Notes under the pieces: model-generated | The model's database searches: none | Seen by the model: only the letters and a program-made list of their open reading frames with translations | Told to the model about the DNA's origin: nothing | Shown here: piece after piece, positions 1 to 64,000 of the stretch | How the letters are laid out: the number at the start of each line of letters is the position of its first letter | Position numbering within the stretch: the stretch's first letter is position 1 | Assembly: GCF_055900595.2 (NCBI RefSeq) | Contig: NZ_CM148325.1 | Direction: 5' to 3' (one strand) | DNA: 64,000 nt | Program-made: the position numbers and the translations under genes

Positions 1-8957: not shown

Positions 8958-9668
8958 CTATCCTTCATTTTTGGGGTGAGTAAGTGGGCTGCGGCGCGAA
9001 GCAGACAGATCCACGTGTTTGTGTCGGGCGTAGAGTTTGGCAAGCTGGACGAGAATAAACAGTGCCAGGCCCGCCAGACAGAGTTGTAAAATAAAGCGCA
9101 GCGTAATGCCTTCACTGGCGAGATCGCTGGCCATCACGGTATAAATAACGATACCGGGCAGGGTAGTGAGTGCCGAAATAAAGGTATAAGGCCAGAAGGC
9201 GATAGTGGTTAATCCGTAGGCGTAATTTTGAATATTGTAAGGAAACAGCGGGATTAAGCGGGTAAGAATTAAAAAATCGATACCGTTATGTGCAATGCCT
9301 TTTTCAATGGCCTGGAAGGTATGGCTGTGACCAACGTATTTCAGCAATAAATCGCGCCCCAAAAAGCGTGCCAACAGGAATGAACTCGAGGAGGCCAGCG
9401 TGGCGGCAATTAATGAGAGTAGTGTCCCTAAGATCGGGCCAAAAACTATGCCTCCAGCGATCACCAGTATGCTTCCTGGTAACAGAAAGAGGGTGGCAAT
9501 GATGAATAACACAATATAAAGGCAATAACCGAACAATCCGCTCTGGCGAATGAGAGTTTGTAAGTGGGGTAAATCGGTGAGCAGATCGAATAAACCGCAA
9601 GCGTGGATAGCGTAAATGACCAGCGCAAAAATAAAACAGGCAAAAAGAAATTTACGCTCAGCGTTCAT
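8958..9668 (-). CDS. ydjX: TVP38/TMEM64 (DedA-like) inner membrane protein
   Basis: Start trimmed to ATG 9666..9668 (236 aa) with AGGAAA RBS; synteny after xthA. Confidence 0.8.
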   Translation of the reverse strand: MNAERKFLFACFIFALVIYAIHACGLFDLLTDLPHLQTLIRQSGLFGYCLYIVLFIIATLFLLPGSILVIAGGIVFGPILGTLLSLIAATLASSSSFLLARFLGRDLLLKYVGHSHTFQAIEKGIAHNGIDFLILTRLIPLFPYNIQNYAYGLTTIAFWPYTFISALTTLPGIVIYTVMASDLASEGITLRFILQLCLAGLALFILVQLAKLYARHKHVDLSASRRSPLTHPKNEG

Positions 9669-9834
9669 TGTGGAGTTTCCTATATCAAACTTGATAATAG
9701 AGAAGTGGTCAGACAACTAAAAACGCTGTGACGGTATAACAAAGGACGACAAGCAACAAATCATTACTGACAGTTTGTTGATTTTTCTCAAGGTTAATTC
9801 TCCTGACTCCGTTTGAGCCAGGAGAGCAGCTAAA

Positions 9835-10641
9835 TTAGCGGCGGAAGGTCGCCCACACAGGCGCGTGATCGGACGGTTTTTCCATGCTGCGAATTTCATA
9901 GTCGATGCCGGTTTCTACGCAACATTCTGCCAGCGGTTGGCTGGCGAGAAGCAGGTCGATGCGCAGACCACGGTTATCGTCAAAACCTTTTGAGCGGTAA
10001 TCAAACCATGAGAAACGATCTGCCGTTTGCGGATTCGCATGGCGGAAGGTATCGACCAACCCCCAGCTCATCAGTCTCTCCATCCATTCGCGTTCCTCCG
10101 GAAGGAAAGAACATTTTCCGGTACGCAGCCAGCGCTTACGGTTCTCTTCGCCAATGCCAATATCCAGGTCGGTAGGACTGATATTCATATCGCCCATAAT
10201 CAGCACCGGATTTTCACGCTTGAGTTCGGTTTCCAAATAATTTTGCAGATTCTGATAAAACTGCGCCTTCGCCGGGAATTTTATCGGATGGTCGCGGCTT
10301 TCACCCTGCGGGAAGTAACCGTTGATCACGGTGACATTGCCCAGCGGCGAGGGGATTTCCGCCATAATAATTCGCCGTTGTGCCTCTTCGCCGTCGTCAG
10401 GGAAGCCGCGACGCACAGCAATCGGCGTCTCTTTGGTCAACAATGCCACGCCGTAATGGCCTTTCTGCCCGTGATAAAACACGTTGTAGCCGAGCTTTGC
10501 CACCTCTTCGAGCGGAAACATATCGTCATGAACTTTTGTCTCCTGCAGGCCAATCACATCTGGTTGGTGCTTTTCGACGATGGCTTCAAGCTGGTGAGGT
10601 CTGGCGCGCAGGCCGTTGATATTAAAAGAGACAAATTTCAT
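9835..10641 (-). CDS. xthA: exodeoxyribonuclease III
   Basis: 268 aa from [14 protein letters not shown]...; EEP nuclease motifs; ends ...[12 protein letters not shown]. Confidence 0.95.
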
Positions 10642-10996
10642 AGTCGCTGCCATTTATTCAGATAAAGAGTGCGTGGATGGTAGCAGAATTTCGCTTTGCT
10701 TACCGCCTGTTGTTAAGTGATTTGATCGATGGTTGTTAATGATGTCAACGATGGCGCAAAAATTGCCCGCTTTTGGTGCGCGCTGCGTCAGAATGGCGCA
10801 GTAATTTCCAGTAAATTTCGTCAATGATCACAATTCCAGAATTATATTTTACTTTTGCATAACATTGCGTTTTTTATTCTTTTTATTCATCATCATCGCA
10901 AACATATTCACTTTTTATGCACTTTAAATGCATGGCGTACAGTTATAACTCCTTGATTATCAGTTAATCGCCCCCTTTTATGCACTTTTATCACTG

Positions 10997-11014
10997 GCTG
11001 GCACGAACCCTGCA
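10997..11014 (+). promoter_or_regulatory. sigma54 (-24/-12) promoter of the ast operon
   Basis: CTGGCACgaaccCTGCA about 75 bp upstream of astC; the ast operon is known to be NtrC/sigma54- and ArgR-controlled. Confidence 0.55.
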
Positions 11015-11065
11015 ATCTACATTTACAGCGCAAACATTACTTATTATTAACATATAAATAACTAA

Positions 11066-17114
<6,049 letters not shown>

Positions 17115-17118
17115 TACT

Positions 17119-17144
17119 TACCCGCAGAAATCATTCTGCGGGTA
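17119..17144 (+). terminator. hairpin after astE
   Basis: CCCGCAGAA-loop-TTCTGCGGG immediately after the astE stop. Confidence 0.5.
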
Positions 17145-17317
17145 TTAAGTTACTTTCTTATAAATTAATACAGATTAATCCTGGTTATTTGCTTTATTTA
17201 TCACCAGTCATCCGGTATAGTTCTTCATAATCTCTGCAAAATCATCATGTTGTAATATTCTCTCATCACTCTCCATCAAATTTTCTTTTTTTCTCCATAA
17301 TTGGCGCAAAAGTGTTT

Positions 17318-17338
17318 TTTACACTTTCATTGTTTTAC
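17318..17338 (-). promoter_or_regulatory. candidate CpxR-type box upstream of spy
   Basis: Reverse strand reads GTAAAacaatGAAAGtGTAAA about 110 bp upstream of spy; spy is a known Cpx/Bae target. Confidence 0.35.
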
Positions 17339-17443
17339 CGTTGCTCTGATTAATTGACGCTAAAATCAGTAAAGTTAATCTCGTCAACACGGCACGCTAC
17401 TTAAGAAAGCCGTAATAAATAACTGAAAGGAAGGATATAGAAT

Positions 17444-17929
17444 ATGCGTAAATTAACTGCACTGTTTGTTGCCTCTACCCTGGCTCTTGGCGCGGCTAAC
17501 CTGGCCCATGCCGCAGACACCACTACCGCAGCACCGGCTGACGCGAAGCCGATGATGCACCACAAAGGCAAGTTCGGTCCGCATCAGGACATGATGTTCA
17601 AAGACCTGAACCTGACCGACGCGCAGAAACAGCAGATTCGCGAAATCATGAAAGGCCAGCGTGACCAGATGAAACGTCCGCCGCTGGAAGAACGTCGCGC
17701 AATGCATGACATCATTGCCAGCGATACCTTCGATAAAGCAAAAGCTGAAGCGCAGATCGCAAAAATGGAAGAACAGCGCAAAGCTAATATGCTGGCGCAC
17801 ATGGAAACCCAGAACAAAATTTACAACATCCTGACGCCGGAACAGAAAAAGCAATTTAATGCTAATTTTGAGAAGCGTCTGACAGAACGTCCAGCGGCAA
17901 AAGGTAAAATGCCTGCAACTGCTGAATAA
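17444..17929 (+). CDS. spy: periplasmic chaperone Spy
   Basis: 161 aa, signal peptide, LTDAQKQQIREIMK. Confidence 0.95.
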   Translation: MRKLTALFVASTLALGAANLAHAADTTTAAPADAKPMMHHKGKFGPHQDMMFKDLNLTDAQKQQIREIMKGQRDQMKRPPLEERRAMHDIIASDTFDKAKAEAQIAKMEEQRKANMLAHMETQNKIYNILTPEQKKQFNANFEKRLTERPAAKGKMPATAE

Positions 17930-17948
17930 TCTTTCAGCCAAAAAACTT

Positions 17949-18020
17949 AAGACCGCCGGTCTTGTCCACTACCTTGCAGTAATGCGGTGGACAGGATCGG
18001 CGGTTTTCTTTTCTCTTCTC
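17949..18020 (+). terminator. compound intrinsic terminator after spy
   Basis: Two adjacent hairpins (GACCGCCGGTC and GTCCAC...GTGGAC) followed by a T-rich run. Confidence 0.6.
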
Positions 18021-18053
18021 AAACAGATGCAAAAAAAGCCTGATCGCCACTAA

Positions 18054-19554
<1,501 letters not shown>

Positions 19555-19704
19555 TGTTGACTCCGAGTGCTGGTTATCTATCCAGTGTAACAGGTGGGGA
19601 GCGATTAAAAAAGAGGCGGGTCGATGACAAAGGTTACACCATGAGACGTGCTACGCCTGTCAGGCCTATTCGACTCCTGCAATGTATTGAATTTGCATAG
19701 TTTT

Positions 19705-19741
19705 GTAGGTCGAATAAGGCGTTCACGCCGCATCCGGCGTG
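19705..19741. repeat. REP (repetitive extragenic palindrome) element
   Basis: GTAGGTCGAATAAGGCGTTCACGCCGCATCCGGCG matches the REP consensus family. Confidence 0.7.
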
Positions 19742-19783
19742 AACAAAGGGCTCTTTTTCGCACAAGCCAATATGTGCAAATTA

Positions 19784-20611
19784 TTACTTTTTCCAGAAAT
19801 CATCGAAAACGGTAATTGGCGGACGGCGTTTATGTTCAGTTTTCAGATACCAGTTCTCTATTGTTCTGGCGACCTGTTCAGGTACGTTTTTCCCTTCCAG
19901 ATAGTCGTCGATATTGTCATAGGTCACGCCGAGTGCCACTTCATCTGGCAGAGAAGGGCGATCATCTTCCAGATCGGCCGTTGGGGCTTTCTTATAAAGA
20001 TGTTCCGGACAACCTAATGCCGCCAGTAACTGTTTACCCTGACGTTTGTTGAGGCGATACAGCGGATTAATGTCCGTACCGCCGTCACCATATTTAGTGA
20101 AGAATCCGGTAATGGCTTCTGCTGCATGATCGGTGCCCACCACGACACCGCTGGTCATACCCGCAATGCTATATTGTGCTTTCATCCGCTCACGCGCTTT
20201 TTCATTGCCACGGACAAAATCACTTAATTCAATACCCGCTTCGCGCAGCGCCTGTTCGCTGGCCAATACCGCGCCCTTGATATTAACGGTTAATACGCGA
20301 TCCGGTTGAATAAAGGCAATGGCATCCTGACAATCTTGTTCGTCGGCCTGAACACCATAGGGCAGGCGTACGGCAATAAATTGCAGCGATTCGTTGCCGG
20401 TTTCCTGGCGCAGCTCATTAATCGCCATCTGGCACAGCTTACCGGCAAGCGTGGAGTCCTGACCGCCGCTGATCCCGAGCACCAGTGATTTAATGAACGG
20501 ATAAGTTTGCAGGTAGCTTTTCAGAAAATCGACACTACGACGAATTTCCTCTTCAGCATTAATCTGCGGTTTTGCGCCCAGCGCCTTTATTATTTGTTGT
20601 TGCAATGTCAT
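19784..20611 (-). CDS. nadE: NH3-dependent NAD+ synthetase
   Basis: 275 aa, PP-loop SGGQDS. Confidence 0.95.
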
Positions 20612-20812
20612 TGAACCCCTCCAGACAGAAAAGACAAAACTTCCTTAAAGCTAACCCGTTGCTACTGAAACGACAAGCGACAGCGGGCTGAATGGTGGTT
20701 AAAACGTCATACAGGAATCCTCTGAAAGCGGAGCCGTTTCGTTCACGGGCTTGAAAAAGCGCCCAATGTATTCCAGGCTTATCTAACACGCTGATAAACA
20801 AGAGGACGGAAT

Positions 20813-21151
20813 ATGAACAAGAATATGGCAGGAATTCTGAGTGCAGCGGCGGTATTAACCATGCTGGCGGGTTGTACGGCTTATGATCGTACCAAAGACC
20901 AGTTTGTACAGCCTGTGGTGAAAGACGTCAAAAAAGGCATGAGCCGGGCGCAGGTTGCACAAATTGCGGGTAAACCTTCGTCTGAAGTGAGCATGATTCA
21001 TGCTCGTGGTACTTGCCAGACCTACATCCTGGGTCAACGTGATGGTAAAGCAGAAACCTACTTTGTCGCGTTAGATGATACCGGACATGTCATCAACTCC
21101 GGTTATCAGACCTGTGCTGAATACGACACTGATCCACAGGCTGCGAAGTAA
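20813..21151 (+). CDS. osmE: osmotically inducible lipoprotein E
   Basis: 112 aa, lipobox LAGCTAY. Confidence 0.9.
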
Positions 21152-21182
21152 TCACTTCGCCTGAAAGCTTGAGTTACAACGG

Positions 21183-21210
21183 AAACCGGCCATTGTGCCG
21201 GTTTTTTTTG
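21183..21210 (+). terminator. intrinsic terminator after osmE
   Basis: AACCGGCcattgtGCCGGTT followed by T8. Confidence 0.8.
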
Positions 21211-21449
21211 GCCTGAGTTCTTAATTATCTTCGCGAATTATTTGCCCGAAATGTGAAGAGGGTCATAACCGCAGGTCAAGGAGAGACAATTTATAAGGTC
21301 AAAGAAATACTATTGCTCAGGTCTATACCGTATACTCCTTTCAGCCACAAAAAAAGTCATGTTGGTTTCGCAAGTTACCCAGAGCATGGAAGCAGGTTAA
21401 GGCTTGCGGAGTGTCTGGCTGACAGATAATCGTCGATGAGGGCAGTTTT

Positions 21450-21770
21450 ATGGAAAAGAAACACATTTATCTGTTTTGTTCTGCGGGCATGTCTACCTCT
21501 TTACTGGTATCAAAAATGCGCGCACAGGCAGAAAAATATGAAGTTCCGGTCATTATTGAAGCATTTCCGGAAACACTGGCCGGTGAAAAAGGTCAGAATG
21601 CCGATGTCGTGTTATTAGGGCCGCAGATTGCTTATATGTTGCCCGAAATCCAGCGTTTGTTACCCAACAAACCGGTTGAAGTAATTGACTCGCTGCTTTA
21701 TGGCAAAGTCGATGGTTTAGGCGTGCTTAAGGCTGCGGTTGCAGCGATTAAAAAAGCCGCAGCAAATTAA
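21450..21770 (+). CDS. chbB: PTS chitobiose-specific EIIB
   Basis: 106 aa, phospho-Cys context [12 protein letters not shown]. Confidence 0.95.
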
Positions 21771-21854
21771 TTTATTTTAAATTTTCCCGTCAAAGAGTTA
21801 TTTCATAAATCAATACCGCAATATTTAAATTGCGGTTTTTAAGGGTATTTTTCT

Positions 21855-23213
21855 ATGAGTAATGTTATTGCATCGCTTGAAAAGGTACTCCTCCCTTTTG
21901 CAGTTAAAATAGGAAAGCAGCCACACGTTAATGCAATCAAAAATGGCTTTATTCGCTTAATGCCGTTAACCCTTGCGGGGGCCATGTTTGTATTAATTAA
22001 CAACGTTTTTCTAAGCTTTGGGGAGGGGTCGTTTTTTTATTCCTTAGGTATTCGCCTGGATGCCTCAACCATTGAAACACTTAATGGTCTGAAAGGTATT
22101 GGCGGCAACGTATATAACGGAACATTAGGGATAATGTCTTTAATGGCACCGTTCTTTATTGGCATGGCGCTGGCAGAAGAGCGTAAAGTCGATGCGCTGG
22201 CGGCTGGGTTGTTATCCGTTGCAGCATTTATGACCGTCACCCCATATAGTGTCGGTGAGGCCTATGCGGTTGGCGCAAACTGGTTAGGTGGGGCGAATAT
22301 CATCTCCGGGATTATTATTGGCCTGGTGGTGGCAGAAATGTTTACCTTTATTGTCCGCCGCAATTGGGTCATTAAATTGCCCGACAGCGTACCTGCTTCA
22401 GTATCGCGTTCCTTCTCGGCATTAATCCCCGGCTTTATTATTCTTTCCGTGATGGGGATTATTGCCTGGGCGTTGAATACCTGGGGCACCAACTTCCATC
22501 AGATCATTATGGATACCATCTCAACCCCACTGGCATCGTTGGGTAGCGTGGTGGGCTGGGCCTATGTGATCTTTGTTCCACTGCTCTGGTTCTTCGGTAT
22601 TCATGGTGCGCTGGCGCTGACCGCACTGGACAACGGCATTATGACGCCGTGGGCGCTGGAAAATATCGCGACCTATCAGCAATATGGTTCCGTCGAAGCG
22701 GCGCTGGCAGCCGGTAAGACCTTCCATATCTGGGCCAAGCCGATGCTGGACTCCTTTATTTTCCTTGGGGGCAGTGGTGCGACTTTAGGCCTGATCCTGG
22801 CTATCTTTATCGCCTCTCGCCGTGCTGATTATCGTCAGGTGGCAAAACTGGCGCTGCCGTCCGGCATCTTCCAGATTAACGAACCGATTCTGTTTGGTTT
22901 GCCAATTATCATGAACCCGGTGATGTTTATCCCGTTTGTACTGGTGCAACCGATTCTGGCGGCAATCACTCTGGCAGCGTACTACATGGGCATTATTCCT
23001 CCGGTGACCAATATTGCACCGTGGACCATGCCAACCGGTCTGGGGGCCTTCTTTAACACCAACGGTAGCGTCGCCGCATTGCTGGTTGCACTCTTCAACC
23101 TTGGTATCGCAACGTTAATTTATCTGCCCTTTGTTGTGGTGGCTAACAAAGCACAAAACGCGATTGATAAAGAAGAGAGCGAAGAAGATATCGCTAACGC
23201 CCTGAAATTTTAA
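21855..23213 (+). CDS. chbC: PTS chitobiose-specific EIIC permease
   Basis: 452 aa, polytopic. Confidence 0.95.
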
Positions 23214-23263
23214 TCGATGCCGGTACGGGTAATCGTGCCGGTAAGAATAGAGAGGAACGATGT

Positions 23264-23614
23264 ATGATGGATCTCGATAATATTCCCGATACGCAAACGG
23301 AAGCTGAAGAGCTGGAAGAAGTGGTGATGGGGCTTATCATCAACTCCGGACAAGCGCGCAGCCTGGCGTATGCCGCACTGAAACAGGCGAAGCAGGGCGA
23401 TTTTGCCGCAGCAAAAGCCATGATGGATCAGTCACGGATGGCATTGAATGAAGCGCATCTGGTACAGACGAAACTGATTGAAGGCGATGCGGGCGAAGGT
23501 AAGATGAAAGTGAGTCTGGTGCTGGTCCACGCTCAGGATCATTTAATGACGTCCATGCTTGCGCGTGAACTGATTACTGAATTAATTGAGCTTCATGAAA
23601 AACTGAAGGCATAA
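23264..23614 (+). CDS. chbA: PTS chitobiose-specific EIIA
   Basis: 116 aa. Confidence 0.9.
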
Positions 23615-23621
23615 GGAGTCG

Positions 23622-24464
23622 ATGATGCAGCCAGTGATTAACGCGCCGGAAATTGCCACTGCCCGAGAACAGCAGTTGTTTAATGGCAAAAACTTCCATG
23701 TGTTTATCTACAACAAAACTGAGAGTATCAGCGGACTGCATCAGCACGACTATTATGAATTTACTCTGGTATTAACCGGGCGTTATTTCCAGGAGATTAA
23801 CGGTAAGCGCGTGTTACTGGAACGGGGCGATTTTGTTTTTATTCCGTTAGGTTCGCACCATCAAAGTTTTTATGAGTTTGGTGCCACGCGCATATTGAAC
23901 GTTGGGATCAGTAAACGCTTTTTTGAGCAGCATTACCTGCCGTTGTTGCCTTATTGCTTTGTCGCTTCGCAGGTATACCGGACCAATAACGCTTTTCTCA
24001 CCTATGTGGAAACCGTGATTTCTTCATTGAATTTCCGCGAAACAGGGCTGGAAGAGTTTGTTGAGATGGTTACTTTTTATGTCATTAACCGTTTGCGTCA
24101 TTACCGCGAAGAACAGGTGATTGATGATGTACCGCAGTGGCTGAAAAGTACGGTAGAAAAGATGCATGATAAAGAGCAGTTTAGTGAATCGGCGCTGGAG
24201 AATATGGTGACGTTGTCAGCCAAATCACAGGAATATTTGACGCGAGCGACTCAACGATATTATGGCAAAACACCAATGCAGATTATTAATGAGATCCGTA
24301 TTAATTTTGCCAAAAAACAACTGGAAATGACCAACTATTCCGTGACGGATATTGCGTTTGAGGCCGGTTATAGTAGCCCGAGCTTGTTTATTAAAACGTT
24401 TAAGAAATTAACGTCCTTTACGCCTAAGAGCTATCGTAAGAAATTGACTGAATTTAATCAGTAA
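23622..24464 (+). CDS. chbR: AraC-family regulator of the chb operon
   Basis: 280 aa, C-terminal AraC helix-turn-helix. Confidence 0.9.
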
Positions 24465-24568
24465 GTCGTTATACCTGACAATTCACATATCTGTCCTGTT
24501 GCTGGATTATTTATGTCCGGGGGGGCAGATATGCCAGATATCAGTACTCTGTACTGAAGGGAGAGTTT

Positions 24569-25921
24569 ATGAACCAGATATTAAAAGTCGTCACTATTGG
24601 TGGCGGGAGCAGCTATACCCCGGAATTACTGGAAGGATTTATTAAGCGTTATCACGAATTGCCGGTCAGCGAATTATGGCTGGTGGATGTCGAAGATGGT
24701 AAAGAGAAACTGGATATTATTTTTGATCTCTGCCAACGGATGATTGATAACGCTGGCGTCCCGATGAAGCTTTATAAAACGCTGGATCGCCGCGAAGCAT
24801 TGAAAGATGCTGATTTCGTTACTACCCAACTGCGCGTAGGCCAATTACCGGCGCGCGAACTGGATGAACGTATTCCATTAAGTCATGGTTATCTTGGTCA
24901 GGAAACTAACGGCGCGGGCGGTTTGTTTAAAGGTCTGCGTACCATTCCGGTGATTTTTGACATCGTAAAAGATGTCGAAGAACTTTGTCCGAATGCATGG
25001 GTGATTAACTTCACTAACCCGGCGGGAATGGTCACTGAAGCCGTTTATCGTCATACCGGATTTAAACGCTTTATCGGCGTGTGTAATATTCCGATCGGCA
25101 TGAAGATGTTTATTCGCGATGTTCTGATGCTGAAAGACAGCGATGATTTATCTATCGATTTGTTCGGCCTCAACCATATGGTGTTCATTAAGGATGTGCT
25201 GGTAAATGGCAAATCACGCTTTGCCGAATTGCTTGATGGTGTGGCATCCGGGCAGTTAAAAGCATCTGGCGTTAAAAATATTTTCGATCTGCCATTTAGC
25301 GAAGGCTTAATTCGTTCTCTGAATCTGTTGCCGTGTTCTTATTTGCTTTATTACTTCAAGCAAAAAGAGATGCTGGCTATTGAAATGGGCGAATACTACA
25401 AAGGCGGCGCACGAGCGCAGGTAGTACAGAAAGTCGAGAAACAACTTTTTGAGCTATATAAAAACCCGGAGTTGAATGTTAAGCCGAAAGAGCTGGAACA
25501 GCGCGGTGGGGCTTATTACTCTGATGCAGCGTGCGAAGTGATCAACGCTATCTACAACGACAAGCAAGCAGAACATTACGTTAATATCCCGCATCATGGG
25601 CATATTGATAATATTCCGGCAGACTGGGCGGTAGAAATGACCTGTACGCTGGGGCGCGATGGCGCGACGCCACATCCGCGCATTACGCATTTCGATGATA
25701 AAGTGATGGGGCTGATTCACACCATCAAAGGCTTCGAGATTGCTGCCAGCAACGCCGCACTTAGCGGGGAATTTAACGATGTGTTACTGGCGCTAAACCT
25801 TAGTCCGTTGGTGCATTCCGATCGCGATGCTGAGCTGCTGGCACGCGAGATGATTCTGGCGCACGAGAAATGGCTGCCAAATTTTGCCGACTGCATCGCA
25901 GAGCTTAAAAAAGCACATTAA
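24569..25921 (+). CDS. chbF: 6-phospho-beta-glucosidase (GH4)
   Basis: 450 aa, N-terminal NAD-binding KVVTIGGGSSYTPEL. Confidence 0.95.
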   Translation: MNQILKVVTIGGGSSYTPELLEGFIKRYHELPVSELWLVDVEDGKEKLDIIFDLCQRMIDNAGVPMKLYKTLDRREALKDADFVTTQLRVGQLPARELDERIPLSHGYLGQETNGAGGLFKGLRTIPVIFDIVKDVEELCPNAWVINFTNPAGMVTEAVYRHTGFKRFIGVCNIPIGMKMFIRDVLMLKDSDDLSIDLFGLNHMVFIKDVLVNGKSRFAELLDGVASGQLKASGVKNIFDLPFSEGLIRSLNLLPCSYLLYYFKQKEMLAIEMGEYYKGGARAQVVQKVEKQLFELYKNPELNVKPKELEQRGGAYYSDAACEVINAIYNDKQAEHYVNIPHHGHIDNIPADWAVEMTCTLGRDGATPHPRITHFDDKVMGLIHTIKGFEIAASNAALSGEFNDVLLALNLSPLVHSDRDAELLAREMILAHEKWLPNFADCIAELKKAH

Positions 25922-26692
<771 letters not shown>

Positions 26693-26702
26693 GTAAGGTG
26701 GT

Positions 26703-26730
26703 AAGGTCACTCCCCAGGGGGCGTGACCTT
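26703..26730. terminator. bidirectional hairpin between convergent chbG and katE
   Basis: AAGGTCACtccccaggggcGTGACCTT. Confidence 0.6.
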
Positions 26731-26738
26731 ATCCATAT

Positions 26739-29000
26739 TTACGCCGGGATTTTGTCAATCTTAGGAATGCGTGACCACACGCGGTGTGCTGCCATCAGCG
26801 TTAACAGTTCATCCATAAAACTACCATCGGCGCTGTCAGCTTCCACAATCCCTTCTTCACCCTGGTCAGCGACCTTGATTGTTGCTTTAAACTTGCGCGC
26901 GTCTCCCGCCAGCGCAATCGGTTTAAGGTGTTTGTAGGCTTCCATCAGGTAGTAGTTGGCATCGCCGTTGTCAGCGATATCCGCGATATTGCCGCAAGGG
27001 ACAATAACCGCATCGACCGTCAGCGAAGGGGCTCCGGCAAATGTAGCGGCTATCGGCAGCACCGTACCGTCATCCGCAGTCACTTCACCCATTCGGGAGT
27101 AGAGCAGTTTGGCATGAACGCCTTTGGCCTTCAGCGCCTTGAGAATGGCCAGAAGGTCTGCCGATCTCACTTCATCATTAAGCAAAATCGCTACCACGCG
27201 ACCTTTTACATCACCGTCAGGAATGGCGTACAGACTTAAGGATGGATCCTTTTTCAGACCGTTGACGTCCGGAGGCGGGGTGATATTCAGCTGGTCGTCA
27301 GTCAGTTCGATACCGAGATTTTTCGCCACCGCCTGGGCCAGAGTGAGATCAATATGCGCCAGCTGGTCAACAACGCGCTCACGAATATACGGACGAACTA
27401 CTTTGCTTAACTCAAAGCTGAAACCATCGACAACATGGCGCTGCTCGAATGGCGTCTGACTTAGCCAGAACAGACGCGGATGGGAATAATATTCGCCAAA
27501 CGATGGACTGCGCTCGCGAACTTTATTTCCTTCCACGCGTTCCTGGTATGATTCAAAACCGCCACGTTTCGGCCCCGGCGGTGTTTCGCGCGGCCAGTTA
27601 TCGTTGATCGAGTTCGGTTCATAATTCGCCGGGTTAGTGTCGATCCCCATACGATGCATGCCGTCACGCTGGAAATTATGGTAAGGGCAGGTCGGGCGGT
27701 TAATCGGAATCTCATGGAAATTTGGTCCGCCAAGACGACTGATTTGTGTATCGGTATAAGAGAACAAACGCCCCTGCAACAGCGGATCGTTGGTGAAATC
27801 CAGACCGGGGACAATATGCCCAGGATGGAAAGCCGCCTGTTCGTTTTCGGCAAAGAAGTTATCCGGGTTGCGATTGAGCACCATTTTGCCAACACGCTGA
27901 ACGGGTACCAGTTCTTCCGGGATGAGTTTGGTTGGATCGAGAAGATCGAAGTCAAACTTGAATTCATCTTCTTCAGGAATCAACTGGAAGCCCAGTTCGT
28001 ATTCCGGAAAATCGCCTGCTTCGATGGCTTCCCACAACTCGCGGCGGTGGAAGTCCGGGTCACGTCCGGTTAGTTTTTGTGCTTCATCCCAAACGAGTGA
28101 GGCTTTACCTGCCAGTGGTTTCCAGTGGAAACGTACGAACGTTGCCTTCCCTTCGGCATTAATCAGGCGGAAGGTGTGAATACCGAAGCCTTCCATGGTG
28201 CGGTAACTGCGCGGGATCCCGCGATCCGACATCGCCCACATCACGTTGTGCAGAGTTTCAGGTTGCAGAGAAACATAATCCCAGAAAGTATCGTGGGCGC
28301 TTTGCCCTTGTGGGATTGCCCAGTGCGGTTCTGGTTTTACCGCATGAACAAAATCAGGGAATTTATGCGCATCCTGAATAAAGAAGATCGGCGTGTTATT
28401 GCCAACAAGGTCAAAAATACCCTCTTCAGTATAGAACTTGGTGGCAAAGCCACGGATATCACGCACGGTATCAGCAGAGCCAGCACCACCCTGAACGGTG
28501 GAGAATCGGACAAAGACCGGGGTAATTTTGTTGGGGTCTGACAGAAAATCCGCTTTGGTGATATCGCTTAAGCTTTTATATGGCTGGAAATAACCGTGAG
28601 CGGCTGAGCCGCGTGCATGAACAATACGTTCCGGGATGCGCTCATGGTCAAAGTGAGTGATTTTCTCGCGCAGAATAAAATCTTCCAGCAGCGTTGGACC
28701 ACGGTTACCGGCGCGCAGTGAGTTTTGATCGTCGGCGATGCGCACACCCTGATTAGTGGTCAGCGCATAATTTTCACTGCCTTTGCGTACGTCTTCCAGA
28801 GAATTAAGTTTTTCGTTACGCGTATCAGGGGCTTTCAGACTCCCTGGGGCGGTAGGTTGTGCACCTGGCGGTGTTGGTTCAGCCGCTGGACGATGAGATC
28901 CGTCCTCAGGTGCCAGTGAGTCCATCCCCGGTTTCGCTTCGCTGGAATCGTGTAGTGGTGACTGGTGCTGATGTGGGTTCTTTTCGTTATGTTGCGACAT
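26739..29000 (-). CDS. katE: catalase HPII
   Basis: 753 aa, large-subunit catalase, [15 protein letters not shown]. Confidence 0.95.
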
Positions 29001-29203
29001 TGAACTCGTCTCCTTAATGTATTACTGAAAGGGCCGCTGTTTTGGTCAAAAAACTCTCTAACTATAGACCACCAGCCAGATCCCGCTTCGGAGACTATTC
29101 TGGAAACGGTGTTATGAAATACACGCAAAGCGGGACGTACAGGGGCTAAATCGGCTAAACTACAGTTTTTCTGATTTTTAATATGCGTTTAGTGAAGCCA
29201 GTA

Positions 29204-29446
29204 ATGAAGAAACCGCTCCGTCAGCAAAACCGCCAGATTATTAGCTATGTCCCACGCACGGAACCCGCGCCGCCAGAACATGCGATAAAGATGGATTCGT
29301 TTCGTGATGTCTGGATGCTGCGTGGCAAATATGTTGCGTTTGTACTGATGGGAGAGTCATTTCTGCGCTCACCGGCGTTTACTGTGCCTGAATCCGCCCA
29401 GCGTTGGGCAAATCAGATCCGCCAGGAAGGGGAAGTGACTGAGTAA
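29204..29446 (+). CDS. cedA: cell division modulator CedA
   Basis: 80 aa from ATG 29204 (MKKPLRQQNRQ...); an in-frame ATG at 29183 would give 87 aa. Confidence 0.8.
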   Translation: MKKPLRQQNRQIISYVPRTEPAPPEHAIKMDSFRDVWMLRGKYVAFVLMGESFLRSPAFTVPESAQRWANQIRQEGEVTE

Positions 29447-29733
29447 GGATTACGTACCTCCCGGTTTGGCCGGGAGTTACATGGCCTGAAATTCTGTATT
29501 TCGATGCAACATTCATTCAAATCACCTGTAACAAAAAGCTGCCTTTGACGATCTATTGCTATAAATAAGTGATCTTTTTTCTTTAATTGTTTATTTATTT
29601 TATAATAGTTAAGTTTAGCTAATCAGAATGAGCTATTTTTGATAGTTCATCCTGTGGCGTTGCCATTAAACTTATATTGTAAATTGCTTAGATTCAAATG
29701 AGATAATAATTTTGTTGAAATACGAGGTGGGAG

Positions 29734-40282: not shown

Positions 40283-42211
40283 ATGCCTGTTATAACTCTT
40301 CCTGATGGCAGCCAACGCCATTACGACCACGCTGTAAGCCCCATGGATGTTGCGCTGGACATTGGTCCAGGTCTGGCGAAAGCCTGTATCGCAGGGCGCG
40401 TTAATGGTGAACTGGTTGATGCTTGCGATCTGATTGAAAACGACGCACAACTGTCGATCATTACCGCCAAAGACGAAGAAGGTCTGGAGATCATTCGTCA
40501 CTCCTGTGCGCACCTGTTAGGGCACGCGATTAAACAACTTTGGCCGCATACCAAAATGGCAATCGGCCCGGTTATTGACAACGGTTTTTATTACGACGTT
40601 GATCTTGACCGCACGTTAACCCAGGAAGATGTCGAAGCACTCGAGAAGCGGATGCATGAGCTTGCTGAGAAAAACTACGACGTCATTAAAAAGAAAGTCA
40701 GCTGGCACGAAGCGCGTGAAACTTTCGCCAACCGTGGGGAGAGCTACAAAGTCTCCATTCTTGACGAAAACATCGCCCATGATGACAAGCCAGGTCTGTA
40801 CTTCCATGAAGAATATGTCGACATGTGCCGCGGTCCGCACGTACCGAACATGCGTTTCTGCCATCATTTCAAACTGATGAAAACGGCAGGGGCTTACTGG
40901 CGTGGCGACAGCAACAACAAAATGTTGCAACGTATTTACGGTACGGCGTGGGCAGACAAAAAAGCGCTAAACGCTTACCTGCAGCGCCTTGAAGAAGCCG
41001 CGAAACGCGACCACCGTAAAATCGGTAAACAGCTCGACCTGTACCATATGCAGGAAGAAGCGCCGGGTATGGTCTTCTGGCACAACGACGGTTGGACCAT
41101 CTTCCGTGAACTGGAAGTGTTTGTTCGTTCTAAACTGAAAGAGTACCAGTATCAGGAAGTTAAAGGTCCGTTCATGATGGACCGTGTTCTGTGGGAAAAA
41201 ACCGGTCACTGGGACAACTACAAAGATGCAATGTTCACCACGTCTTCTGAGAACCGTGAATACTGCATTAAGCCGATGAACTGCCCGGGTCACGTACAAA
41301 TTTTCAACCAGGGGCTGAAGTCTTATCGCGATCTGCCGCTGCGTATGGCCGAGTTTGGTAGCTGCCACCGTAACGAGCCGTCAGGTTCGCTGCATGGCCT
41401 GATGCGTGTACGTGGTTTTACCCAGGATGACGCGCATATCTTCTGTACTGAAGAACAAATTCGCGATGAAGTTAACGGATGTATCCGTTTAGTCTATGAT
41501 ATGTACAGCACTTTTGGCTTCGAGAAGATCGTCGTCAAACTCTCCACTCGTCCTGAAAAACGTATTGGCAGCGACGAAATGTGGGATCGTGCTGAGGCGG
41601 ACCTGGCAGTTGCGCTGGAAGAAAACAACATCCCGTTTGAATATCAACTGGGTGAAGGCGCTTTCTACGGTCCGAAAATTGAATTTACCCTGTATGACTG
41701 CCTCGATCGTGCTTGGCAGTGCGGTACAGTACAGCTGGACTTCTCCTTGCCGTCTCGTCTGAGCGCCTCCTATGTGGGTGAAGACAACGAGCGTAAGGTA
41801 CCGGTAATGATTCACCGCGCAATTCTGGGGTCGATGGAACGTTTCATCGGTATCCTGACCGAAGAATTCGCTGGTTTCTTCCCGACCTGGCTTGCGCCGG
41901 TTCAGGTTGTTATCATGAATATTACCGATTCACAGTCTGAATACGTTAACGAATTGACGCAAAAACTATCAAATGCGGGCATTCGTGTTAAAGCAGACTT
42001 GAGAAATGAGAAGATTGGCTTTAAAATCCGCGAGCACACTTTGCGTCGCGTCCCATATATGCTGGTCTGTGGTGATAAAGAGGTGGAATCAGGCAAAGTT
42101 GCCGTTCGCACCCGCCGTGGTAAAGACCTGGGAAGCATGGACGTAAATGAAGTGATCGAGAAGCTGCAACAAGAGATTCGCAGCCGCAGTCTTAAACAAT
42201 TGGAGGAATAA
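40283..42211 (+). CDS. thrS: threonine--tRNA ligase
   Basis: 642 aa, class II aaRS. Confidence 0.97.
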
Positions 42212-42757
<546 letters not shown>

Positions 42758-42829
42758 GGCCTTCAAGTAGCACTGTCTGTGGAGCCTTTGGGCTTCACAG
42801 GCATTGTTCGCCTTTGTTTCGTTTATTAA

Positions 42830-43051
<222 letters not shown>

Positions 43052-43076
43052 GCCGTTAACGTTTTTAACTTTTTAA

Positions 43077-43460
<384 letters not shown>

Positions 43461-43478
43461 GCCAGTTGAAAGAGGGAG

Positions 43479-43510
43479 CTAGTCTCCCTCTTTTCGTTTC
43501 AACGCCATCA
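43479..43510 (+). terminator. intrinsic terminator after rplT
   Basis: AGAGGGAGctagtCTCCCTCT followed by a T-run. Confidence 0.8.
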
Positions 43511-43582
43511 AAACATTGACTTTTATCGCCGTAGCCTTTTCAATAAAGGTCTTTTGAAAAGTACCAAAAGGTAACGCAAGCA

Positions 43583-43627
43583 ATGAATGCTGCTATTTTC
43601 CGCTTCTTTTTTTACTTTAGCACCTGA
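43583..43627 (+). CDS. pheM: pheST attenuator leader peptide
   Basis: ATG AAT GCT GCT ATT TTC CGC TTC TTT TTT TAC TTT AGC ACC TGA = [14 protein letters not shown], five Phe codons. Confidence 0.9.
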
Positions 43628-43674
43628 CTCCAGGAGGCTAGCGCGTGAGAAGAGAAACGGAAAACAGCGCCTGA

Positions 43675-43700
43675 AAGCCTCCCAGTGGAGGCTTTTTTTG
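43675..43700 (+). terminator. pheST attenuator terminator
   Basis: GCCTCCcagtGGAGGC followed by T7. Confidence 0.85.
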
Positions 43701-43868
43701 TATGCGCGTTTTGAAAAATAAAAAGCCTGTCTCATCAGGCGTAATTGTCGCAGCCAGTCTGGGCACGGCCAGCGCGGAGAAACCGGAGCGTACTTAAGTA
43801 CGTGAGGATTTCGAGCACTGCCCGGGACCAAAATGGCAAGTAAAATAGCCTGATGGGATAGGCTCTAA

Positions 43869-44894
<1,026 letters not shown>

Positions 44895-44905
44895 GGCAGG
44901 AATAG

Positions 44906-47296
<2,391 letters not shown>

Positions 47297-47300
47297 ACCT

Positions 47301-47600
47301 ATGGCGCTTACAAAAGCTGAAATGTCAGAATATCTGTTTGATAAGCTTGGGCTTAGCAAGCGGGATGCCAAAGAACTGGTTGAACTGTTTTTCGAAGAGA
47401 TCCGTCGAGCTCTGGAAAACGGCGAACAGGTGAAACTCTCTGGTTTTGGTAACTTCGATCTGCGTGATAAGAATCAACGCCCGGGACGTAACCCGAAAAC
47501 GGGCGAGGATATTCCCATTACAGCACGGCGCGTGGTGACCTTCAGACCCGGGCAGAAGTTAAAAAGCCGGGTCGAAAACGCTTCGCCCAAAGACGAGTAA
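47301..47600 (+). CDS. ihfA: integration host factor alpha subunit
   Basis: 99 aa, [22 protein letters not shown]. Confidence 0.97.
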
Positions 47601-47612
47601 TCTGATCTAACT

Positions 47613-47643
47613 AAAAAGGCCGCTCTGCGGCCTTTTTTCTTTT
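47613..47643 (+). terminator. intrinsic terminator after ihfA
   Basis: GGCCGCtctGCGGCC followed by T6. Confidence 0.85.
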
Positions 47644-47700
47644 CACTGTCGAAGAGTCACCGTAAAATCAACGCTATGACACTTCAGCAGAACGGATACC

Positions 47701-48681
47701 ATGCTGACACTTGCCCGCCAACAACAGCGACAAAATATTCGCTGGTTATTATGCCTGTCAGTTTTGATGCTGCTGGCGCTTCTCTTAAGCCTTTGCGCCG
47801 GTGAACAATGGATTTCGCCAGGTGACTGGTTTACTCCTCGTGGCGAACTGTTCGTCTGGCAAATTCGCCTGCCACGTACGCTGGCTGTATTGCTGGTTGG
47901 TGCGGCGCTGGCTATATCCGGCGCTGTAATGCAGGCATTGTTTGAAAATCCTCTGGCAGAACCTGGACTACTTGGCGTCTCTAACGGCGCAGGCGTAGGG
48001 CTTATCGCCGCGGTATTGCTTGGGCAAGGGCAACTCCCAAACTGGGCACTAGGGCTGTGTGCGATTGCTGGCGCGCTTATCATCACTTTAATACTCTTAC
48101 GTTTTGCCCGTCGTCATCTTTCGACCAGTCGGTTATTGCTGGCTGGTGTTGCATTAGGGATTATCTGTAGCGCACTAATGACGTGGGCTATCTATTTTTC
48201 CACCTCTGTTGATTTACGTCAGCTGATGTACTGGATGATGGGCGGTTTTGGCGGCGTAGACTGGCGGCAAAGTTGGCTGATGCTGGCATTGATCCCCGTG
48301 TTGTTGTGGATCTGTTGTCAGTCCAGACCGATGAATATGTTAGCACTTGGCGAGATCTCGGCGCGGCAACTGGGTTTACCCCTGTGGTTCTGGCGCAATG
48401 TGCTGGTGGCAGCGACCGGCTGGATGGTTGGCGTCAGTGTGGCGTTGGCGGGTGCTATCGGCTTTATTGGTCTGGTGATCCCACATATTCTCCGGTTATG
48501 TGGTTTGACCGATCATCGCGTATTACTTCCCGGCTGCGCGCTGGCAGGGGCGAGCGCATTGCTGCTGGCCGATGTTGTAGCGCGCCTGGCATTAGCTGCC
48601 GCAGAGCTGCCTATTGGCGTGGTCACCGCAACGTTGGGTGCGCCGGTGTTTATCTGGTTATTGTTAAAAGCAGGACGTTAG
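47701..48681 (+). CDS. btuC: vitamin B12 ABC transporter permease
   Basis: 326 aa, FecCD-family permease. Confidence 0.95.
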
Positions 48682-48741
48682 CCGCAAAAAGACGGTCTAT
48701 GATTAAAAGCTAAGATTTTTACTGACCACCCAGGAGAAACG

Positions 48742-49293
48742 ATGCAAGATTCCATTCTGACGACCGTAGTGAAAGATATCGACGGTGAAGTGACCACGCT
48801 GGAGAAGTACGCCGGTAATGTGCTGTTGATTGTCAATGTCGCCTCAAAGTGTGGCTTAACGCCGCAATATGAGCAGTTGGAGAATATTCAGAAAGCCTGG
48901 GCCGATCGTGGTTTTGTGGTGTTGGGATTCCCGTGCAACCAGTTTCTGGAGCAAGAACCGGGCAGCGATGAAGAGATTAAAACTTACTGCACCACTACCT
49001 GGGGGGTGACGTTCCCGATGTTCAGTAAGATTGAGGTTAATGGCGAAGGACGCCATCCGCTGTATCAAAAATTGATTGCCGCAGCGCCGACGGCAGTCGC
49101 GCCGGAAGAGAGCGGATTCTATGCCCGTATGGTCAGCAAAGGTCGTGCACCGCTGTACCCTGATGATATTTTATGGAATTTTGAGAAATTTTTAGTTGGC
49201 AGGGACGGATTGGTCATCCAGCGTTTTTCCCCGGATATGACGCCGGAAGATCCCATTGTGATGGAAAGCATTAAACTGGCGTTGGCGAAATAA
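48742..49293 (+). CDS. btuE: glutathione-peroxidase-like thiol peroxidase
   Basis: 183 aa, [12 protein letters not shown]. Confidence 0.95.
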
Positions 49294-50042
49294 TGTCTAT
49301 TGTGATGCAGCTACAGGATGTTGCGGAATCAACCCGCCTTGGGCCGCTTTCTGGCGAGGTTCGGGCTGGGGAGATCCTACATCTGGTGGGGCCGAATGGC
49401 GCGGGTAAGAGTACCTTACTGGCGCGAATGGCCGGAATGACCAGCGGTAAGGGAAGCATTCAGTTCGCGGGGCAACCACTGGAAGCATGGTCCGCAACAA
49501 AACTCGCGCTGCATCGCGCCTATCTTTCACAACAACAGACGCCACCGTTTGCAATGCCGGTCTGGCACTACCTGACACTGCATCAGCACGATAAAACGCG
49601 TACCGAACTACTGAATGATGTCGCAGGGGCGCTGGCTCTTGATGACAAACTCGGACGTAGCACCAATCAACTTTCCGGCGGCGAATGGCAACGCGTACGT
49701 CTTGCTGCGGTGGTGCTGCAAATCACACCACAAGCCAATCCCGCAGGCCAATTACTACTTCTTGATGAGCCTATGAACAGTCTTGATGTTGCGCAACAAA
49801 GTGCGTTAGACAAAATTCTGAGCGCGCTGTGTCAGCAAGGACTGGCGATTGTGATGAGCAGTCACGATCTCAACCACACCTTGCGTCATGCGCATCGGGC
49901 GTGGTTGCTAAAAGGTGGAAAAATGCTGGCCAGTGGACGCAGAGAAGAGGTGCTCACGCCGCCAAATCTGGCGCAGGCCTATGGGATGAATTTTCGCCGT
50001 CTGGATATCGAAGGTCACAGAATGCTGATTTCGACCATCTGA
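49293..50042 (+). CDS. btuD: vitamin B12 ABC transporter ATPase
   Basis: 249 aa, Walker [10 protein letters not shown], signature LSGGEWQRV; start overlaps btuE stop. Confidence 0.95.
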
Positions 50043-50119
50043 TTTCATTAGTATCTTGAAAATCGGGTAATTACGACGCTAAATTAATGCAAGAATAAAA
50101 AACAGAGGAACCGTACGGA

Positions 50120-50584
50120 ATGCGTTTCTGCCTTATTTTGATCACAGCACTGTTTCTGGCCGGGTGTAGCCACCATAAAGCACCGCCGCCAAATGCCAGA
50201 CTTTCTGATTCGATTACCGTTATTGCCGGTTTGAACGACCAGCTACAGAGCTGGCATGGTACGCCGTATCGTTATGGTGGCATGACGCGGCGCGGTGTGG
50301 ACTGTTCGGGGTTTGTGGTTGTGACGATGCGCGATCGTTTCGATTTGCAGCTGCCCCGTGAAACCAAACAACAAGCCTCTATCGGCACGCAAATTGATAA
50401 AGACGAGTTGCTGCCTGGTGACCTGGTCTTTTTCAAAACGGGCTCCGGACAAAATGGTTTGCATGTAGGTATTTACGATACCAACAACCAATTTATCCAC
50501 GCCTCTACCAGCAAGGGAGTGATGCGTTCCTCACTCGATAATGTCTATTGGCAGAAAAATTTCTGGCAGGCGAGACGAATCTAG
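50120..50584 (+). CDS. nlpC: NlpC/P60-family lipoprotein peptidase
   Basis: 154 aa, lipobox LAGCS, catalytic Cys in GVDCSGFV. Confidence 0.9.
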   Translation: MRFCLILITALFLAGCSHHKAPPPNARLSDSITVIAGLNDQLQSWHGTPYRYGGMTRRGVDCSGFVVVTMRDRFDLQLPRETKQQASIGTQIDKDELLPGDLVFFKTGSGQNGLHVGIYDTNNQFIHASTSKGVMRSSLDNVYWQKNFWQARRI

Positions 50585-50830
50585 TATGTCGAAAAATGGA
50601 CGGCGATGATACATCTCCGTCCATTTACTCCTGAATACAGTAGTATTTTACAGACAAAAATACCGTATATGGATTATTCGTTTATAATCAGGATAATCTA
50701 ATAAAAGGACCCCTGAAAAAGTGGTTAACATGGAACAAATGAAAGTTACTCCTTCTGTAATTGTTATGTCTTATGGCCTCATCCCTTTTAGCCGGATACT
50801 GAAAAACATCCTTCGAGAGGGACGGTTACC

Positions 50831-51544
50831 ATGAAGATTTTTTTGGAGAATCTTTATCATTCTGATTGCTATTTCCTGCCGATAAGAGATAATCAGCAAG
50901 ACCTTGTCGGCGTTGAGTTAATTACCCATTTCTCCAGTGAAGATGGTACGGTTCGTATACCGACGAGTCGGGTTATAGCGCAACTTACCGAGGAGCAACA
51001 TTGGCAATTATTTTCTGAGCAGTTGGAATTGCTAAAATCATGCCAACACTTTTTTATTCAACATAAACTCTTTGCCTGTCTTAATTTAACCCCACAAGTG
51101 GCTACTTTATTATTAGACAGGGATAATTACGCGGGCGAACTATTAAAATATCCGTTTATTGAACTGTTGATTAATGAGAATTACCCGCATCTCGATGAAG
51201 GAAAAGATAATCGCGATCTTTTGTCCTTATCGCAAATGTATCCCCTTGTGTTAGGTAATTTGGGCGCAGGCAATAGCACAATGAAAGCGGTTTTTGATGG
51301 TCTTTTCACCCGCGTCATGCTGGATAAAAGTTTTATTCAGCAACAAATCACGCATCGCTCCTTCGAACCGTTTATTCGTGCGATCCAGGCGCAAATTTCC
51401 CCATGTTGCAATTGCATCATCGCGGGGGGCATTGATACGCCAGAAATAATGGCACAGATTATCCCCTTTGATTTCCATGCTCTCCAGGGATGCCTGTGGC
51501 CTGCCGTTCCTGTAAATCAGATAACGACGTTGGTTCAGCGATAA
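50831..51544 (+). CDS. ydiV: degenerate-EAL-domain anti-FlhD4C2 factor
   Basis: 237 aa, synteny. Confidence 0.9.
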   Translation: MKIFLENLYHSDCYFLPIRDNQQDLVGVELITHFSSEDGTVRIPTSRVIAQLTEEQHWQLFSEQLELLKSCQHFFIQHKLFACLNLTPQVATLLLDRDNYAGELLKYPFIELLINENYPHLDEGKDNRDLLSLSQMYPLVLGNLGAGNSTMKAVFDGLFTRVMLDKSFIQQQITHRSFEPFIRAIQAQISPCCNCIIAGGIDTPEIMAQIIPFDFHALQGCLWPAVPVNQITTLVQR

Positions 51545-51567
51545 CCCTCCTGTTTGCTGGTGTTTAA

Positions 51568-53043
<1,476 letters not shown>

Positions 53044-53046
53044 AGG

Positions 53047-53238
53047 CTACTTGGTCAACAGCAGCTTGCCAGCCTGAGTTTTACGAAGCAGATATTCTTG
53101 CCCGTCATGATCGATAATCAGTTTGCCATCCGGACCTAACAGTGTCTGGCTGGTAATTCGCCGAATGGGCTGCGGGGAGGCGGTCTTGTGATTGGCATCC
53201 GTTTCAGGCGTGAGTTTTCTGCTATCCGTATAACGCAT
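53047..53238 (-). CDS. ydiE: HemP-like small protein YdiE
   Basis: 63 aa from ATG 53236..53238 ([18 protein letters not shown]...); Fur box upstream. Confidence 0.75.
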
Positions 53239-53260
53239 AAAAATTAATAATAATTGATAT

Positions 53261-53279
53261 AACAATGATTCTTATTATC
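53261..53279 (-). promoter_or_regulatory. Fur box upstream of ydiE
   Basis: Minus-strand GATAATAAGAATCATTGTT matches 15 of 19 positions of GATAATGATAATCATTATC. Confidence 0.6.
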
Positions 53280-53369
53280 AATATTCTGGCGGACCAGAGC
53301 AAGCAGTAATTTGTTGAGAAGACAACAAGTTGCGCAGAAATGCCCATTCCGTCAGGAATGGGCACGCAT

Positions 53370-54416
53370 TCAGAAGCGGGTATCAACCGCAGAGGCGAGT
53401 TTTTCGACCAGGCGTTCGGTATCTTCCCAGCCCAGACACGGGTCGGTAATCGATTGACCGTAAGTGAGCGGCTGACCGCCGACGATTTTTTGCGTTCCTT
53501 CGCGCAGGAAACTTTCCGCCATAATTCCAGCAATCGCCGTAGAGCCATTGCGGATTTGCTGACAAATATCCTCACAAACTTCTAACTGGCGACGGTGCTG
53601 CTTCTGGCAGTTACCGTGGCTGAAATCCACCACCAGATGTTCAGGTAAATCAAACTCGTGCAACGTATCGCAGGCAGCGGCGATATCATCCGCATGGTAA
53701 TTCGGCTTTTTGCCGCCACGCATAATAATGTGGCCATACGGATTGCCGCTGGTCTGATAGATGGTCATTTGACCGTTTTTGTCAGGCGAGAGGAACATAT
53801 GGCTGGCGCGGGCAGCGCGGATAGCATCCACGGCAATTCGCGTGTTGCCATCGGTACCATTTTTAAAACCTACCGGACAAGAGAGTGCCGAAGCCATTTC
53901 ACGGTGGATCTGGCTTTCGGTAGTACGTGCGCCAATCGCGCCCCAACTGATTAAATCAGCAATAAACTGACCGGTCACCATATCGAGGAACTCAGTCGCG
54001 GTAGGGACGCCCAGCTCATTGACCTGTAAAAGTAATTTGCGCGCCAGCTCCAGACCGTGATTTACCCGGTAGCTGCCGTTTAAATCCGGATCGGAGATTA
54101 GCCCTTTCCAGCCGACAACAGTTCGTGGTTTTTCAAAATAGGTGCGCATTACGATTTCCAGCCGTGACTGGTACTGGTTGCGCAGCGACTGCAGACGGGT
54201 GGCGTACTCCATTGCAGCGGTGAGATCGTGGATCGAGCAGGGGCCAATAATGACCAACAGTCGCTTATCTTCACCATTCAGTATTTTTTCAATTCTGCGG
54301 CGGGAGTCGGTGACATGGGTGGCGACGCCAGGCGTTACGGGATACCGTAGCGCGAGTTCGGCGGGCGTTACCAGGCTCTCAATACGCGCAGTACGGAGTT
54401 CGTCAGTTCTGTTCAT
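53370..54416 (-). CDS. aroH: DAHP synthase, Trp-sensitive
   Basis: 348 aa; hairpin GCCCATTCCgtcaGGAATGGGC just downstream. Confidence 0.95.
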   Translation of the reverse strand: MNRTDELRTARIESLVTPAELALRYPVTPGVATHVTDSRRRIEKILNGEDKRLLVIIGPCSIHDLTAAMEYATRLQSLRNQYQSRLEIVMRTYFEKPRTVVGWKGLISDPDLNGSYRVNHGLELARKLLLQVNELGVPTATEFLDMVTGQFIADLISWGAIGARTTESQIHREMASALSCPVGFKNGTDGNTRIAVDAIRAARASHMFLSPDKNGQMTIYQTSGNPYGHIIMRGGKKPNYHADDIAAACDTLHEFDLPEHLVVDFSHGNCQKQHRRQLEVCEDICQQIRNGSTAIAGIMAESFLREGTQKIVGGQPLTYGQSITDPCLGWEDTERLVEKLASAVDTRF

Positions 54417-54572
54417 TACAAGTCTCAGAAATTTGTTGCTTCTACGGCAGGACTACCGGGAAGTGATGCGCATCACGATAAACCAATCGCAGCTGATTTC
54501 AAGTGCGAGGTGTGTCACACCTCGCCGGGTGGTTAGCATGATAACAAAAAAACAAGCTAATGCACTAGTTCT

Positions 54573-55406
54573 CTAGTACATTCGACGACTAAGGCCCATG
54601 ATATCAAGGATCTTGGTGGCAATCTCTTCTACCGAATAATTGGTACTGTTAATCCACGGGATCTGATTTTTACGGTACAACGCTTCCACTTCCGCGACTT
54701 CCATCCTGCACTGACGAAGCGAGGCATAGCGACTGTTCTCCCGACGTTCCTCGCGAATCGCCGCCAGACGTTCCGGGTCGATAGTCAGGCCGAACAATTT
54801 ATGCTGAAGCGGTTTGAGCGACGCGGGTAGCACCAGATTATCCATATCGTCGGCAATAAAGGGGTAGTTTGCCGCGCGGATACCAAACTGCATTGCCAGA
54901 TACAAACTGGTGGGGGTTTTACCACAGCGAGAAACGCCGAGCAGGATCACCTGTGCCTGGTCCAGATTGCGTAATGAAATGCCGTCATCATGGGCGAGGG
55001 TGTAATCAATCGCCGCAATACGTGCATCATATTTATTGAGATTATTAGGGTTAAGGCCGTGGGTACGATGAGCAATCGGCGTTGGGTCCAGTTTCATCTC
55101 TTGTTGTAGCGGGGCAACCAGCGCCTGAACGATATCCTGGCAAAAGCCTTCACTTTGCAAGATGATGGCGCGAATCTCCGGCAACACGATGGAGTAGAAT
55201 ACCAGTGGGCGCACACCTGTCTGGTGATAAATTGCGTCAATCTGATCCTTCACTGCCCGTGCACGGCTCTCATTTTCGACAAACGGCAGCGTAATGCTGC
55301 TGATAGTGACGGGAAATTGTGACATTACTGCGTGTCCTAATACCTCCGCAGTTATTGCCGTACCATCAGAAATATAAAAAACGTGGCGATCAACAGCATT
55401 ATCCAT
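54573..55406 (-). CDS. ppsR: PEP synthase regulatory protein (bifunctional kinase / pyrophosphorylase)
   Basis: 277 aa, P-loop [13 protein letters not shown]. Confidence 0.95.
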
Positions 55407-55738
55407 TTTGTTCTTCCCGTAATGCAGACATAATTCTATGAAAGCATAAATTAAAAACGCACAGAAGCGTAGAACGTTATGTCTGGTTTATAAAATGAAC
55501 CTTCAATTTTATTTTTTATGAAAACAGCATTTCATTTTTACGGTTTCGTTTATACCGATGGTTTATGTGGAAATTGTCGAAGAGAGCAGATTTGCGCAAC
55601 GCTGGGATCAGTCTTAAAAAGTAAAAAAATATATTTGCTTGAACGATTCACCGTTTTTTTCATCCGGTTAAATATGCAAAGATAAATGCGCAGAAATGTG
55701 TTTCTCAAACCGTTCATTTATCACAAAAGGATTGTTCG

Positions 55739-58117
55739 ATGTCCAACAATGGCTCGTCACCGCTGGTGCTTTGGTATAACCAACTCGGCATGAATGATGT
55801 AGACAGGGTTGGGGGCAAAAATGCCTCCCTGGGTGAAATGATTACTAACCTTTCCGGAATGGGTGTTTCCGTTCCGAATGGTTTCGCCACAACCGCCGAC
55901 GCGTTTAACCAGTTTCTGGACCAAAGCGGCGTAAACCAGCGCATTTATGAACTGCTGGATAAAACGGATATTGACGATGTTACCCAGCTTGCGAAAGCGG
56001 GCGCGCAAATCCGCCAGTGGATTATCGACACTCCCTTCCAGCCTGAGCTGGAAAACGCCATCCGCGAAGCCTATGCGCAGCTTTCCGCCGATGACGAAAA
56101 CGCCTCTTTTGCGGTGCGTTCCTCCGCTACTGCAGAAGATATGCCGGACGCTTCCTTTGCCGGTCAGCAGGAAACTTTCCTCAACGTTCAGGGTTTTGAC
56201 GCCGTTCTCGTGGCAGTGAAACATGTATTTGCTTCTCTGTTTAACGATCGCGCCATCTCTTATCGTGTGCACCAGGGTTACGATCACCGTGGCGTGGCGC
56301 TCTCCGCCGGTGTTCAGCGGATGGTGCGCTCCGACCTCGCATCTTCTGGCGTGATGTTCTCCATTGATACCGAATCCGGCTTTGACCAGGTGGTGTTTAT
56401 CACTTCCGCATGGGGCCTTGGTGAAATGGTCGTGCAGGGTGCGGTTAACCCGGATGAGTTTTACGTGCACAAACCGACACTGGCGGCGAATCGCCCGGCT
56501 ATCGTGCGCCGCACCATGGGGTCAAAAAAAATCCGCATGGTTTACGCGCCGACCCAGGAGCACGGCAAGCAGGTTAAAATCGAAGACGTACCGCAGGAAC
56601 AGCGTGACATCTTCTCGCTGACCAACGAAGAAGTGCAGGAACTGGCAAAACAGGCCGTACAAATTGAGAAACACTACGGTCGCCCGATGGATATTGAGTG
56701 GGCGAAAGATGGCCACACCGGTAAATTGTTTATCGTGCAGGCGCGTCCAGAAACTGTGCGTTCTCGCGGTCAGGTCATGGAGCGTTATACGTTGCATTCA
56801 CAGGGTAAGATTATCGCCGAAGGCCGTGCTATCGGTCATCGCATCGGCGCGGGTCCGGTGAAAGTCATCCATGACATCAGCGAAATGAACCGCATCGAAC
56901 CTGGCGACGTGCTGGTTACTGACATGACCGACCCGGATTGGGAACCGATCATGAAGAAAGCATCGGCTATCGTCACTAACCGTGGCGGACGTACCTGTCA
57001 CGCGGCGATCATCGCTCGTGAACTGGGCATTCCAGCGGTAGTGGGCTGTGGTGATGCAACAGAACGGATGAAAGACGGTGAGAACGTCACTGTTTCTTGT
57101 GCAGAGGGTGATACCGGTTACGTCTATGCTGAGTTGCTGGAATTTAGCGTGAAAAGCTCCAGCGTGGAAACGATGCCGGATCTGCCGTTGAAAGTGATGA
57201 TGAACGTCGGTAACCCGGACCGTGCTTTCGATTTCGCCTGCCTGCCGAACGAAGGCGTGGGCCTTGCGCGTCTGGAATTTATCATCAACCGTATGATTGG
57301 CGTCCACCCACGCGCACTGCTTGAGTTTGACGATCAGGAACCGCAGTTGCAAAACGAAATCCGCGAGATGATGAAAGGTTTTGATTCTCCGCGTGAGTTT
57401 TACGTTGGTCGTCTGACTGAAGGGATCGCGACGTTGGGTGCTGCGTTTTATCCGAAGCGTGTCATTGTCCGTCTCTCTGATTTTAAATCGAACGAATACG
57501 CCAACCTGGTCGGTGGTGAACGTTACGAGCCAGATGAAGAGAACCCAATGCTCGGCTTCCGTGGCGCGGGACGTTATGTTTCCGACAGCTTCCGCGACTG
57601 CTTCGCACTGGAGTGTGAAGCGGTGAAACGTGTGCGCAACGACATGGGACTGACCAACGTTGAGATCATGATCCCGTTCGTGCGTACCGTAGATCAGGCG
57701 AAAGCGGTGGTTGAAGAACTGGCGCGCCAGGGGCTGAAACGTGGTGAAAACGGGCTGAAGATCATCATGATGTGTGAAATTCCGTCCAACGCCTTACTGG
57801 CAGAGCAGTTCCTCGAATATTTCGACGGCTTCTCAATTGGCTCAAACGATATGACGCAGCTTGCGCTTGGTCTGGACCGAGACTCTGGCGTGGTGTCTGA
57901 ACTGTTCGATGAGCGCAACGATGCAGTGAAAGCACTGCTGTCGATGGCGATTCGTGCCGCGAAGAAGCAGGGCAAATATGTCGGGATTTGCGGTCAGGGT
58001 CCGTCCGACCATGAAGACTTTGCCGCCTGGCTGATGGAAGAGGGGATCGATAGCTTGTCCCTGAATCCGGACACTGTGGTACAAACCTGGTTAAGCCTGG
58101 CTGAACTGAAGAAATAA
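55739..58117 (+). CDS. ppsA: phosphoenolpyruvate synthase
   Basis: 792 aa, phospho-His region [21 protein letters not shown]. Confidence 0.97.
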
Positions 58118-58125
58118 AATAAATC

Positions 58126-58148
58126 CCCGGCGGCGTTTTGTCGCCGGG
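58126..58148. terminator. bidirectional terminator between convergent ppsA and fadK
   Basis: CCCGGCGgcgttttgtCGCCGGG. Confidence 0.7.
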
Positions 58149-58173
58149 TTTACGTGATCCCCGAGTATGAAAC

Positions 58174-64000: not shown

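Follow-up and report, generated by a model that had tools for sequence, protein, structure and literature searches.

The pheM leader and its gene neighbourhood

The window, a stretch of 64,000 nucleotides from contig NZ_CM148325.1 of RefSeq assembly GCF_055900595.2, carries the genes thrS-infC-rpmI-rplT-pheM-pheS-pheT-ihfA in this order, as read from the annotation of an identical E. coli record. A 491-nt query across the pheM region had a match in 5425 of 5426 complete genomes and was identical (100%) to a large number of E. coli chromosomes. The RefSeq label in a 100% identical record is 'pheST operon leader peptide PheM' (WP_001386830.1), placed between rplT and pheS, and our translation of the leader coincides with this annotated PheM. 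Both the pheM CDS and the 'Phe leader region' feature of that record map onto the window at the positions given in Table 1. The leader shares its strand with its neighbours and lies upstream of pheS-pheT-ihfA in the identical record as well as in K-12. When pheM of E. coli K-12 (b1715) was compared by arrangement and lengths, the gene order rplT-pheM-pheS-pheT-ihfA, the lengths of the pheM and pheS CDSs and the 283-nt gap between pheM and pheS were all those of the window; nothing of substance was different, indicating the same element in another E. coli strain. The primary descriptions of pheM are reportedly those of Fayat et al. (1983) and Springer et al. (1983, 1985) in J Mol Biol.

The leader ORF reads ATG AAT GCT GCT ATT TTC CGC TTC TTT TTT TAC TTT AGC ACC TGA, with its ATG at 43583 and its TGA ending at 43627. 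Five of its 14 sense codons specify Phe (codons 6, 8, 9, 10 and 12; TTC TTC TTT TTT TTT; 43598..43618), so that a short, Phe-rich ORF with a start codon of its own precedes the Phe-tRNA synthetase genes. A preliminary description, made from the letters of the window, had proposed a 14-codon leader ORF with five Phe codons and an attenuator at 43583..43700, upstream of pheS. Translation bears out the ORF, and the coordinates are accurate. The element does lie upstream of pheS but is not adjacent to it: the pheS ATG at 43911 is 211 nt past the T-run of the terminator, with a repeat element of about 146 bp inside the gap. The absence of the leader from the ORF track had been put down to its size, which is plausible, as the ORF lister has a minimum of 20 aa and did not list the leader. 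A run of one amino acid is not by itself rare among the small ORFs of the window. Five of one residue in seven are seen in 11 of its 930 ATG ORFs (8-40 codons long), and pheM is the sole Phe case.

Table 1. Positions in the window of the pheM leader elements and of the features around them
Feature	Position	Strand	Basis and remarks
Terminator-like hairpin right after the rplT stop codon (43458..43460)	43468..43494	+	11 pairs, -15.6 kcal/mol, z -2.9
Candidate pheM promoter (-35 TTGACT 43516..43521, 17-nt spacer, -10 TTCAAT 43539..43544)	43516..43544	+	conservation
Shine-Dalgarno-like AAGG in conserved block AAGGTAACGCAAGCA	43568..43571	+	11-12 nt before the pheM ATG
Rfam Phe_leader (RF01859) match	43577..43701	+	coincides with the RefSeq 'Phe leader region' feature
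pheM leader and stop codon	43583..43627	+	translation; RefSeq CDS pheM WP_001386830.1 at the matching position
Long 1:2 hairpin	43589..43670	+	MFE structure, -36.5 kcal/mol by itself
Antiterminator (2:3), GGAGGCUAG.GCGU (43633..43646) with GCGCCU...AGCCUCC (43667..43682)	43633..43682	+	masked folding of the nascent transcript, -17.2 kcal/mol
Intrinsic terminator (3:4), GAAAGCCUCC-CAGU-GGAGGCUUUU and T-run	43673..43699	+	terminator scan; -14.9 kcal/mol; aligns to the RF01859 terminator helix
pheS, first regulated structural gene	43911..44894	+	RefSeq annotation of an identical record; ORF list
pheT, after pheS	44909..47296	+	RefSeq annotation of an identical record; ORF list

The Phe_leader family of Rfam (RF01859) matched the leader at 74.4 bits (gathering score 55, E 4.3e-12), over the full-length model (1-125) and on the plus strand. 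A scan of 42000..45000 against Rfam gave no T-box and no other family apart from Phe_leader. The antisense strand scored only 25 bits against Rfam Phe_leader, and 25-34 bits against a pheM-only model in 19 orthologues. Since the long 1:2 hairpin of the leader is nearly palindromic, these weak minus-strand matches (43563..43681) were regarded as artefacts and rejected as a second element.

Conserved blocks upstream of the leader

When 29 upstream regions were aligned, four conserved blocks stood out: the hairpin that follows rplT, TTGACA/TTGACT, TTCAATA, and AAGGTAACGCAAGCA immediately 5' of the ATG. The rplT hairpin, AAAGAGGGAG-CTAGT-CTCCCTCTTT, was missed by the terminator scan; its AGAGGGAG...CTCCCTCTTTT block is conserved across Enterobacterales. 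This hairpin would be the terminator of rplT, separating the rpmI-rplT transcript from the pheM promoter. The TTGACA/TTGACT and TTCAATA blocks, which are likewise conserved upstream of the leader in Enterobacterales, probably constitute the pheM promoter; a scan for promoters gave no result. Across the 29 aligned regions A-G-G-T and the neighbouring bases are invariant, and the AAGG, a weak match 11-12 nt upstream, is a candidate ribosome-binding site for the leader.

A palindromic repeat between the terminator and pheS

The 5' UTR of pheS contains, between the pheM terminator and the gene, an imperfect palindrome of about 146 bp (43724..43869) with 17-nt terminal inverted repeats (43724-43740 and 43848-43864). 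Folded as RNA it reaches -68.5 kcal/mol (z -6.5). There are 2-8 copies of it in an E. coli genome, including one of 85% identity between rlmKL (rlmL) and ycbX. At the pheM-pheS site, 4781 of 5426 complete E. coli genomes (about 88%) match at least 80% of the query. The remaining 645 (12% or so) are without a full repeat match there, and one of them, M114, was inspected. Compared over window positions 43719..43865, M114 lacks exactly 145 bp and reads GAAAAA-AT-TAAGTCC, so that its pheM-pheS gap is 138 nt instead of 283. The repeat is unannotated and had no Rfam match in the scan of 42000..45000. It resembles the ERIC core over some 20 central bases only, in a comparison with what we take to be the ERIC primer sequences. 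The literature on the repeat family was uninformative, and the repeat is given no assignment to ERIC/IRU, RSA or any other family.

Three competing helices in the leader RNA

An intrinsic terminator, reported by the terminator scan, separates the leader ORF from the first structural gene. Its stem-loop (43673..43696; GAAAGCCTCC-CAGT-GGAGGCTTTT in the DNA) has 10 pairs, five of them G-C, closed by a CAGT loop, and its 3' arm runs into seven T (43693..43699), the first four of which belong to the arm itself. This is the GC hairpin with a T7 tract that had been described after the leader ORF.

Upstream of the terminator, the leader coding strand (43589..43615) pairs with 43644..43670 to form the long 1:2 hairpin, a near-continuous duplex of about 30 bp that encloses a small apical hairpin (43617..43641). 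The 1:2 hairpin is predicted to form whenever strand 1 is free of a ribosome. As it ties up the 5' strand of the antiterminator, the terminator can then form. The third helix, the antiterminator, could coexist in the folds with neither the 1:2 hairpin nor the terminator. The sequence basis for this competition is a duplicated motif: GGAGGCU is present at 43633..43639 and again in the terminator 3' arm (43687..43693), and either copy can pair with the one AGCCUCC (43676..43682). The hairpins are thus mutually exclusive.

An RNase III site mapped at K-12 position 1799278 (PMC5371410) corresponds to about position 43575 of the window, 8 nt upstream of the pheM ATG. In a 151-nt fold this site adjoins an outer helix that pairs 43576..43583 with 43697..43704.

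Predicted helix choice in the nascent transcript depends on ribosome position

Folding of the RNA 43583..43705 gave an MFE of -52.2 kcal/mol, compared with -30.5 +/- 3.6 for shuffled sequences (z -6.0), and none of 200 shuffles was as good. The ground state consists of the long 1:2 hairpin together with the terminator. The effect of a translating ribosome was mimicked by placing a 30-nt footprint on each codon in turn and folding the RNA with the footprint masked. With the whole transcript at equilibrium, the terminator persisted for most footprint positions. Attenuation, however, is decided before the terminator 3' arm is made. We therefore used truncated transcripts, in which the RNA is exposed only up to the terminator loop and the 3' arm is not yet present, instead of equilibrium folding.

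In the truncated transcript, whichever of the five Phe codons bore the footprint, the antiterminator formed: GGAGGCU (43633..43639) paired to AGCCUCC (43676..43682), and the terminator 5' arm lost 7 of its 10 nt to this pairing. When there was no ribosome, or when the footprint was at codon 14 or the stop codon (15), 0 nt of the terminator 5' arm was taken. Thus, folding of 43583..43700, which had been suggested as a check for alternative structures, yields mutually exclusive hairpins, and the footprint position decides which of them forms; the outcome that had been named as refuting, a lack of such hairpins, did not arise. Because the terminator wins at equilibrium, the antiterminator depends on a kinetic, co-transcriptional order of events, which goes beyond what folding can demonstrate.

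As a control, the spacer 43628..43672 was subjected to dinucleotide shuffling with the ORF and the terminator kept. A switch was also seen in 39 of the 500 shuffles (about 8%), so the masked-folding switch alone is a weak criterion and not very specific. Given this control and the frequency of residue runs among small ORFs, the weight of the identification rests on the stability of the fold, on conservation, on the Rfam score and on published work.

Leaders of the same architecture in other Enterobacterales

Genome contigs were scanned for orthologues with a pattern encoding IFRFFFYF, which matched at least 120 stretches. Most of the matches in AT-rich genomes are due to chance. Among the matches listed, at least 45 loci carry the leader beside pheS and/or rplT: in 39 the match is flanked by rplT and pheS, both present in the fetched stretch, and six show only one of the two. 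A match from an uncultured Bacilli (rplT only, 54% identity) was set aside as chance. Since the search pattern itself required a Phe-rich core, the conservation of Phe codons in this set is not evidence. When loci among the matches listed were assigned to families by organism name and general taxonomic knowledge, they fell into seven families of Enterobacterales: Enterobacteriaceae (Citrobacter, Enterobacter, Kluyvera, Cedecea and Pluralibacter), Pectobacteriaceae (Pectobacterium and Dickeya), Yersiniaceae (Serratia and Rahnella), Erwiniaceae (Pantoea), Hafniaceae (Hafnia and Edwardsiella), Budviciaceae (Budvicia) and Morganellaceae (Moellerella).

Together with the window, the 42 distinct orthologue leaders among the matches listed make up a set of 43. 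Masked folding of this set gave an antiterminator that is exclusive with the terminator and blocked by the 1:2 helix over the leader codons. A ribosome stalled at Phe sequestered the terminator arm in all 43 leaders. The arm was free in 40 of the 43 without a ribosome and, similarly, in 40 of the 43 with a ribosome at the stop codon.

Retention of pairing was scored on a covariance-model alignment of the 43 leaders, with partners slid by 1-3 columns serving as controls. Pairs of the terminated state (1:2 hairpin and terminator) were standard in 94.3% of cells, compared with 40-64% for the slid controls. Pairs of the antiterminator, which had not been used in building the alignment, were kept in 93.4% of cells, compared with 40-58%. 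The leaders are very similar (79-94% identical), and covariation is sparse for this reason. Examples of covarying column pairs are 27-86 (U-A 20, U-G 17, C-G 5), 18-95 (C-G 12, U-A 4) and 24-89 (C-G 41, U-A 1). For the antiterminator, covariation in the 43 leaders did not rise above that of shuffles, 173 of 500 of which reached the observed score. Six of the 12 pairs with both sides changed fell in the terminator helix; they came mostly from two out-of-register rows, and we discounted this signal as largely an artefact.

Relation to pheL and other leader-peptide attenuators

The closest comparison is with pheL, the leader of the pheA operon, which like pheM combines a short Phe-rich ORF with a long 1:2 hairpin, a G/C-rich CCUCC...GG terminator stem and a U-run. 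Both leaders score above the RF01859 cut-off, pheL with 132.3 bits and pheM with 74.4 bits, indicating that Rfam Phe_leader is centred on pheL and that pheM is a lower-scoring member. A covariance model built from pheM leaders only detected K-12 pheL at 35.9 bits (E 1e-8), with the long hairpin and the terminator aligned. On these comparisons pheM and pheL look paralogous in architecture. They differ in that the pheL CDS has 15 codons and pheM 14 sense codons, that pheL lies about 100 nt before pheA and pheM 283 nt before pheS, and that the gene under pheL control is biosynthetic, while pheM acts on an aminoacyl-tRNA synthetase. The peptide sequences differ as well.

The trpL, hisL, thrL, leuL and ilvL leaders each have an ORF with cognate codons, alternative 1:2, 2:3 and 3:4 helices and an intrinsic terminator. 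This logic is shared by pheM, with its cognate-codon ORF, its 1:2, 2:3 and 3:4 helices as found by folding, and its terminator. By contrast, those five leaders regulate biosynthetic pathways and pheM regulates tRNA synthetase genes, and the 1:2 hairpin of pheM is unusually long. Among the attenuation-type leaders tested for RNase III cleavage, only hisL and pheM were substrates; tnaC is also near a verified RNase III site but is a leader peptide of a different kind (PMC5371410).

Discussion

The element between rplT and pheS is almost certainly the pheM leader of E. coli, an attenuator of the classical ribosome-mediated (trp) type acting on pheS-pheT, which encode the two PheRS subunits. The naming of the locus as pheM leader and attenuator in the preliminary description is thus upheld by base-for-base identity, the RefSeq annotation, the Rfam score, the competing helices, the orthologues and the literature. 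Regulation of pheM by transcription attenuation has been reported, with stem-loops that overlap the peptide and can fold in two alternative ways (PMC5371410). A pheM attenuator reporter has been used experimentally in a study that cites Mayaux et al. 1985 for mutagenesis of the pheS,T regulatory region (PMC3831192), and gamma-proteobacterial pheST has been named as a case of classical attenuation, Firmicutes using T-boxes instead (PMC1262725). Mutagenesis of the leader and measurements of read-through in vivo at low Phe-tRNA are reportedly on record, including a dependence of read-through into pheS on the Phe codons.

In such a mechanism, transcription would start at the promoter some 30-40 nt upstream of pheM, and a ribosome would, as the literature leads one to expect, translate the 14-codon leader while RNA polymerase makes the next 70 nt or so. 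If Phe-tRNA(Phe) is plentiful, the ribosome would reach the UGA, where its footprint would cover the GGAGGCU antiterminator strand just downstream; once it has departed, the long 1:2 hairpin would reform. Either way, AGCCUCC would be free to pair with the second GGAGGCU, and the terminator and U-run would release the RNA ahead of pheS. At low Phe-tRNA(Phe), the ribosome would stall on a Phe codon and hold strand 1, leaving the first GGAGGCU exposed. This copy would capture AGCCUCC once the latter is transcribed, so that the terminator is blocked and the polymerase may proceed into pheS-pheT.

We considered whether the long duplex might serve another purpose. Cleavage of the pheM structure by RNase III has been shown in vitro, and decay of the message downstream is slower in an rnc mutant than in wild type (PMC5371410). 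Together with a hairpin of about 30 near-continuous base pairs and a mapped cut at about 43575, these data could mean that the 1:2 hairpin is mainly a processing site that sets the half-life of pheST mRNA, amino-acid sensing being secondary. We judge this to be very improbable. The authors of that study place the cut within the known attenuator, as an added layer of turnover, and ten other leader-peptide transcripts were not RNase III substrates (PMC5371410), so cleavage is no general feature of attenuators. Moreover, processing as the main function leaves the Phe codons, the duplicated GGAGGCU and the terminator unexplained.

The controls on residue runs (11 of 930 small ORFs in the window) and on the masked-fold switch (8% of spacer shuffles) bear on a simpler possibility, namely that the hairpin and T-run do no more than terminate constitutively, or insulate pheST from rpmI-rplT, and that the Phe-rich ORF arose by chance in T-rich intergenic sequence. 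However, rplT has a conserved terminator-like hairpin of its own (43468..43494), upstream of the conserved -35/-10 elements, so that the pheM terminator belongs to a transcription unit of its own. In seven Enterobacterales families the stretch from rplT to pheS again contains the ORF at the same place, along with the three competing helices, and attenuation of Phe-tRNA synthetase genes is expected to use a cognate, Phe-rich leader such as this one. With attenuation control reported as well (PMC5371410, PMC3831192, PMC1262725), the chances of a mere constitutive terminator are slimmer still. Binding of a protein or of uncharged tRNA to the leader RNA, either as PheRS autoregulation in the manner of ThrRS on thrS mRNA or in a T-box-like way, would suit a neighbourhood in which thrS, infC and rpmI-rplT use protein-RNA feedback, as is generally known, but we give it hardly any credence given that the full leader-peptide architecture is present, that the scan of 42000..45000 matched no T-box or other Rfam family except Phe_leader, and that gamma-proteobacterial pheST is a classical attenuator as opposed to the Firmicutes T-boxes (PMC1262725).

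Downstream of this trp-type attenuator, the palindromic repeat in the pheS 5' UTR may be more than a neutral passenger. It might add a second, strain-variable layer of PheRS control, acting on mRNA stability or on the entry of RNase III/E, an idea that we put forward as speculative and rather unlikely.

The element was already known and experimentally characterised and had been correctly identified from its sequence, and the attenuator is a textbook one. The value of the identification therefore lies in correct annotation only and adds no new biology; leader-peptide attenuators that are missed by ORF tracks can nevertheless be spotted by a reader without tools. For E. coli, the element means that pheM raises the output of phenylalanyl-tRNA synthetase when charged tRNA-Phe is low, a response in vivo that we infer and that the literature describes.

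Follow-up and report, generated by a model that had tools for sequence, protein, structure and literature searches.

A conserved 31-codon leader reading frame that ends on the ydiV start codon in Enterobacteriaceae

YdiV/RflP is an anti-FlhD4C2 factor; through it, Salmonella motility is nutrient-dependent and bistable, and it also controls flagellar expression in pathogenic E. coli. Translational control of YdiV/RflP has long been noted, and the question that the ydiV locus raises is which element of its leader could carry that control. In Salmonella, nutrients lower YdiV, YdiV translation is regulated by CsrA, and nutritional control persists without CsrA (PMC4173784); in a passage of the same paper that recounts an earlier study, the nutrient effect is credited mainly to a post-transcriptional mechanism. 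The Salmonella CsrA target list contains ydiV with a single site, located around the ydiV Shine-Dalgarno sequence and not in the upstream open reading frame (uORF) described here (PMC4066749), and expression of stm1344 is reportedly reduced by CsrA (PMC5622320). Deletion of csrA in E. coli significantly increased both the ribosome footprints on ydiV (log2 +1.21) and its mRNA (+0.77), while the rise in translation efficiency (+0.44) was not significant, and no CsrA peak is listed at ydiV in the E. coli CLIP-seq data (PMC5694010). A passage of PMC7157525 that cites Wada 2012 describes rflP as inactive in laboratory strains of E. coli through attenuated translation. Laboratory E. coli shows hardly any ydiV expression. 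Searches of annotation, family models and the literature returned no description of a ydiV leader ORF and none that pairs ydiV with a uORF. Here, we describe such an ORF, whose start position, length, open frame and stop/start overlap with ydiV are conserved and whose peptide is not. The pattern of conservation makes it very probable that this frame is translated and that, as a regulatory leader, it controls YdiV synthesis; the frame also offers a concrete, mutable element on which the translational control of YdiV/RflP can be tested.

The reading frame between nlpC and ydiV and its conservation

The window, that is, the whole 64-kb stretch of DNA that was analysed, carries btuD-nlpC-ydiV-selO in the gene order of the E. 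coli locus, and its ydiV product is YdiV/RflP, with 237 amino acids and 98% identity to the E. coli protein. Between the nlpC stop codon (50582-50584) and the ydiV ATG (50831) lies a 246-nt spacer, for which the RefSeq annotation of three E. coli genomes, MG1655 included, holds no feature. The elements discussed below are the following.

50596..50624, + strand: terminator-like hairpin just 3' of the nlpC stop, read from the sequence
50683..50688, + strand: TATAAT hexamer, possible ydiV-proximal -10 element, sequence match
50721..50738, + strand: in-frame 5' extension with ATG 50730 and GTG 50721, not conserved across the family
50730..50734, + strand: A-N-GGA motif (ATGGA; GGA at 50732-50734), 4 nt 5' of the conserved uORF ATG
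50739..50834, + strand: conserved 31-codon leader ORF MKVTPSVIVMSYGLIPFSRILKNILREGRLP including its TGA, with the ATG exactly 92 nt 5' of the ydiV ATG
50782..50822, + strand: predicted hairpin inside the uORF, from the minimum-free-energy fold
50794..50796, + strand: mid-uORF GGA, CCGGAU in E. coli
50817..50822, + strand: ydiV Shine-Dalgarno sequence GAGGGA, within uORF codons 27-29
50831..50834, + strand: ATGA stop/start overlap of uORF and ydiV, from the sequence
50831..51544, + strand: ydiV (rflP), anti-FlhD4C2 factor, main ORF, from the ORF list and homology

The stem of the hairpin behind nlpC spans 13 bp, perfectly paired in MG1655 and interrupted here by a single C/T mismatch; only TTT follows the hairpin, which is absent from the output of the terminator scan. 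The TATAAT hexamer is found at corresponding positions in E. coli, Salmonella and Citrobacter amalonaticus and is a possible ydiV-proximal -10 element, which would give a leader of about 136 nt if used.

A preliminary description of this DNA had proposed a 34-codon uORF, MEQMKVTPSVIVMSYGLIPFSRILKNILREGRLP, that opens at ATG 50730 and overlaps the ydiV ATG (50831-50833) with its TGA (50832-50834) in an ATGA arrangement. The sequence and the ORF list bear out both the frame and the overlap, and the weak ribosome-binding site ascribed to that start is evident in the bases that precede it, AAAAAGTGGTTAAC. The same frame offers two additional starts, GTG 50721 (37 codons) and ATG 50739 (31 codons, MKVTPS...), and the uORF of MG1655 is identical to that of the window at every base, with the ATGs that correspond to 50739 and 50730 at 1792112 and 1792121 on the minus strand of that genome. 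When the spacer alone was subjected to 5000 dinucleotide-preserving shuffles, an ATG-initiated ORF of at least 31 codons ending in the ydiV ATGA arose with P = 0.026. On a single spacer, the ORF is thus only mildly improbable, a result that is suggestive and not decisive by itself; we regard the comparative evidence as the decisive part of the case for the uORF.

For this comparison, 20 diverse YdiV proteins were aligned and 80 ydiV loci, one per species, were fetched from about 20 genera of Enterobacteriaceae, with S. enterica subsp. enterica and E. fergusonii as later additions to the leader set. Almost all of 79 ydiV loci carry an ATG exactly 92 nt 5' of the ydiV ATG, corresponding to position 50739 of the window, and a short same-strand ORF is present in the ydiV 5' leader of 77 of the 79 species. 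A start codon stands at -92 in 70/70 unique leaders (ATG, but TTG in Buttiauxella), surrounded by the consensus taaaAaGGaAaaaATGAAa, and is followed by AAA, AAG or AAC as the second codon in 58 of the 70. At its other end, the uORF stops on the ydiV start in all 70 unique leaders, as ATGA in 59 and as TAATG or TGATG in 11; the latter have a TAA or TGA stop whose final A is the A of the ydiV ATG, and the sole leader in which ydiV begins with ATGG has the junction TGATG. No in-frame (3n) insertion or deletion was found in the uORF across the genera compared, so that its length is fixed.

The frame was open from -92 to the ydiV ATG in 71 of the 75 unique leaders (96-mers), for which the three + frames contained 9 (uORF frame), 210 and 106 stops in total. 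Across 70 leaders, the uORF frame contained no stop, the other + frames contained 147 and 90, and the minus-strand frames 60-189, which leaves the uORF frame as the only one of six that is open in every leader. The expectation was obtained from column shuffles, in which each alignment column is permuted among the sequences and the conservation of every column is retained. For the 68 unique leaders with a start at -92, the shuffles predicted 32.7 ± 4.8 stops in the uORF frame against 0 observed, and zero was reached in 0/2000 of them. Frame +1 behaved as expected (141 observed, 140.8 expected), and frame +2, with 86, lay somewhat under its expectation of 104.1 ± 6.3. A subset of 19 leaders that are less than 70% mutually identical gave the same picture, with 0 stops in the uORF frame against 10.0 ± 2.7 expected (shuffle minimum 2) and with the other two + frames in agreement with the shuffle expectation. 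Conservation of the frame across species, which had been set beforehand as the test of the uORF, was thus observed in about 20 genera with no stop. Because the frame, its length and the position of its stop on the ydiV start are conserved across these genera, the earlier suspicion that the uORF could be fortuitous does not hold. Taken together, the comparison makes it highly likely that the uORF is translated and maintained by selection.

The pattern was broken in 7 of 79 species. E. albertii has a 1-nt deletion, and its 25-codon uORF stops 13 nt 5' of ydiV; the uORF is truncated by 1-nt homopolymer deletions in Leclercia adecarboxylata NCTC13032 and in one E. fergusonii assembly, and since a second E. 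fergusonii assembly is intact, an assembly error is plausible. Three species carry a 1-nt deletion that shifts the uORF end 17-20 nt into ydiV, in Enterobacter sp. Bisph1 the ATGA has been lost together with the ATG, and the leader of Pseudescherichia vulneris is unrelated.

The comparison also places the start. The frame proposed in the preliminary description is real, and its ATG 50730 is not the conserved start; the family-wide ATG is 50739, which gives 31 codons. ATG 50730 is replaced by AAG in E. albertii and in a divergent Escherichia lineage (L006), and an ATG at this position (-101) recurs only with ATGGA, in E. coli, E. fergusonii, Leclercia, Silvania and Superficieibacter. A GGA is found within -106..-97 in 99% of 68 leaders, recurring at -99, 4 nt before the ATG, as AAGGA, ACGGA, ATGGA or AGGGA; Salmonella is the one lineage without a GGA before the uORF ATG. 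From this distribution, ATG 50730 is most readily understood as arising incidentally wherever A-N-GGA has N = T: the T at 50731 both creates the ATG and weakens Shine-Dalgarno complementarity (AAGGA to ATGGA). At this place L006 and E. albertii read AAGGA, and E. coli carries the weaker ATGGA. Since ATG 50730 is in frame, it is still usable as a start, and both it and GTG 50721 may serve as alternative starts.

Putative initiation signals, predicted RNA structure and the direction of the proposed coupling

The A-N-GGA motif could be the Shine-Dalgarno sequence of the uORF, a CsrA-type binding motif, or both. The 4-nt spacing between GGA and AUG is short for a Shine-Dalgarno sequence. Further GGA motifs were found in the region -150..-120 (93% of leaders) and, starting at -37 within the uORF, in 56% of leaders; the context of the latter is CAGGAUG, which resembles the CsrB repeats, in Citrobacter, Enterobacter, Leclercia and others, and CCGGAU in E. 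coli. The ydiV Shine-Dalgarno sequence has the family consensus GGGGC (gcGGGGCtG at -14..-6), with the conserved GGGG at -12..-9 and with GGG as uORF codon 28 in 57 of 68 leaders. It is well spaced in its own right, which makes independent initiation possible, and uORF translation could equally inhibit.

Structure prediction suggested that the ydiV Shine-Dalgarno sequence is sequestered in a hairpin inside the uORF. In the single-sequence fold, UCCCUUUU (50782-50789) pairs with GAGAGGGA (50815-50822), with a local energy of -11.6 kcal/mol and an inner stem formed by GGAU (50794-50797) and AUCC (50808-50811), which buries the ydiV Shine-Dalgarno sequence against a pyrimidine tract within the uORF. 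Comparable pairings of the Shine-Dalgarno sequence were predicted for other Escherichia, Salmonella and Enterobacter. The ydiV Shine-Dalgarno sequence was the least accessible segment of the leader, with a mean predicted unpaired probability of 0.24 (0.16 in E. coli) against 0.52 for the uORF initiation region, figures whose weight is limited by the general tendency of G-rich segments toward predicted pairing. RNAalifold predicted zero shared pairs over 24 diverse leaders, which means that the hairpin positions are not conserved and that sequestration draws on single-sequence predictions, and the stability of the E. coli leader fold was not unusual relative to shuffles (z = -0.45). A conserved riboswitch-like structure was rejected on these two results, and a conserved structured RNA thus does not account for the conservation of the leader. 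A known Rfam family was likewise rejected, as the only match in an Rfam scan of 49500-52000 was a chance one to SOX2OT_exon2, far under its gathering score (18.1 bits against 45, E = 0.44).

Based on these observations, we favour the view that the leader ORF acts in cis, that ribosomes translate its 31 codons (34 with ATG 50730 as the start) and that its translation is coupled to that of ydiV, a reading to which we assign a probability of roughly 0.6. We infer that the uORF is translated, that the coupling is activating, that the ydiV Shine-Dalgarno sequence is sequestered and that CsrA may have a role at the uORF. Ribosomes would enter at the A-rich stretch around the uORF start (A-N-GGA, 4 nt, AUG AAA), and their passage through the leader would open the local hairpin in which the ydiV Shine-Dalgarno sequence is buried. 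Termination would occur at the UGA that overlaps the ydiV AUG, and YdiV would then be started either by the same ribosome through re-initiation or by a new ribosome on the freed Shine-Dalgarno sequence, such that the frequency of uORF initiation would largely set YdiV output. Since the initiation region carries a CsrA-type GGA motif, both CsrA and nutritional signals could act at the uORF start, as at idlP-iraD of E. coli.

The sign of the effect could be the reverse. Ribosomes that elongate or terminate over the ydiV Shine-Dalgarno sequence and AUG would occlude independent initiation there, and YdiV would fall when the uORF is heavily translated, for instance in rich medium. Such repression would suit the retention of the conserved ydiV Shine-Dalgarno sequence inside the uORF and the low YdiV seen when nutrients and translation capacity are high (PMC4173784), and the avoidance of stops is equally compatible with a negative sign; yet an exact overlap, as seen in 70/70, is how positively coupled frames are arranged in operons and at idlP-iraD alike, and the predicted burial of the ydiV Shine-Dalgarno sequence favours a need for unfolding. 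E. coli, which has the weaker ATGGA, also has a poorly translated ydiV, the opposite of what repression predicts. On balance, we consider a repressive uORF unlikely.

A second alternative places the effect on the transcript. The nlpC promoter of Salmonella also transcribes ydiV (PMC3367168), which makes the leader an intercistronic spacer, and ribosomes on the uORF could block Rho-dependent termination or RNase attack within its 246 nt, so that YdiV would respond through mRNA level. This would agree with the E. coli csrA deletion, which alters ydiV mRNA (+0.77) more clearly than translation efficiency, and with the faster mRNA decay at iraD once coupling is lost (PMC5574718). Protection of this kind requires neither a stop exactly on the ydiV AUG nor a fixed length of 92 nt, and about 155 nt 5' of the uORF would stay untranslated, and we hold it to be distinctly improbable.

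Within the preferred reading of activating coupling, we tentatively raise the possibility that nutritional control of motility has its missing sensor in the leader ORF, a proposal that we consider doubtful rather than likely. Were it true, the weakened ATGGA of E. coli together with its stronger Shine-Dalgarno hairpin would account for the translational silence of rflP in K-12 and its activity in Salmonella, and the fixed 92-nt length would be a geometric requirement of the switch.

Constraint on the nucleotides and on the encoded peptide

Selection on the uORF was compared with selection on ydiV itself. Column entropy over the three codon positions was even in the uORF (1.36/1.39/1.28) and not in the first 40 codons of ydiV (0.92/0.71/1.62). 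Substitutions were counted in 29 phylogenetically independent sister pairs, where differences at codon positions 1/2/3 numbered 81/99/100 for the uORF against 65/48/207 for ydiV, and the synonymous to nonsynonymous ratio among codons with a single change was 45:116 against 160:55. The synonymous fraction of the uORF, 0.28, compares with 0.24 expected under random changes. No purifying selection on the uORF amino acids and no third-position excess was thus detected; peptides of different genera are barely alignable and share no fixed C-terminal residue (Q 25, P 13, R 13). The nucleotides themselves are conserved. Sister-pair identity was 0.89 for the uORF against at least 0.77 for the 90 nt 5' of it, the latter being a lower bound from unaligned sequence. 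The 96-nt uORF segment of the window was matched at 99% or more by 4301 of 5417 E. coli genomes, the adjacent upstream 96 nt by 15/5417 and the next 96 nt of ydiV by 0, counts that depend on the reference strain.

Nucleotide conservation that is even over codon positions, together with the conserved GGA motifs, could also mean that the open frame is a passive by-product, with the nucleotides kept for protein or sRNA sites or for promoter elements and with no translation at all. Column shuffles speak to this directly, as they keep the conservation of every column yet predict 33 stops (10 in the 19 divergent leaders) where none is observed, while the other frames behave as expected and the representatives are less than 70% identical. 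Binding sites would furthermore leave unexplained why the ATG and an AAA second codon are conserved, why the stop falls on the ydiV AUG and why 3n indels are lacking, and we judge a passive by-product to be quite improbable. Since amino-acid selection is absent and the frame is nonetheless kept open, what is conserved is probably translation of the leader and not its protein product. Constraint on nucleotides without constraint on amino acids fits the signature of a regulatory uORF, and on this comparative evidence we classify the element as a cis-acting leader ORF rather than a small-protein gene.

The gene-calling record was examined from the side of the peptide as well. Four versions of the uORF peptide gave no match reaching the cutoff among Pfam and NCBIfam families, and in a collection of 15 billion sequences no protein call corresponded to the 30/31-aa peptides of Salmonella, Enterobacter, Citrobacter and E. 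coli, while the 34-aa and 37-aa forms of E. coli appeared on 29 and 58 contigs, respectively. A small protein with its own function in trans, for which the hydrophobic N-terminal half in several genera (MKLILLKS..., MKVTPSVIVMSYGLIPF) and these occasional E. coli gene calls might be cited, is very improbable given a synonymous fraction close to random (0.28 vs 0.24) with no third-position excess, the lack of a Pfam or NCBIfam family and peptides that barely align between genera. The leader ORF is a candidate addition to genome annotation.

Comparison with known systems

Classical translational coupling concerns overlapping genes of operons with ATGA or TGATG junctions, such as those of the trp operon, for which it was reportedly described by Oppenheim and Yanofsky in 1980. 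The uORF-ydiV junction has the same 4-nt ATGA or 5-nt TAATG/TGATG overlap and, as we propose, the same order of termination followed by re-initiation. The difference lies in the upstream partner, which at ydiV is a 31-codon frame whose product is without amino-acid selection and which presumably serves only ribosome delivery or regulation.

Short translated leader ORFs of regulated genes are also known from trpL, pheL, mgtL, tnaC and speFL, and the ydiV uORF resembles these attenuator and arrest leaders in its small size and in its place ahead of a regulated gene. The terminator scan found no terminator-like site on the + strand in 50739-50831, and since the uORF ends on the ydiV ATG, no terminator/antiterminator pair lies between the two. 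An attenuator of the trpL/pheL type was rejected, as there is no terminator and per-codon tallies gave no conserved repeated codon. An arrest peptide of the TnaC/SecM/SpeFL type was rejected as well, given the absence of amino-acid constraint, the absence of a conserved motif and the variable C-terminal residue, and so was a functional small protein (45:116 vs 160:55 for ydiV; no Pfam/NCBIfam match at cutoff).

The preprint by Stringer et al. (bioRxiv 10.1101/2021.07.02.450978) notes that an sORF with a regulatory role may function even where its protein does not, and most of the E. coli sORFs detected there by Ribo-RET are without conservation. The ydiV uORF is like these sORFs in being intergenic and immediately 5' of a same-strand gene, and unlike most of them in being conserved family-wide. 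Among the rows covered of the ribosome-profiling and small-protein tables of Stringer 2021 (in BL21 coordinates), Venturini 2020 and Baek 2017, none was recognised as the uORF, an outcome that does not count as a true negative.

The closest likeness is to idlP-iraD of E. coli (Park et al. 2017). In that system, a leader ORF under CsrA repression ends with a stop that overlaps the start of iraD, whose Shine-Dalgarno sequence is sequestered, and repression acts entirely via coupling (PMC5574718). Both loci have a short same-strand leader ORF with its stop overlapping the main-gene start, a structured main Shine-Dalgarno sequence (shown for iraD, predicted for ydiV) and a GGA motif that overlaps the initiation region of the leader ORF, and both main genes are regulators known to be CsrA-repressed. 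They differ in that no E. coli CsrA CLIP peak is listed at ydiV and the Salmonella CsrA site lies at the ydiV Shine-Dalgarno sequence. The ydiV leader ORF has a fixed 92 nt across about 20 genera and is known here from sequence, whereas idlP-iraD is known from experiment. By analogy, the best reading is that the ydiV leader ORF belongs to the coupled regulatory uORFs of the idlP-iraD type. The finding bears on the unexplained translational control of YdiV, in a class of mechanism that is itself already known from idlP-iraD; if the coupling is true, ydiV would be a second natural case of regulation of this type through a coupled leader ORF.

Length of the upstream ORF

In each of 70 unique leaders, drawn from approximately 20 genera (loci L004-L085), the conserved leader ORF (uORF) starts precisely 92 nt before the ydiV AUG (50739-50830 in the window), and no in-frame indels between the two start codons were identified in this set. 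An open frame alone gives no need for a constant uORF length. The 92-nt length was constant despite a freely varying peptide and the lack of a predicted common RNA structure.

Elements of the nlpC-ydiV spacer

Two elements were located in the spacer upstream of the uORF:
50596-50624, terminator-like hairpin directly after nlpC, with a 13-bp stem and then only TTT
50683-50688, perfect TATAAT, found at the same spacer position in Salmonella and Citrobacter amalonaticus

The hairpin stem carries a C/T mismatch in the window strain, whereas the corresponding pair in MG1655 is perfect; the hairpin was not reported by a consensus terminator scan. The TATAAT is a possible ydiV-proximal promoter element, and the motif CAGGAUAA is positioned at the presumptive 5' end for this candidate.

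Lineage variants and apparent losses

Salmonella was the sole lineage among those compared in which GGA is absent before the uORF AUG, where AACAAGAAAAAUGAUG is found instead (L084 1108-1200, S. enterica subsp. enterica; L022). Here, the uORF terminates in UAAUG, not AUGA, and a palindromic ACCGGUUCACCGGU hairpin is located shortly upstream.

In one E. coli assembly (GCA_903972355.1, contig CAJCNO010000226.1; locus L087), a 1-nt insertion near the uORF end, yielding the peptide ...ILKNHPSRGTVT-MKIF..., joins the uORF to YdiV in frame, and the fusion is called as a protein of 274 aa (P0008) whose cluster at 90% identity contains 14 members. Because this contig is short (6.4 kb), the insertion may be a sequencing error. 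In E. fergusonii, a CCCCC run within the uORF varies by a single C between two assemblies (L085 and L086), and the uORF is truncated in one of them; the Leclercia adecarboxylata NCTC13032 assembly (L069) displayed a comparable deletion in an A run. Homopolymer assembly errors are probably behind some of the apparent uORF losses.

Divergent spacers and YdiV proteins

In a few E. coli genomes the leader match was partial or of low identity. In H30 (NZ_AP026118.1) and H42 (NZ_CP067342.1), the match either covered no more than the final 55-63 nt or reached just 86% identity, which points to rearrangement or introgression of the nlpC-ydiV spacer in such strains. E. fergusonii YdiV (P0081) shares 49% identity with E. 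coli YdiV, below the Citrobacter and Salmonella proteins; despite this divergence, the E. fergusonii leader (L085) retained the ATGGAACACATG arrangement, the 31/34-codon uORF, and the ATGA overlap.

Follow-up and report, generated by a model that had tools for sequence, protein, structure and literature searches.

The 19-bp sequence at positions 53261-53279 of the window (the whole 64,000-nucleotide stretch analysed here) is in our view the core Fur operator of the small hemP-like gene ydiE, acting by Fe2+-Fur repression, and we put the probability of this reading at about 95%. The Fur site of ydiE is already known, having been predicted, mapped by ChIP-exo and linked to demonstrated Fur repression of the gene in published work. 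The box found here is supported by its position and rarity, by its conservation over three genera, and by the overlap with a published binding peak. The features of the control region are listed in Table 1.

Table 1. Features of the ydiE control region and their positions in the window.
Feature	Position	Strand	Basis or remark
Core 19-bp Fur box GATAATAAGAATCATTGTT	53261..53279	-	15/19 to consensus; shuffles; conservation; overlap with published ChIP-exo peaks
Second Fur-like 19-mer AATATTGATAATAAGAATC	53267..53285	-	14/19; overlaps the box, shifted 6 bp upstream
Conserved AT-rich block ATTATTATTAAT	53243..53254	-	between box and ATG; ATTATT..TAA invariant in three genera
ydiE (hemP) CDS, 63 aa + stop	53047..53238	-	ORF; Pfam hemP; regulated gene
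Likely aroH terminator hairpin GCCCAUUCC-UGAC-GGAAUGGGC, then AUUUCU	53342..53363	-	folding
Candidate -35 TTGCTC	53297..53302	-	predicted; exactly 17 bp upstream of GATAAT
Candidate -10 GATAAT	53274..53279	-	predicted; first Fur box hexamer; invariant in 10/10 sequences
Alternative sigma-70 candidate TTGATA (53276-53281)-16 bp-TATCAA (53254-53259)	53254..53281	-	PMC3946193

The box was scored against the 19-bp Fur consensus GATAATGATAATCATTATC and found to be nearly palindromic, with 15 of 19 positions matching on the minus strand, which encodes ydiE, and 14 of 19 on the plus strand, where it reads AACAATGATTCTTATTATC. The 15-of-19 match of the original prediction is thus true of the ydiE strand only, and the box does lie where it was placed, about 23 bp upstream of the small open reading frame, with a counted gap of 22 bp to the ydiE ATG (53238-53236, minus strand). 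Two overlapping 7-1-7 units, TGATAAT-A-AGAATCA and TAAGAAT-C-ATTGTTA, compose the box. It was the sole match of at least 15/19 on either strand of the whole 64-kb window. When the whole window was shuffled 200 times with dinucleotides preserved, such matches appeared at a mean of 0.205 per window, and at least one was present in 15.5% of the shuffles. For the 131-bp aroH-ydiE spacer, the probability of a maximum of at least 15 was 0.0014 (5000 shuffles), and it was 0.0076 when only the 57-bp AT-rich core of the spacer (23% GC) was shuffled. A match of this quality is only mildly unusual across the window but very unusual directly before the gene.

Further Fur-like elements were found on both sides of the box. 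The second 19-mer is displaced by 6 bp, as would be expected in a cluster of Fur sites, and the AT-rich block between the box and the ATG contains the hexamers ATTATT and ATTAAT in phase with the reverse half of the box. The 19-mers within the block reach only 11-12/19 against the Fur consensus; judged from the letters, the block is probably the promoter-distal part of an extended Fur array. From the block through the 6-bp-shifted upstream match, the elements span ~43 bp. In the information-theory scan for Fur sites by Chen et al. 2007, the ydiE cluster consisted of 10 overlapping walkers over 53 bp, with a strongest site of 20.1 bits, and walkers were mostly 6 bases apart (PMC2189734). The centre of that cluster, at -35 from the ydiE start, corresponds to position ~53273 of the window, between the centres of both 19-mers. 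The ~43-bp array agrees with the published cluster, which suggests the binding of several Fur dimers.

Binding of Fur to this site was reported by Gao et al. 2023, who performed Fur ChIP-exo in nine E. coli strains and assigned an intergenic peak to ydiE in MG1655 and W3110 (PMC10164565). In NC_007779.1, where the identical box occupies 1791286-1791304, the W3110 peak (1791295-1791307) overlaps it; the peak sequence, AATCATTGTTATA, consists of the 3' half of the box and three further bases. The W3110 mapping is exact, as the locus tags of NC_007779.1 agree with those of PMC10164565. The MG1655 peak (1787605-1787617, in old coordinates) lies at about -32 to -20 from the ydiE ATG, an offset that was derived from the '-35' entry of PMC2189734, the published coordinates predating NC_000913.3.

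Expression data from the same strains showed that ydiE is strongly derepressed upon loss of fur. The log2 fold changes of Δfur over wild type in RNA-seq were 2.87 in MG1655, 8.14 in W3110, and 2.2-7.1 in six other strains, and BL21 was the sole exception with -1.10, so that eight of the nine strains were positive (PMC10164565). ydiE was included in the core Fur regulon of the nine strains and was a member of the Fur-1 and Fur-2 iModulons (PMC10164565). In Salmonella Typhimurium, ydiE was 7.4-fold up in Δfur, with the predicted site ATAATAATAATCATTGTG (Troxell et al. 2011, PMC3212961); the same paper credits earlier work, including Tsolis et al. 1995, with Fur sites upstream of S. Typhimurium ydiE and Y. 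enterocolitica hemP, and gives Rcs as a further regulator of ydiE in Salmonella. The COLOMBOS paper (PMC3136457) likewise lists a predicted Fur site for ydiE (citing Panina 2001 or Meysman 2010) and Fe2+-Fur-dependent transcription of the gene (citing McHugh 2003). The binding and expression data come from E. coli strains other than that of the window, and the box is identical in K-12. All these support the iron-repressed expression that had been predicted for ydiE: the suggested check, Fur ChIP or expression data, is available as ChIP-exo peaks in MG1655 and W3110 and as increased ydiE expression in 8 of 9 Δfur strains, and the notion of a ydiE free of Fur-dependent regulation is contradicted by these data, with BL21 as the one exception.

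We considered whether a damaged box could be the cause of the BL21 value, and rejected this, as the BL21 box is intact. In BL21(DE3) (NC_012971.2, ~1734000), a single T-to-A change was found 4 nt upstream of the box, equivalent to position 53283 of the window (CATAATATTGATAAT to CATAAAATTGATAAT); the changed base belongs both to the overlapping 14/19 site and to the spacer of the conserved candidate promoter.

A separate Fur-like sequence was observed in the first codons of ydiV (ATG 50831), where GAGAATCTTTATCATTCTG at 50846-50869 matches the Fur consensus at 14 of 19 positions on the minus strand. A second Fur ChIP-exo peak of the published set, assigned to ydiU/ydiV (W3110 1793696-1793708, positions 50857-50869 of the window), falls on this sequence. 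In W3110 Δfur, ydiU was up (log2FC 1.6) and ydiV down (-0.6), and the effects were much weaker in MG1655.

To follow the conservation of the site, ydiE orthologues were sought by a degenerate-codon DNA scan for an 11-residue YdiE motif, with one genome per species. The scan returned 10 loci, all from Escherichia, Salmonella and Citrobacter apart from one 417-bp contig labelled Streptomyces. The source loci represent E. coli, two other Escherichia lineages, E. whittamii, two Salmonella enterica subspecies and three Citrobacter species. In two of the loci the sequence ended before the upstream region was covered, and the footprint alignment was built from 8 usable upstream regions together with the window and K-12, covering the three genera. 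The Streptomyces-labelled contig (NZ_POTZ01001146.1, a low-coverage sequence of Streptomyces sp. NTH33) encodes an E. coli-type YdiE in which 1 of the 61 recovered residues differs from the YdiE of the window, and is almost certainly E. coli contamination of the Streptomyces assembly.

Comparison of the 10 aligned sequences showed that 17 of the 19 box columns are invariant, compared with 18/86 in the spacer upstream of the box (mostly the terminator stem and the CTTG motif), 10/22 between the box and the ATG, and 15/81 over codons 1-27 of ydiE. Much of YdiE itself thus shows lower conservation than its operator. With AATAAT as their central hexamer, the Salmonella and Citrobacter boxes reach 16/19; that of E. 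coli, with AAGAAT, is one match weaker, at 15/19.

Of 5426 complete E. coli genomes, 5400 contain the 79 bp in which the box lies. A 601-bp stretch around the site is matched at 100% identity by strain Z0117EC0005 and several other complete chromosomes of the species, and at 95-99% by nearly every one of the 5426 genomes. From the aroH stop to the ydiE start (138 bases, comprising the spacer and the first 7 nt of ydiE), 2 bases differ from K-12, and both lie before the box, in the spacer. BL21 and LF82, a B2 strain, likewise have SNPs only outside the box. One of the about 5400 complete genomes, that of E. coli F11 (NZ_CM184318.1, 1636-2441), carries an IS5-family element within the Fur box, at the equivalent of position ~53271. 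The box is split there into GATAATAAG and TAAGAATCATTGTT on the two sides of the element, with an apparent TAAG target duplication, and the transposase is annotated as frameshifted. The F11 insertion is a natural disruption of the ydiE operator and promoter.

Two candidate promoters were recognised around the box, from manual reading, conservation and a published SELEX table; a simple sigma-70 scan of 52900-53500 gave no promoter at its thresholds. In the TTGCTC-17-GATAAT candidate, CTTG, GATAAT and their spacing are invariant in 10/10 sequences, and the C after CTTG is kept in 9/10 (T in C. sedlakii), while the 17-bp spacer diverges in sequence without indels up to the box. By sequence, GATAAT is the best conserved -10 candidate. 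The TTGATA-16-TATCAA candidate was proposed by Shimada et al. 2014, whose RpoD genomic SELEX found holoenzyme binding and a constitutive promoter in the aroH>ydiE spacer, also HNS-flagged (PMC3946193); its TATCAA is not conserved in Salmonella or Citrobacter, and is TATAAA in LF82. The Fur box fills the -35 and spacer region of this second candidate, and it overlaps both candidate promoters as assigned by hexamer match and conservation, which points to classical promoter occlusion by Fe2+-Fur. Placing the -10 in the ATTATTATTAAT block would make the mRNA near-leaderless; this was set aside for want of an acceptable -35 at 16-18 bp, and is kept as a possibility only.

The simplest competing explanation is that the box is a chance match in an AT-rich promoter region and that any iron regulation of ydiE is indirect. 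The 15.5% of whole-window shuffles with at least one such match and the low GC content of the spacer core would be in keeping with it, as would the fact that consensus counting weighs all mismatches alike, for which it has been criticised (PMC2189734). We regard this as very improbable, because the probability is only 0.0014 to 0.008 for the spacer itself, 17/19 positions are invariant over three genera between diverging flanks, the box carries ChIP-exo peaks in two K-12 strains, and ydiE is derepressed in 8/9 Δfur strains. A chance AT-rich match is essentially refuted by conservation, ChIP-exo and expression together. The same invariance bears on a reading of the AT-rich block as mainly a nucleoid-protein (H-NS) site or the promoter itself (-10, UP-like), with Fur playing a minor part. 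The spacer has been flagged both as H-NS-associated and as a constitutive promoter bound by RpoD holoenzyme (PMC3946193), the first hexamer of the box, GATAAT, is also the best -10 candidate, and Rcs has been named as another ydiE regulator in Salmonella (PMC3212961). Promoter hexamers alone, however, leave the invariance of the whole 19 bp, including the AATCATTGT half, unaccounted for, and the derepression in Δfur is large, up to a log2FC of 8 (up to 280-fold). A merely minor part for Fur is accordingly very unlikely; the H-NS and promoter roles are compatible with Fur binding and may well coexist with it. From the AT-rich spacer and the H-NS SELEX flag, other AT-binding proteins probably share the region.

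It was also considered that the box might act on another target, either an antisense transcript running on the plus strand into the 3' end of aroH or readthrough from aroH. The near-palindromic site does score 14/19 when read on the plus strand, and its distance from the aroH stop codon is 91 bp. Against such a target, aroH barely changed in Δfur (log2FC -0.48 in MG1655 and +0.54 in W3110, PMC10164565) compared with ydiE (2.87 and 8.14), aroH is separated from the box by its stable terminator hairpin, and the plus strand downstream of the box is without an ORF or Rfam family. This is the least probable of the alternatives, and hardly credible.

Under the preferred reading, direct repression of ydiE by Fe2+-Fur, the 19-bp box would be bound by Fe2+-Fur dimers when iron is sufficient. 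Fur would probably also occupy the overlapping and adjacent hexamer repeats, forming an array of roughly 40-50 bp (about 53243-53285). Such an array would cover the core promoter and exclude RNA polymerase, keeping ydiE off; if GATAAT serves as the -10, the box would extend over the expected start site. At low iron, Fur would lose Fe2+ and release the DNA, and ydiE would be transcribed together with the iron-acquisition regulon. We infer the exact promoter, the transcription start site, how many Fur dimers bind, and that repression works by occlusion.

The regulated gene belongs to the HemP family by sequence. The 63-residue YdiE protein, which ends in GKLLLTK, matches Pfam hemP (PF10636) with E=3.7e-15 and 55.9 bits (cut-off 25), its residues 27-63 corresponding to profile positions 1-37 of 37. 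Its RefSeq name is 'hemin uptake protein HemP', ydiE b1705 in K-12, and the gene is also annotated in the identical strain Z0117EC0005. The HemP-like character that had been noticed for the small open reading frame is borne out by both the profile match and the annotation.

The surroundings of the gene are those of the K-12 38.5-min region in reverse orientation, with thrS-infC-rpmI-rplT-pheMST-ihfA-btuCED-nlpC-ydiV-selO on the plus strand followed by ydiE(hemP)-aroH-ppsR on the minus strand. The neighbours of ydiE are aroH, ppsR, selO and ydiV, and no heme transport genes (TonB-dependent receptor, hmu, chu or hem) were found within 12 kb on either side. ydiE is a monocistronic, hemP-like gene of E. 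coli, a HemP family member by sequence and an orphan by context. Three Rfam families were matched at gathering level elsewhere in the window, namely Phe_leader, the pheM attenuator (43577-43701, plus strand, 74.4 bits), the enterobacterial sRNA STnc540 (47542-47700, plus strand, 69.3 bits), and the sRNA ES036/CssrF (19662-19704, minus strand, 42.9 bits); these are ordinary features of the E. coli region.

The control region is likely limited on its upstream side by the aroH terminator. The hairpin has a minimum free energy of -21.4 kcal/mol (z = -4.33), and none of 200 shuffles was as stable; its GGGATGGGC is kept in other genera. A simple terminator scan of 52900-53500 did not call this hairpin because its T run is short, and the assignment rests on folding. 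On the other side of the gene, selO (plus strand, stop 53041-53043) and ydiE (minus strand, stop 53047-53049) converge with 3 bp between the stop codons. Any terminator of either gene must therefore sit within the coding sequence of the other, and transcription of derepressed ydiE would run antisense into selO.

No Shine-Dalgarno-like sequence was found before the ydiE ATG (ATTAATTTTTATG; 53239-53254, ATTATTATTAATTTTTATG), nor in any of the three genera. The position of the start codon shifts while the AT-rich block stays in place, with Salmonella arizonae and C. koseri beginning 9 nt further in. These sequences suggest that translation of ydiE may begin in an AU-rich context, in an SD-independent or near-leaderless manner. 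It is conceivable, if unlikely, that a multi-dimer Fur array of 40-50 bp and the distal ATTATTATTAAT block, conserved together with an SD-less, AU-rich leader, provide a second level of ydiE control, through near-leaderless or S1-dependent translation or through interplay with H-NS; as part of the same speculation, YdiE itself might respond to heme or iron and regulate receptor genes elsewhere in E. coli at the post-transcriptional level, in the manner of ChuP and HmuP from other bacteria.

Classical Fur operators that overlap their promoters are found at iucA/aerobactin, fepA-fes, fhuF and tonB. The ydiE site resembles them in its 19-bp inverted-repeat core, its extra hexamers at 6-bp offsets, and its overlap with the -10 and -35 elements, which are candidate hexamers here. 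Footprinted Fur regions span 30-103 bp (PMC2189734); the ydiE site is known from ChIP-exo, expression and prediction.

The closest known system is the Fur cluster of K-12 ydiE (b1705), which is the same locus with an identical box, an identical distance to the ATG and the same gene order, aroH-ydiE-selO. There is no difference of substance from the K-12 site, and the window comes from another E. coli lineage. The orthologous site of Salmonella enterica ydiE (STM1346), ATAATAATAATCATTGTG, matches at 16 of 18 positions and lies before the orthologous hemP-like gene, which differs from that of E. coli in its annotated start codon.

Outside these genera, HemP-family genes are found in a similar arrangement. 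In Y. enterocolitica hemPRSTUV, C. violaceum chuPRSTUV and S. maltophilia hemP-hemA, as at ydiE, a Fur box directly precedes the small HemP-family gene, whose expression rises under iron limitation, and Fur-boxed hemP, hmuP or chuP genes are also present in Burkholderia and at the Yersinia hmu locus. Unlike these heads of heme-uptake operons, ydiE is an orphan between aroH and the convergent selO, with no adjacent TonB-dependent heme receptor or hmu/chu genes. HemP-family proteins have been described as heme-binding activators of heme receptor genes, reportedly acting at the transcriptional level in B. multivorans and B. japonicum and at the post-transcriptional level in E. meliloti and C. violaceum; B. 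multivorans HemP and C. violaceum ChuP are the members with published heme binding or activation of heme receptor genes.

The value of the present analysis lies mainly in correct annotation, in that the ydiE promoter of the window is the standard, iron-repressed one. The gene is among the small set of core Fur regulon genes common to the nine E. coli strains tested. The tight conservation of the operator in Escherichia, Salmonella and Citrobacter indicates strong selection on the iron control of YdiE, which is a modest argument for the study of YdiE itself. The interest rests with the gene rather than with the box, in the role of an orphan, strongly Fur-repressed HemP-like protein that is unlinked to a heme-uptake operon.
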